A stretch of DNA of 64,000 nt from Aquificaceae bacterium. Lineage in GTDB: Bacteria > Aquificota > Aquificia > Aquificales > Aquificaceae. Shown piece by piece: positions 1-64,000 of the stretch (its first letter is position 1; each line of letters begins with the position of its first letter). Both the position numbers and the translations under genes were made by a program. The notes beneath the pieces were generated by a model. That model saw only the letters and a program-made list of their open reading frames with translations. It was not told the DNA's origin and did no database searches. Location: NCBI GenBank assembly GCA_041640635.1, contig JBEPZX010000002.1:61855-125854 (forward strand), in the 5' to 3' direction.

Positions 1-2
1 TC

Positions 3-98
3 TATGTAAAACTCTTTAGCTACATAGGTCTTTTCCTTTCGGCGATGCTTTCCCTTTACGTGTCGAAAAGACTAAGAACTAGGAGGAGTCAGACATGA
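3..98 (+). CDS. 3' end of an upstream gene (partial, hydrophobic C-terminus), coupled to the next ORF
   Basis: Open frame [31 protein letters not shown]; its TGA overlaps the ATG at 95 (ATGA). Confidence 0.55.
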   Translation, partial: YVKLFSYIGLFLSAMLSLYVSKRLRTRRSQT

Positions 99-1081
99 AG
101 AAACAACTCACCTTAACTGGTATAGCTTTACTTCCCTATGTGTCCTTTGCTCACCACGGTGTTGCGGGTCTTGGCACCACAATATCCGACGGTCCAGGAA
201 GCGCCGTGGAAACATCTTCAGCCTTTACACTACCTCAAGGAAGGTTTTTTATAAGCTTAAAAAACGAGTACACCAAGTTTAGAAAATACAAAGGACTTGA
301 AGACCAAAAGGAAAGTTACAACTTCACCCATTTAAATATCGCTTACGGTATTAAGCCTTGGCTCACCGTTATGTTTTCCCAACCTTACGGTGTAAAAAAG
401 GCAGAGTACGGCACTTCAAGGGGGTTTATGGATCCTTCTATTAATCTAATACTTGGCTTTAAATACGATGAAGGCTTTAAACTGGTTCCCAAAAACGAGA
501 ACTTAGAAGACTACAGGGACTGGCATTTTGCGCTAAATTTAGGTGTTTTTCTACCAACAGGATCAACCAATAACAAGTACTGGGATAAAGAAGGCAACAA
601 AGTTAGCTTCGATCCCGATATGCAGCCAGGTTTTGGAAAACCAAGCTACCAAATGGGCATATCCGCAAGCAAGTGGTTAACAGAAAGATACACATTAAGC
701 GTTGAGACATCCATACAGGTCTTTAACGAAAAGAGATACAACGCAGACACTTCATACAAATATAAGTTTGGCAACGAACTCAGGTTTAACATGGCTCACG
801 TATACAAGATATATGGTAACGGAAATTACAGATTTGACGGGATACTCGAGTTTAACTTTTTGCGTTTAGGCAGAGATAAAGAAAACGGACGCTCCTTAGA
901 AGCTTCCGGCGGAAAGATACTCTACGTACAGCCAGCCGTGCGGGTATACTTGGGCAAGATGAGCGCCTTTGCCAGCCTAAAACTCCCCGCATGGAAGGAC
1001 CTAAACGAGGAAAGACACCAACAGGGTTCGGAAGGTAAAGAAAGCTATAGGATAAATGTAGGAGTAAGTTACCTCTTTTAG
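95..1081 (+). CDS. Outer-membrane beta-barrel transporter-like protein in the nickel uptake operon
   Basis: Signal peptide ending SFA, mature N-terminus HHGVAG, amphipathic beta strands, C-terminal ...[17 protein letters not shown]. Confidence 0.7.
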
Positions 1082-1091
1082 GAGGTGGAAG

Positions 1092-1508
1092 ATGGAAGAA
1101 AAACTGGAAAGGTTTAGTGTGTCCATTCCCGAAGAGCTTTTAAGCAGTCTTGACAAACTAGTGCTCAGCAAAGGCTACTCTTCTCGTTCCGAATTTATAA
1201 GGGACTTAATTAGGGAAAAGATCGTAGAAGAAAAATGGAGCTCCGATGCCGAAAAGGTGTTTGGCGTTTTGCTGCTTGTATACGACCATCACGTAAGAGG
1301 CGTCTCCGATAAACTTTTAGAGATACAGCATTCTCATTACTACAACGTGGTGTCAGCGCTCCATATACACCTAACCCACAACGACTGTTTGGAAGTTATC
1401 GTTATCAAAGGCAAAGCCAGTGAGATAGAGAAGCTATCGGGTAAGATGGAAGGCTTAAGAGGCGTCAAGTTTGCAAAACTTATAAAGACAGCACCACTGG
1501 AGGAATAG
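1092..1508 (+). CDS. nikR: Nickel-responsive regulator NikR
   Basis: N-terminal ribbon-helix-helix (RFSVSI...[12 protein letters not shown]), Ni site [11 protein letters not shown]. Confidence 0.95.
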
Positions 1509-1509
1509 T

Positions 1510-2109
1510 TTGCATATACCTGACGGCTTTATATCACCTTCTGTATACTTAACAGCTTACCTTGTGTCTGTTCCTCTTTGGGTAATTTCATTTGGTAGGT
1601 TCTTTAGAAGGTACGAAGAAAACTTCCACAGGGTGTTGCTCCTTTCCACCTTTAGCTTGGTAGTCCAAAATGTGATGATACCTCTACCTTGGTCAACATC
1701 CGCTCACGCTATAGGTACATACGTTATAGGTATGCTCTTTGGACCAATGACTTCCTTCGTATGCCAAACCATCATCTTGGTAGTTTCTCTGGTGATAAAA
1801 GGTGGCATTACCGTTTTACCTATCAACGCTCTAGCCTTGGGTTTCTTGGGGCCACTGGTTTCATACGTCTTATTTAAACAGCTTCCTGAATTTAAACTAA
1901 AACCTTTTATCTGCGCTTACGTTGGAGTAGCGGTTTCAGCTTTGGTGATAGGATTTTTCTTGAGCCTCCAGTACTATCTAGACCCCTTATACTTTTCCAT
2001 CCATCCCAAAATCAGCCTACCTGCTCTCCTTATCCCGCATCTTCTCCTTGTAGGTCCTGTGGAAGGTATATACACTGAGATGGTTATAAAGGTGTTGAGA
2101 AGGATATGA
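1510..2109 (+). CDS. cbiM: ECF nickel/cobalt transporter S component (NikM/CbiM)
   Basis: Diagnostic MHIPDG N-terminus (TTG start), TSAH motif, multiple TM helices. Confidence 0.9.
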   Translation: MHIPDGFISPSVYLTAYLVSVPLWVISFGRFFRRYEENFHRVLLLSTFSLVVQNVMIPLPWSTSAHAIGTYVIGMLFGPMTSFVCQTIILVVSLVIKGGITVLPINALALGFLGPLVSYVLFKQLPEFKLKPFICAYVGVAVSALVIGFFLSLQYYLDPLYFSIHPKISLPALLIPHLLLVGPVEGIYTEMVIKVLRRI

Positions 2110-2639
2110 TAAATAAAGATGCTATAAAGTTGCTAATACTGTTCATAGCTACGGTTGCGGTTTCTTTTTTAAAGGATGCCTTTGTTTTGTTGGCGATATT
2201 CTCCGTAGCGTTTGTTCTATCTATTCAATTGAAAACCTTGAGGTTTTTGCTGGCATCTCTTTGCTTTTCCTTAGTTTATCTTCTGATATTCTTTGTATCA
2301 TCAGATGCAGACGTAGGTTATGGCTTTGCCACAGCTCTCAGGACAGCTGTTTTGAGCTCTATGGGTTTTATAGCCTTTAAGTTCATAAACCTGCCTAAGG
2401 CTTTCTCATTTTCGAAGAAGCTTAGCTTTATGTTGGTTAGTGTATTGGTAAACCTTAGGAATGCTCTTGCTTTGAAAGAGGAGCTGGAAATGGCTTTCAG
2501 ATCCAGAGCTATTGAAGCCGTAAGTTGGAAGGAAGAACTAAGAAAGATCGATGTTTGGTTTAAAGTCATACTAACAAAGTTAGAGGTAGATTCTAAGGAG
2601 TCCAAGGATGGAATCAAATCAAGATGGATTGATATATGA
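2106..2639 (+). CDS. ECF transporter T component (NikQ/CbiQ-like, short and divergent)
   Basis: TM N-terminus, AFRSR and IKSR coupling-helix-like Arg motifs, position between M and O components. Confidence 0.7.
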   Translation: MINKDAIKLLILFIATVAVSFLKDAFVLLAIFSVAFVLSIQLKTLRFLLASLCFSLVYLLIFFVSSDADVGYGFATALRTAVLSSMGFIAFKFINLPKAFSFSKKLSFMLVSVLVNLRNALALKEELEMAFRSRAIEAVSWKEELRKIDVWFKVILTKLEVDSKESKDGIKSRWIDI

Positions 2640-3360
2640 AGTAAGGGATTTATACGTGGAAGGAAGATTAGATAAGGTCTCTTTCCAAATCTCACGTAAT
2701 GAACGTCTCGTTCTGTTGGGTGTAAACGGCGCCGGAAAGAGCACGCTTCTTAAGGTTCTTGCTGGACTGCTCACCCAGTACACAGGGGACATCAAGTTCA
2801 AAGGGATCTCTTTAAAAAGCATACTGACTAACAAGGACCTGAGAAAAGAGTTTAGAAAATCCGTCTCCATAATGTTGCAGGAAGTTTCAGCTATGTTTTT
2901 CAATCCTACCGTTTACGACGAACTTGCCTTTTCACTGAGACAGCTCGGATACAAAGAAAAACGGATAAAAGAAAAAATTGATTATCTAGCGGAAAGGTTG
3001 GATATAAAAGATATCCTAAAAAAGGAACCTTACAACATAAGCGGAGGAGAGAAAAAGAAGGTGGCTTTTGCTTGCTGTGTAATACACAAGCCTGATGTGT
3101 TGCTTCTGGATGAACCTACTGCGAACATGGATCCAGAGGGAGTTAACATTATGATGGATATCCTTTCAGAAATGGAAGTAACTGTTGTAACTGCCACACA
3201 CGATATAAGTTTGATTAGCGACTTAGGAAACAAAGTTTTAATTCTTTCAAAGGATCACAAGGTAGTGTACTATGGTGAGTGTAACGAACATTTGCATGAA
3301 TTTTTAAAAGCAGCGAGTCTTTTGCACAAACATAGAGGTAAACTTTACCTGAACTTTTAG
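2608..3360 (+). CDS. cbiO: ECF transporter ATP-binding component (NikO/CbiO)
   Basis: Walker A GVNGAGKST, FFNPTVYDELAF, ISGGEKKK, LLLDEPTAN. Confidence 0.9.
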   Translation: MESNQDGLIYEVRDLYVEGRLDKVSFQISRNERLVLLGVNGAGKSTLLKVLAGLLTQYTGDIKFKGISLKSILTNKDLRKEFRKSVSIMLQEVSAMFFNPTVYDELAFSLRQLGYKEKRIKEKIDYLAERLDIKDILKKEPYNISGGEKKKVAFACCVIHKPDVLLLDEPTANMDPEGVNIMMDILSEMEVTVVTATHDISLISDLGNKVLILSKDHKVVYYGECNEHLHEFLKAASLLHKHRGKLYLNF

Positions 3361-3370
3361 TCTTCAATAC

Positions 3371-4852
<1,482 letters not shown>

Positions 4853-4863
4853 CTAAAAGTTTA

Positions 4864-5340
4864 TCATAACTTGATTTTACCTTCCTTTATCTCTCTTCTC
4901 AGTTGTCGTTGCAAATCCCTTTCCTTTAGCTCTTGTCTTCTGTCATACTTCTTTTTGCCTTTGACTAGAGCAATTTCCACCTTCAATTTGCCATCTTTAA
5001 AGTAAAGCTTCAGAGGTATTATAGAGTAACCTTTCTCTTGAGCTTTACCGTATATTCTGTAGATTTCCCTTTTGTGGAGCAAGAGTTTTCTCTTTCTAAG
5101 TGGGTCTGGAGGCTTTATAGTGGCATACTTGTAAGGGGCTATGTAGAGATTGTATAGCCAAGCTTCCCCGTTTTCTATCCTCACGAAACTGTCCTTGAAG
5201 GATACAGTTTGTTTGTTTCTTAAGGACTTAACTTCTGGTCCTTCTAATACTATGCCTGCTTCATAGGTTTCCAATATCTCATAATCCGCCTTTGCCTCTT
5301 TGTTATACGCTACCGTATAATTCCCTTTTTCCTTAGCCAT
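4864..5340 (-). CDS. smpB: SsrA-binding protein
   Basis: YEAGIVLEGPEVKSLR, RKLLLHKREI, KGKKKYDRR. Confidence 0.97.
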   Translation of the reverse strand: MAKEKGNYTVAYNKEAKADYEILETYEAGIVLEGPEVKSLRNKQTVSFKDSFVRIENGEAWLYNLYIAPYKYATIKPPDPLRKRKLLLHKREIYRIYGKAQEKGYSIIPLKLYFKDGKLKVEIALVKGKKKYDRRQELKERDLQRQLRREIKEGKIKL

Positions 5341-5381
5341 CTTATATAATTTAAGGCTACCCGCTATAAAATAGTTACTAT

Positions 5382-6230
5382 ATGTTGCCCGTTATTTACG
5401 GCTTTATAGTAGGGGTTGTCTTTTCTACAACAGGTGCGGGAGGTGCCATCCTTGCAGGTGTAGGTCATATATCCCTTTTTGGAATAAAGGATGCAAACGT
5501 TGTAAAGACATACAATCAAATTTTAGTTACTTTGTCGGGTTTGGTATCTTCACCTATCTACTTAAAACAAAGGAGAATTATCTTAATTCTCGCCTTGCTC
5601 TTAAGCGTTGGTTCTTTCTTAGGTTCATTGGCAGGTTCCCAGCTTTCATATAACCACCTCAGGGATATACAAAGTTATAAGGTTTTGTTTGGAATTTTAA
5701 CTTTAATTGTATCAACCAAACTAATCTACGATGCTTTGTCTAGCAACAAAAAGGGTAAGCAAAATTTAAACGATAAAGTGCAAGCAAAAATTCAGAAAAT
5801 GCGTTTGTATCTTACCTCAGGAAAGTTTTCCACAAGCTTCTATATAATTTCACCAATTGTAGCAGGCTTTATTATCTCTTTTGTTTCCTCAGCTTTAGGG
5901 ATAGGTGGAGGTTTTTTAATCCTACCTTATATGATATTTCTTCTAAAAATTCCAGCTTACTTTGTGCCAGGTACAGCAATAATAAGTGTACTTATATCAT
6001 CCTCAACGAGTTTTAGTAATTATATAAGGCTTGGGGTAAATGTGGATACATCCTTTTTAGCACTGGAAAGCTTAGGTATGCTAATTGGTTCTTTTGTCGG
6101 ACCATTCCTTTCAAAAAAGCTTGGTGAAAGAAACTTAAAGATAGCCATAGGACTCCTGCTCCTTTACATAGGGATAGGCTACACCTTAGGTGGTTGGATG
6201 AAGAGCACTTTTGGTATAAAAATCTTATAA
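5382..6230 (+). CDS. TauE/SafE family sulfite exporter
   Basis: Two repeats with GAGGA and GIGGG motifs, about 8 TM segments. Confidence 0.85.
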   Translation: MLPVIYGFIVGVVFSTTGAGGAILAGVGHISLFGIKDANVVKTYNQILVTLSGLVSSPIYLKQRRIILILALLLSVGSFLGSLAGSQLSYNHLRDIQSYKVLFGILTLIVSTKLIYDALSSNKKGKQNLNDKVQAKIQKMRLYLTSGKFSTSFYIISPIVAGFIISFVSSALGIGGGFLILPYMIFLLKIPAYFVPGTAIISVLISSSTSFSNYIRLGVNVDTSFLALESLGMLIGSFVGPFLSKKLGERNLKIAIGLLLLYIGIGYTLGGWMKSTFGIKIL

Positions 6231-6237
6231 TTATACT

Positions 6238-7338
6238 TTGGTGATTGACGTAAACGTAATCAGAGAAGCTCTATCGAGAAACAAAGCAAAGAGGGAAGAG
6301 CACAAGAATCTTGAGTTTATAAGGTTTACAGACGATTACAAGGATATCCCTAGAGGAACAGCCATATTCAAAGACTTTATAGTTTGGGGTTATCCTCACA
6401 TAGGACGTATATTCCAACTTTCTACCGGTATAAAAGAGCAGTTTGAAAAACCTTTTTGGGTTGAAGAAAAGGTCGATGGGTACAATGTGAGAGTATTTAG
6501 GTACAAGGATGACGTTTACGCCTTAACACGTGGCGGGTTTATATGCAACTTTACAACGGATAGACTGCAAGACTTTATAGACCTTAAGTTCTTTGAGGAT
6601 AATCCAGATCTCGTTTTATGCATGGAAGTAGCAGGTCCCGAAAATCCGTATGTAGAGGAGAGCCCAGAGTATATAAAGGAGGATATAAGGTTCTTTTTAT
6701 TTGACATAATGAAAAAAGGAGAAAGGAAGTTTTTACCTTATAGGGAAAAGGTTGAACTTATAAACAAGTATGGACTGCCATCCGTTAAACAGTATGGGCT
6801 TTTTGGTGTTAGCGATGACAAAAAACTCAAGGAACTTTTGAAAAAGCTGAACGAAGAAAGAAGAGAAGGTGTAGTTTTAAAGGAGGATTCGGAAAGGGAC
6901 AAACGGGTGAAGTACATAACATTATGGGCAAACCTTAACGATATAAAAGTGACATCTTTAAATATCCTAGGTGTTCCGGCGGATTACTATATCAATAGGT
7001 TGCTAAGGTTAGCTTTATTTATAGATGAGGAAAGAATACAGGTAAACAAAGCACTATATGGAGATTTAGGGAAGGCTTTTTTAGATGGCTTATTGCAAGC
7101 ATGCGAGATGGCAAAGAAAGAATATAAGGTTTACAGAACCTTTAGATGTAGATTTAGGAAAAAAGAAAATGCTCTTATGTTCTTAGAACAAATAAAATAC
7201 GCATCATCCCATATTCAAATTATACAAAGACAGCTTGTACAGGAAGTAGATTACTATATTTTAGAGTTTGATAAAGTCTACTCAAATATGACGGGAATGC
7301 TCGGTCATGTACTCAAAGGTGGATCTGTGTTTGATTGA
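6238..7338 (+). CDS. ATP-dependent RNA ligase, archaeal-type Rnl3 (Pab1020-like) family
   Basis: GYPHIGRI, motif I EEKVDGYNVR, TRGGFIC, EVAGPENPY, FFLFDI, REGVVLK, RVKY, C-terminal dimerisation region. Confidence 0.9.
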   Translation: MVIDVNVIREALSRNKAKREEHKNLEFIRFTDDYKDIPRGTAIFKDFIVWGYPHIGRIFQLSTGIKEQFEKPFWVEEKVDGYNVRVFRYKDDVYALTRGGFICNFTTDRLQDFIDLKFFEDNPDLVLCMEVAGPENPYVEESPEYIKEDIRFFLFDIMKKGERKFLPYREKVELINKYGLPSVKQYGLFGVSDDKKLKELLKKLNEERREGVVLKEDSERDKRVKYITLWANLNDIKVTSLNILGVPADYYINRLLRLALFIDEERIQVNKALYGDLGKAFLDGLLQACEMAKKEYKVYRTFRCRFRKKENALMFLEQIKYASSHIQIIQRQLVQEVDYYILEFDKVYSNMTGMLGHVLKGGSVFD

Positions 7339-7368
7339 AAACGTTTACTATATTAAAATAAACATCCC

Positions 7369-7396
7369 TTGACAAAATTTTTTTTCGATATAAAAT
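7369..7396 (+). promoter_or_regulatory. Sigma70-type promoter
   Basis: TTGACA (7369-7374), 16-nt spacer, TAAAAT (7391-7396), AT-rich upstream. Confidence 0.7.
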
Positions 7397-7402
7397 TTAT
7401 AG

Positions 7403-7498
7403 TATAAAAAAAAGGTAAAGTTAGGAATAGGGAGCTTACAAACTCCCTCCCCCTCCCTCCCCTAATTTGTTTGCCCTACCGCCCGGTAGGGCCTTTCT
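7403..7498 (+). ncRNA. Candidate small RNA of about 95 nt with a C-rich tract
   Basis: Bounded by a near-consensus promoter and a GC hairpin; internal stems AAGTTAGG/CCTAATTT and AGGGAG/CTCCCT; no credible ORF. Confidence 0.5.
7473..7498 (+). terminator. Probable intrinsic terminator
   Basis: GCCCTACC-gccc-GGTAGGGC perfect 8-bp stem followed by CTTTCT (weak U tract). Confidence 0.6.
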
Positions 7499-7502
7499 AA
7501 AA

Positions 7503-8141
7503 ATGAAGTTTCCATATCTCATAGAAGCTACCTTTCTAGAAAGGTTAAATAGATTTGTTGGCAAAGTATATATAGACGGTAGCGAAGAAAGAGCCTACAT
7601 AAGAAACACAGGTAGACTCGAAGAACTGCTGTTTAGAGGAAATACCGTCTATGTGAAAGAAAAACCCAATGGTTTATACAGATACGAAATCCTTCTTGCT
7701 AAAGCAAAAGAGATCCTTGTTTGTATAGATTCCCATATCGCTAGTAAACTGTACGCAGAATACATAAAAGGTGACTTAACCTTTGAACCAAGATTTGGCA
7801 AACACAGGTTTGACCTTCTATATGGAAACACAGTTATAGAGGTAAAATCGGTTAACCTTGTAAAGAACAAGGTAGCTTTGTTTCCAGATGCCCCTACAAA
7901 GAGAGGTAAAGAGCATCTGATCCACTTGATGGAATTAGCACAAATGGGTTACTTACCTCAAGTTGTATTTGTTGTTCAAAGAGAAGACGCTTATGCTTTT
8001 TCTCCTAATTGGCAGACAGATGAAAACTTTTCCAAAGCTCTAAAGGAATTTATCTCTAGAGGATACATAGCAAAGGCATACAAGTGCGTTGTGAAACTAA
8101 AAGAAATAACTTTAAAAGAAGAAATACCAATAGATATTTAG
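7503..8141 (+). CDS. sfsA: SfsA family DNA/RNA nuclease (sugar fermentation stimulation protein)
   Basis: RLNRF, NTGRLEEL, RFDL, EVKSVNL, FPDAPTKRGKEHL; ATG at 7503 preferred because the TTG at 7467 runs through the hairpin. Confidence 0.92.
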   Translation: MKFPYLIEATFLERLNRFVGKVYIDGSEERAYIRNTGRLEELLFRGNTVYVKEKPNGLYRYEILLAKAKEILVCIDSHIASKLYAEYIKGDLTFEPRFGKHRFDLLYGNTVIEVKSVNLVKNKVALFPDAPTKRGKEHLIHLMELAQMGYLPQVVFVVQREDAYAFSPNWQTDENFSKALKEFISRGYIAKAYKCVVKLKEITLKEEIPIDI

Positions 8142-8152
8142 GAGGTTAGTAG

Positions 8153-8743
8153 ATGAATATAGCTTTGTCACATATGGATGCTTTAATAGTAGTTGATATG
8201 CAGATGGACTTTATGCCAGGTGGTGCTTTGCCTGTTCCAGATGGTGACAAGATAGTGGATAGAGTGAATGAATACGTGAAAAGATTTTCGAAAATTGGTC
8301 TTCCTGTGTTTTTCACACGTGATTGGCATCCTAAGGATCATATATCCTTCAAAGACTACGGAGGACCTTGGCCACCTCACTGTGTTCAAGATACGGAAGG
8401 AGCCATGTTTCATTCCGATTTGTACATACCTTCAGATAACAAGTTTATTATTTCAAAAGGTACAAGCAAAGATTTCGATGCATACTCTGGATTTCAAGGT
8501 ACAGTTTTAGATGATCTCTTAAGGGAAAGAGGAGTAAGAAGGATATTCGTGTGCGGTGTAGCTACAGACTATTGTGTTAAAAATACGGTAATCGGTGGAA
8601 TCAACCTTGGATACCAAACATTCCTTTTATTGGATGCCATAAAGGGTGTAGACGTAAACAAAGGTGATTCAGAAAAAGCAATAAGAGAAATGATGAGCAA
8701 AGGAGCTGTATGCTTAAATTTTGATGATTTAGAAAGTTTCTGA
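8153..8743 (+). CDS. pncA: Nicotinamidase/pyrazinamidase
   Basis: VVDMQMDF, TRDWHP, WPPHCVQ, GVATDYCV. Confidence 0.93.
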   Translation: MNIALSHMDALIVVDMQMDFMPGGALPVPDGDKIVDRVNEYVKRFSKIGLPVFFTRDWHPKDHISFKDYGGPWPPHCVQDTEGAMFHSDLYIPSDNKFIISKGTSKDFDAYSGFQGTVLDDLLRERGVRRIFVCGVATDYCVKNTVIGGINLGYQTFLLLDAIKGVDVNKGDSEKAIREMMSKGAVCLNFDDLESF

Positions 8744-8819
8744 TAAAAGACAGTATCTTTGCATACGTTACCTTTCTATTTGGCTTGGGAATTTTAATTG
8801 TTACCTTACATAGAAAAAT

Positions 8820-11800
8820 CTATTGTCCATGGACCTGGTTGCCTACCAATACACTTGAGTTGGTTATAGGAAATACTCTCGATATACCATTTCTTGCACT
8901 TACTCCTATCAGCTTTTGAGCGTATTCTGCCATAGATTCTCTCAAAGTTACCACTATAAACTGTGCGTTCTTTGATCTATCTTTGATGAGCTCTCCTACC
9001 TTTCTGGAGTTGGCTTCGTCTAGATGGGCATCAACTTCATCGAAGTAGTAAAAAACTGAAGGCTGATAGTCTTGAATGGCAAAAATAAGGGAAAGGGCTG
9101 CCAAGGTTTTCTCTCCGCCAGAAATAGCCTCAAGATACTGAACATCTTTGCCTCTTGGTTTTACAACTAAGTTGACACCTCCAGCAAAAGGATCGTCCTC
9201 CCTTTCCAAAACCATGTACGCTTTGCCACCTGGAGAAAGGTAGGAAAATATTCTCTTCAGGTTTTTGTTTATGCTTTCGTAAGCAGTCATAAAAGCCTTT
9301 GTTTTCTTGGTTTCTATTTCTTGGATGAGTTCCCTTATGGCTTTTTTCTCGTCTAACATCTTTTTGTGTTTCTGTTTGAGATCTTCGTACCTTGATTTGT
9401 GCTCTTCGTAGTCCTCCTGGGCTCTTAGATTCACATTTTCGTAGAGTTTTTCCTCCTGAGTGAGCCTGTTTATCTCATCCTTTAATTTGGTGGTGGATTC
9501 TTTAACCTCTTGTACCTCTCCATCCCACCCGATGCTTTCTAACTTCTCCCTTAAATCCCTTATCCTTTCTTCCAACCTTACCTTTTCGTTTTGTAGTTTG
9601 GATAAAGCATCTCTTTTTTCCTCTTCCAAAAGCTTCAATCTACCTAAATTTGACTGTGCCTCTCTTATTTGGGATTCTATGGTATCCTTTTGCCTATAGA
9701 GCTCATAAGCCTTGCTTTCAAGGTTCATAAGTTCTTGTTCCTTATCTTTTCTATCTTCCTCAAGGTAAAAGATCTTGTGCTCCGTATCTTGTATCTCCTG
9801 ATGGGCTCTTGATATAAATTCCTGGGTTGTATTTATCTCCCTTTGTAAGTTTTCCCTATCTTTTTCTTTATCTTTTAGTTGCAGACTCAACTTAAGTATT
9901 TCCTCTTTCTTCAAATCTATTAGTTTTCTTACCTTTTCCTGCTTTTGTCTTAGGTCTTCTATCCCAGACTCTACGTAGTGTTTCATTATGGATTGACGTT
10001 TAAGGGATAGGTTTTCTATTTTTTCTTTCAGGTACTCGATTTCTTGTGTCAGCGCTTCCCTTTGTGAGAGGATTTGACTTTTCTCTCCGTTTATTATATG
10101 CAAATAATCTTTCGCTTTGTTTATCTTTTCTTGAATCTCTTTTATGCGGGCAAAGGATTTTTCATCCCTCTCTTGAAGCTCCTTTATCTTCCTCTGTATT
10201 ATTCTCAATGCACTTTCCTTTTCCAAGAGGTCTTCCCTTAGAGATTTGAGAGCTTCTTCCTTGACCTTTTCTTCTCTACTTATACCTTCTAGTATGCTTA
10301 AGAGTCTTTCCAACTCCTTTGCGTAAAACTCCCTTCCTAACTCGCCTTTGCTTTCTGTGTATCCACCGCTGATTACACCCGTTTTTTCAAAGAGTTCTCC
10401 TTCCAATGTAACCATTCTGTATGCACCTATGCCTATCCTTTTTGCACTTTCAAAGTCCTCTACTACAAGAGTATCACCAAAAACAAACCTCACAGCTTTT
10501 TCAAACCTTTTGTCGTATTCTACAAGATTAACCGCAAAGTCTATAGCTCCCTTCTGCCGCGGGTAAGGTGGCAAATTAAGATCCTTTATTCTATTTATTG
10601 GGATAAAGTTCATCCTCCCTATTTTTAGTTCCTTAAGTATCTGTATACATTGCTTTGCCACATCCTCATCATCCACCACAACGTAAGAGAGTCTTCCACC
10701 ACCTGCCGCTTCTATAGCTTTTAAGTACTCCATATCCTTCACTTTAATTAAATCGGCTACCTTTCCGTGCACACCTCTTAATTCTTGAAATGGTAACGTG
10801 TGAGACTCACTCGTCCTTAACTTGGATTCCAGTATGGCTACTTCCTTTAGTAGTTCCTCCTTTTCTTTCCTTAAGTTTTTGAGCTTTCCTTCCGTTTCTT
10901 CCAGCTCTGCTTTCTTTTTTCTTATAGCTATTTCTTCCTCTTTCATGAGTTTGTTGTAGTTTTCCATTTTCAAAGAAGCGTCACCCAGTTGTTCCTTTAT
11001 AGCCTTTAGCTCTTGTTCTAACTGAATTATGTCTTCTTGAATTTTCACGTTTTTGATGTCTATTTCTCTTATTCTTATATCTCCATCGTTGAGGCTTTTT
11101 TTCTTACTTTCGAGTTCTTCCCTGAGAAGTTTTAGTTTTTCCTCCGTTTTCTCCGCTTCCTCCAATGATACTTTTAAACCTTCCTCTCTTTCTAATAAGG
11201 ACTGTGTGATACTTGAGTATTCGTCTTCGTGTTTCAGGAGCTCTCTCTCTTTGTCTTCAAGTTCCTTTGCAATAACTTCTTCCTCTTGAATGACCTTTTC
11301 TAATATTTGGTTATACTCTTTTACCTTTTCTTGAGCACGAATTATGTCTTCTTGAAGTCTCAACTTCTTTTTGTGAAGTTCTTGCAGTTTCTGGCTTGCA
11401 TGTTCTAAGTCTGAGCTTATCTTGCCAACTCTCTCTCTGTATGGTAGCAATTTATCATTCAAAGAAGCGAGCTCATTTTCCAAGTCTTTGAGTTTAGCTT
11501 CCCAATTGGCAATGTCCTTCTTTAGACTCTCAACCTGCGTCCTTACTGAATCTTCGTTAGTCTGTAGGTTACTAAACTGAGACTCTATGGAAATAAGCTC
11601 TTTCAGATATAGTTTTATCTCAAGGTTTTTCTTTTGATTCTTTATTTCTTTGTAACGTTGTAGTCTTTTCAACTCTTCTGACAGTCTTTCTATTTGGACC
11701 TCTACCTCGTCTATCAAGAGAGAAAGCTCCCTGATCTTTAGTTCCACCTCTCCAAGATTCTCTAATGCTTTTTGTTTCTTTTCTTCAAACTCTCCTACAC

Positions 11801-12296
11801 CTGATATATCCTCTATGAGTTTTCTTCGCTCCAGTGGAGTCATTCTCAAAAAGCGGATTATATCGCCTTGGAGCACAACATTGTAAGCGCTTTCGAATAT
11901 ACCTGCTTTAGCCAAAAAATCGGATACATCCTTTTCTCTTACAGTCTGGGAGTTGATTTTATAGACACTTCTTCCATCGGCATACACCTTTCTAGATATT
12001 ACAACTTCCTCATCCTCTATCGTAAAAATTCCTTGATTTTTAAAGTGTACCTCCACGTATGCGTATTCGGCTTTTTCTTCACCTTTTGAGTATATTAGGT
12101 AAGTCAAGTTTTTTGCCCTTAGGGTTTTTGCTGTAGCTAGCCCGAGAGCAAAAGAGATAGCATCCCCTATGTTTGATTTTCCAGCACCGTTGGGACCAAC
12201 TATGGCAATAAATCCCTCTCCCAAAGGTATTTCTAACCTTTCTTTACCGTAGGATTTAAATCCCTCAACTACTAACTTTTCTATCCAAGCTTTCAT
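8820..12296 (-). CDS. smc: Chromosome segregation protein SMC
   Basis: GPNGAGKSN, long coiled coils, hinge VTLEGELFEKTGVISGG, ISGGEK, FDEVDAHLD. Confidence 0.97.
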   Translation of the reverse strand: MKAWIEKLVVEGFKSYGKERLEIPLGEGFIAIVGPNGAGKSNIGDAISFALGLATAKTLRAKNLTYLIYSKGEEKAEYAYVEVHFKNQGIFTIEDEEVVISRKVYADGRSVYKINSQTVREKDVSDFLAKAGIFESAYNVVLQGDIIRFLRMTPLERRKLIEDISGVGEFEEKKQKALENLGEVELKIRELSLLIDEVEVQIERLSEELKRLQRYKEIKNQKKNLEIKLYLKELISIESQFSNLQTNEDSVRTQVESLKKDIANWEAKLKDLENELASLNDKLLPYRERVGKISSDLEHASQKLQELHKKKLRLQEDIIRAQEKVKEYNQILEKVIQEEEVIAKELEDKERELLKHEDEYSSITQSLLEREEGLKVSLEEAEKTEEKLKLLREELESKKKSLNDGDIRIREIDIKNVKIQEDIIQLEQELKAIKEQLGDASLKMENYNKLMKEEEIAIRKKKAELEETEGKLKNLRKEKEELLKEVAILESKLRTSESHTLPFQELRGVHGKVADLIKVKDMEYLKAIEAAGGGRLSYVVVDDEDVAKQCIQILKELKIGRMNFIPINRIKDLNLPPYPRQKGAIDFAVNLVEYDKRFEKAVRFVFGDTLVVEDFESAKRIGIGAYRMVTLEGELFEKTGVISGGYTESKGELGREFYAKELERLLSILEGISREEKVKEEALKSLREDLLEKESALRIIQRKIKELQERDEKSFARIKEIQEKINKAKDYLHIINGEKSQILSQREALTQEIEYLKEKIENLSLKRQSIMKHYVESGIEDLRQKQEKVRKLIDLKKEEILKLSLQLKDKEKDRENLQREINTTQEFISRAHQEIQDTEHKIFYLEEDRKDKEQELMNLESKAYELYRQKDTIESQIREAQSNLGRLKLLEEEKRDALSKLQNEKVRLEERIRDLREKLESIGWDGEVQEVKESTTKLKDEINRLTQEEKLYENVNLRAQEDYEEHKSRYEDLKQKHKKMLDEKKAIRELIQEIETKKTKAFMTAYESINKNLKRIFSYLSPGGKAYMVLEREDDPFAGGVNLVVKPRGKDVQYLEAISGGEKTLAALSLIFAIQDYQPSVFYYFDEVDAHLDEANSRKVGELIKDRSKNAQFIVVTLRESMAEYAQKLIGVSARNGISRVFPITNSSVLVGNQVHGQ

Positions 12297-12361
12297 CCCT
12301 TTCCTTTGATATATTATATTTACACTTGAAAAGTATTAAGCCCTTAAAATACTATAAATAA

Positions 12362-13309
12362 ATGTGGGTACTAGGTCAACACGATGAAGATTATAGAAAA
12401 GCAAGATCTTCTCCGTTACAACTCGTAGGAAACACTCCTTTAGTAAGGATAAACAAGGTTATCCCAAAAGATATATCACCAAAGGTAGAAATATACGCAA
12501 AGCTTGAGGGTTTTAATTTGGGTGGGTCCGTAAAGGATAGACCAGCTCTGAGTATGTTCTTAGATGCTATAAATCGAGGACTTATAAAAGATGGGAAGAT
12601 AGTCATAGATGCTACATCGGGCAACACAGGCATAGCTTTAGCAATGGTAGGTGCATCCTTGGGTATTCCTGTAGAACTTGCCATGCCTGCAAACGTAAGC
12701 GAAGAAAGAAAAAAGATAATAAAGGCTTACGGTGCCAAGGTGTATTTTACAGACCCTCTGTTAGGTACTGACGGTGCCATTATATTTGTTCGGGAAAAGG
12801 TAGAGAAGGAGCCAGACAGATACATTTACTTAGATCAATACAACAATCCAGCCAACTGGAGGGCACACTTTTACTCAACAGGTATAGAAGTATGGAATCA
12901 AACCCAAGGAAGGATAACACACTTTGTGGCAGGAATAGGCACAGGTGGAACTATAATGGGTACAGGTAGAAGACTAAAAGTTTACAGTCCCAACATACAG
13001 ATAGTTGGTGTTCAGCCAGCTCATCCTTTCCATGGCATAGAAGGACTCAAGCACATAGAGAGTTCCATAAAACCCGGCATATTTGATGAAACACTTCTGG
13101 ACAGAACCATCTTTGTAGAGACGGAAGATGCCTACGAGATGACAAAGAGACTGGCTAACGAAGAAGCCCTATTTGTAGGTCAATCGAGCGGAGCAGCTTT
13201 GCATGCTGCTATAACTCTGAGCAGAGAGCTAGAGGAAGGTGTCGTGGTCGTTATTTTCCCAGATGGAGGAGAAAAGTATTTAAGTACAGCACCTTTTAAA
13301 GATTTATAA
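12362..13309 (+). CDS. cysM: PLP-dependent cysteine synthase (CysM/CysK family)
   Basis: GGSVKDR PLP lysine, ATSGNTG, GIGTGGT, PDGGEKYLS. Confidence 0.85.
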   Translation: MWVLGQHDEDYRKARSSPLQLVGNTPLVRINKVIPKDISPKVEIYAKLEGFNLGGSVKDRPALSMFLDAINRGLIKDGKIVIDATSGNTGIALAMVGASLGIPVELAMPANVSEERKKIIKAYGAKVYFTDPLLGTDGAIIFVREKVEKEPDRYIYLDQYNNPANWRAHFYSTGIEVWNQTQGRITHFVAGIGTGGTIMGTGRRLKVYSPNIQIVGVQPAHPFHGIEGLKHIESSIKPGIFDETLLDRTIFVETEDAYEMTKRLANEEALFVGQSSGAALHAAITLSRELEEGVVVVIFPDGGEKYLSTAPFKDL

Positions 13310-13317
13310 TTTATCAA

Positions 13318-14676
13318 ATGTTTAGAGAAAGGATAAAGAAGTTTCACTTTGTAGGAATAGGCGGAATAGGTATGAGCGGTATAGCTCAGATTCTGTTAGA
13401 GATGGGATACCAAGTATCGGGTTCGGATCTCCAAGAAAACAAGAACGTAAGACTTCTAAGAGAAAAGGGAGTAACGGCTTACATAGGACATAGAGAGGAA
13501 AATCTGAAGGATGCTGATGTAGTGGTTTACTCTTCAGCTGTTGATGAAAATAATCCGGAACTACGCAAGGCAAAGCAGATGAGCATCCCAACTATACCTC
13601 GTGGCGAGATGCTTGCCGAACTCTTTAGACTAAAAGAAGGTATAGCTGTATGTGGTTCTCATGGCAAAACTACAACAACCTCTATGATAGCTCATATATC
13701 ACATATGGCTGGAATGGATCCAACTGTAATAATAGGTGGCATACTTCAGAGCTTGGGGACCAATGCCAAATTGGGAAGGGACAATCTTATAATTTCGGAA
13801 GCCGACGAAAGCGATGGGTCTTTCTTAAAACTCTCACCTACGGTGGCTGTTATAACCAACATAGACAAAGAACATTTAGGGTTTTACAGAGATTTGGAGG
13901 AAATAAAGGAAGCTTTTATAAAATTTGCCAACAGCGTTCCTTTTTACGGATTCTGTGTTATGAATATGGACGATGAAAACTCTGCAAGTACACTACCTTA
14001 CATCAAAAAGAAGGTGCTAACCTTCGGAATAGAAAAAAAAGCTAACCTTCAAGCCAGTAACCTAAGGCTCATAGATGGTAAGTACTCCTTTGACGTAGAG
14101 TTAAATGGGCAAAGGCTTGGAAACATCTATTTAGGCGTTCCTGGCAGACATAACGTGTACAATGCTTTGGCAAGTACCTTGGTATGTCTTAACATGGACA
14201 TAAGCTTTGATACTATATCGAGCGCTCTAGCAAGCTTTAGAAACGCAGAGCGTAGGCTAGATCTTAAAGGATATTACAAAGGAAATCCCATTTACGATGA
14301 TTACGGGCACCATCCAACAGAAATCAAGTCTGTGCTAAGTGCCATCAGAGAGATGTATCCAGACAGAAGAGTAATCCTGATCTTTCAACCTCACAGGTAC
14401 TCTAGAACCTTTTACTTGTACAATGAATTTATAAAAGTACTGAAAGAGGCAGATGTAAAGATAACCACTCACATATATCCTGCAGGTGAAGAAAACACCT
14501 ATGGAGTAAATGGACAAGATTTGGCAAAGGATTCAGGGGCTATATTTGCAGCAGATAAAGAAGAGATCTTTGAGCTTCTAGAAAAAGAATCTACAGAAGG
14601 CGATGTAATACTTTTTATGGGAGCTGGAAGTATATCCAGATGGTGTGAGGAGTTTGTGAATCTTGTAAAATCATGA
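13318..14676 (+). CDS. murC: UDP-N-acetylmuramate--L-alanine ligase
   Basis: GIGGIGMSG, GSHGKTTTT, EADESDGSF, DDYGHHP, FQPHRYSRT. Confidence 0.97.
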   Translation: MFRERIKKFHFVGIGGIGMSGIAQILLEMGYQVSGSDLQENKNVRLLREKGVTAYIGHREENLKDADVVVYSSAVDENNPELRKAKQMSIPTIPRGEMLAELFRLKEGIAVCGSHGKTTTTSMIAHISHMAGMDPTVIIGGILQSLGTNAKLGRDNLIISEADESDGSFLKLSPTVAVITNIDKEHLGFYRDLEEIKEAFIKFANSVPFYGFCVMNMDDENSASTLPYIKKKVLTFGIEKKANLQASNLRLIDGKYSFDVELNGQRLGNIYLGVPGRHNVYNALASTLVCLNMDISFDTISSALASFRNAERRLDLKGYYKGNPIYDDYGHHPTEIKSVLSAIREMYPDRRVILIFQPHRYSRTFYLYNEFIKVLKEADVKITTHIYPAGEENTYGVNGQDLAKDSGAIFAADKEEIFELLEKESTEGDVILFMGAGSISRWCEEFVNLVKS

Positions 14677-16319
14677 ACGGTTTCTTAGGTAGGGAATGGG
14701 TAATTCTTCAAGACCAAATACATCCTCCAGAGGATTTAGTAGACCGCTTTGGTCCATTCATAGCTCAAATATTGGCAAATAGAAATACCGATGGAAGGGT
14801 TTTTGACTTAGCGCTCAAAAATATACCTCACTACAGACATATCCCAAACATCGAAGAAGCTGCGAGTGTTATACTTGACGCAGTTAAAAAAGGCAGACGT
14901 ATCATCATATACGGTGATTACGATGTTGATGGTATAACGGGAACAGCATTGCTGTATCACTTTCTCAAGTCTGTAGGAGCTAAAGTATTATGTTCTTTAC
15001 CTACCCGTAAAACAGGATACGGTTTGAATAAAAACATAATTAGGGACTTCGAAAGGTACGCTGATCTAATAATCACTGTAGACAACGGAACAACAGCCGT
15101 TGAGGAAATAAACGGCTGTAGAAAGCCCGTAGTGGTATTAGACCATCACAATATTGGAGATAAGCTTCCAAAAGCAATACTTGTAAATCCAAAGCTTGAT
15201 ACGAACACGCCAAATTACATAAAGGAAATTTCTTCCGTTGGATTAGCTTTCTACGTTGCTCTCCTTCTAAATAAAGAGTTACCGATAAATTTTGACATTA
15301 GGAATTATCTCCATTTAGTCGCTGTAGGTACATTGGCTGATATTATGCCATTGAATATGCTCAATCGTGTACTAGTTGCCAAAGGGATAGAGGTTTTAAA
15401 CCACATTAGAAACGCAGATACACCATTTCAGGGTATGAAGTTGTTGCTCAACCATGTAAAAAACCACAATGAAGAGATATCCTCTAAAGATGTAGTTTTT
15501 TCGATAGTGCCAAGGTTAAATACACCCGGTAGGATAGAGAATCCAATAACGAGTTTAAGGCTTCTGCTGGAATCCAACGAAACTAAAGCCCGTCAGATCT
15601 TAGAAGAAATTGAAGATTTAAACGACAAAAGAAGAGAGTTAGTAGATAAAGAGTACGTAAACGTATTAAAAATCGCAGAACTTAAAAAAAATGAAAGTCT
15701 AATATCTGTGTTTATTAACGACCCGTCTAAAGTAGGTATACTGGGTATTATCGCTGGTAGACTCTCTAACGAATTTGAGAAGCCGAGCATCGTTTTTTGT
15801 GTGGGAAACGATGTAGCTGTAGGATCTGCGAGAAGCGTTAAAGGTGTGGACCTGTACTCTGGACTAAAGGAGCTTTCCGACATGTTCATAAAGTGGGGTG
15901 GGCACACAGGTGCAGCTGGGTTAACCATACCTAAAGAAAATCTGGAACGATTTGAAATCAGAGCGCGCGAGGTATTTTCTAAACTGTATAAAAAACCACA
16001 ACTTCTAATAGATATGAGATTGGAAACGAAAAAGATCAATCAAGACATCTTAAATCAAATAAAGAGTCTCGAGCCTTTTGGAGAAGGTTTTCCGGAACCA
16101 GTGTTTCTGTCCGAACACTTAAACCTAAGCAAGGACGAAAGATCCAACATAAGAAAAGTTATATTTAAAGGAGATGGAAATTTGACCTTTGTGAGTTGGG
16201 ATACAAGGTTAAATAGCAAGCTGGTGCAGCTTTCCAGATACAGTGGTAGAGTAGTCTATTCTATAGATTTAAGGTATAGGCACAGCTTGAAAATAATAGA
16301 TATGGAAAAATGGCTTTAG
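14673..16319 (+). CDS. recJ: ssDNA-specific exonuclease RecJ
   Basis: GDYDVDG, TVDNG, DHH, GSARS, GGH, LEPFGEGFPEP. Confidence 0.92.
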   Translation: MNGFLGREWVILQDQIHPPEDLVDRFGPFIAQILANRNTDGRVFDLALKNIPHYRHIPNIEEAASVILDAVKKGRRIIIYGDYDVDGITGTALLYHFLKSVGAKVLCSLPTRKTGYGLNKNIIRDFERYADLIITVDNGTTAVEEINGCRKPVVVLDHHNIGDKLPKAILVNPKLDTNTPNYIKEISSVGLAFYVALLLNKELPINFDIRNYLHLVAVGTLADIMPLNMLNRVLVAKGIEVLNHIRNADTPFQGMKLLLNHVKNHNEEISSKDVVFSIVPRLNTPGRIENPITSLRLLLESNETKARQILEEIEDLNDKRRELVDKEYVNVLKIAELKKNESLISVFINDPSKVGILGIIAGRLSNEFEKPSIVFCVGNDVAVGSARSVKGVDLYSGLKELSDMFIKWGGHTGAAGLTIPKENLERFEIRAREVFSKLYKKPQLLIDMRLETKKINQDILNQIKSLEPFGEGFPEPVFLSEHLNLSKDERSNIRKVIFKGDGNLTFVSWDTRLNSKLVQLSRYSGRVVYSIDLRYRHSLKIIDMEKWL

Positions 16320-16813
16320 GGAAAACTCACGACTTTGTTAACCTTATATTCTTACCTGCAAGCCTGTACTTTGTCCCAAGAGACTTTTTCTTACCTTTTA
16401 CAGCCGGATATCTCATAGGAACCTTCTTGCTCTCTCCTGACTTGGATATGAAGGGGTCCAAGCCTTCCAAAAGATGGAAAGTTTTTAGGTTTATATGGTA
16501 TCCTTATCAAGCTAAGTCTAAGCATAGGGGTATATCTCACGTACCCATTGTTGGAACCTTTGTGAGACTTTTTTACTTTAATCTTGTTGTAATGTTTTTT
16601 TACGCATTTTTTTCGTTCTTGGTTAGGAATTACTTGCCGGAATATACCGATTTGGCAAACCACTTAAACCCTCAAAAATATTTAGAAGCCTTTGGAAAGT
16701 CTGAGTCCTCCTTTTACTTTCTCTTGGGATTGATTGTGTCTGAAACTTTTCATATCGCTTTGGATCTTTTTAGCTCAACTTTCAATAGGAATAAAAGGAA
16801 AAGACGCAGGTAA
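16310..16813 (+). CDS. DUF2227-like membrane metal-binding protein
   Basis: GKTHD, LLSPDLD, HRGISH, HIALD motifs. Confidence 0.75.
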   Translation: MALGKTHDFVNLIFLPASLYFVPRDFFLPFTAGYLIGTFLLSPDLDMKGSKPSKRWKVFRFIWYPYQAKSKHRGISHVPIVGTFVRLFYFNLVVMFFYAFFSFLVRNYLPEYTDLANHLNPQKYLEAFGKSESSFYFLLGLIVSETFHIALDLFSSTFNRNKRKRRR

Positions 16814-17002
16814 TATCCACCTAGTTTCCATCAACACCCCTCGGTCTCGTTTGGAAAAATGCCAATGTATCACCTGTGTGTTAAGAGTGCATAGCAATCG
16901 AGATCACCAACCCTTGATAACTATCCATCAACTGTATATAGACATATATACATAACATCTGGTCTTCAGATATTATTACCATTCCGATGAGGAGCTACTC
17001 AA

Positions 17003-18088
17003 TTAATTAAACACCTTTACTATGTTGTAGTAAGTATCCCTTTGAGCTGGGATAAATCCAGCAGCTTTTATTGCATCCACCATATCCTGAACCTTGGGAA
17101 TGTTTACTTTGTAGCTTGTTGAAGATATAACATTCTCTTCCATCATTACACTCCCAAGGTCGTTAGCACCGAAGTGTAACCCTACGATGCCTATGTTGAT
17201 TGTTTGGGTTACATGAGAGCTTTGAATATTTCTGAAATTATCTAGGTAGATTCGAGACAATGCTAAAACTTTGAGGTAGTATACGGAAGATGCTTCTTCC
17301 AAATGATCAAGCTGCGTATTACCTTTTTTGAAAGTCCAAGGAATAAAGGCTGTAAATCCTCCTGTTTGGTCTTGAACCCTTCTAACCCTTTCTAAATGTT
17401 CCACTATATGGTAAGGCTTCTCTATATGGCCAAACATCATGGTAGCTGTGGTTGTCATTCCTAGCTCGTGGGCCATTGTGTGAACCTCTTCCCACTCCTC
17501 CACACTGCACTTGCCTGGACTTAAAAAGCTTCTAACTTCGTCGGACAGTATTTCTGCACCACCGCCTGGAATAGAATCCAAACCTGCTTGCTTTAATCTT
17601 TGGATCACTTCCTTTATGGAGAGTCTTTCCAACTTTGCAAGATACACAACTTCTGGAGCTGAAAAGGAGTGAATTTGCACCTCAGGAAAGGCAGACTTTA
17701 TAGTGGAGATAAGATCTTCGTAATACCCTATGGGAAGGTATGGATTTAACCCCCCTTGCATCAAGAGAGTAGTGCCACCCCACTCTACAAGTTCCTTCAC
17801 CTTTTGTAATATACTTTCTTTCTCCAAAGTATAGCCTTCTGGAGAACTTACCTTCCTCTGAAAGGCACAAAACTTACAACCAGCAACGCATACATTGGTG
17901 TAGTTGACGTTTCTGTCTATAACAAAGGTGACTATGTTGCTGGGATGTAGCTTTTTTCTAACATAGTCTGCAAGGTAACCCAGAGTTGTAATGTCTCCTT
18001 TTTCCAAAAGCAAAAGAGCTTCTTCTTGGTTTATTCTTTGACCTTCTATAACCTTGTCGTAAATGTATCTTAAACTCAGTGTTTTCAT
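17003..18088 (-). CDS. mqnC: Cyclic dehypoxanthine futalosine synthase (radical SAM)
   Basis: DRNVNYTNVCVAGCKFCAF, LMQGG, SIPGGGAEIL, FIPWTF, GANDLGSVMMEENV. Confidence 0.92.
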   Translation of the reverse strand: MKTLSLRYIYDKVIEGQRINQEEALLLLEKGDITTLGYLADYVRKKLHPSNIVTFVIDRNVNYTNVCVAGCKFCAFQRKVSSPEGYTLEKESILQKVKELVEWGGTTLLMQGGLNPYLPIGYYEDLISTIKSAFPEVQIHSFSAPEVVYLAKLERLSIKEVIQRLKQAGLDSIPGGGAEILSDEVRSFLSPGKCSVEEWEEVHTMAHELGMTTTATMMFGHIEKPYHIVEHLERVRRVQDQTGGFTAFIPWTFKKGNTQLDHLEEASSVYYLKVLALSRIYLDNFRNIQSSHVTQTINIGIVGLHFGANDLGSVMMEENVISSTSYKVNIPKVQDMVDAIKAAGFIPAQRDTYYNIVKVFN

Positions 18089-18108
18089 AGCAGTGTTTTA
18101 AATTACTC

Positions 18109-19326
18109 TTAAGCCCCGTATTTGGCAAGTCTTAAAGAGTTAGCTAGCATAAGGTTTATAAGTTTAGCTGCTGGGAAAATCCCAAGTTCTCCTTTTAGGC
18201 ATTCCCTTTCTGTAAACCTTAATGATGTTTGACCAAGTACATAAGGTGAGTGCAACAAGATGGGTACAGGGTGCCAAGAGTGCCCTTTAAGTATGGAAGG
18301 TGTGGAATGATCTCCGGTAATTACTAAAATATCGGGCTTTAGTTGTAAAATTTTGGGTAAAAGGGAATCAAACTCTTCAATGACCTTTACTTTTCCCTCA
18401 TAATTTCCATCTTCACCGTAGGAGTCCGTTTTTTTTATGTGTAAAAAGAAAAAGTCATACTCTCTCCATACCTTTTCCAGCTTATCTATTTGATCCTCTA
18501 CAGTTTTCCCTTCTACATCCACTACATCCATTCCCACCAAACTGGCAAGTCCTCTATACATGGGATAAACGGCTATCGCACAAGCTTTTAGTTTAAACCT
18601 TTCGTAAAAACTTTCTATTTTGGGCTTTTGAGAAAAGCCTCTGAGAAGCATATAGTTAGCTTTTGGTTCATCCTTCAGTATCTGTGCAATTTTATCCACC
18701 AATTTATTTACCACCTCGGCCACTCTTTGTGCATTCTCATTGGAGCCTTTAGCTTTCAAAACTTCCAGTCCTTCCTTTTGTGGATCCGTATCGTTAATAA
18801 AGTCACTTCCTATAGGTAATGGGTAAGGAAAACGGAGAATTATGGCTGTTCTGTGCTCCATACCTGCTTGGATGTATACCTTAACTCCATCTATTTCCTT
18901 TATTGCCTCTTTTAACTTTTGAGTAATTGCCTTATTTTCCTCAGTGGATATACGCCCAGCTCTTCTATCTACAACGATAACTTTCCCATCTTCATACTTT
19001 ACCTTAGCGTAATTTCCTCTGATGGCTATGTCCGTATCACTTACATGTAAACCAAGCCCCAAGGCTTCCAAAATCCCCCTTCCTATGGTGTACTTTAGAG
19101 GGTCATATCCAAATATCCCCAAATGCCCAGGACCACTACCTGGTGTTATACCGTAATCTACGGGAATGTGAAGTCCAAGTGCAGACCTTTTTGCAAGATT
19201 ATCCAGGTTGGGGGTTTGCGCTAGCTCCAGTTCAGTTTTTCCATCCTTTACAGGTAAGCCACCAATACCATCTAGAACAACAAGTAAAAGCTTTGTGTTG
19301 TTGGTTTTTACGAGGCTTTCCAGCAT
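18109..19326 (-). CDS. apgM: 2,3-bisphosphoglycerate-independent phosphoglycerate mutase (archaeal type)
   Basis: LDGIGG, TPNLD, TPGSGPGHL, DRRAGRI, TGDHSTP..HSWHPVP. Confidence 0.92.
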   Translation of the reverse strand: MLESLVKTNNTKLLLVVLDGIGGLPVKDGKTELELAQTPNLDNLAKRSALGLHIPVDYGITPGSGPGHLGIFGYDPLKYTIGRGILEALGLGLHVSDTDIAIRGNYAKVKYEDGKVIVVDRRAGRISTEENKAITQKLKEAIKEIDGVKVYIQAGMEHRTAIILRFPYPLPIGSDFINDTDPQKEGLEVLKAKGSNENAQRVAEVVNKLVDKIAQILKDEPKANYMLLRGFSQKPKIESFYERFKLKACAIAVYPMYRGLASLVGMDVVDVEGKTVEDQIDKLEKVWREYDFFFLHIKKTDSYGEDGNYEGKVKVIEEFDSLLPKILQLKPDILVITGDHSTPSILKGHSWHPVPILLHSPYVLGQTSLRFTERECLKGELGIFPAAKLINLMLANSLRLAKYGA

Positions 19327-19340
19327 GGTTTCTAATTATA

Positions 19341-20462
19341 TTACATAAAAGCCATGCTAGCATAAGAAACCCTTGAGTCCCATTCAATATCATGGTGAAA
19401 CTTATAGTCTAAAAGTTTACCCTGTTTAACCCCCAGATTTTTTAGCACGTAATAAAAGAAAAGATTAGTAAACTGCCCATCTATTCGCGTGGAATTGTTA
19501 TCACTTACCAAAAGATCAAAGGCTTCCTCACCTTGCATCTTTTCGATAAGCTCAAGATACTTCATATCTCTGTAAGAGGTATCGTAACTGACCATATCAC
19601 CAAACCTTCTGCCTACATGACTCAAGTCTATACTGGATACAAACAGAACCTTTTCTTCTTTACCTTTTAGAGCTCTCAAGAAAGTATCCGCTGCACTTTT
19701 TAGAAATTCTTTATCTCCATACGAAATTATCATCGCAAGTACCTTTGCATTGGGATATAGGAGCTTTACGTACAAAGTTTGAAACTCTATGGAGTGCTCC
19801 TTTTCATAGGATAAAACATCGTGAGTGACATCAAAGGGATATAAAGCCTTTAGATTTTCTACCAAACTCGTGTCTGTTTCTAAGATTCCAAAAGGTGTTT
19901 GGAAATGACCGGGAAACACGGAAAAAGGCATTTGGTGCATATAATGGGAAACACCTAAAATAACAACGAGCTCCTTTTCTTCATTCAACCTTCCATATGC
20001 TTCCCAATAAACATCTTTGGCTACTCTTAAATCCATATGCGGGCATATGATCCCTACAGGTGAGATGCGTTTCTCTTTTTCACCTAAAACTAAAAACTCT
20101 TTGCATTCCTCTGGGTTACCGGGGTAACAAACATTTACGTGAGATGGTTCCCTGATGTTATTCCTTAGTAGTTTTTCCTTTCTTTTCTCAAAGGCTCTGA
20201 TGAAGTTCTCATCCTCCAACATGAGATTTTCTTTCAAAGAGTGAATAAATCTTTCTATTTCTTCGCGTGTTATCAACAATCCTGTTTTCTTAGTGAATTC
20301 AAGTCTTATTTGGTCAATATCCCTTGTTCCATCCATCAAAGAAAGGAGAAATAAGCCGTAGTCGCTTACAAAAATTTCTTTGCTTATTTGGTATGGGTCC
20401 ACTACCAAGTAACCATCTTTGAGAGCTTCTATACTAAGAGCTCTTAGTTTAGGCTTGACCAT
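19341..20462 (-). CDS. amrB: AmmeMemoRadiSam system protein B (MEMO1 family) with N-terminal extension
   Basis: CPH, LGVSH, FQTPFG, EHSIEFQ, SIDLSHVG, VSYAS. Confidence 0.85.
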   Translation of the reverse strand: MVKPKLRALSIEALKDGYLVVDPYQISKEIFVSDYGLFLLSLMDGTRDIDQIRLEFTKKTGLLITREEIERFIHSLKENLMLEDENFIRAFEKRKEKLLRNNIREPSHVNVCYPGNPEECKEFLVLGEKEKRISPVGIICPHMDLRVAKDVYWEAYGRLNEEKELVVILGVSHYMHQMPFSVFPGHFQTPFGILETDTSLVENLKALYPFDVTHDVLSYEKEHSIEFQTLYVKLLYPNAKVLAMIISYGDKEFLKSAADTFLRALKGKEEKVLFVSSIDLSHVGRRFGDMVSYDTSYRDMKYLELIEKMQGEEAFDLLVSDNNSTRIDGQFTNLFFYYVLKNLGVKQGKLLDYKFHHDIEWDSRVSYASMAFM

Positions 20463-20473
20463 ATATTAATAAT

Positions 20474-21193
20474 CTAATTTCTGCCTCTGTAGGTTCTATC
20501 CATAAACCTTAGGACTTCTCTCTCTTCGTCAGTGAGATCCCTATACGCTCTTATTCTGTCCGCATACTCCTTTGCTTTTTGAAAATCTCCAGTGTTTATG
20601 TATATTTTGGCAAGTGGTGCAAGTCCCAACCTTCCAGCTTGGTTGAGAAACAGCATGGATCTTCTCACTTCATTTAATTGGTAATACAAAAGTCCCATAG
20701 CATGGTAAGCATACTCTTTATTTAGCTTAACCTCGGTTATCTTATTTTCCATCCATCGTCTAGTTTCTCTGTCTCTTAAATCCATAACTGCGTAAATACC
20801 TCTAAAAAACCTACCATCTTTGTGGACATCAAAACATCTCTTGTATCTTTCAATTACATTCTTGGTTTTTAAATCATCTCTACATAGCTTTATGAGATTA
20901 TCAGGACTTATATGATGTCCGTAAACTGGTAATAAGCTTACATCTTGCGTGTACTTAATAAGCAAGTAAGAATAATACTCCTTTTGAGTATCCAACTGAG
21001 CCCTCTCCAAAAGATCTCTTATGTGAAGTTCTAGTAAAATGTCATACTTTCCACTTTTTATTGTTTCCTCTACAATTTTTTCCAAGTTTGTCTCCGTGGA
21101 CCTTTCTTCAAACTTTTTATCTATTATTCCTTTTAGTTCCTCATAGGCGAAAGCTAAATTAATTAGCGTGGATGCAAGCAAGATAAAAAACAT
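20474..21193 (-). CDS. Exported hypothetical protein with TPR-like C-terminus
   Basis: Signal peptide (AFA), helical repeats such as AYHAMGLLYYQ and LAKIYINTGDFQKAKEY. Confidence 0.6.
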   Translation of the reverse strand: MFFILLASTLINLAFAYEELKGIIDKKFEERSTETNLEKIVEETIKSGKYDILLELHIRDLLERAQLDTQKEYYSYLLIKYTQDVSLLPVYGHHISPDNLIKLCRDDLKTKNVIERYKRCFDVHKDGRFFRGIYAVMDLRDRETRRWMENKITEVKLNKEYAYHAMGLLYYQLNEVRRSMLFLNQAGRLGLAPLAKIYINTGDFQKAKEYADRIRAYRDLTDEEREVLRFMDRTYRGRN

Positions 21194-21195
21194 AC

Positions 21196-21825
21196 TTACT
21201 TGAATCTACGGGACAGCTCCTGCATTATTTGATCTATACCTATGCCACGTATTGTTAACATAAGAACAAGATGATAAAACATATCAGACAGTTCTGCCTT
21301 TATTTGATCGGGATCGTTGTTTTTTAGCGCTATAAGAGCCTCTATCGCTTCTTCTCCAAACTTCTGCAATATTCTATCTTCACCTTCCTTTAGCAGTTTT
21401 ACAGTATAGGAATTTTCCGGTTTTTCTTGTATTCGTTTTTCTATCACTTCTTGAAGTCTTGTTAATGTCTCAAAAGGCAAAGGTTTTTCTACTTCTTGTC
21501 CATCTATGCGTCTAAAGAAGCAATTCCTTTCCCCAGTGTGGCAAGCTCTGTTTTTTTCTTGTTCTACTATATAAAGGATTGCATCTTCGTCACAGTCCAC
21601 CCTTATTTCTATAACCTTTTGAAACTCTCCAGATGTTTCTCCCTTTTTCCAGACGGATTTTCTAGATCTTGAATAATAATGAGCATAGCCTGTCTGAAGC
21701 GTTTTCTCAAGAGCTTCCAAATTTGCCCAAGCAAACATTCTAATCTCACCCGTTCGGTAATCTTGAGCTATTACTGGAATTAAGCCTTCCGAGTTGAATT
21801 TCAAAAGAGAAAACAAATCACTCAT
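21196..21825 (-). CDS. hisIE: Bifunctional phosphoribosyl-AMP cyclohydrolase / phosphoribosyl-ATP pyrophosphatase
   Basis: WKKGETSG, DCDED, ACHTGERNCF, KFGEEAIE. Confidence 0.96.
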   Translation of the reverse strand: MSDLFSLLKFNSEGLIPVIAQDYRTGEIRMFAWANLEALEKTLQTGYAHYYSRSRKSVWKKGETSGEFQKVIEIRVDCDEDAILYIVEQEKNRACHTGERNCFFRRIDGQEVEKPLPFETLTRLQEVIEKRIQEKPENSYTVKLLKEGEDRILQKFGEEAIEALIALKNNDPDQIKAELSDMFYHLVLMLTIRGIGIDQIMQELSRRFK

Positions 21826-22495
21826 CTGGAAGACGCCAAAGTAAGACTATCTCTCCCTTAATTTCTCCCATGTTCTTTAAAGACTCGTAAACTTCACCAA
21901 GTTTTCCTCTTATGTATTCTTCGTGAACCTTTGTAAGCTCCCTCGCTATACAAACATTTACTTCTGGACCGTAAGAAGATAGCATACTAGATAAGCTTTT
22001 TACAATTCTATTGGGAGACTCAAAAGCTATCAGAGTTGTATTTTTGTAAGCTTTAACCTCTTCGAAGAATTTTTCTAATCCTTTTCTCGGCAAAAAGCCC
22101 AAGAAAGTAAATCTATCGGTAGGAAGACCAGAACCTACCAAGGCTGTTGTTACGGCACTTGGACCTGGCAAAACTTCCACTTGTATACCCTTTTGAATAC
22201 ACATACTTATGAGCTTATAGCCAGGATCGGAAATGGATGGCATGCCTGAGTCCGTAACTAATGCTATGTCTTCCTTTTCTAAGAGCTTTATTATTTTCGG
22301 TGCCTGTATACTTTCCTTTGGTTCATAGTAGGAAATAAGCTTTTTACCCTCTATTTGGTAATGATTTAAAAGAATACTTGTTCTACGTGTATCTTCGCAC
22401 GCTATGAAGTTAACGGATTTTAAGACCTCCAAAGCCCTCAACGTAATATCCCTTAAGTTACCTATAGGCGTAGCAACTACGTACAGTTTACCCAT
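21818..22495 (-). CDS. rsmI: 16S rRNA C1402 2'-O-methyltransferase
   Basis: VATPIGNL, CEDTR, GMPSISDPG, RELTKVHEE. Confidence 0.96.
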   Translation of the reverse strand: MGKLYVVATPIGNLRDITLRALEVLKSVNFIACEDTRRTSILLNHYQIEGKKLISYYEPKESIQAPKIIKLLEKEDIALVTDSGMPSISDPGYKLISMCIQKGIQVEVLPGPSAVTTALVGSGLPTDRFTFLGFLPRKGLEKFFEEVKAYKNTTLIAFESPNRIVKSLSSMLSSYGPEVNVCIARELTKVHEEYIRGKLGEVYESLKNMGEIKGEIVLLWRLPDE

Positions 22496-22496
22496 T

Positions 22497-23297
22497 TTAT
22501 TTCACCATAAAGAGAGGTATATCTAAATGATGCATCACAAACAGTGTGACGCTTCCCAAAAATAGCTCTTTGAGCTTACCTTTAGAAAAAGCTCCTATAG
22601 TAAGCATATCTATGTTCTCTTCTTTACAATATTGTACTATTTTTTCCTCAGGAATGCCCTTTAAATTTACGTACTTAACACCACTTTCTATATCCTTCGA
22701 TAAATCCCTGTCTCCCACGTAAAGGACTGAAAGATCCCATTGGAATCCATTACAAAGATCTTTTACTATAGTTAAAGCCTTTCTCGATAGATCCATACCA
22801 TCGTAAGCTACACAAACCTTCTTAATGTCTCTATACTCTTCAGAAACTATTAACACGCTACATTTGGCGATTCTTACCACCCTCTCCGCCGTGGATCCTA
22901 AAAACACACCTTCAACTGGTTTTTTCCCTTTCTTCCCAACAACTATTAAATCACCATCGTCCGCTTGTTCCGCTATGAGTTTATAAGGTACACCTGTAGC
23001 TTGGAAGGCTGATACCTTCACACCTCTGTTTCTGCCTAAACTCAAAAACTCATCCAAAACTGCATCTGCTTGGTTCTCTAGGAATTCCTTTACTTTTTGA
23101 GAGATACCTACGTAGTAAGTAAAACCAAGGACACCTGCCAAATCCTCCAAAAAACTCTCATCTATTACTCTTTCATCCACTATATAAGCACCTATAACTG
23201 GTATGGATAGAACACTGCCTAATTGAAAGGCGTATTCGCTCGCTGTCCACGAAGCTTTTGAACCATCAACACCAACGATGATTCTTTTAAACGTCAA
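22497..23297 (-). CDS. Tandem-domain universal stress protein
   Basis: IIVGVDGS, FLGSTAERVVR, second domain VAYDG...FLGSVT. Confidence 0.9.
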   Translation of the reverse strand: MTFKRIIVGVDGSKASWTASEYAFQLGSVLSIPVIGAYIVDERVIDESFLEDLAGVLGFTYYVGISQKVKEFLENQADAVLDEFLSLGRNRGVKVSAFQATGVPYKLIAEQADDGDLIVVGKKGKKPVEGVFLGSTAERVVRIAKCSVLIVSEEYRDIKKVCVAYDGMDLSRKALTIVKDLCNGFQWDLSVLYVGDRDLSKDIESGVKYVNLKGIPEEKIVQYCKEENIDMLTIGAFSKGKLKELFLGSVTLFVMHHLDIPLFMVK

Positions 23298-25656
23298 GAT
23301 TCTTTACCTCCCTCGCATAGGTGCTTATGAATTCCCTTCTAGGCTCCACATCTTCACCCATAAGTATGGAGAATATTCTATCCGCTTCTGCGGCATCCTC
23401 TACGGTTACCTTCAAAAGCCTTCTTGTGTTCGGGTTCATAGTGGTTTCCCAGAGTTGCTCCGGATTCATCTCACCAAGCCCCTTGTATCTCTGTATTTCT
23501 AAGGACTCTTTTATAAGCTCCATTAACGCATCAGATATATGGTATACGTCGTTTACCACCTTGCTTTTGCGTTCAAAGTAAACACTTACGGGAGTTTTTA
23601 CGGAAAGACCTGAGATTAACGATTTGTAACTCAAGGACGAAACAAAGTCCACGTCCACTATAGTTTTTCTATCTTTTTCTACAAAAACAATTTCGTAAGC
23701 ATCTTCGTAATTATCGTACTTCACATCTATGGTTACATTTTTGAGAAAACTTTCGAGCTCCCTCATCTTTTCCTGTAGCTTCTCTGTATCCCTTAAATCC
23801 TCCTCCACAAGCCTTACGTTTATCAATCCCTGAAGGATGTGTTCTCCCTTCTTCTTCGCAAAGGATTTGTAAGCATCCTCCAGTTCCTTTATATTTTTGA
23901 CAAGCTTAACGAGTTCCTCACCTACTATCTCCTGTCCGTCGGCTGTGATCAGTTTTGCCTGTTTGGCAAGTTCCAAGAGAAAGGATTCCAATTCCTTATC
24001 GTCCTTTAGGTAAAAGACGGATTTTCCTCTCTTTACCCTGTAAAGTGGCGGTTGAGCGATGTACAAATAACCATTTTCTATGAGTTTTGGCATATACCTG
24101 TAGAAGAAGGTGAGAAGAAGGGTTCTTATGTGGAGTCCATCTACATCAGCATCCGTCATTAGAATTATTTTGTGATAGCGTAGCTTAGAAAGATCCATAT
24201 CTTCGCCTATACCGGCTCCTAAGGAGCTCACGATAGCCTTTATCTCTTCGTTGGAGAATACTTTATCGAGTCTCGCTTTTTCCACATTTAAGATCTTTCC
24301 ACGCAGAGGAAGAATGGCTTGGTATCTTCTGTCACGACCTTGCTTTGCCGAGCCTCCGGCGGATTCCCCTTCCACGATGAAAATTTCGCACTTTTGTGGA
24401 TCCTTTTCGGAGCAATCTGCCAACTTACCGGGAAGTGTGGAATCCTCGAGTGGAGATTTTCTTCTTACCAGTTCCTTTGCCTTTTTTGCCGCCTCTCTTG
24501 CCAAAGCAGCTTCTATGGCTTTTTCGACAATTAACCTAAAGATGTCCCTGTTTCTATCGAAATAATCAGATAAGTATTCATAAACCACTGATTCTACTAT
24601 ATTTTTTACGTTTTGGTTTCCCAGTTTAGTTTTTGTTTGACCCTCAAACTGTGGTTCTGGTACTTTGCATGAAATCACAGCCACAAGACCTTCCCTTAGG
24701 TCTTCACCTGTAAAGGATTCTCTGAGCTCTTTTTGCAGCTTTATGTTGGGCAAGGCTTTCATAACGGCTTTTGTTAGACCGCTCCGGAAGCCTGTAACGT
24801 GCGTACCTCCTTCAACAGTCTTTATATTATTTACAAAGGATTCTACAGATTCTCTGTAATCTTTTGTATACATAAAGGCTACATCTACATTAACATCTTC
24901 CTTTTCTGAAGTTATACGAATGACCTGGTCAAAGAGCAAATCTTTTCCAGCGGAAAGGAACTTTGCTAACTCTTCTATACCCCTATCAAATTTGTATATA
25001 ACGTCTTTAGAAAATCTTTCATCTATTAAATGAAATGTGCACTCTGGATTGAGATAAGCAAGCTCTCTTACTCTTCTTTCAACTATATCGAACTTTATTT
25101 TTGTTGTCTCGAATATTTGACTATCTGGTTTAAAAGTTACCTTTGTCCCCCTTTTGCTCGTATTACCCACTTCCTTTAATGGATATAAAGGGTTACCTCT
25201 TTGGTATTCTTGCTTGTGTATTTTTCCATCTCTGTATACTTCGCATATTAACCACTCGGAAAGAGCATTTACAACAGATGCACCAACACCATGAAGACCA
25301 CCGGAGTACCTGTAAGCTTTTTTATCAAACTTCCCACCAGCTCCAAGCATGGTAAAAACCATTTCAACAGCTGGAATGCCTGTTTCTGGATGTACATCCG
25401 TTGGTATTCCTCTCCCATTATCCTCTATTGTTACGGATCCATCTACGTGAATTATTATGGTGATGCTATCGGCATAGCCTGCCATATGTTCATCAACTGC
25501 ATTATCGAGAATCTCCCATATGAGATGATGAAGACCCCTTTCTCCTATGTCACCAATATACATAGATGGCCTTAAACGGACATGTTCAAGACCAGTAACA
25601 GCTTTTATATCTGTGGCTTGGTATTCCTGACTGTTAATTTCGTACTGTTTTTCCAT
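23287..25656 (-). CDS. gyrB: Type IIA topoisomerase B subunit (DNA gyrase B)
   Basis: RPSMYIG, EILDNAVDE, GGLHGVG, EGESAGG, PLRGK, TDADVDG, QRYKGLGEM; long TOPRIM insert present. Confidence 0.95.
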   Translation of the reverse strand: MEKQYEINSQEYQATDIKAVTGLEHVRLRPSMYIGDIGERGLHHLIWEILDNAVDEHMAGYADSITIIIHVDGSVTIEDNGRGIPTDVHPETGIPAVEMVFTMLGAGGKFDKKAYRYSGGLHGVGASVVNALSEWLICEVYRDGKIHKQEYQRGNPLYPLKEVGNTSKRGTKVTFKPDSQIFETTKIKFDIVERRVRELAYLNPECTFHLIDERFSKDVIYKFDRGIEELAKFLSAGKDLLFDQVIRITSEKEDVNVDVAFMYTKDYRESVESFVNNIKTVEGGTHVTGFRSGLTKAVMKALPNIKLQKELRESFTGEDLREGLVAVISCKVPEPQFEGQTKTKLGNQNVKNIVESVVYEYLSDYFDRNRDIFRLIVEKAIEAALAREAAKKAKELVRRKSPLEDSTLPGKLADCSEKDPQKCEIFIVEGESAGGSAKQGRDRRYQAILPLRGKILNVEKARLDKVFSNEEIKAIVSSLGAGIGEDMDLSKLRYHKIILMTDADVDGLHIRTLLLTFFYRYMPKLIENGYLYIAQPPLYRVKRGKSVFYLKDDKELESFLLELAKQAKLITADGQEIVGEELVKLVKNIKELEDAYKSFAKKKGEHILQGLINVRLVEEDLRDTEKLQEKMRELESFLKNVTIDVKYDNYEDAYEIVFVEKDRKTIVDVDFVSSLSYKSLISGLSVKTPVSVYFERKSKVVNDVYHISDALMELIKESLEIQRYKGLGEMNPEQLWETTMNPNTRRLLKVTVEDAAEADRIFSILMGEDVEPRREFISTYAREVKNLDV

Positions 25657-25670
25657 AGCGTTTTTGAAAA

Positions 25671-25746
25671 CACCCCCAGCGGGATTTGAACCCGCGATCT
25701 CCGCCTTGAAAGGGCGGTGTCCTAGACCTGGCTAGACGATGGGGGC
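25671..25746 (-). tRNA. tRNA-Glu(TTC)
   Basis: Cloverleaf GCCCCCA...TGGGGGT-G, anticodon arm CCGCC-CTTTCAA-GGCGG, T loop TTCAAAT; CCA not encoded. Confidence 0.97.
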
Positions 25747-25759
25747 TAATACCTAAATT

Positions 25760-25789
25760 ATTATAAGCTAATATTTTTGCTTTTGTCAA
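25760..25789 (-). promoter_or_regulatory. Sigma70 promoter for tRNA-Glu (and probably gyrB)
   Basis: Minus strand TTGACA-18 nt-TATAAT with an AT-rich UP-like tract upstream. Confidence 0.75.
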
Positions 25790-25861
25790 GATCTTTATTT
25801 ATTTAATTTATTTAATATAGGAAAATAGCTAAACAAATTAGAGAAGCTAAGCCTCTTGAGT

Positions 25862-26818
25862 TTACACTAATAATTCAGCATACTCTCTGCTGAGATTGAA
25901 CATCCTCATAGCCAAGTCTGCATACTTGTTCTTATCCATAACCATCGGGTCTTTAAGCATAAAACTAAAAACCTTCCCTCTCACGTAAGCTCTGTAACAC
26001 TTAAAGAAGGGTAAAAGAATCTCAAAATGTGCGTCCTTGGAAAGCTCCCTATATCGCTCTTCGTAAATCTTGGACAGATGCCTTTTGCCCCAAAAATCCA
26101 ACTCCATAGACAAGAAGCACATATCGTTTATAACATCACCGCATCTGAATCTATCGTTAAACTCTATACAATCAAAAACGCACACACCATCGTCTAAAAA
26201 AGCCACATGCTCTAACCTTATGTCCCCGTGTCCATCAACTATCATGCCCTGGTCCTTTCGTTCTTGGAATACATAGCCGTACTTTTTATAGAAAGCTTCC
26301 GTTCTCTCCTTTATGAACTCATAGTCTTCCTTGCTTATTGTGAGGCTTATAAACTCCTGGGTTTGCTGAAAGTTCTCATCTGTGTTGTACTTCATCACCT
26401 GAAGATCTCCAAACTCGGGTCTTTTTTGTGCCCTTTGGTGAAAATTGTATATATGCGTAGCGAGTTTTTGAAGGTCTTCTTCCTTTACGCTGTCCAAAAG
26501 GTTTGAGAGGACTCTCTCTTGAGGTATTCTCCTCATCTTCACTGCATACTCTACCAAATTCTCATCGCTTTCCAAGAGGTAATCACCATCCACTTGGCTT
26601 ATGGGAACTACGCCCATGTATATCCGTGAGCACATGCGCTTGTTTAGCTCCACCTCCTTTTGGCAGTAATTGTGGCGTTTCTGTAGGGTTGAGTAATCCA
26701 AAAAGCCGAAGTTGACGGGTTTTTTAATTTTGTAAACCACCTCCTTTCCAATCAACACCCAGCTTGAGTGCGTTTGAACAAGCTCCGCTGAAAGTTTTTC
26801 CTTTAGTATTTCTATCAT
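25862..26818 (-). CDS. Stand-alone aminoglycoside-phosphotransferase-like kinase domain protein
   Basis: THSSWV, YKIKKPVNFGFLDYSTL, HGDIRLEHV, FDCIEFN; ATG at 26818 overlaps the mazG stop. Confidence 0.8.
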   Translation of the reverse strand: MIEILKEKLSAELVQTHSSWVLIGKEVVYKIKKPVNFGFLDYSTLQKRHNYCQKEVELNKRMCSRIYMGVVPISQVDGDYLLESDENLVEYAVKMRRIPQERVLSNLLDSVKEEDLQKLATHIYNFHQRAQKRPEFGDLQVMKYNTDENFQQTQEFISLTISKEDYEFIKERTEAFYKKYGYVFQERKDQGMIVDGHGDIRLEHVAFLDDGVCVFDCIEFNDRFRCGDVINDMCFLSMELDFWGKRHLSKIYEERYRELSKDAHFEILLPFFKCYRAYVRGKVFSFMLKDPMVMDKNKYADLAMRMFNLSREYAELLV

Positions 26819-27561
26819 CCCGCTATTTTCTTTGCCGTATTCCATAGCCGTTCCATCTCCTCCAGAGTCATTTCCTGAAGTTTTTTGTTTTCCTTCTTGG
26901 CCAACTCTTCCATCAATCTAAAGCGTTTTTCGAACCTGTCATTTGCCTGATTAAGAGCCAATTCAGCATCGATATTTATCAATCTTCCTATCTCTACGGC
27001 AGCCGTTAGTATATCACCCAACTCATGCTGTAGATTGTCTCTATCGCCGTTTTTTATGCTCTCCTTTAGCTCCTCTATCTCTTCGTAAAGCTTATCTATA
27101 GCTTGATACACGTTTTGGAAGTCAAAGCCAACTAAACTAGCTCTGTCTTGGAGTTTTTTTGATCTAAGCAACGCTGGCATACTTTTTGGGATGCCATCCA
27201 GTATACTCTCTCTGCTTTCTGACTTGGAGAGCTCCCAATTTTTCAAAACACTTTCGGCAGGTTCGTTTCCAAAAACATGAGGATGCCTGTGTATTAGCTT
27301 TTCACAAAGGCTGTTTATAACATCCTCTATGTTAAATTCCCCTCTTTCGCTCGCTATTTGAGAGTGAAACACCACTTGCAAAAGAACATCTCCTAGCTCT
27401 TCCTTTAACCTCTGAGGATCACCGGAATCTATGGCATCTATCAGCTCGTACACTTCCTCAAGTGCATGTTTTTTTAGACTTTCGTGCGTCTGCTTTCTAT
27501 CCCATGGACACTCCCGTCTTAACTTGCTAACTATCCCCATTAGTTTATCAAAGGCTTCCAC
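26815..27561 (-). CDS. mazG: Nucleoside triphosphate pyrophosphohydrolase MazG
   Basis: CPWDRKQT, EEVYE, EELGDVLLQ, RHPHVF, second ELGD domain. Confidence 0.96.
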   Translation of the reverse strand: MEAFDKLMGIVSKLRRECPWDRKQTHESLKKHALEEVYELIDAIDSGDPQRLKEELGDVLLQVVFHSQIASERGEFNIEDVINSLCEKLIHRHPHVFGNEPAESVLKNWELSKSESRESILDGIPKSMPALLRSKKLQDRASLVGFDFQNVYQAIDKLYEEIEELKESIKNGDRDNLQHELGDILTAAVEIGRLINIDAELALNQANDRFEKRFRLMEELAKKENKKLQEMTLEEMERLWNTAKKIAG

Positions 27562-27581
27562 AGAATAGATTATATTATTAA

Positions 27582-30191
<2,610 letters not shown>

Positions 30192-30211
30192 TAAGTTTTG
30201 GAGGTTGAAAG

Positions 30212-30397
30212 ATGAAAAAGGGAATACATCCAGAGCTCAAGCCAACAACCTTTGTTTGTGGGTGCTCCAACACCTTTACGCTGCTTTCTACCAAAGGTGG
30301 GACCGTTTACCTAGAGTCCTGCAACAAATGCCATCCATTTTACACGGGTAAGCTTAGGATAAAACCAGCTTACTTGGAGCTCCAAACCAAGGTATGA
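30212..30397 (+). CDS. rpmE: 50S ribosomal protein L31 (Zn-binding type)
   Basis: [20 protein letters not shown]. Confidence 0.96.
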
Positions 30398-31470
30398 TAA
30401 ATAAAGACTTACTGGAGAAGTTAGAAGCTATAGAAAAAAAGTACATAGAACTCCAGGAAAAACTGAGCGACCCAGAGATAATAAAGGACAAAGAAGCCTT
30501 CACAAAACTAAACAAAGAACTGAAGGATCTAACGGATGTATACAAAGCTTACTCCGAGTATAAAAAACTGCTGAAAGATCTGGAGGACGCAAAGGAGCTT
30601 CTAAAGTCTAGTGAGTTCGAAGAACTTGCAAAGGAAGAAATAAAGAGTTTAGACAAAAAGATAGAGCAGCAAGAGAGAAACCTAAAGATTTTACTGCTTC
30701 CAAAGGACGATAGAGATTCGAGAAACGTCATACTGGAGATTAGAGCTGGCGTAGGTGGTGAAGAGGCAAGCCTTTTTGTGGCGGACCTGTTGAGTATGTA
30801 CCAAAAGTATGCGGAAAAGATGGGTTGGAAGTTTAGCATACTTAGCGCCAACAAAACAGGTTTAGGAGGATACAAAGAAGTTATAGCCTTGATAGAGGGT
30901 AGCGGTGCATACTCTAAGCTTAAGTTTGAGAGTGGTGTCCATAGGGTGCAGCGTGTGCCTGTAACAGAAGCCGGTGGCAGAATACACACATCCACGGCAA
31001 CGGTGGCGGTTTTAGCCGAAGCTGACGAAACGGACATTCACATAAACCCAGAGGACCTGAAAATAGAGACCTTTAGAGCTAGCGGAGCGGGTGGTCAGTA
31101 CGTAAATACTACAGAAAGTGCCGTAAGGATCACGCACCTACCGACAGGTATAGTGGTATCGTGCCAGGACGAGAGATCTCAGTTCCAAAACAGGCAAAAG
31201 GCTCTCAAGATTCTATATGCAAGACTCAAGGAGCATTACGAGAGCCAAAAACAGGAACAGTTAGCCAAAGAGAGAAAGCAGCAGGTCGGAACGGCAGAGA
31301 GAAGTGAGAAGATAAGAACCTACAACTTCCCGCAGGGGCGAGTCACAGACCACAGGGTGAACTTAACCCTTTACAAACTGCAACAGGTACTAGAAGGTGA
31401 TCTAGATGAGTTAATAAGTGCGCTCACTGAGCACGATATAGAAGAAAAACTTAAAGCACAGTTAGTGTAA
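30394..31470 (+). CDS. prfA: Peptide chain release factor 1
   Basis: PVT specificity motif, [17 protein letters not shown]. Confidence 0.97.
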
Positions 31471-32571
31471 AATAATGTCCAGAAATAACTCTCTTAGTTT
31501 GTCCAAAACTCTTTCTTTCCCTAAGGTATTTCTTAACTGATTAAAGTCTTGAAGCATACGCTCTCTTATATGCTCGTCCAAAAGTATTTTCTTTGATTCT
31601 TCGTAAAGCTCTTGATCACTTAGCTGTATTACTTCAGGAATAGCTCCTTTGCCAAGAATAAGATTTGTAAGAGACACATACGGAACTTTAACTAATCTCT
31701 TACCTATCCAGTATGTTATAGGATTTACTCTGTAGTAAGTTACATGAGGACTACCCAATAAGCTGGCTTCTAAATCAGCTGTTCCACTAGCTACCAAAGA
31801 TAATTTGGCGTACGCCATCGCATCATAAGATGGTGTATTAATATCCTTTGGTGTTATAACTTTTATGGGTAAGCCTTTTGTGTTTTTTTCTATAAAAGCT
31901 CTAAATGTCTCAAAAGTTGGTATGACGGCTGGTAGCTCAAACTCCTTCCACAACCTTTTGTACGCTTCCTTTACATACTCAAGATGTCTTCTAATTTCTG
32001 ACCATCTACTTCCAGGCAGTATGGCAATATAGTTATCCATGCCTAAGAAATCTTTGAAGTCTTTTTCTTCTAAACTAGGTTTTGCTAAATCAACCAGTGG
32101 GTGACCTACAAAGTGAACATGGAAATTTTCTTTAGCATACTTTTTGTAAAACTCTACTTCAAAGGAAAAGAGAACTATCAAATGGTCTACATACCTTGCA
32201 ATAACTTCTGCCCTCTTTTCTTTCCATGCCCAAACTTGTGGCGATATAAAGTAGATAATTTTTTTTACTTTTCCCCTTGCTCTCTTCAAAAGAGGTATAT
32301 TTAAAGCTGGCGCATCACAAACAATTAAAATGTCAAACTCATTTATGTATCTCTCAAAGTCTCTATAAAATTTTAAAACCTTAGGAATTTTAGGTAATGC
32401 TTCCCATATACCTATCACAGAAAAATCTTCTAACTTCCCAAAACTCCTAAAACCTATAGATTCTAATGGCTCATCAGTTATGCCACAAAAATCTATACCT
32501 TTTACATCCTTGAAAATGTTATATAAGTAATTGCTTGCTGACCTTTCTGCTACAGATACAAAGACTTTCAT
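31462..32571 (-). CDS. lpxB: Lipid-A-disaccharide synthase
   Basis: [31 protein letters not shown]. Confidence 0.93.
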
Positions 32572-32978
32572 AAAGCTTTAAAGAATGCTAAAAATCTGCC
32601 ATCTGGTCTTCTTTCCACTCTTACACTTATGTCATCCATATTCATAAAGAAAGCATATGTTATCTCTACTCTTCCAGAGCTTCTGATGCTCACATATCGA
32701 TCTGCATAAGCATTTTCCAAGGTATTTCTAAAAGTAGCTTTTAGGTATGCTCCATCATGGTGTTCCATAATTTCTGTAAACACAATCTCCATATAGTTGT
32801 TATCTTCTACTGCCCATTTCCATAAGTTTTCATCCATTGTTATTTCTTCACTTACGCCCATTTCTATATCCTCAATATCCAGTTGAGGGATGATCTTTTC
32901 TACAAGTATTTTTATATCGTCTCTTAACTTTTCTACTTTGCTAAAAGCTTCCTTCCTATAATTTTCTTGTATGGGCAT
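32568..32978 (-). CDS. Hypothetical protein
   Basis: Clean ORF overlapping the lpxB start by 4 nt; ATG at 32978 preceded by TATAAT 7 nt upstream. Confidence 0.7.
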   Translation of the reverse strand: MPIQENYRKEAFSKVEKLRDDIKILVEKIIPQLDIEDIEMGVSEEITMDENLWKWAVEDNNYMEIVFTEIMEHHDGAYLKATFRNTLENAYADRYVSIRSSGRVEITYAFFMNMDDISVRVERRPDGRFLAFFKAL

Positions 32979-33072
32979 AACTAGAATTATAAGCAATTTA
33001 TAAATAACAAGACATACAAAACACGAGTATTATACATTATATTTCAATTGTACCTTTAAAAACGGAGGTGCC

Positions 33073-33612
33073 ATGTTGGCAATACATAGATTTTTACCTT
33101 ATATACTAATGCTAGTTTTTTCCTTAGGAAGCACAAGAGAAATTTCTAATGTTGATGAATCGCTAAGTAAGATATTTCCTAATGCACAGATAGAAGTGAA
33201 AAATATAGCTTTATCACAGGATCAATTGATAAATATAGAGAAAGTCACAGGAGTTAAACTTAATTCTAAGGTACTCACTTGGTACATAGCTAAAAAAGGA
33301 AATCGGATAATAGGCTACGCATATGTAGATAAACATAAAGTAAGAACAAAGCCTGAAACAGTCCTATATGCTATAGACCCTCAAGGAAGGATTTTGGTAA
33401 TTGAGGTCCTAGCTTTTAATGAACCTCTCGAGTATATGCCAGAGGAAAACTGGCTAAAGAATTTTCAAGGAAAAACGTTGGATAAAGATGAACTTAAAAT
33501 AAAAAGGGACATTCCTAACATAACAGGTGCCACAATAACAGCAAAAGCTATAACGGACAATACTCGCAAGGTTTTAGGTATTTGGCAAGTACTTTTTGGA
33601 GGAAGAAAATGA
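33073..33612 (+). CDS. Exported FMN-binding (flavinylation) domain protein
   Basis: N-terminal hydrophobic segment, H-x-VRT, EP.EY.P...WL..F.G, flavinylation motif ITGATIT; SD GGAGGT. Confidence 0.85.
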   Translation: MLAIHRFLPYILMLVFSLGSTREISNVDESLSKIFPNAQIEVKNIALSQDQLINIEKVTGVKLNSKVLTWYIAKKGNRIIGYAYVDKHKVRTKPETVLYAIDPQGRILVIEVLAFNEPLEYMPEENWLKNFQGKTLDKDELKIKRDIPNITGATITAKAITDNTRKVLGIWQVLFGGRK

Positions 33613-34526
33613 GATTCTTTGTAACTGCAAACATAAAGAAAAACAAACCATTATATATTCTCGTATTGTTTCTTTTAGTTTTTTCCCTTTTTTACCTTGT
33701 AACTTCAACTTTAGAGTTCTATAGTAAGTATGGCTTTTCTTTCAAATCTATATTTTTGTATTTCTATTCAGACTTTGAAATGCCAGAGAAACCATCCCTA
33801 GCATTAGTTTCTGAAAATATTCACATAAGCCTATTCATGGTTTCTTTCTTTTTATTGATAAATCTTTCATTGTTTAACTTGACAGGATTTTCCGATAGAC
33901 TGAAGCCTATTGTGAATTTAGTTCTGAGTTTTTTTGGATTTACTCATGCTATAAGCGATTTTCTAATATATTTACTCGGTCCATACCTCATACACTTAAA
34001 GCTCTTATCTTTCTTGCTTTTTATAACTCTTAGCCTATGCCTTGTACTTTATACGTTACTTTACTTCTTGTTTGGTGAAGATAAAAATCCCGGACTATCT
34101 CTATTAAGGCTATCAGTAACTGCGTTTTTCCTTCTTTCCTTTTATTTCATTTTTTTTAACTTTATTCTTTTCTATTCCAAAATGGACTTTAGTATAGATG
34201 GCATAATCAACTACTACTTAGGTAATCCGCAGTTGTATACAAAACCAAAAACCTTTGAAGGCTTGATAAAAGTAGTAAATCCCCACACAATTCTTATACC
34301 TTCGTTTGTTTTAACGCTGGCTCACTTTTCTAGCCTTACAAAATCAATAGGAAAGGTTGCCACTGTTTTAGCTGTTGTAGCAGGTAGTGTAGATAATATT
34401 TGCGGCTTGTTGATAAGGTATGTTTGGGTTGAATTTGCTTACCTGAAACTCTTATCTTTCTTTACTTTACAGCTCAGTTTGACATATATATGTATATATT
34501 CTCTCTTAGATAGTTTCAAAGATTAA
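33609..34526 (+). CDS. Polytopic membrane protein with internal duplication
   Basis: ATG overlaps upstream TGA, SD GGAGG; two homologous halves (FYSKYGFS/FYSKMDFS and HLKLLSF/YLKLLSF). Confidence 0.75.
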   Translation: MRFFVTANIKKNKPLYILVLFLLVFSLFYLVTSTLEFYSKYGFSFKSIFLYFYSDFEMPEKPSLALVSENIHISLFMVSFFLLINLSLFNLTGFSDRLKPIVNLVLSFFGFTHAISDFLIYLLGPYLIHLKLLSFLLFITLSLCLVLYTLLYFLFGEDKNPGLSLLRLSVTAFFLLSFYFIFFNFILFYSKMDFSIDGIINYYLGNPQLYTKPKTFEGLIKVVNPHTILIPSFVLTLAHFSSLTKSIGKVATVLAVVAGSVDNICGLLIRYVWVEFAYLKLLSFFTLQLSLTYICIYSLLDSFKD

Positions 34527-35827
34527 TGTATATACCAACAAAGCACAACAAAACATACATAAACGAGCAATGCGAGGAGTTTATGGTATCCTTTAAGAAA
34601 GTAAAGAAAAAATGCATTGAGAATTAGAACAAATAAAGCCAAAGCAAAAGGTGATTTAACGTTTAATAAAAAAGGGAATTTTGATATCTTTTGCAATTTG
34701 AATTTAATTATAGACGTTAAAAACTCCAACGGAAAGGTTGGAAGATTAAGAAAGGTAAAAAGTTCAAGGAAACCATAAACTCCAAAAGCGAAAAAGAATG
34801 GGGAACTTAAAGAACTAGAAATTACTGTATAAAGTGTACTGTAAGAAAAAGTGGAAATTAAGGGCGAAGTACCTAAAAAGGCAAACAAAGAAATCCACAG
34901 AGAAATCAAAAAATAAGTTACAGATTTATGCAGTTTTGGAATGCCCTCTAAAGCAGGTATTGTAAATGTTGGAGAATTCTTTAAAGCAAGTATTATATAA
35001 AGCGTGGCAAAAAAGGAAAGCCAAAGGGAGTAAGAAAAGAGGAGTTCTGGATTAACGAAAAGTATTAGAGAAACAGAAAAAAGCAAAATGCTCAAAATGT
35101 CATGTCTTGCATTCAGCAGTTTTATCAAAATGACAAAAATCACCATCAAAGAAGCCCTAAACACAGGTGGATTTAAAGGAACTATAAATAATGCATAGAA
35201 AGACACACCTCCAAGGGAAACCAATAAACCGTACTTACCTGGAAGTAGGTACCTCAAAAAGATAGCCAAAATACCTACATGAAAGCCAGAAACAACGAGA
35301 ATGTGAACTAACCCGGTAAGATAAAAATCCGCTTGTAAGGACAAACTTAGTATATCCTTTGGTTCTCCTAGTATGAAGGTTTTAAATAGATTTTTTGTGT
35401 CTTCATCCTTTATTTTTTCATCCACTCGCTCTAAAAGTCTGTCTCTAAAGGTTTTTTCCTTAGGCTTGAAGTTATAAATATCTGTATAACTAGCTGTTAT
35501 ATAAACTTTGTTGTTTCTTATTCTCACTTTTCCTTCCAACTCAACAGTTCCTGGCTCAAAGTTTCTGGCTCCGTAAAGCTTAACGCTAGCTTGTTTGTTG
35601 TAAATTTCTGGGAAATCCCCATGTATTACTTTGGCTTTCAATGGAAGGTAAGCTTCACCTATATTTGTTTCTGGAATCTCCATGATTTCCAAAACTAAAA
35701 AACCTTTCCCTAAGTCGCTATCGGGTAGTTTTTCGTGTTTCAAATACGCAACGAGTATGGCTACTAAAAGTATCAAAACATGCAGTAAGTGATTTTGTTT
35801 TATTAGACCAAGCTCTTTAGATGGCAC
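34523..35827 (-). CDS. comEC: ComEC/Rec2 family competence membrane protein
   Basis: GLVHILVVSGFHV, PVFRASLM, SLWLSF; no C-terminal beta-lactamase-fold domain; start uncertain (GTG 35827 chosen). Confidence 0.85.
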   Translation of the reverse strand: MPSKELGLIKQNHLLHVLILLVAILVAYLKHEKLPDSDLGKGFLVLEIMEIPETNIGEAYLPLKAKVIHGDFPEIYNKQASVKLYGARNFEPGTVELEGKVRIRNNKVYITASYTDIYNFKPKEKTFRDRLLERVDEKIKDEDTKNLFKTFILGEPKDILSLSLQADFYLTGLVHILVVSGFHVGILAIFLRYLLPGKYGLLVSLGGVSFYALFIVPLNPPVFRASLMVIFVILIKLLNARHDILSILLFSVSLILFVNPELLFSYSLWLSFFATLYIILALKNSPTFTIPALEGIPKLHKSVTYFLISLWISLFAFLGTSPLISTFSYSTLYTVISSSLSSPFFFAFGVYGFLELFTFLNLPTFPLEFLTSIIKFKLQKISKFPFLLNVKSPFALALFVLILNAFFLYFLKGYHKLLALLVYVCFVVLCWYIH

Positions 35828-36414
35828 GTTTTGTTTAGGTATCTGAGATGAAAAGTAGAATTTTCGTACTCTAATAGACTTATTCCAGTATTGTCCATAT
35901 GTATGTTCCAGTTGTTCCCTAATCCTAATCCAATGGCAAGGCAAATAAGAGCATGCAAAGTCCCCCCATGTGCTACAACCAAAATATTTTCATATTCACA
36001 CCTTTTTATATCCTCTAAAAAATCTCTGACTCTTTCTTCGAACTCCTCCATATCCTCTTGAGTTGGCAAAGGATACTTTACGGGATTTTTTAACCAGTTT
36101 CTAAACATTTCTTTGTTTTCCTCTAACATGGTCCAAAAGTGTTTACCCTCTAAAACTCCAAAGGACATTTCCTTTATTCTTTCATCTACTCTTACAGGTA
36201 AGCCCAAAACATCACCTATGGTTAATGCTGTTTTGTATGCTCTTCGCTGAGGTGAAGAATAAATGACCTGAATGCTTTTACCTATAAATTCCTGGGCGCA
36301 TAAACGAGCTTGAACAAAACCCAGTGGTGTTAAGTCACTATCTAGTCTACCTTGAAATATACCTTTTTCGTTATACTCACTTTGAGCATGCCTAACTAGG
36401 TATATCTTTTTCAT
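35803..36414 (-). CDS. pspB: Histidine phosphatase, PspB-like subunit of metal-independent phosphoserine phosphatase
   Basis: RHAQS catalytic motif, SSPQRRA, VAHGG; strongly resembles Hydrogenobacter PspB as I recall it. Confidence 0.8.
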   Translation of the reverse strand: MKKIYLVRHAQSEYNEKGIFQGRLDSDLTPLGFVQARLCAQEFIGKSIQVIYSSPQRRAYKTALTIGDVLGLPVRVDERIKEMSFGVLEGKHFWTMLEENKEMFRNWLKNPVKYPLPTQEDMEEFEERVRDFLEDIKRCEYENILVVAHGGTLHALICLAIGLGLGNNWNIHMDNTGISLLEYENSTFHLRYLNKTCHLKSLV

Positions 36415-36457
36415 ATTGCTTGGATTATTTTAACTTAGTATTAGTATAATTGATATA

Positions 36458-37987
36458 ATGCAAAAAAGGCCCCTCTTAGTTTTTAACTTTGGATCTCAGT
36501 ATGTTCAACTCATTGCAAGGAGAGTAAGAGAAATACATGTTTATAGTGAGATTATTAGGTATAATTTGACATTAGGTGAAATACAAAGTATAAATCCATT
36601 TGGAATTATCTTTTCTGGTGGACCGGCTTCCGTTTACCAAGAGAATGCACCAATCCCAGACAAAAGTATTGTATTTTCAGGTGTTCCTATACTTGGAATA
36701 TGCTATGGACTGCAAGCTATAACATACTTAATGGATGGAAAAGTAGAAAGAGCATCTAAGCAAGAGTATGGTAGAGCCAAACTGAAAGTTATCAAAGATG
36801 ATCCATTATTCGAAGGATTACCAAAGGAATTTGATGTGTGGATGAGCCATGCTGATAAGGTAAGCAGCCTTCCAAAAGACTTTGAGGCTATAGCCCAGAC
36901 GGAAAACTCACCTTATGCTGTCATAAAGCACAAAAAGCTCCCCATATACGGTGTACAGTTTCATCCTGAAGTTTCCCATACCACCTATGGTAAGGAAATA
37001 ATTAAAAATTTCGTATTTGGTATTTGCAAAGCTCAAGAAAACTGGCAAATGGGAAGTTTTGTGGAAGAAAAAACCAAGGAGATAAGGGAAATTGTAGGAT
37101 CCTCTAAGGTAATTTGCGCTTTATCTGGAGGAGTAGACTCTACTGTAGCTGCTGTATTAACGCACAAAGCTATAGGAGATCAACTTAACTGTATATTCGT
37201 AGATCATGGGTTACTTAGAGAAAGGGAAGATGAGGAAATAGAAAACTACTTTAGACAGATGAATCTCCCTTTTAAGAAAGTAGATGCAAAGGATTTATTT
37301 CTCCAGAGATTAAAAGGTGTAGAAGACCCAGAGGAAAAGAGGAAGATTATAGGCAAAACCTTTATAGAAGTCTTTGAAGAAGAAGCAAAAAAAGTAAAGG
37401 CTCAATTTCTCTTGCAAGGGACTTTGTATCCAGATGTAGTTGAGAGTGCAGGTATTCCAGGTGCACAAGTGATAAAGACACACCACAATGTAGGTGGACT
37501 TCCAGAAAGGATGAACCTCAAACTTTTAGAACCTTTAAGGGAGCTTTTTAAAGACGAGGTAAGACAAATAGGCAAAGTTTTAAGCGTTCCAGATGAAATA
37601 CTAAAAAGGCACCCTTTCCCAGGTCCTGGACTCGCCATAAGGATACTTGGAGATGTAAAAGAGGAAGACCTCAAAATTTTACGAAAGGCTGATGCTATAT
37701 TCATAGAAGAACTAAAAAAGTGGAACCTTTACGATAAAGTCTGGCAGGCTTTTGCCGTTTTGCTTCCAGTTAAGAGTGTTGGTGTTATGGGAGATGTAAG
37801 GACTTATGAAAGAGTAGTAGGACTTAGGGCTGTAGATAGTGTGGATGGCATGACTGCAGACTGGTCCAAGCTACCTTATGAGTTTTTGGATCATGTGATG
37901 CGCAGGATAATAAATGAAGTAGAAGGAATCAACAGAGTAGTATATGATATTTCTTCTAAACCTCCAGCTACTATAGAGTGGGAGTAA
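36458..37987 (+). CDS. guaA: GMP synthase (glutamine-hydrolysing)
   Basis: [30 protein letters not shown]. Confidence 0.98.
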
Positions 37988-37997
37988 TATTTTAATT

Positions 37998-38957
37998 ATG
38001 CCTAGATCTATTTTTTATAGTTTAATAACCACAATTTTCATTATCACTCTAGCTGTAATATACGTTCTAAAGAAAGCTTTTACCAAAGAAGCTCTTGTAG
38101 CTATGCTAACGCTGAATAAAAAATACTTTTTTTTAGCTTTTTTGTGTATGCTTCTCTATCATACATTTGATAATCTTAGACTTTTTGTACTATCTAAAGC
38201 CGTAGGACTCAGATACAACTTTATGTATGGATACATTATTTCTTTCATTAACACTTTTGGTGCTACAATAACACCTGCTCATGTAGGTGGTGAATTTATA
38301 TCCATTTACACTCTTGCAAGGAAAGGCGGAAAGCTACATAAAGTATTAGGAATTGTTACTATGAAAACCTTAACTGGCTTAGCTTTCTTTATAATAGCTT
38401 TCCCTTTTATGCTCTATAATGCATACCAAAAACCGAAACAAGCGATTGAGGTCTTTATTCTTTTGCTAATCTTTTTTTTAGGCTTTGGTTTTTTCTACGC
38501 TTTGTTTAAAATATTATTAAAAAAAGAAAAATCAAACAGCCCTTTTTGGATAAGGGTTAAATACACAATAAAAAGATACATAATTATAACCAAGATTTTC
38601 CTTAGATATAAAAAAACATACATAACTTTAGCAACTATTGCTAGTATTTGTCTATACCTATCCTTTATATTTGTAGCTGTCTTTCTGTTAAGTGCCTTCG
38701 GAGCTCAGGCAAACTTTGGAGATGCTTTCTTTTCGCAACTTTTATTAATTTATGCTATATTTGTTAGTCCAACACCTGGTGGCAGTGGTATTGGTGAAAT
38801 AGGCGGTCTTTCTGTATTCGAAGCATTCCTAGAACCATACCTAGTAGGTATTTTTGTCATAGTATGGCGTTTTATTAGTCAATACTTAAGTGCGGCAATA
38901 GGTGGTATACTTCTCTTACTTCTTGTTTTTATAGATACAAAGAATTACAGAAATTAA
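37998..38957 (+). CDS. Lysylphosphatidylglycerol synthase TM-domain (flippase-like) protein
   Basis: ITPAHVGGE, PTPGGSGIGE, WRFISQY. Confidence 0.85.
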   Translation: MPRSIFYSLITTIFIITLAVIYVLKKAFTKEALVAMLTLNKKYFFLAFLCMLLYHTFDNLRLFVLSKAVGLRYNFMYGYIISFINTFGATITPAHVGGEFISIYTLARKGGKLHKVLGIVTMKTLTGLAFFIIAFPFMLYNAYQKPKQAIEVFILLLIFFLGFGFFYALFKILLKKEKSNSPFWIRVKYTIKRYIIITKIFLRYKKTYITLATIASICLYLSFIFVAVFLLSAFGAQANFGDAFFSQLLLIYAIFVSPTPGGSGIGEIGGLSVFEAFLEPYLVGIFVIVWRFISQYLSAAIGGILLLLLVFIDTKNYRN

Positions 38958-39059
38958 CTGCAGGGGACTTTTCACTCTTTTTCACTTTAAAAAACAGTAA
39001 CAAAGTTGTGTGATAAAGTTCATTGTTATCCAATAGGCATATTGTATTATGATTAATCC

Positions 39060-39611
39060 ATGGCTATAGATAAACAAAAAATCATAGAAGGCATCAGATT
39101 GTTTCTTCAAGGTATAGGCGAAGATCCAGATAGAGAGGGTTTAAAGGAAACGCCGGAAAGAATAGCTCGTATGTGGGAAGAGTTCGACAAATACAGACAA
39201 TTTAACTTCAAGCTATTTGAAGAATTCGGACAATACAACGAAATGGTAATAGTCAAAGATATCGCTCTGTATAGCTTTTGTGAACATCACTTACTACCCT
39301 TTTTCGGAAAGGCTCACGTAGCATATATACCCGATGGCATAATATGTGGACTTTCTAAGATTGTTCGCACAGTTAGAGCTTTTTCTTTAAGACCACAGGT
39401 ACAAGAAAGACTAACGCAGCAAATAGCTAACTTTTTAGATGAACAACTAAAACCAAAAGGTGTAGCTGTAGTATTGGAATGCGAACATCTTTGTATGTCC
39501 ATGAGAGGGGTTATGAGTCCAGGTCATATAACTACAACATCAGCTCTTAAAGGTATCTTTGAAAAAGACTTAAAAACTAGGGAGGAGTTCTTTAAGCTAA
39601 TAAGTAGATGA
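39060..39611 (+). CDS. folE: GTP cyclohydrolase I (type IA)
   Basis: [37 protein letters not shown]. Confidence 0.97.
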
Positions 39612-40393
39612 GTAAGATTTGTCTTATAGCAGGTAGTGGTGACTTACCAAATGCTTTTATAAAAGGTGCTAAAGAATCAGGGGTTGATGTATTCACCGTA
39701 GGCGTAAAAGGTATCACCAATATCAAACCTGATGAAACTCTTCTATTAGGTAATATTAAAAAGCTTGTAAACACATTAGAAAAAAAAGGAATAAAAGACA
39801 TAGTAATGCTTGGAAAATTTGAACACAAATTGATATTTACCCACATCTTTAGTTTCGACGAGCTCGCTTTGAAAATTCTGAGAAAATCAAAGGACAAAAA
39901 GCCGCAAACTTTGGTAAAAAGCTTTATGGAGGAGATGGAAAAACTAGGATTTAATTTTATAGACCCATCTCCTTATCTAAAGTCTTTGCTTGTGGAACCG
40001 GGGAAAATAGGCTCCATAGAACCTCCAGAAGACATAATGGAAGATGCTTTGTTTGGATACCCAATAGCTGTTGAGATTGCTAGTATGGATATAGGGCAAA
40101 CAATTGTGGTCAAAAATAAAGCTGTAGTTAGTATAGAAGCCATGGAAGGCACTCAGGAAACTATAAAGAGAGCAGGTCAGATTGCAGGAAATGGTTGTGT
40201 TGTTATAAAAGTAGCAAGAAAGAATCAAGACTTTAGAATAGATGTTCCTACTGTAGGCTTAGAAACTTTGGAAATGATTAAGAAAATAAAAGGGAAGGCT
40301 CTGTTTATAGAAGCCAACAAGGTCTACGTATTAGAAAAAGAAAAAATGAAAAAGTTCGCCGATACCAACTCTATAGTCTTTTATGCCCTATGA
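39608..40393 (+). CDS. lpxI: UDP-2,3-diacylglucosamine hydrolase LpxI
   Basis: [30 protein letters not shown]. Confidence 0.93.
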
Positions 40394-42042
40394 AGAAACT
40401 CTCTGATAACGCTTTCTGAATCACCTTCAAAAACTGTGCTTCCTTTCTCAAAAAGAATCACCCTTTCGCAAAGCTTAATATTGGAAAACCTATGAGCTAC
40501 TACAATGATAGTTCGGTCTTTAAAGAAATCAAACAGATTTTTCAAGACCTCAGATTCTGTTCTAGCATCTAAGGCTGAAGTTGCTTCATCCAAAAGAATT
40601 ATTTGAGGGTTTTTCAAAAATAGTCTAGCAAGTGCTAACCTTTGTTTCTCTCCACCTGACAAATTCTTTCCTCCTTCTTCTATCTGTTGGTCCAAACTTT
40701 TTACAAAATCGCATTTAGCAAGATTTAGCACACTCCAAAGTTCTTCATCTGTAGCACTCTCTTTGGCTATAATTAAGTTTTCCTTTACGGTTCCTAAAAA
40801 TATAAAAGGTTCTTGTGTAACAAATCCCACATTTGTCCTAAGGCTTTTTTTGTTTATGTCTCTTAGCTCTACACCATCAATTTTTATGCTCCCTTCGTAG
40901 TCGTAAAAACCACATAAAACCCTCAATAGAGTGCTTTTTCCAGACCCTGTATGACCCATTATTCCAAGCTTTTCACCCTTTCTTATGACTAAAGAGACGT
41001 CCTTTATTATAGCTTCTTCTGATATCTTTACATATAGCCTGGTTATATTTATTTGGTCTCTGAACCTAAATTGAGCGCCACCATCCTCCTCTTTATTTAA
41101 GTTTAGTATTTCTCTTATTCTGCTTATAACTGGGATGGAAGATTTTAGCTCCATAAAGCCCTTTTGTGTTTCCATTAGAGGGATTTGGATAAAAGTTAAA
41201 GCTGTTATATAAGACAAAAACTCTCCAGTAGTTAAGCTACCATTTATGACCCTCACACCACCGTAAAGTATTATCAAAGCTATAATAAAGTAACCCGTTA
41301 AAAAATTAAATGTAGAGTTTAAAGTAGTGTAAAGTTCCACTTTAAAACCTGCTTTGTATGCTTTTCTGTTTACACTTTCAAACCATTCAAAAAACTTCTT
41401 TTCCGCGTTGTAAACTTTTATGTTTTCGTACCCTTTGATGGATTGATTTAAGTCTTGTGTTAGATTAGAAACTTGTTCCTGCATTCTTTTGGTATGTTTT
41501 CCTTTCTTATCTCCAAAGTACTTTACACCTAAAGAAATTATGGGTAAAAAAAGCACCAAAAACAGACTAAGAAATATGTCTCTGTAAACTAAAACCCCGA
41601 TTAAAGCTATTACTACAAAGGGCTCTTTTATGATTTTTGGGATATTTTGAGTAAGTAGTCTACTATAAAGTTCCAAATCAGACAACATACGTGTTGTTAT
41701 GTCTCCTGACGTGCTCTTTAAGAGTTGCTGTGCAGATGCATTGAGTAACCTCTCAAAAAGGTCTTTTCTTAGCTTTTGTTTTTCCCTTAGCGCAAATAAA
41801 TTGGTGCATATGGAAAAAATGAAGGCTCCCAACTGGCTAGTAAAAGCCAAAAGTAAAAAGATTGCCACAGTTCTGTAAAGGTCTTGTATGTTCCTACTTA
41901 AAAAAGCTCCGTCTACAACGCCTTTTACGATAAGACTGATTCCTGCTGTTGATAAAGACTGAACCAAAGAACCCAAGAGTATTAACACGAAAAGAAATTT
42001 GTAATCCTTTAGTCTAAAAATAAGCCAAAGGAAATTGCCCAT
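40381..42042 (-). CDS. ABC exporter, fused TMD and ATPase (MsbA-like)
   Basis: Multi-TM N-terminus, GHTGSGKST, LSGGEKQR, LDEATSALD. Confidence 0.85.
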   Translation of the reverse strand: MGNFLWLIFRLKDYKFLFVLILLGSLVQSLSTAGISLIVKGVVDGAFLSRNIQDLYRTVAIFLLLAFTSQLGAFIFSICTNLFALREKQKLRKDLFERLLNASAQQLLKSTSGDITTRMLSDLELYSRLLTQNIPKIIKEPFVVIALIGVLVYRDIFLSLFLVLFLPIISLGVKYFGDKKGKHTKRMQEQVSNLTQDLNQSIKGYENIKVYNAEKKFFEWFESVNRKAYKAGFKVELYTTLNSTFNFLTGYFIIALIILYGGVRVINGSLTTGEFLSYITALTFIQIPLMETQKGFMELKSSIPVISRIREILNLNKEEDGGAQFRFRDQINITRLYVKISEEAIIKDVSLVIRKGEKLGIMGHTGSGKSTLLRVLCGFYDYEGSIKIDGVELRDINKKSLRTNVGFVTQEPFIFLGTVKENLIIAKESATDEELWSVLNLAKCDFVKSLDQQIEEGGKNLSGGEKQRLALARLFLKNPQIILLDEATSALDARTESEVLKNLFDFFKDRTIIVVAHRFSNIKLCERVILFEKGSTVFEGDSESVIREFLHRA

Positions 42043-42059
42043 TAATAAAATATATACTA

Positions 42060-42908
42060 ATGCAGAGTATGACAGGTTACGGAAAAGGTGAAAGTGAAAA
42101 CGAAAAGTTTAAAGTCACTACCTTTATAAGAAGCGTAAATGGTAAGGTTCTTGATATCTCTTTAAGATCAAATATGAACTTAATTGGTATAGAGCCTAAC
42201 CTGAAAAAAAGGATAAAGGATTACTTAAAAAGGGGAAATGTTAATGTAGTTGTAGAAATAAAACCAAAGACTACGGATTATGCATTAGACACTACTAGGC
42301 TAAGAGAAAGTATAAAAACTCTAAAGTCCTTGACAAAGGAGCTAGATTTGCATGTATCGGATGATGCAATTCTGAACATTGTTTGGCGGTATGCGGAGAG
42401 ACTTGAAGAAGAGTTAGACCCAGAGCTAGAAAAAATCGTAGAAGCATCCTTAGATGAAGCATTAATGGATTTGGTCAAAAGCAGAAAAGAAGAAGGAGAA
42501 AATCTAAAAAGGGACATAGAGCAAAGACTTAGCAAAATCCAGATGCTGTTTGAAAAAATTCTAGAAACAAAGGACAAAGTATACGAAAATATAAAATCCA
42601 AAGTGTTGGAAAAGGCTCAAGGGCTGAATCTTAGTGATAGAGACCCTCTTGTTCTAAATGAAATTACTTTTTTGCTTTCCAAGATGGACATAGAGGAAGA
42701 AATCACTCGGTTTAAGTCTCACATCTCAAAAGCATGGAACCTTATAAACTCAGATGAAGAAGTGGGGAAGAAACTAGATTTTATTTTGCAGGAGATGCAT
42801 AGAGAAATAAACACATTAGGAAACAAGTTACCTGATTTGTCAGAATATGTAGTGGAGATAAAAACAGAGATAGACCGACTAAAACAGCAGGCGGCTAACG
42901 TAGAGTAA
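42060..42908 (+). CDS. yicC: YicC/YloC family endoribonuclease
   Basis: SMTGYG, RSVN, EEITR, GKKLDFILQEMHREINTLGNK, QAANVE. Confidence 0.93.
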   Translation: MQSMTGYGKGESENEKFKVTTFIRSVNGKVLDISLRSNMNLIGIEPNLKKRIKDYLKRGNVNVVVEIKPKTTDYALDTTRLRESIKTLKSLTKELDLHVSDDAILNIVWRYAERLEEELDPELEKIVEASLDEALMDLVKSRKEEGENLKRDIEQRLSKIQMLFEKILETKDKVYENIKSKVLEKAQGLNLSDRDPLVLNEITFLLSKMDIEEEITRFKSHISKAWNLINSDEEVGKKLDFILQEMHREINTLGNKLPDLSEYVVEIKTEIDRLKQQAANVE

Positions 42909-42912
42909 TAGT

Positions 42913-44202
42913 TCAAGAAATCAATTTTTTAAGATCCTCAAAAAACTCTGGATAGGAAACTTTTACACAGTTGGGATTGTCTAGCTTGGTCTCTCCTTGT
43001 GCTAAAAGCCCCGCTATAGAAAAAGCCATAGCGATTCTGTGATCATCGTAAGTTTTTATAAAAGCACCCTTTAACAATCTTGTGCCTTCTATAGCAAAGC
43101 CATCTTCATACTCTTCAACCTTTGCACCCATAGCTCTTAGGTTCTCAACGATGGCTTTTATTCTGTCACTTTCTTTTACTCTAAGTTCCTTTGCTCCTCT
43201 TACGTAAGAAACTCCATCTGCAAAAGCCATAACCACAGCAAGAATAGGTATTTCATCTATCATTGAAGGTATATCCTCCGCATCTATCTGTATCGCTTTT
43301 AAAGTTTTTGAGGACTTTACAAGGATGTCTCCAACTGGTTCTCCGGATACAACCCTTACGTTTGTATATTCGATACTTGCACCCATCTCTTTTAGCTTTC
43401 TATAAAAGCCATCTCTCGTAGGGTTTATAAGGACATCCTTTAACAAAACCTCACCATCCTCCGCAAGGGTTGCCAAAGCTGCAAAGAAAGCTGCCGATGA
43501 TGGATCAGCTGGACAGTAAACTTCACATCCAACCAAAGACTGACCACCTTCCAGTTTTACTAAATGCCCATGCTTTGTCTGCATACATTCAAGTTTTACA
43601 CCAAAGGTGGTGAGCATTCTCTCTGTATGGTCTCTGGATACGTAAGGTTCCATTATCTCTGTGATGCCTTGAGCTCTAAGCCCAGCCAAAAGCAAAGAAG
43701 ATTTAACTTGTGCAGAGGCTTTTTTGTTAAAAAAGCTTATACCTTTAAGGTTAGAACCTCTTACACTTATAGGTAACTTGTCCCCGCCTTCTCTACCATC
43801 TAAGTGCGCCCCCATGCTTTTTAGAGGTTCTACTACTCTTAACATGGGTCTATTTCTTAGGCTTTTGTCCCCTGTAACTACAGAGTAAAAAGGTTGAGTA
43901 GAGAGAACACCAAACAGTAACCTAGCTGTAGTTCCTGAATTTTGAGCGTTTATTACATCCTTTGGTTCCTTTAGAATAAAGTCGCTCCCGTGGATTATAA
44001 ATTCTTTGCCATGCCTTCTTATTTTAACCCCAAGCATTCTAAAAGCTCTTAACGTTGCCAGTGTATCTGCGGAAACTAACCACTCTTTTACGTAAGTTTT
44101 ACCTCTGGATAATGCGCCTAAAATTACAGCTCTGTGGGATATGGATTTATCAGAAGGAACCCTTAGCTCTCCTCTTACTTTTTTTATTTTAGTTAAATTC
44201 AT
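42913..44202 (-). CDS. aroA: EPSP synthase
   Basis: DKSISHRA, NSGTTARL, SAQVKS, ELRVKESDRI, DHRIAM. Confidence 0.97.
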   Translation of the reverse strand: MNLTKIKKVRGELRVPSDKSISHRAVILGALSRGKTYVKEWLVSADTLATLRAFRMLGVKIRRHGKEFIIHGSDFILKEPKDVINAQNSGTTARLLFGVLSTQPFYSVVTGDKSLRNRPMLRVVEPLKSMGAHLDGREGGDKLPISVRGSNLKGISFFNKKASAQVKSSLLLAGLRAQGITEIMEPYVSRDHTERMLTTFGVKLECMQTKHGHLVKLEGGQSLVGCEVYCPADPSSAAFFAALATLAEDGEVLLKDVLINPTRDGFYRKLKEMGASIEYTNVRVVSGEPVGDILVKSSKTLKAIQIDAEDIPSMIDEIPILAVVMAFADGVSYVRGAKELRVKESDRIKAIVENLRAMGAKVEEYEDGFAIEGTRLLKGAFIKTYDDHRIAMAFSIAGLLAQGETKLDNPNCVKVSYPEFFEDLKKLIS

Positions 44203-44213
44203 CTTATCCTATT

Positions 44214-45038
44214 TTAAACCAAATGGTGGGCATGGTAAGAGGACCTTGCCAGAGGTTTACAAAGCACCTTTTTAAATCCCATGCTTTTTGCAGTTTCTTC
44301 TATCCTTAGAAAATCTTCTTCCGTGTAATACCTAACCACCGGGTAGTGTTTATTGGAAGGTCTCAAATACTGCCCTACAACCACTATATCTACACCTGCA
44401 ACTTTTAGATCTTCTAACGTTTTTAAAATGTCATCCCAGTCTTCACCCAAACCTACCATAAAGCTAGACTTTACCAGTTTATCCGATTGATTTTTGTAAA
44501 ACTTTAAAACTTCAAGACTTCTTTTGTAACTACCTTGAGGTCTCACAAAAGGGAATATTCTTTGCACCGTTTCTATATTGTGAGCTAACACATCGGCTTT
44601 CGATGTGATTATTTCCTCGAGAGATTCTTTTTTTCCCATAAAGTCAGGTGTTAGAGCTTCTACAAAAACACTTAAAGAACTCTTTAAGGTATCTATACAC
44701 TTTTTAAAGTGTTTTGCTCCACCATCCTCAAGATCATCCCTATCCACAGAAGTTATTACCACGTATCTTAGATTGAGTTCCTTTACAGCGTAATAGAGTC
44801 TTATAGGTTCGGAGGGATCAGGCTTACTTGGTTTACCTGAAGAAACATGACAGTATTTACAAGCTCTAGTACACACCTTCCCTAAGATCATAAAAGTAGC
44901 ATGCCCAAAAGAAAAACACTCAAATATATTGGGGCATAGAGATTCCTGACATACTGTATTTAAAGAGTATTTTCTTATAATCTTTTCAGTAGTGCTAAAA
45001 ACTGAATTTTCAAAGACCTTTACCTTAGGCAAAAACAA
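44214..45038 (-). CDS. lipA: Lipoyl synthase
   Basis: CQESLCPNIFEC (CX4CX5C), CTRACKYC, TSVDRDDL, RSSY. Confidence 0.95.
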   Translation of the reverse strand: MFLPKVKVFENSVFSTTEKIIRKYSLNTVCQESLCPNIFECFSFGHATFMILGKVCTRACKYCHVSSGKPSKPDPSEPIRLYYAVKELNLRYVVITSVDRDDLEDGGAKHFKKCIDTLKSSLSVFVEALTPDFMGKKESLEEIITSKADVLAHNIETVQRIFPFVRPQGSYKRSLEVLKFYKNQSDKLVKSSFMVGLGEDWDDILKTLEDLKVAGVDIVVVGQYLRPSNKHYPVVRYYTEEDFLRIEETAKSMGFKKVLCKPLARSSYHAHHLV

Positions 45039-45570
45039 GGCTTAATAGCTCCCTTTTACCTCTTGCTTCTTTGGAGGAAGTAAGCACAATAGGTGCATCT
45101 GTAAGACTTTTTAATTTACTTACAGTTTGTGCTATTTCCCTTTGGCTAGCTTTATCTATTTTAGTCAAGACGACAGTATATCTTAAATTTAAGTGTTCCA
45201 ACCAACTTATCATCATCTTATCCAACTCAGTAGGACCAACTACGCTATCAATCAGCAAGAAAACGTTACTTATAACATCTTTACAATCAAAAAAATAATT
45301 TCCCATCAATTTCTTCCAGTTTTCTTGTTCTTCTTTTGATACCTTTGCAAAACCGTATCCAGGAGCATCTGCAAGATATAATTTTTTTTCCAGCTCAAAC
45401 AAATTAATGAATCTTGTTCTACCTGGTTCTTTACTAACGTAAGCAACCTTTCTATTTACCAACATGTTAATTAAATAAGATTTACCTACATTGGATCTAC
45501 CTACAAAAACTATATGAGGTTTGTCCCTTAAAAAATCACTTTTAAAAGAACCTACAAACTTTACATTCAT
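45025..45570 (-). CDS. engB: Ribosome biogenesis GTPase YihA/YsxC
   Basis: GRSNVGKS, PGRT, DAPGYG, TKID. Confidence 0.93.
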   Translation of the reverse strand: MNVKFVGSFKSDFLRDKPHIVFVGRSNVGKSYLINMLVNRKVAYVSKEPGRTRFINLFELEKKLYLADAPGYGFAKVSKEEQENWKKLMGNYFFDCKDVISNVFLLIDSVVGPTELDKMMISWLEHLNLRYTVVLTKIDKASQREIAQTVSKLKSLTDAPIVLTSSKEARGKRELLSLVFA

Positions 45571-46790
45571 TGCTTAGCAAAAGCTAAAGCTTTTTTAACC
45601 TCTCCTACCAAGTAGAGGGAGCCGAGAACAATTATATCATCCTCTATAGAAAGAGCGTCTTGAATACTTTCCAGTATTACGGCTTTAAGTCCTAACTCCT
45701 TTGCATAACCTAATAGATTTTCTAAGCTTTCCGCTCTGTGATGTTGGAGTTTTACAAGGTATATGGTTTGGGAAAGTTCTTTGAGAATCTGCATATTAGT
45801 TTTCCACTCTTTGTCCTTCAGTCCAGTAAAAAGGGGCTTTATGTTATTAAAGTGCCTTTTTAGGTTCTCAACCACTAACCTTACACCATCTGGATTGTGT
45901 GCTCCGTCTAAAATAAGGAGAGGTTTTTCTCTCACTATCTCCATTCTACCTTCCCAACGTGCCTTAGAAAGCGCCTCTTTCACCTTTTCCTCTTGAAGCT
46001 TTAAAACTTGCAACGCTGCGGTCAAAGCTAAGCTCGCATTGTCTATTTGCCACTTGCCCCACAGACTCAGTGTTAAATCCTTAAAGGTAGTGTCTTTGTA
46101 ACTGTAAAAGCTCAAATATGTTCTTTCTCTTTCTACTTTACCAAAGGCTTGAAAGTCTAAACCGGCAACTACTAAGTCTTCCCTATTGCAAACTTCTAAA
46201 GCTGTTGTGTATAAAGGATACTTCATACTTCCTATGATCAAAGGTTTACCTTTTATATAGATTCCCAGTTTCTCTTTGGCTCTTTCTTCTGGATTGTTAC
46301 CTAACCACTTAATATGGTCCCTACCTATGTTGGTTATACAACATACTTGAGGATTGCATACCTTTGTAGCGTCCCACCTACCACCCATTCCCACCTCAAA
46401 GACTGCAAAATCTACCTTTTCGTCCTCAAAATACTTCATCGCTATCAAAGTGCAAGCTTCAAAGTAGGTAAGATGGAACTTTTCAAAAATGGACTTAAGG
46501 TCTCTTACATAGCAACTTAGAGTTTCCTCTGAGATATTTTGAGCGTTTATTTTCCATCTTTCTACTTCCTGAAAAAGATGGGGTGACACAAACCATCCCG
46601 TTTTATAACCGTGGTGCCTTAGCAGGCTTTCTAAAAAAGCACATGTAGAGCCTTTACCATTTGTCCCACCTACTTGAAAGGAGACAAAAGATGGATTAGA
46701 AAGCCCTATATACTCAACTGCTTTATGTATCCTATCCAAGGTAGGAATTATATTGTAGTCTTTTCCTTGGTAAATCTCCCAAAGATACAT
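45567..46790 (-). CDS. folC: Folylpolyglutamate/dihydrofolate synthase
   Basis: GTNGKGS, SPHL, EVGMGGRWDAT, LDGAHNP, GSLYLVG. Confidence 0.95.
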   Translation of the reverse strand: MYLWEIYQGKDYNIIPTLDRIHKAVEYIGLSNPSFVSFQVGGTNGKGSTCAFLESLLRHHGYKTGWFVSPHLFQEVERWKINAQNISEETLSCYVRDLKSIFEKFHLTYFEACTLIAMKYFEDEKVDFAVFEVGMGGRWDATKVCNPQVCCITNIGRDHIKWLGNNPEERAKEKLGIYIKGKPLIIGSMKYPLYTTALEVCNREDLVVAGLDFQAFGKVERERTYLSFYSYKDTTFKDLTLSLWGKWQIDNASLALTAALQVLKLQEEKVKEALSKARWEGRMEIVREKPLLILDGAHNPDGVRLVVENLKRHFNNIKPLFTGLKDKEWKTNMQILKELSQTIYLVKLQHHRAESLENLLGYAKELGLKAVILESIQDALSIEDDIIVLGSLYLVGEVKKALAFAKQ

Positions 46791-46813
46791 TAGAAAAATT
46801 ATAAAGAGATCAT

Positions 46814-46833
46814 AAAATGGGGCAGAAGCCCCA
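46814..46833 (-). terminator. Intrinsic terminator of the cold-shock gene
   Basis: Minus strand TGGGGC-ttct-GCCCCA then TTTT, just after the stop codon. Confidence 0.75.
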
Positions 46834-46839
46834 GATATG

Positions 46840-47049
46840 TTAGCTTAAGACCTTTACGTTCTTTGCTCTTGGTCCTTTTGAGTCCTGTTCTATTTCAAAC
46901 TCCACTTTTTGGCCTTCTTGTAGTGTTTTAAAGCCCCTTTGCTGTATGGATGAAAAATGGACGAATACGTCCCCTTGATTATCCTCGCGGGTTATAAAAC
47001 CATAACCCTTTTCCTTGCTGAACCATTTGACTGTACCTCTGAACGCCAT
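46840..47049 (-). CDS. Cold-shock domain protein
   Basis: GTVKWF, KGYGFI, DVFVHFS. Confidence 0.96.
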
Positions 47050-47127
47050 GACTAAACAAAACCTCCTTTAAATTACTTAAAACCCCTCCGGAAGATGGTA
47101 CCGCTTCCTTCAAGAGCTTTACATAAA

Positions 47128-47156
47128 AATCTAACACATAAACTTGTTTTTGTCAA
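47128..47156 (-). promoter_or_regulatory. Promoter of the cold-shock gene
   Basis: Minus strand TTGACA-17 nt-TAGATT with extended -10 TG. Confidence 0.7.
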
Positions 47157-47195
47157 TCGTTAGATTATAATTTACAAAGAAAGGAGGTTATAAAT

Positions 47196-47372
47196 ATGCA
47201 CTTTCCATTACCTTGGCAGTTGTTGCTAATACTTTTGGTTATATTTCTTATATTTGGTGCATCAAAACTACCAGAATTTGGAAAAGGTTTAGGTGAAGGT
47301 ATAAGAAACTTTAAAAAGGCTCTATCCGGTGAAACAGAAGAAGAAAAGAAAGACAAGATAAAAGAGGGATAA
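47196..47372 (+). CDS. tatA: Twin-arginine translocase TatA/E subunit (58 aa, absent from the ORF track)
   Basis: [43 protein letters not shown]...; SD AGGAGGT. Confidence 0.93.
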
Positions 47373-47373
47373 T

Positions 47374-47580
47374 ATGCCAAACTTCAGCCTCACAGAAATA
47401 CTTATCATATTAGCTATAGTATTATTGCTTTTCGGCGCAAATAGATTGCCAGAGGCAGGAAGAGCTCTAGGCGAAGGCATAAGAAACTTTAAAAAAGCCT
47501 TTTCAGGTGAGCAAGAAAAAGAAGATGAAAAAATTAAAGAAGTAAAAGGAGAAGAGATCGACAAAGTCAGGAAATCATAG
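47374..47580 (+). CDS. tatA: Twin-arginine translocase TatA/E subunit, second copy
   Basis: TM helix plus [23 protein letters not shown]. Confidence 0.93.
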
Positions 47581-47747
47581 CATACAATAAAATTAAAAAT
47601 CGTGCCTATTTTATGTAAATTCAGCAAATACGTTAAAGAAGTTAAAATTGTAGCACATGGGGCTGGATTAGCAAAACTAATATCCTCTGCAGTCAATTAT
47701 AGACTTTATTTGATTATGTCTTCGATATTTCAATACCAATTTCATTT

Positions 47748-47795
47748 ATAAGTTTAGCTTATTAAGTATATAAGTTATTCTTATAATTTTATAAG
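47748..47795. promoter_or_regulatory. Phased palindromic operator array upstream of soeA (LysR-type T-N11-A)
   Basis: ATAAG-N5-CTTAT at 47748-47762 and 47770-47784, half site ATAAG at 47791. Confidence 0.6.
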
Positions 47796-47856
47796 CAAAT
47801 AGAAAAGCAAGAAGATAATAAGTCACTTAATCTTTATAAACTAAGGAGGTATCTCT

Positions 47857-50706
47857 ATGGAAATGGGTGGTAGTTTCTACGACAGAAAAGCCTACAGTAC
47901 CTGTTACATGTGCGCCTGTAGATGTGGTATAGAGGTCTATGTTAGAAATAATAAAGTCACTTACATAAAAGGAAACGATGCTCACCCAACCAATAAAGGC
48001 GTGCTTTGTGCAAAGGGTTCTTCTGGAATAATGAAAGAGTACAGCCCAGCAAGGCTCAGAAAACCTTTGCTCAGAGTAGGCCCAAGAGGCTCAGGTGAGT
48101 TTAAAGAAATAGAGTGGGACGAAGCCATAGATATTGCAGTCAAGTGGTTAGACGAAGCTCGAAGAAAAGGACCGCAAACTATAGCTTTCTTTACTGGAAG
48201 GGACCAAATGCAAGCTATAAATGGATGGTTTGCTGGACAACTGGGAACCGTCAACTGGGCTGCTCATGGAGGCTTTTGTTCTGTGAATATTGCAGCAGCT
48301 GGGCTTTACTCAATAGGTGGCTCTTTTTGGGAATTTGGAGAAGCTGATTTCGAAAACACCAAATACTTTATGATGGTAGGTGTAGCAGAAGACCACTCAT
48401 CGAATCCCTTTAAGTTAGGCATACAGGAGATGAAGCGCAAAGGTGGGAAGTTTGTAGTGGTAAATCCAGTGCGTTGGGGATACGGTGCTGTTGCGGATGA
48501 ATGGGTTCCCATTAAACCTGGAACAGATGGTGCATTCTTTTTGGGTATAATGCACGTTCTCTTTAAATACAACCTAGTAGATTGGGAATTTCTAAAGGAG
48601 TATACAAACGCCACATGGTTAGTTATACAAGCTCCAGGGACACCAAAGGATGGTTTATTTTACAGAAATGCTCAAGGTGAGCCTATGGTATTTGACCAAA
48701 AATCTGGAACTCTCAAAGAAGCAAGCAAGATAGTTCCAGAAGACTTGGATCCAGCTTTTATAGGTGAGTTTACTACCCCTGAGGGCTACAAAGTAAGACC
48801 AGCTTTTGACATATTTGCAGAAAGATTGGTAAAGGATTACTCACCGGAAAAGGTAGAAAGGATAACAGGTATTCCAGCAAAGGATATAGAAAGGATTGCC
48901 AAAGAGATGGGAACGGTTGCCATACTTGAGCCCATTGAGCTTCCCATAGAGTGGACGGATGTATGGGGAAGAAAACACAAAAAGACGAAGGGAAGACCTG
49001 TTTCCTTCCACATAATGAGAGGAATAGCCTCTCACACCAACGGATTTCAAACAGCTAGAACTGTCTTTTTGCTTATGATGATGCTAGGCGTTGTGGATGC
49101 ACCTGGAGGATTCCTAAATAAACCACCTTATCCAAAGCATATAGAAGACTTACCAAAACCGTACAGAATAGATAAACCTGACGCTATAAAGTATGGTGAA
49201 GTATACCCAGGACCACACTTAGGGTATGTGCAAAATCCAGATGATTTGCTTGTAGACGAAAAGGGCAATCCGGTAAGAATAGATTGGGCGTATAGCTGGT
49301 GGTTCCCTATGACGGCTCATGGATGTATACAAAATGTTATACCTGCAGCATACGAAAGAAATCCTTACGGAATAGAAGTAATGATCTGGTATATGGCAAA
49401 CATGGCTTGGAACTCTTCACAAAACATTCCTTACATACTAAAGGCTCTCACGGCTACCGACCAAGCGGGTAATTACATAATACCCAAAATCATAACCATA
49501 GATGCCTTTTACAGTGAACAGGTAGCATACTCAGACTTGGTTTTCCCAGATGCAACATACTTAGAGCAATGGTTTGCACTATCTTTGCTTGATAGACCTC
49601 CATCGGCGGTAGACGGTCCAGTGGATGCTCTAAGACACCCCATAGTAGATCCGAAGGAAAACGGATATGACGTAAAGCCATGGGGCGATGTGATGGTAGA
49701 GATAGGTTCTAGGCTCAAACTTCCTGGTTTTGTAAATACCGATGGTTCAAGCAAATACAAGGACTTTAAGGACTTTATCATAAACTGGCAAGTAAGACCT
49801 GGCGTGGGAGCTTTGGCTGGTTGGAGAGGTAAAAATGGAGACAAGCACTTTGTAGGCGAACCAAACCCCAATCAGTTGGAGATGTATATAAAGAACAAAG
49901 GATTCTTCTACTACAAGCTTCCGGAAAATATGAGATATTACAGACACGTCAACAAAGACTACCTCGAATGGGCAAACAGTGTAGGTTTTGTTAAAAAAGT
50001 TGCTCCCATTACGTTCAACTTCTATATAGAAGCTTTGCAGACCTTCAGACTCGCAGGTCAAGGGCTTTGGGAAGGCAAAAATCAACCTCCAAACGATCCC
50101 ATTCTCAAAGAAAGACTTGTAAAGTACTTTGATCCTCTACCCTTCTGGTATCCACCTTTCGAAGAAGAAGTAAGTGGTAATGAGTTTCCTCTATACGCCT
50201 TTACCCAAAGGCCAATGTGGATGTATCACTCTTGGGACTCTCAAAACGCATGGCTAAGACAAATTTCCAGTAGAAACTACTTATACATAAATCCAAAGAC
50301 AGCTCAAAAACTAGGTATTAACCACTTGGATTGGGTGTGGGTAGAATCCAGAATAGGAAAGGTTAAGTGCCAAGCCTTTTTGACAAACACAACAGAGCCT
50401 AACTCTGTTTGGACATGGAACGCCATAGGCAAAATGAGCGGTGCGTGGGGATTAAAGCCAGATGTCGATGAAGCTACTGAAGGATTTTTGCTCAATCACG
50501 TAATACCTCATAGCATCAAACTTGGAACCAAGGAAATCTACTACGGTGACCCTATTACTGGACACTTGGCATGGTTTGATACAAAGGTTAAAGTTTACAA
50601 AGCACAAGACCAAACACCAGTTACAAGCCCACACTTTAGAGTAAAACCCCTGCCCTACATAGAAGAAAAGTGGAAGGAACTGGAGGTTTTAAGATATAAA
50701 CCTTAA
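47857..50706 (+). CDS. soeA: Cytoplasm-facing molybdopterin sulfite dehydrogenase, catalytic subunit (SoeA/SreA type)
   Basis: CYMCACRCG...C Fe-S motif, AHGGFCSVN, MYHSWDSQNAWLRQI, WTWNAIGK; no Tat signal. Confidence 0.88.
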   Translation: MEMGGSFYDRKAYSTCYMCACRCGIEVYVRNNKVTYIKGNDAHPTNKGVLCAKGSSGIMKEYSPARLRKPLLRVGPRGSGEFKEIEWDEAIDIAVKWLDEARRKGPQTIAFFTGRDQMQAINGWFAGQLGTVNWAAHGGFCSVNIAAAGLYSIGGSFWEFGEADFENTKYFMMVGVAEDHSSNPFKLGIQEMKRKGGKFVVVNPVRWGYGAVADEWVPIKPGTDGAFFLGIMHVLFKYNLVDWEFLKEYTNATWLVIQAPGTPKDGLFYRNAQGEPMVFDQKSGTLKEASKIVPEDLDPAFIGEFTTPEGYKVRPAFDIFAERLVKDYSPEKVERITGIPAKDIERIAKEMGTVAILEPIELPIEWTDVWGRKHKKTKGRPVSFHIMRGIASHTNGFQTARTVFLLMMMLGVVDAPGGFLNKPPYPKHIEDLPKPYRIDKPDAIKYGEVYPGPHLGYVQNPDDLLVDEKGNPVRIDWAYSWWFPMTAHGCIQNVIPAAYERNPYGIEVMIWYMANMAWNSSQNIPYILKALTATDQAGNYIIPKIITIDAFYSEQVAYSDLVFPDATYLEQWFALSLLDRPPSAVDGPVDALRHPIVDPKENGYDVKPWGDVMVEIGSRLKLPGFVNTDGSSKYKDFKDFIINWQVRPGVGALAGWRGKNGDKHFVGEPNPNQLEMYIKNKGFFYYKLPENMRYYRHVNKDYLEWANSVGFVKKVAPITFNFYIEALQTFRLAGQGLWEGKNQPPNDPILKERLVKYFDPLPFWYPPFEEEVSGNEFPLYAFTQRPMWMYHSWDSQNAWLRQISSRNYLYINPKTAQKLGINHLDWVWVESRIGKVKCQAFLTNTTEPNSVWTWNAIGKMSGAWGLKPDVDEATEGFLLNHVIPHSIKLGTKEIYYGDPITGHLAWFDTKVKVYKAQDQTPVTSPHFRVKPLPYIEEKWKELEVLRYKP

Positions 50707-50719
50707 GGAGGTTAAAGCT

Positions 50720-51418
50720 ATGGCTCAGCTTGCCCTTGTTATAGATTTGAATACATGCGTTGGTTGTCATGCATGCGCTACCAACTGTAAAGAGTGGAAC
50801 ACTCAAGCAGCCTTTGGACCTCTTTCTGACTTCGACCCATACGGAAGATCACCAGAAGGTGTCTGGTACAACAGAATAATGAGCTATGAAATTGGAGAGT
50901 TTCCAGATACTCAGGTTTTCCATCTTCCCAAGTCTTGTTTGCACTGTCAGGATGCTCCATGTGTACCAGTTTGTCCTACTGGCGCAAGCTATAAAAGGGA
51001 ACAGGATGGAATAGTGCTCGTAAACTACGATGACTGTATTGGTTGTAAACTATGTTCTTGGTCCTGCCCTTATGGATGTAGAGAGTTTGATGAAGCCGAC
51101 AAAGTTATGAAAAAATGCACCCTTTGTATAGACAGGATATACGATGAATCTTTACCACCTGAGCACAGAAAGCCAGCTTGTGTTTTAACGTGCCCTGCCA
51201 AAGCGAGATTTTTTGGAGATATAGAAGACCAAAACAGTGAAGTGTACAAAGTTATAAAGGAAAGAAACGGCTTCGTACTATTTTCACAAGCTGCTACAAA
51301 TCCAGGTAACCATTACCTGCCAAAGACGGAAACAAAGGTTCATGTAGATGACCACATCTTAAGACCAGACAACCCACTCTTTCTTGAAGTATTAAGAAGA
51401 CATCACAAAGGAGGTTAA
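50720..51418 (+). CDS. soeB: 4Fe-4S subunit of the Soe complex
   Basis: CVGCHACATNCKEWN, CLHCQDAPCVPVCPTG, CIGCKLCSWSCPYG, CTLC. Confidence 0.88.
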   Translation: MAQLALVIDLNTCVGCHACATNCKEWNTQAAFGPLSDFDPYGRSPEGVWYNRIMSYEIGEFPDTQVFHLPKSCLHCQDAPCVPVCPTGASYKREQDGIVLVNYDDCIGCKLCSWSCPYGCREFDEADKVMKKCTLCIDRIYDESLPPEHRKPACVLTCPAKARFFGDIEDQNSEVYKVIKERNGFVLFSQAATNPGNHYLPKTETKVHVDDHILRPDNPLFLEVLRRHHKGG

Positions 51419-51420
51419 AA

Positions 51421-52440
51421 ATGCATCCACCAATATCTCTAATATGGTTCTTTTTGACTGCTGGTATCTCTATAGGTCTCTTTTCCTTTACGTATATTAT
51501 GGAATTTTTAACTTTGTTTGGGAAAAATACCGCTCTTCCTTCCGAAATGTCGTTTGTATCCTTGATACTGTCTTTAATTCTTGTAGGTCTTGGTGCTATA
51601 GGTGCAAGCTTTCACTTAGGACACAAATTCAGGGCATGGAAAGCTATAAGACGATTCCATACATCGTGGCTATCTAGAGAAGCAGTCTTTAGTGGAGCAT
51701 ACGGTTTTATGCTATTTGTTTACATCTTGCTCAAATACTTTAACATAGGTCCTTTTTGGGTGCACTTGGTTGGAATAACAACCTTTGTTTTAGGATGGCT
51801 TAGTGCCTTCTCTACAGCTATGATATATGCCTCTAACAAGTTCGTTTTGGAGTGGAACACATCTATAACCGTACTTTACTATCTTAATATGTACCTTATG
51901 CTTGGCTCTTCGGCATTTCTAGCTCTTACATACCACTACAGACCTGAATTCATAGGAACTTACTTATTTTTAACCTTCTTATTTCTCAGCTTAGGTTTAG
52001 CTTTCCGGCTTGCTTTTAACATTAGACAGTTTTATATAAGCAGACCTACTTTAAATGAAGCCCTAAACATCGCTCACAACAGGCCCATAAGAGTTCTAGA
52101 TACTGGTACAACCACCAAGAATTACTGCACAGAAGAGTTTTATTACAGTAAAGGCAAAGAAATTTTGGGTTCTATCTTACCCGTATCTTATCTGCTAACT
52201 TTTGTGATACCACTGTTTTTCGTCCTGTATTCTTGGATAACAGGACAGTATCTTTATGTATTCTATACGATAACTTTTGCATCTTTGTTAATAGGTAGTG
52301 CATTAGAAAGATGGTGCTTCTTTGTAGAAGGAAACCACGTTCAAAATCTATTCTATGGATTGTATCCTGAAGAAGGCTACAGATTAAGAAAAGGATATAT
52401 GGAAAGAAAGCAAACACGTATAAGCCTTTATAATAGGTAG
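51421..52440 (+). CDS. soeC: DmsC/NrfD-type membrane anchor of the Soe complex
   Basis: MHPPISLIWF, SFHLGH, SWLSRE, TAMIYAS, ERWCFF. Confidence 0.85.
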   Translation: MHPPISLIWFFLTAGISIGLFSFTYIMEFLTLFGKNTALPSEMSFVSLILSLILVGLGAIGASFHLGHKFRAWKAIRRFHTSWLSREAVFSGAYGFMLFVYILLKYFNIGPFWVHLVGITTFVLGWLSAFSTAMIYASNKFVLEWNTSITVLYYLNMYLMLGSSAFLALTYHYRPEFIGTYLFLTFLFLSLGLAFRLAFNIRQFYISRPTLNEALNIAHNRPIRVLDTGTTTKNYCTEEFYYSKGKEILGSILPVSYLLTFVIPLFFVLYSWITGQYLYVFYTITFASLLIGSALERWCFFVEGNHVQNLFYGLYPEEGYRLRKGYMERKQTRISLYNR

Positions 52441-52442
52441 CT

Positions 52443-52970
52443 ATGAAAGCAAAGTTTGGAGTTTTGACCATATCGGACAGAGCAAGCAAAGGTGAGTATG
52501 AGGACGTAAGTGGCAGATACATAATAGAATATTTGCAGGAAGTAGTTTCAAGCCCCTTTGAAGTAGTTTACAAGGTAATTCCAGATGAAAAGATCATTAT
52601 AGAAGGTGCTCTAATCCATATGGTAGATAGCGAAAACTGTTGCCTGATACTAACTACAGGTGGCACCGGTCCTGCCCCTAGAGATGTCACGCCAGAAGCT
52701 ATGAAGGCAGTATGTGAAAAAGAGCTACCAGGATTTGGAGAGCTTATGAGACAAGTCTCCCTCAAGCAAGTACCAACAGCTATTCTTTCACGTCAAACAG
52801 CTTGTATAAGAAAAAATGCTTTAATTGTTAATCTACCCGGTAAACCTCAATCTATAAAGCTCTGCTTGGATGCCGTATTTCCGGCCATACCTTACTGCAT
52901 TGACCTTATAGGTGGGCCGTACATAACAACCTATGAAGATAAGATAAAAGCTTTTAGACCTGGCAAGTAA
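52443..52970 (+). CDS. mog: Molybdopterin adenylyltransferase
   Basis: SDRAS, TTGGTGPAPRDVTPEA, PTAILSRQ, NLPGKP. Confidence 0.95.
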   Translation: MKAKFGVLTISDRASKGEYEDVSGRYIIEYLQEVVSSPFEVVYKVIPDEKIIIEGALIHMVDSENCCLILTTGGTGPAPRDVTPEAMKAVCEKELPGFGELMRQVSLKQVPTAILSRQTACIRKNALIVNLPGKPQSIKLCLDAVFPAIPYCIDLIGGPYITTYEDKIKAFRPGK

Positions 52971-53010
52971 AAACTAGGTTTTCCAAATAGGTATAAAAGA
53001 TATCCAGCTT

Positions 53011-53877
53011 TTATGTTCCAAAAATTAAATAATCATACAACAATCCCATAAACGTAGACAGGAAGAACCATGCAGTAACATACAAAGCAACGAGTCTTTT
53101 TGGCAAAAAGCTCATTACAGCTACTATTGTTGGTAGGCATATCCCGCTACTAGCGAGCATAAAAGTAAGTGCATTTCCTTGTGTAAAACCGATATCAAGC
53201 AAAGCTTTAGCTATAGGAACATCTTCACCAGAGCACACGTATATAGGAATTGATACCAAGGATATTAATGGATAGGAAAAAACGGTTTTTGATATGTATG
53301 CTGCCCACGTTGAAGGCACGACTGCTTTTATAAAAGCTGCAATAATCAAGCCTATAATGATATACTTTCCTGTTAACTTAAGTGTACTTGAAAAATGACT
53401 AAAGAATAAGCTAACTTTATTTCCTAGATCTTTTTTAGAAGACATTCCCATAGGAATTTGACTTGGTTTTTTGAAGAAGAAATGAACAATATATGCAATA
53501 ATTAAGGCAAATAGGAAAGTAAACACTATCCTAAAGACAGCAATATTTAACCCAAACAATCCATAAGTAAGAACCACTGTGACAGGAGATATAACAGGGG
53601 CAACAATAAGAAAAGATAGCACTGGCGCATAGGATTTACTAAAGCTATTTATCATTAATGCTACGGGGATCATGGAACAAGAGCATACTGGAAGTAAGCC
53701 ACCCATAACACCCGTCGTAACTGATGAAATAAAAGGGTTTTTCATAAATTTTTTGACAAACGAAAGATTAACATAAGTTTGAACCAAGGCTGTAATTAGT
53801 AGAGCCAAGAGAAAGTATGGCAAAATATCCAATAAATAATCGTAGAAATTTCTTAAAAAATTCTCCAAAAAGCTCAT
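53011..53877 (-). CDS. DUF318/ArsP family permease
   Basis: LPVCSCSMIP and PIYVCS motifs in two membrane repeats. Confidence 0.85.
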   Translation of the reverse strand: MSFLENFLRNFYDYLLDILPYFLLALLITALVQTYVNLSFVKKFMKNPFISSVTTGVMGGLLPVCSCSMIPVALMINSFSKSYAPVLSFLIVAPVISPVTVVLTYGLFGLNIAVFRIVFTFLFALIIAYIVHFFFKKPSQIPMGMSSKKDLGNKVSLFFSHFSSTLKLTGKYIIIGLIIAAFIKAVVPSTWAAYISKTVFSYPLISLVSIPIYVCSGEDVPIAKALLDIGFTQGNALTFMLASSGICLPTIVAVMSFLPKRLVALYVTAWFFLSTFMGLLYDYLIFGT

Positions 53878-53911
53878 AATGTCAAATATAGCTTTATATT
53901 ATATTTAATCT

Positions 53912-55576
53912 ATGAAAGAAAGTATGATAACTTACGGATTCAAGAATTACGGATTTTTTATAATATCCTCAATCCTCTTTGTATCTACTGTTATAGTTGG
54001 ATTGTTTCACCTAGAAGAAAGAGATAAGATTTTTTATATTTTGCTAGGATTTACGGGAATTCTCTTTTCCATAGCATTCTTGGAATTTTTAATACTATCG
54101 CTAAAGTCACTGTGGGAAGAGTATAAAAAGCATGGAAGTTTTTTCAAATTTATGTATGAGTTTTTTGCTTCCGTAAAGCTTGCCATATTCATCATGATAA
54201 CCTTAGGAATTCTATCTATGCTAGGGAGCACCTACATACAGCAAAATCAACCTATAGGTTTTTATTTAGATAGATTTGGAGCTGATGTTGGTGTATGGTT
54301 TTGGAAACTTTGGTTAAACGATGTATTTCGTTCTTGGTATTACATAGCATTCATAGTGCTTTTGGCAATAAACCTGATTGTGTGTTCTATAAAAAGGCTA
54401 CCAAAAGTTTGGATAACAACATTTACGAAGGAGCGTTTTCAAAAACTAGATGAGCATGCACAAAAACACCTAAAACCTTTAACACTAAACATAAGCACGA
54501 GTCCTGAAAAAGTGGCCTTATTCTTGAAAAAACTTGGCTTTAGAGTATACATGCAAGAAGAAAATGACAGAGTTTATTTCTACGGCGAAAAAGGTAAGTA
54601 CTCCCGATTAGGTGTTTATATAGTTCATATAGGACTTTTGGTGATTATGGCTGGTGCATTGATAGATGCTTTATTTGGCATAAGGGGAACAGTTATAGTT
54701 GTAGAAGGATCAAAAAGTGACATTCTTACCATACCCTCAAAAGATAAATCTTATCAGCTACCTTTTCAAATAGCACTGGATAAGTTTCACATAGTCACTT
54801 ACGAAGATGAAGCAAGAGAGAAAAATAGGAAAGTTGACCCTTCTATAAAGGATGCTATAGCAAGTTTTGAAAGTGAAATAAGAATAATCCAAGATGGTAC
54901 AGAAACAGCTATAGGTAAGACAGCAGTAAACTCCCCATTTAATTTTGGATTTTACAGAATATTCCAAGCTACATATGGTCTTACCGGTGAAGTAGGAAAA
55001 GCCACAATTGCCGTTTTTGACAAAGAAAAACTATCCAATATTAAAGATCCTCAACAAGCTTACGTAAGCGAAGTAAAGTTAATTAATGGCAAGGTGACAG
55101 AATTTGGAGATATGCTCATATCTATAGATAGATCTACACTAAACATAGAAGATGAAAATAAGGGATTTCAAGGAGATTTCAAACCCGCTATAATGTTAAA
55201 AGTTATTAAAGATGGTCAATCTTACGATGTACCTGTGTTGTATTCCCCCGAACTTACGGTAATGGCGTATTCACAATTGGAAAGTCTGAAAAACTTCCCT
55301 TACATTTTCTTCCTTTTTGAAGCAGAACCACAGTATTTCAGCGGTTTTCAGGTAGCCAAAAATCCGGGCACTTGGATAATTTGGGCTGGTTCTATTTTAT
55401 TAGTGATTGGTATGTTATTAGCTTTTTATACCATCCATAGGAAAGTATGGATTAGATTGGAAGAAAACACAATGAAAGTGGCATTTTGGTCGCACAAATT
55501 AAAGGAAGAGTTTAACAAAGGCTTTATAAGAAACTTAGAGGAATTAAAGAATGAAAGTTCTATATGGAAACAATAA
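53912..55576 (+). CDS. resB: Cytochrome c biogenesis protein ResB/Ccs1 (system II)
   Basis: SVKLAI, LGSTYIQQ, DVFRSWYY, CSIKR, YIVH, VNSP, FQATY, NPG. Confidence 0.9.
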   Translation: MKESMITYGFKNYGFFIISSILFVSTVIVGLFHLEERDKIFYILLGFTGILFSIAFLEFLILSLKSLWEEYKKHGSFFKFMYEFFASVKLAIFIMITLGILSMLGSTYIQQNQPIGFYLDRFGADVGVWFWKLWLNDVFRSWYYIAFIVLLAINLIVCSIKRLPKVWITTFTKERFQKLDEHAQKHLKPLTLNISTSPEKVALFLKKLGFRVYMQEENDRVYFYGEKGKYSRLGVYIVHIGLLVIMAGALIDALFGIRGTVIVVEGSKSDILTIPSKDKSYQLPFQIALDKFHIVTYEDEAREKNRKVDPSIKDAIASFESEIRIIQDGTETAIGKTAVNSPFNFGFYRIFQATYGLTGEVGKATIAVFDKEKLSNIKDPQQAYVSEVKLINGKVTEFGDMLISIDRSTLNIEDENKGFQGDFKPAIMLKVIKDGQSYDVPVLYSPELTVMAYSQLESLKNFPYIFFLFEAEPQYFSGFQVAKNPGTWIIWAGSILLVIGMLLAFYTIHRKVWIRLEENTMKVAFWSHKLKEEFNKGFIRNLEELKNESSIWKQ

Positions 55577-56030
55577 AAGGCTCAGGAAAGGCTTTGTTAG
55601 CGTAATTGCTCCCTTATTTATTTGTTTTTCTCCTGCTTTCTCATTGGATTTTTGTGTCAAGCCTTTACAAAATCCATATCCAGAACACTATCTAAGTGTG
55701 GTTTTGATGAAAAAAATAGAAAGGGCCATATTAGAAAGTGGCAATTCAATAAACTGCACTACAAATAGCAAAGAACTCTTGCTTTACGTAAAAGATTTCA
55801 AGGAGATTCCTGTAGCTTATACCGCTCAACAAAGAGTAAGCATTTATAACTTAACTATATCTGTGTATTTAAAAACTGGGGAGTTGGAAAAAACTTACAC
55901 TAACTCAACTGCCTATTCTCAAGAAACAGGAGCATATGGGAACATAGTAAGAAGAAAAGCAATAGATACAGTAACGAATATAATCTATTTAAATATGGTA
56001 GAAGATTTGAAAAATTATACTAACAAGTAG
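55551..56030 (+). CDS. Hypothetical exported protein, possibly LptE-like
   Basis: Hydrophobic N-terminal segment; beta-rich core IPVAYTAQQRVSIYNLTISVY and C-terminal helix; no clear lipobox. Confidence 0.5.
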   Translation: MKVLYGNNKRLRKGFVSVIAPLFICFSPAFSLDFCVKPLQNPYPEHYLSVVLMKKIERAILESGNSINCTTNSKELLLYVKDFKEIPVAYTAQQRVSIYNLTISVYLKTGELEKTYTNSTAYSQETGAYGNIVRRKAIDTVTNIIYLNMVEDLKNYTNK

Positions 56031-56154
56031 TTTTTAACTGAGCTTAATGAAAAACAAACTTAATAATTTTAATTGCCTACGATTTTTAAATCACACATAG
56101 AAGATTAAAAATCAAGAAAATTTTGAAATCAAGGTGAAAAATATTAGAAATTTA

Positions 56155-58665
56155 TTAATTCCTCGTTTTATTTACTATATACTCTATCCATTTACGTATT
56201 TCTATAAGGAAAAAAGTAAGAAAAGGTATAATCATACCTATAGTTATGTGCTCCCAATTTAAAGGATGAACCCTAAAGAGGTCACTAAAGAGAAATATGG
56301 CTGAAAATTGCAAAACAACACCTATAGTTATTCCCATGTATATATAGGGGTTTATTGTAAAGCTTTTTACAAGATTTAATAAAAAGGGTTCTTCTCTTAA
56401 TGCTTGTATACCCATAAACCATTGAGAAACTACAGCATAGAAAAAGCTTATACTAAGTGCCGTTTGGTAAGGATATATCTGGTTTAGGTAATAAAAGAGG
56501 ATTACGGATGGTACTGCCATAACCAAGCCATTGTATATGACTTTTACTATTTGAGTTTTTCCAAATAATACCTGTTCTGGCCTTTTGGGCTTTTCCTTCA
56601 TTGGGTCTTTTTCTTCCCTTGTAAAAGGGAATGTTTTGTCTTGAACACCATCTGTTACTATGTTTATCCATAGAATATGCATAGGCAAAAGAGGAATTCT
56701 AAGATTTAGCAATACACAGGCTGACAGGTAAAAAACTTCGAAGATATTGGTTGTTAGCAAGTATTGAAGAGCCTTTGAGATGTTTTTAACTATAATCCTA
56801 CCTTGTCTTATACCTTCTACGATAACTGAAAGGTTGTTTTCTACAAGAATCATTTTGCTCGCTTCTTTTGCAGCCTCTGATCCTTCTCCCATGGCAATAC
56901 CAATATCAGCTGCTTTTAAAGCTGGCACATCATTAACACCATCCCCAGTAACGGCAACAATCTCACCGTAGCTCTGTAAAACTCTAACTATCCTAAACTT
57001 ATCTTCTGGTAAAGCTCTTGCTACAACGGAAACTCTCTTTAAAAGATTGTAAAGCTCACTATCGGAGTATTTGCTCAACTCTTTTCCTTCTATAGCTATA
57101 TCTCCATCTTTGTAAATGCCCACTTCGCGTGCTATAGCTATGGCTGTCAAAATATGGTCGCCCGTTATCATTATTATTCTTATGCCCGCACTTTTTGCTT
57201 TTTGTACCGCTTCCACTACCCCTTCTTTTGGTGGATCCTGAAAACCTATAAGACCAACAATGTTTACCTTTATTCCATCTAAAGCGTTTACTTCCTTTTC
57301 TAAAGGAGAATGGGCAAAGGCCAAAACTCTAAGCCCTTCCTTTGCCATATTTTCAGCAGTTTTTTGTATGTGCTCTAGTTCCTCTTTTGAGTTTTGAGAC
57401 ACCGCAACTATGGACTCTACAGCACCTTTTACGAAAAGTTCGTATTTTTCACCATTTTTATTGATAGTTGCCATTAATCTGGTTTTTGTATCGAAGGGAA
57501 ACTCCAAAATCCTCTTGTACGTTTCTCTAGTTCTTTCACAATCGAACTCCATGTCTGAAAGCCACTTTACCAAAGCCACTTCTAAAGGATCTCCTTTATC
57601 GTAAGTAGCATTGTTGCAAAGGCAGGCACAGAGTTTCAAAAGTTGTTCATCTTTTGCAAAGTAGTCTTTTACCTCAAGCTTTCCTTTTGTGATGGTTCCT
57701 GTTTTATCGGAACATATATATGTGGTGCTTCCTAAGGTTTCCGCTGCAGGTAAGTACTTTACCAGTACCTTTGACCTATAGAGATAGTAAGATCCTATTA
57801 CCAAAGTGAGTGTCAAAACTATAGGAAATCCTTCAGGCACAGCGGAAACGAGCTGAGCTACAACTACAAAGAACATATCTTTTATTTCTCTTTCCTGGTA
57901 TAAACCTACGAGAAAAACAAAAGTCAAAACGGAGATTAGCGTGGCTATCCATTTTTTAGAAAAGCTTCCTAAAGCTAGCGTTAAAGGTGTTTCTTGATGT
58001 ACCGATTTACTTATTTCAGCTATAGAACCTATATATGTGTTTTTGCCAGTGGCGAATACAACACCTTTACCCCTACCTTTAACAACAGTGGATCCCCTAT
58101 AAAGAATGTTAGATCTTTCGTATATAGGTGTATCTAACAATAAAACCGTGTTGTATTTCTCTACAGGCACACTTTCTCCTGTTAAAATGGACTCATCCAC
58201 TAATAATCCACTTGATTCCATAAGTCTAACATCAGCTGCTATCACATCTCCTTCTTCTACAAGTACAATGTCACCTGGCACTAAAAGAGCTGCGTCAATA
58301 TCCTCTACTTTCCCATCTCTCAATACGTTTACTTTCAAGGCGGTAAGTTTTTTCAGCGCTGATAATCGTCTAATAGCTCCCAGCTCATAAAAAAAACCTA
58401 TGATGGCATTTACTAACAAAATACCATATATGAAAATGGCATCTTTTTTGTCACCCAAAATCAAAGCTATTAAACCTGCAGCGGCAAGCACGTAAATAAA
58501 AACATTCTTAAATTGTCGTATAAAAATGCGTAAATAGCTTATTTCCTCCTCTTCTAAGGTATTGTAGCCATACTCTTTTAACCTTTTTTGAACTTCCTTT
58601 TCCAGAAGACCTTCTGGTGAAGTGGAAAAGGAGATTAGAACTTCTTCTATGGTTTTATGATGCAT
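56155..58665 (-). CDS. Cation-transporting P-type ATPase (P2A-like)
   Basis: TGES, PEGFP, DKTGT, KGA, MITGD, TGDGVND. Confidence 0.93.
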   Translation of the reverse strand: MHHKTIEEVLISFSTSPEGLLEKEVQKRLKEYGYNTLEEEEISYLRIFIRQFKNVFIYVLAAAGLIALILGDKKDAIFIYGILLVNAIIGFFYELGAIRRLSALKKLTALKVNVLRDGKVEDIDAALLVPGDIVLVEEGDVIAADVRLMESSGLLVDESILTGESVPVEKYNTVLLLDTPIYERSNILYRGSTVVKGRGKGVVFATGKNTYIGSIAEISKSVHQETPLTLALGSFSKKWIATLISVLTFVFLVGLYQEREIKDMFFVVVAQLVSAVPEGFPIVLTLTLVIGSYYLYRSKVLVKYLPAAETLGSTTYICSDKTGTITKGKLEVKDYFAKDEQLLKLCACLCNNATYDKGDPLEVALVKWLSDMEFDCERTRETYKRILEFPFDTKTRLMATINKNGEKYELFVKGAVESIVAVSQNSKEELEHIQKTAENMAKEGLRVLAFAHSPLEKEVNALDGIKVNIVGLIGFQDPPKEGVVEAVQKAKSAGIRIIMITGDHILTAIAIAREVGIYKDGDIAIEGKELSKYSDSELYNLLKRVSVVARALPEDKFRIVRVLQSYGEIVAVTGDGVNDVPALKAADIGIAMGEGSEAAKEASKMILVENNLSVIVEGIRQGRIIVKNISKALQYLLTTNIFEVFYLSACVLLNLRIPLLPMHILWINIVTDGVQDKTFPFTREEKDPMKEKPKRPEQVLFGKTQIVKVIYNGLVMAVPSVILFYYLNQIYPYQTALSISFFYAVVSQWFMGIQALREEPFLLNLVKSFTINPYIYMGITIGVVLQFSAIFLFSDLFRVHPLNWEHITIGMIIPFLTFFLIEIRKWIEYIVNKTRN

Positions 58666-58686
58666 GAAAGATATAATAATACAATT

Positions 58687-58998
58687 ATGAAGTATAGCAT
58701 TGAAAAATATAAAGACAAATTGGATGCACTAAAGGCTTATCTAACAGAGGCAGAAGCCATAAGTCCAGAAATAGAAGTAAAGTTGGTTTTACCCGGAGAA
58801 GAAGAGGCCGACCCCAATATAAAAGTTCCGTATCTTCTAGTTTGTTACTATGTAAACGAAGATAGATGTCATATACGTAAAATTGAGCTTTTTGAGTATT
58901 ATCTACAAGAGGACATTAAGGAACTCATCAATAAAATAACAGCTATGATAGAAGAGTTTGCAATGGAAGTAGATCAGAATGAATTCGGTGGGGGTTAG
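58687..58998 (+). CDS. Acidic hypothetical protein
   Basis: Clean ORF; ATG 58687 avoids overlap with the divergent ATPase. Confidence 0.7.
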   Translation: MKYSIEKYKDKLDALKAYLTEAEAISPEIEVKLVLPGEEEADPNIKVPYLLVCYYVNEDRCHIRKIELFEYYLQEDIKELINKITAMIEEFAMEVDQNEFGGG

Positions 58999-59050
58999 TT
59001 TAAAAATTAGATTATAATTATAGGTTTGTTAAAAACACAGGAGGTAAGAG

Positions 59051-59323
59051 ATGGCTTTGCCAAAGGAAAAAAAGCAGGAAATTATAACTAACTTTAGAAG
59101 ACATGAAAAGGATACGGGATCTTCTGAGGTACAGATAGCTATACTTACAGAGAAAATAAACAGATTAACTGAACACCTCAAAAAGCACAAAAAGGATGTG
59201 CACTCAAGAAGGGGCTTAATCGCCATGATTCACGCAAGAAGGAGACACCTGGAGTATCTAAAGGAGAGAGACTACAAAAGGTTTGTAGAGATTTCCCAGA
59301 AACTCGGTCTCAAGGTTAAGTAA
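59051..59323 (+). CDS. rpsO: 30S ribosomal protein S15
   Basis: [24 protein letters not shown]. Confidence 0.98.
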
Positions 59324-61401
59324 TGGAAAGAGCAGAGATATCTATAAACGACAAAGACCCAATAATCGTAGAGTTTGGGAAGTATGCTAAGCTAGCTGAC
59401 GGGTCAGTAGTTGTAAGACAGGGCGAAACGGCTGTTTTGGTGACGGCGGTTATGTCCGAGGAACCTCTAAGCGGTATAGATTTTATGCCTCTTTCTGTGG
59501 ACTACAGGGAACAGTCTTCCGCATGGGGTAAGATACCCGGGGGTTTTGTAAAGCGTGAAGGTAAGCCTACGGACAGAGAGGTCCTGGTATCCAGAGTAAT
59601 AGACAGACCTATTAGACCTCTTTTCCCTGAGGGCTTCTTTCATGAAGTAGCTGTAACAGCTCTTACGCTTTCGGCTGACGACAGGTACGATCCCGATGTT
59701 TTGGCAATTACCGGAGCTTCCTTTGCCCTGCATCTGTCGCGCATACCTTTTGAAGGTCCTATAGCGGGTGTAAGAGTCTGCAGAGTAGGTGGAGATTTTG
59801 TTTTGAATCCTACCTATGAAGAAAGACAGGTAGCTGATCTGGAACTCGTAGTTGCAGTTTCCAAAGACGCCATAGTTATGGTGGAAGGTGGTGCAAAGGA
59901 GGTAAGTGAAGAGGTCTTAGCCGATGCCCTTTACTTTGCATTGGATAAAGCACAGCCTCTCATATCCGCTCAAGAGGGGTTAAGGACCAAGATAGGCACG
60001 GAAAAGTTCAGTTACGAACCTATAAACTTACCGGAGGAGCTTTACCATGAGCTAAGAGAATACGCAGTGCCACGCATAGAGGAAGCCTACAACATTTTGG
60101 ACAAAAGGCAAAGAAAGGACACGCTAAAATCCATACTAAAGGACTTTCTCAACAACCACCAAGTCTCAGAAGAATACCACTTTGCTATAGAGTATTACTT
60201 TAAGAAATTAAACAGTGAACTTCTGAGAAAAGCTGTTTTAGACAAAGGAGTAAGGATAGATGGAAGAGGTCCAAAGGATATAAGACCTATAAGTATAGAG
60301 GTTCATCCCTTTGAGAGACCTCACGGAAGTGCTATCTTTACCAGAGGTCAAACGCAGGCTTTTGCAACGGCAACACTCGGATCGCCAGAGGAAGCCCAAC
60401 TTGTGGAAAGTATATACCAAGGTGAAACCTTTAAAAAGTTCATGCTTCATTATAACTTCCCTCCTTTCTCCACAGGCGAAGCCAAATCCTGGGGTCCACC
60501 AAAAAGACGCGAAATTGGTCACGGTGCTTTAGCAGAAAGGGCTATAGAACCTTTAATTCCTTCGGATGAAGATTTTCCTTACATTGTCAGGGTAGTTTCT
60601 AACATCTTAGAATCCAACGGTTCCACTTCCATGGCTACCGTATGCGCAGCATCGTTGGCGCTCTTTGATGCTGGTGTTCCTATGAAAAAGCACGTGGCGG
60701 GAATAGCCATGGGTCTAATAATGGAAGGTGACAGATACGTGATACTTTCCGACATTCTCGGAGACGAAGACCAGCTTGGGGACATGGATTTTAAGGTCGC
60801 AGGAACAAAGGATGGAATAACAAGCGTTCAGATGGACATAAAGATAAAAGGGCTTAAAAAAGAAATTATGAGACAAGCTTTGCAACAAGCTAGAGAAGGA
60901 AGGCTTTACATACTGGAAAAAATGTACCAGGCTATAACAGAACCTAGAAGAGAATTATCCCCATACGCTCCTAGAATAGAGATAATAACAGTTCCCGAAG
61001 ATAAGGCTACACTCATTATAGGACCTTCGGGTAAAACAGCAAAGGAAATAAAAGAAAAAACAGGTGTGTCTGTTTGGGTTTTGGAAGGTGGAAAAGTTTC
61101 GCTTACAGCCCCTAACAAGGAGCAAATAGAGAAGGCAAAAGAAATGATACACAACATTGTAGCCGAGTTAGAACTTGGCAAAGTATACGAAGGTAAAATA
61201 ACCAGAGTAGAACCTTACGGAGTCTTTGTAGAAGTTTTGCCTAACAAGATAGGACTTTTGCACGTTTCCAAAATGGCAGGCTACATAAAGGATGTTAAAT
61301 CTAGATTCAGCGTAGGAGACTCTATAAGGGTAAAGGTAGTAGAGATCGACGACCAAGGAAGACCAAAGTTTACCAATATAGGTATCGATCAGCCGGCGTA
61401 G
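59323..61401 (+). CDS. pnp: Polyribonucleotide nucleotidyltransferase (PNPase)
   Basis: Two RNase PH domains (IDRPIRPLFP, RREIGHG, ESNGSTSMA, DMDFKVAGT), KH and S1 domains. Confidence 0.98.
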   Translation: MERAEISINDKDPIIVEFGKYAKLADGSVVVRQGETAVLVTAVMSEEPLSGIDFMPLSVDYREQSSAWGKIPGGFVKREGKPTDREVLVSRVIDRPIRPLFPEGFFHEVAVTALTLSADDRYDPDVLAITGASFALHLSRIPFEGPIAGVRVCRVGGDFVLNPTYEERQVADLELVVAVSKDAIVMVEGGAKEVSEEVLADALYFALDKAQPLISAQEGLRTKIGTEKFSYEPINLPEELYHELREYAVPRIEEAYNILDKRQRKDTLKSILKDFLNNHQVSEEYHFAIEYYFKKLNSELLRKAVLDKGVRIDGRGPKDIRPISIEVHPFERPHGSAIFTRGQTQAFATATLGSPEEAQLVESIYQGETFKKFMLHYNFPPFSTGEAKSWGPPKRREIGHGALAERAIEPLIPSDEDFPYIVRVVSNILESNGSTSMATVCAASLALFDAGVPMKKHVAGIAMGLIMEGDRYVILSDILGDEDQLGDMDFKVAGTKDGITSVQMDIKIKGLKKEIMRQALQQAREGRLYILEKMYQAITEPRRELSPYAPRIEIITVPEDKATLIIGPSGKTAKEIKEKTGVSVWVLEGGKVSLTAPNKEQIEKAKEMIHNIVAELELGKVYEGKITRVEPYGVFVEVLPNKIGLLHVSKMAGYIKDVKSRFSVGDSIRVKVVEIDDQGRPKFTNIGIDQPA

Positions 61402-61463
61402 CTCAGAGGCAGAGCGAGGCACTCGTAATGCCTAGGTCGTGGGTTCAAGTCCCACCGCCGGCT
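61392..61463 (+). tRNA. tRNA-Thr(CGT)
   Basis: GCCGGCG/CGCCGGC acceptor stem, anticodon arm AGGCA-CTCGTAA-TGCCT, T arm GTGGG-TTCAAGT-CCCAC; CCA not encoded. Confidence 0.97.
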
Positions 61464-61476
61464 TTGTGAGGAAAAA

Positions 61477-61917
61477 ATGAAGGTAAAAATTAAAAGGTTA
61501 CCGCATGCCAATGGTTTAGATCTGCCTTTTTACTCCACATCTCATGCTGTAGGAATGGACTTGTTAGCAGCTATTGAGTCGCCTATTACAATAAAACCTC
61601 TTCAGAGGGTGATAGTTCCTACAGGTATATGTGTAGAGATTCCGGAAGGTTTTGAACTTCAGGTAAGACCCAGAAGCGGCTTAGCCATAAGGCATGGCAT
61701 AACGGTTTTGAATACACCAGGCACTATCGACCCAGACTATAGAGGGGAAATAAAAGTTATTTTAATAAATCTTGGAGAGGAAGACTTTACTATAAAAAGG
61801 GGAGACAGGATAGCCCAGATGGTTTTGTGTCCAGTAGTAAGGTTTGAATGGGAAGAGGTAGACGAGCTGAGCACAACTCTAAGAGGTGAAGGTGGTTTTG
61901 GATCTACTGGGTTATAA
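61477..61917 (+). CDS. dut: dUTP diphosphatase
   Basis: [34 protein letters not shown]. Confidence 0.97.
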
Positions 61918-61925
61918 TATACACA

Positions 61926-63104
61926 ATGCATGATTTATTCCTTGCTTTAGCTATAATCCTATTTAGTGCAAGAATAGTAGGTGACTTTTTCGCTAGAGTA
62001 GGCCTCCCAGCTGTATTGGGTGAAATATTTGTAGGTATATTGCTCGGTCAAAGTGCCTTAGGTTTAATAAGCCCTAACGATATCCTAAAGGTACTTGCAG
62101 AACTTGGAGTTATACTACTACTTTTTAAAGTAGGACTAGAAGCTGATATAAAGCAACTAAAAAGTGTAGGAATTCCTGCTTTCATAGTAGCTATTGTAGG
62201 TGCATCAGCTCCAATGGTTTTAGGATTTTTGGTTTCTCACTACCTATTGGGATATTCTATTACTGTATCTCTCTTCATAGGTGGTACGCTTACGGCTACA
62301 AGTATAGGTATCACTGTAGGTGTCTTAGAGAGTATGGGAAAGCTCAAGGAGAGGTTTGCTCAAATTGTTTTAGGTGCCGCTGTTTTGGATGATATTTTTG
62401 GTGTTATTGTACTTACCGCTTTGGCTCAGTTTGCTAGAGAAGGCAAAGTAAACGTAAATGCTATAACTTTACTCTTTCTATACATAGCTATCTTCTTTAT
62501 ACTTGCCCCTCTCTTGGCTCAAACTATGGCTAAACTAATACAAGTAATATCCAAAGCTGTTAGGACCGAGGATTTTATACCACCCGTGGTGGTAGCTGTA
62601 GTTTTCTTCTTTGCTTATCTGTCTCATGTGTTTCATGTAGAAGCTATACTGGGTGCCTTTACAGCGGGTTTGGCTCTCTCTAGACGTTTTGTTCTACCTT
62701 TTGCGGTGTTTTTGAGAACAGATGAAAAAATGGCAGAAAAGGTTGAACACACTATATTGCCGTTGGTGTGGGTGTTGACTCCCATATTCTTTGTGTATGT
62801 AGGACTCCAACTTAACCTAAAGGCGATAGACTTTACTGACTCTAAGTTTTGGATAACCTCTTCCCTTATCTTAGTGGTAGCATTTATAAGCAAAATAATC
62901 TCGGGATTTTTTGTGTCCAAAAACACAAAAGAGGCTCTACTAATAGGTTTTTCCATGCTTCCACGTGGAGAGGTAGGTTTAATATTTGCAGAGGTAGGGA
63001 GACAAACCAACATATACGATGATTTTCTTTACGCCGTGATTATATTTGTTGTTGCAATAACTACACTTGCCGCACCAATATTTCTTAAACTTCTCGCTAA
63101 ATGA
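61926..63104 (+). CDS. Cation:proton antiporter (CPA2, NapA-like)
   Basis: LFKVGLE, ATSIGIT, AVLDD, MLPRGEVG. Confidence 0.9.
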   Translation: MHDLFLALAIILFSARIVGDFFARVGLPAVLGEIFVGILLGQSALGLISPNDILKVLAELGVILLLFKVGLEADIKQLKSVGIPAFIVAIVGASAPMVLGFLVSHYLLGYSITVSLFIGGTLTATSIGITVGVLESMGKLKERFAQIVLGAAVLDDIFGVIVLTALAQFAREGKVNVNAITLLFLYIAIFFILAPLLAQTMAKLIQVISKAVRTEDFIPPVVVAVVFFFAYLSHVFHVEAILGAFTAGLALSRRFVLPFAVFLRTDEKMAEKVEHTILPLVWVLTPIFFVYVGLQLNLKAIDFTDSKFWITSSLILVVAFISKIISGFFVSKNTKEALLIGFSMLPRGEVGLIFAEVGRQTNIYDDFLYAVIIFVVAITTLAAPIFLKLLAK

Positions 63105-64000
63105 ACATAGAAGAGTTTGATTACCACCTACCAGAAGAGCTTATAGCCAAGTATCCAGTCATTCCAAGACACAACGCACGTTTAATGGTTTTGAACAGAA
63201 AAACAAAGTCAATACAGCATGACACATTTTGGAATTTACCCAACTATTTAGAAAAAGGAGATCTGCTAGTATTTAACGACACAAAGGTGATACCAGCTCG
63301 TCTCTATGGCAAGAAAAAGACCGGTGGTAAGGTTGAAGTTTTGCTCACTGACTTTATCAGTCCTTTGCGGTGGATAGCGTTGGTAGGTGGAAAGAATATA
63401 AAAGAGGGTTTATCTATACATGTAGGAGAAGACCTGGAAATTTTGATCTTAGAGCACGTAGAAAAATCTAAGTTCAAAGTGGAGCTTGTATCACCAAACC
63501 CTTTTGAGGCTATATTGAAGCACGGGCAAATTCCCATACCGCCGTATCTAAAAAGGGAATCTCAAGAAGTAGACAAGGAGTACTATCAGACCGTGTTTGC
63601 AAAGGTGCATGGCTCGGTGGCAGCTCCTACAGCGTCTCTTCACTTTTCTGAGGAGCTAATAGAAAAGCTAAAACAAAAAGGTATAAACATAGCCTTTGTA
63701 ACTTTGCACGTATCTTATGGGACTTTCAAACCTGTAAGGGTAAAAAGTATCGACGAGCACAAGGTAGATCCTGAGTATTTCACCGTTCCAGAGAAAACGC
63801 TAAAGCTTATAAAGCTAACAAAAGAGGAGAAAAAACGTGTCGTAGCCGTAGGCACCACAGTAGCAAGAGCTTTAGAGACAAAACCCTTTGAGCCTTTTTC
63901 GGGTTACACTGATTTGTACATATATCCAGGTTTTGAATTCAAAGTGGTGGATGCTTTGATAACCAACTTTCATTTGCCTAAATCCTCTCTGCTTTTTTTA
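63101..64000 (+). CDS. queA: S-adenosylmethionine:tRNA ribosyltransferase-isomerase (runs off the window end)
   Basis: FDYHLPEELIA, FNDTKVIPAR, YQTVFA, GSVAAPTASLHF, VGTT, TNFHLPKS. Confidence 0.96.
   Translation, partial: MNIEEFDYHLPEELIAKYPVIPRHNARLMVLNRKTKSIQHDTFWNLPNYLEKGDLLVFNDTKVIPARLYGKKKTGGKVEVLLTDFISPLRWIALVGGKNIKEGLSIHVGEDLEILILEHVEKSKFKVELVSPNPFEAILKHGQIPIPPYLKRESQEVDKEYYQTVFAKVHGSVAAPTASLHFSEELIEKLKQKGINIAFVTLHVSYGTFKPVRVKSIDEHKVDPEYFTVPEKTLKLIKLTKEEKKRVVAVGTTVARALETKPFEPFSGYTDLYIYPGFEFKVVDALITNFHLPKSSLLFL

What the first reader, a model, noticed from the sequence alone, without database searches (positions are those of the whole stretch)
61380..61476. PNPase stop codon lies inside tRNA-Thr, so tRNA maturation should create a non-stop pnp mRNA
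Seen: pnp ends GAT CAG CCG GCG TAG (stop 61399-61401) while the tRNA starts at 61392. The last 10 nt of the CDS are tRNA positions 1-10 and the stop is the conserved U8-A9-G10. No earlier in-frame stop exists. Known: RNase P (protein-only HARP in Aquificaceae) cuts at tRNA +1, and stop-less mRNAs are rescued by tmRNA-SmpB, which tags the protein for degradation. Inference: each rpsO-pnp-tRNA-dut transcript yields either intact pnp message or mature tRNA, and terminating ribosomes would unfold the acceptor stem. This could be a feedback linking tRNA processing, trans-translation and the level of the main 3'-5' exoribonuclease.
Basis: partly seen in the sequence, partly recalled or inferred. Interest (0 to 1): 0.8.

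Follow-up and report, generated by a model that had tools for sequence, protein, structure and literature searches.

The report
PNPase gene ends inside a tRNA
The gene for this hot-spring bacterium's main RNA-degrading enzyme borrows its stop codon from the first bases of the next tRNA gene, so cutting out the tRNA should leave a message without a stop; this is real and inherited across a whole group of relatives, but it looks like tolerated tight gene packing of a kind described in 2014, and a control loop is untested.

Summary
Confirmed: pnp (59323-61401) stops on U8-A9-G10 of tRNA-Thr(CGU), whose +1 is 61392. It is no sequencing error: all 33 distinct pnp-tRNA loci form one Aquificaceae clade, and all 33 stop inside the tRNA, in three frames. 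The tRNA is single-copy and conserved, and keeps the A(-1) that HARP favours in 34 of 36 loci. It lacks the nearby -10 box that most family tRNAs carry (0 of 36), so it probably comes from the rpsO-pnp transcript. HARP, tmRNA, SmpB and ClpX are present. A non-stop pnp fragment is therefore likely but unobserved; no RNA run was listed. PNPase-specific feedback has no support: 5 of 38 tRNAs here trap unrelated genes' stops; one relative fuses the same tRNA to pyrG; and the absence of upstream stop gains fits drift. The class is published (Hudson 2014; Mukai 2021), and this scan found it before on other DNA. Best reading: a tolerated rearrangement in which tRNA release ends the pnp message. New member of a known kind.

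The parts
59013..59018 (+). -10 box (TATAAT) upstream of rpsO; the only conserved promoter-like site upstream of the tRNA
   Evidence: Family-trained -10 matrix scores 10.7 here; a matching site lies 2359-2395 nt upstream of tRNA +1 in 31 of 32 long-enough loci. Prediction only.
59051..59323 (+). rpsO (ribosomal protein S15); its TAA overlaps the pnp ATG, so there is no intergenic leader
59323..61401 (+). pnp, polynucleotide phosphorylase, 692 aa, one S1 domain (residues 616-680); last 10 nt lie inside the tRNA
61194..61199 (+). -10-like TAAAAT inside pnp, 192 nt before tRNA +1; candidate internal tRNA promoter, not conserved
   Evidence: Score 8.9; present in 3 of 33 loci; no -35-like hexamer at 16-18 nt spacing in the sequence
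61391..61392 (+). Predicted HARP cleavage site, A(-1)/G(+1)
   Evidence: A at -1 in 34 of 36 linked loci; HARP preference for A(-1) from PMC12439589. The cut itself is inferred.
61392..61464 (+). tRNA-Thr(CGU), single copy in the assembly, no encoded CCA
   Evidence: 67 of 73 positions invariant in 32 linked loci
61399..61401 (+). TAG stop of pnp = tRNA U8-A9-G10
61468..61472 (+). Shine-Dalgarno-like GAGGA of dut, 4 nt after tRNA position 73
   Evidence: Sequence; a purine-rich stretch starts at or just after position 74 in most relatives
61477..61917 (+). dut, dUTPase

Best explanation
A single ancient rearrangement put the tRNA-Thr(CGU) gene at the end of a shortened pnp, at the linker where two-S1 relatives continue into a second S1 domain. 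The tRNA lost its own promoter and pnp took the first stop available, the conserved U8-A9-G10 (shown by comparison; the order of events is inferred). The tRNA is now made from the rpsO-pnp-tRNA-dut transcript (inferred). While ribosomes terminate on the tRNA's first bases they should hold the acceptor stem open. Between ribosomes, or once translation wanes, the cloverleaf folds and HARP cuts at 61391/61392. That cut ends the useful life of the pnp message. Ribosomes already on it stall after Asp689, are rescued by tmRNA-SmpB, and release a nearly full-length, tagged PNPase for proteolysis (all inferred). One transcript thus serves first as mRNA and then as pre-tRNA. The cost is small, so the arrangement is tolerated; it is an ordinary decay step and not a dedicated control loop.
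For: One clade, support 97, 33 of 33 overlapping. The junction matches the linker after S1-1 in two-S1 PNPases. The overlap length is free to drift (1, 10, 21, 44, 45 nt; three frames). The -10 box is absent in 36 of 36 linked loci (median -7.7, coding background -5.7) but present in 100 of 141 non-tandem family tRNAs and in 10 of 12 stand-alone Aquificota copies of this tRNA. The tRNA is under selection: 67 of 73 positions invariant, against 1 of 60 invariant third codon positions just upstream. The same stop trap acts on unrelated genes: 5 of 38 tRNAs in G000, ispE in 19 of 19 tRNA-adjacent f1 loci, pyrG on this same tRNA in L053. Upstream stop gains: 0 observed, about 0.9 expected under drift. 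HARP of H. thermophilus cut native substrates at about 0.3-0.6 per min in vitro at 37 C, which is slow enough to allow translation first (weak, far below growth temperature).
Against: No RNA ends, ribosome data or tagged peptides were seen. The drift test has almost no power, so selection for the overlap is not excluded. No lineage of 33 has escaped the overlap, although 12 of 26 main-frame loci are one base change from an upstream stop; this fits tolerance but also benefit. This genome has a -10-like site 192 nt upstream of the tRNA that could supply the tRNA separately. The promoter scan is a -10 matrix only and would miss other sigma factors.
Confidence: 0.62

Rival explanations
1. Selected control loop: HARP cleavage sets the lifetime of the pnp message and trans-translation caps the PNPase level. 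With no RNase Z, PNPase may help expose the tRNA 3' end and so speed the cut in its own message (negative feedback), standing in for the RNase III leader of E. coli.
For: 33 of 33 retain the overlap through at least three frame changes, and the single stop gain (L032) still needs tRNA G+1. No conserved tRNA promoter. rpsO and pnp abut, leaving no room for the E. coli-type leader (E. coli mechanism from PMC5029454 passages). No full-length RNase Z match in 13 of 13 f1 genomes; RNase PH and RNase E/G are present. The cut lies past the S1 domain, so the tagged protein would be almost complete.
Against: The leader is also missing in lineages without the tRNA, so the two traits are not linked. The same overlap occurs on ispE, pyrF, a GcvH-family gene and pyrG. 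A frameshift within six codons of the tRNA would read into it by default. No excess conservation over drift. No step in which PNPase senses its own level is shown.
Confidence: 0.15
2. The tRNA comes mainly from an untranslated transcript that starts inside pnp, and full-length pnp mRNA is rarely cut because ribosomes shield the site, so non-stop pnp mRNA is negligible.
For: -10-like site at 61194-61199 here and in 2 other loci; a weak site (5.2-5.4) about 1830-1875 nt upstream in 14 of 33 loci. Most family tRNAs have their own -10 box, often inside the upstream gene. ispE-tRNA-Gln shows a shared internal -10 site at 219-253 nt in 13 of 18 f1 loci.
Against: No strong internal site is shared across pnp loci, whereas the same scan does find the shared ispE site and the rpsO promoter. 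Both pnp-internal sites coincide with G-K-I codons.
Confidence: 0.18
3. The overlap is a consequence of protein-only RNase P: HARP-only lineages tolerate or use tRNA-embedded stops and lineages with RNA-based RNase P do not.
For: The ispE stop lies inside tRNA-Gln in 19 of 19 tRNA-adjacent f1 loci (HARP-only) and before it in 8 of 8 f3 loci (RNA-type RNase P).
Against: Family f2 is also HARP-only (7 of 8 HARP, 0 of 8 RNase P RNA), yet its ispE stops before the tRNA in 6 of 6. G028, which has RNase P RNA, has 2 overlaps among 40 tRNAs.
Confidence: 0.04
4. Sequencing or assembly error, or a recent stop-loss in this genome.
For: None found.
Against: Same arrangement in 33 of 33 distinct loci, including isolate genomes of Hydrogenobacter (L037, L072).
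Confidence: 0.01

Closest known systems
Same-strand CDS/t(m)RNA overlaps predicted to give non-stop mRNAs (Hudson, Lau and Williams 2014, PMC4131195; abstract, passages and the section on overlaps read; supplements not available)
   Same: Upstream CDS ends inside a tRNA; predicted non-stop mRNA; the same tRNA affected across a group of close relatives. They count 250 upstream and 23 spanning cases among 115,660 valid t(m)RNAs.
   Different: The main text has 0 hits for Aquif-, pnp, Hydrogenobacter or Thermocrinis. Their rate is about 0.24% of t(m)RNAs; here it is 5 of 38 in G000 and 3 of 44, 3 of 44, 1 of 41 and 2 of 40 credible cases in four relatives. They did not examine promoters.
smpB-ssrA overlap in Carsonella (same paper)
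   Same: A feedback through maturation-induced non-stop mRNA was proposed for a gene of RNA and ribosome quality control.
   Different: There the RNA is tmRNA and the overlap is in half of the strains of an endosymbiont; here it is a tRNA, fixed in a free-living clade, and PNPase is not part of the rescue machine.
selB-selC nesting or partial overlap (Mukai 2021, PMC8124441; parts 1 and 2 of 3 read, the whole main text)
   Same: Identical proposed logic: tRNA processing makes a non-stop mRNA, so protein and tRNA are alternatives. Bioinformatic only.
   Different: SelB binds that very tRNA, which gives a direct rationale; close relatives there often regained a stop before the tRNA, whereas 0 of 33 did here.
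arfA control by RNase III-made non-stop mRNA and tmRNA tagging in E. coli (cited in PMC4131195; details recalled)
   Same: Programmed endonucleolytic removal of the stop codon, tagging and proteolysis set the protein level.
   Different: arfA is a tested loop that senses trans-translation; here the nuclease would be HARP, the signal a real tRNA, and nothing is tested.
E. coli rpsO-pnp autoregulation (PMC5029454, passages)
   Same: rpsO-pnp operon in which an endonuclease cut would limit the pnp message.
   Different: E. coli uses a terminator, a second promoter and an RNase III stem-loop in the 5' leader; here rpsO and pnp overlap by one base and the candidate cut is at the 3' end.

Membership tests
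CDS/tRNA overlap predicted to give non-stop mRNA (Hudson 2014 class) | Valid tRNA gene | tested here: met
   ARAGORN; acceptor and T stems fold; orthologous copies score 70-72 bits on Rfam RF00005; strong conservation
CDS/tRNA overlap predicted to give non-stop mRNA (Hudson 2014 class) | Pfam-positive CDS upstream on the same strand, stop codon inside the mature tRNA | tested here: met
CDS/tRNA overlap predicted to give non-stop mRNA (Hudson 2014 class) | CDS and tRNA on one transcript that RNase P cuts | tested here: inconclusive
   No proximal -10 in 36 of 36 loci and a shared rpsO promoter; HARP present; no RNA run listed
Programmed non-stop regulation (arfA type) | Trans-translation and tag-directed protease present | tested here: met
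   tmRNA with a tag frame ending PEADLALAA, SmpB, ClpX
Programmed non-stop regulation (arfA type) | Non-stop mRNA and tagged protein seen in vivo | not testable with these tools
   No RNA run listed; no proteomics tool
Programmed non-stop regulation (arfA type) | Overlap maintained by selection and specific to the regulated gene | tested here: inconclusive
   0 upstream stop gains against about 0.9 expected (no power); not specific to pnp
Programmed non-stop regulation (arfA type) | Protein level responds to the pathway (feedback) | not testable with these tools
   Needs genetics
E. coli-type pnp autoregulation | rpsO-pnp intergenic leader with an RNase III stem-loop | tested here: not met
   rpsO stop overlaps the pnp start

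The most novel reading that the evidence does not exclude
In the Hydrogenobacter-Thermocrinis clade the only tRNA-Thr(CGU) is cut out of the pnp message by HARP, and this cut is the main timer of PNPase synthesis. It yields almost full-length PNPase with an SsrA degron, and PNPase's own 3'-trimming of the precursor (no RNase Z) speeds the cut. That would be an autoregulatory loop built from tRNA maturation and trans-translation in place of the RNase III leader.
Probability: 0.12. Interest if true: 0.75.

Novelty: new member of a known kind. Interest (0 to 1): 0.4.

Why it matters
The 2014 and 2021 predictions that tRNA maturation makes non-stop mRNAs appear untested in the papers read here. 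This locus is a clean test case: a housekeeping gene, a single-copy tRNA with no nearby promoter, a fixed overlap in a free-living clade with isolate genomes, and a biochemically studied HARP from the same genus. If the cut limits PNPase, it would link tRNA processing, ribosome rescue and RNA decay. If not, it shows that bacteria tolerate routine non-stop messages from core genes. The family's overlap rate also looks well above the bacterial average.

Tried and rejected
RNA evidence: no RNA run was listed for 58900-62000, so no reads were laid; this is no evidence either way. Link between overlap and protein-only RNase P: rejected, because HARP-only family f2 keeps the ispE stop upstream in 6 of 6. 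tRNA dispensable in the family: my interim idea was wrong; all 19 f1 genomes have a tRNA-Thr(CGT). The tRNA as replacement for the missing RNase III leader: the leader is also missing without the tRNA. Selection test on stop gains: no power. A pattern search was badly designed and found 0 of 6; not used. The generic promoter and terminator scan found no site near the tRNA and is barely above shuffles, 8 against 5.3. The minimum-energy fold recovers the acceptor and T stems but not the unmodified cloverleaf. The Fisher test used 9 of 12 by a miscount (the rows give 10 of 12), and kin are not independent, so no p-value is relied on. Dropped rows: 4 duplicate proteins and loci with under 400 aligned residues; 3 non-Aquificota tRNAs in the stand-alone count; 4 overlaps judged shadow or unsupported ORFs (G012 Phe and Val, G010 Met, G014 Leu). 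The careful tree did not finish; the quick tree is used. Literature: six searches showed no paper on a pnp-tRNA overlap in their listings; subscription journals are mostly not covered, and the supplement of PMC4131195 could not be seen and may list this case. A recalled co-purification of PNPase with Aquifex RNase P activity was not confirmed in the passages read and is not used.

Full report
Observation. The pnp ORF runs 59323-61401 (692 aa) and ends GAT CAG CCG GCG TAG. It passes the curated PNPase cut-offs and has one S1 domain ending at residue 680. ARAGORN finds tRNA-Thr(CGT) at 61391-61464. The 7-bp acceptor stem begins at 61392, so the stop is U8-A9-G10. rpsO overlaps the pnp start by one base, and dut follows at 61477.

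Conservation. Of 30 PNPase loci from relatives, 8 have this tRNA adjacent and all 8 stop inside it; 22 have no adjacent tRNA. A scan of named genomes for the tRNA gave 50 loci: 32 with pnp upstream, all stopping in the tRNA; 3 too short to judge; 15 elsewhere. The named records are mostly Aquificaceae (Hydrogenobacter, Thermocrinis, Ca. Pampinifervens), which places the window's family. In a quick tree of 55 distinct PNPases the 33 linked ones form one clade (support 97), with stops at tRNA positions 8-10 (26), 42-44 (4), 43-45 (1), 19-21 (1) and -2..+1 (1). Relatives with a second S1 domain continue through the same linker sequence at which the linked proteins enter the tRNA, and those genomes keep the tRNA elsewhere. 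One rearrangement followed by drift in frame is the simplest history (inference).

Is the tRNA made, and from which transcript? It is the only Thr(CGT) gene among 38 tRNAs in the 98% complete assembly. All 19 family-f1 genomes searched have one. In 32 linked loci 67 of 73 positions are invariant, against 1 of 60 third codon positions just upstream. A at -1 is kept in 34 of 36 loci across frames, and HARP cuts better after an A (PMC12439589; abstract and first part of the discussion read). In four family genomes 100 of 141 non-tandem tRNAs have a TAWAAT box 9-20 nt upstream. With a matrix built from these, 0 of 36 pnp-linked copies score above 6 (median -7.7; coding background -5.7), against 10 of 12 stand-alone Aquificota copies and 6 of 10 in a partly overlapping set of f1 genomes. 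Scanning the whole region, the only strong shared site is in front of rpsO (31 of 32 long-enough loci; 59013-59018 here). The same scan finds a shared internal site in ispE upstream of tRNA-Gln in 13 of 18 loci, a rough positive control. Against this: the window has a -10-like site at 61194-61199 (3 of 33 loci), and a weak site near the pnp 5' end occurs in 14 of 33. Co-transcription from the rpsO promoter is likely but only predicted.

Machinery. No RNase P RNA was found in G000 or in 24 f1 genomes, and HARP is in all of them. tmRNA, SmpB and ClpX are present; only two release-factor-domain genes were found, so no ArfB. RNase PH and RNase E/G are present; no full-length RNase Z match was found in 13 f1 genomes. 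Since the dut ribosome-binding site starts right after the tRNA, release of the tRNA probably damages both neighbouring messages (inference). A cut at +1 leaves RNA ending after the Asp689 codon plus two bases, so the tagged protein would lack only three residues. HARP is proposed to read the tRNA elbow and cleavage site (PMC8266387 passages), so a terminating ribosome should block it for a time (inference from general ribosome footprint size). H. thermophilus HARP was indifferent to leaders of 5-22 nt and cut at 0.58 per min in vitro (PMC10652100 passages); long translated leaders were not tested there.

Is it special to PNPase? No. In G000, 5 of 38 tRNAs contain the stop of an upstream ORF: pnp, ispE, an OMP decarboxylase (pyrF), a GcvH-family gene and a SpoVG-like ORF below the Pfam cut-off. 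Credible counts in relatives are 3 of 44, 3 of 44, 1 of 41 and 2 of 40. ispE ends in or beyond tRNA-Gln in 19 of 19 tRNA-adjacent f1 loci (5 further f1 loci have no adjacent tRNA) but before it in 8 of 8 f3 and 6 of 6 f2 loci. In L053 the stand-alone type of tRNA-Thr(CGU) traps the stop of CTP synthase at the same U8-A9-G10. Many other genes end 0-40 nt before a tRNA. U8-A9-G10 is a generic stop trap in tightly packed genomes. Parsimony on 26 main-frame loci gives about 0.9 expected stop gains upstream of the straddling codon and 0 observed; at the straddling codon about 2 expected and 1 observed. This neither shows nor excludes selection. It does suggest the overlap costs little, since 12 of 26 loci are one change from an upstream stop.

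How it most likely works. Shown: the geometry, its single origin, the tRNA's conservation, the missing proximal promoter and the enzymes. Inferred: co-transcription, a HARP cut after or between rounds of translation, rescue of trailing ribosomes by tmRNA, and decay of the upstream fragment. On this reading tRNA release is the last act of the pnp message and not a switch (confidence 0.62). Rivals: an internal promoter makes the question moot (0.18); a selected feedback on PNPase (0.15); an effect of HARP as such (0.04, contradicted by f2); error (0.01).

Known and new. Hudson, Lau and Williams 2014 defined this class, counted 250 upstream and 23 spanning overlaps among 115,660 t(m)RNAs, and proposed feedback for smpB-ssrA. 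Mukai 2021 proposed the same either/or model for selB-selC. Earlier notes of this scan on other genomes pointed me to the 2014 paper and mostly concluded tight packing; a look-up for similar stretches found nothing. The pnp case is not named in the 2014 main text and did not appear in six literature searches; its supplement could not be seen. PMC4227106 (passages only) and PMC11740979 (passages) showed nothing on this overlap. What this locus adds: fixation in a free-living clade in three frames, loss of the tRNA's own promoter, and a family-wide overlap rate well above the published average.

Verdict. Observation confirmed; interpretation partly supported; new member of a known kind; interest 0.4. 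The bold reading, PNPase autoregulation through tRNA maturation and trans-translation, is not excluded (probability 0.12, interest 0.75 if true).

Noticed in passing
G000:C4:38875-39753 and loci L271-L300, L306-L313: ispE ends inside the sole tRNA-Gln(UUG) in 19 of 19 tRNA-adjacent f1 loci; in two (L275, L276) the ORF spans the whole tRNA, as selB-selC does. A shared -10-like site lies 219-253 nt upstream inside ispE.
   Followed up: partly
G000:C4:68869-69549, C6:2972-3223, C19:8789-9310: pyrF, a SpoVG-like ORF and a GcvH-family gene also take their stops from tRNA-Val(CAC), tRNA-Arg(CCG) and tRNA-Sec (last base only).
   Followed up: partly
L053:1392-2987: CTP synthase ends on U8-A9-G10 of tRNA-Thr(CGU): an independent repeat of the pnp geometry with another gene.
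   Followed up: partly
L008, L011-L015, L019: PNPase with two tandem S1 domains (about 760-775 aa) in several Aquificaceae lineages; the pnp-tRNA clade and L009/L010 have one.
   Followed up: no
G000:C1:22620-22966: ARAGORN's tmRNA tag call looks wrong; the preceding frame ends PEADLALAA-stop, a canonical tag.
   Followed up: partly
G000:C3:80829-86425: The HARP gene lies on the same strand in a tightly packed run downstream of a ClpP-like ORF (named by eye) and clpX.
   Followed up: no
No full-length RNase Z match in 13 f1 genomes, while 4 of 4 f2 genomes have a near-full-length match just under the cut-off; most f1 tRNAs seen lack an encoded CCA.
   Followed up: partly
L076: A record labelled Acidobacteria carries this locus nested inside the Aquificaceae clade; probably a mis-binned contig.
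   Followed up: no
window 58657-58998: 113-aa ORF upstream of rpsO with no NCBIfam match; a -10-like site precedes it in many relatives.
   Followed up: no
window 61399-61428: The pnp stop is TAG followed by C; read-through would add nine residues and stop at TAA in the anticodon loop region, so no fusion to dut is possible.
   Followed up: no
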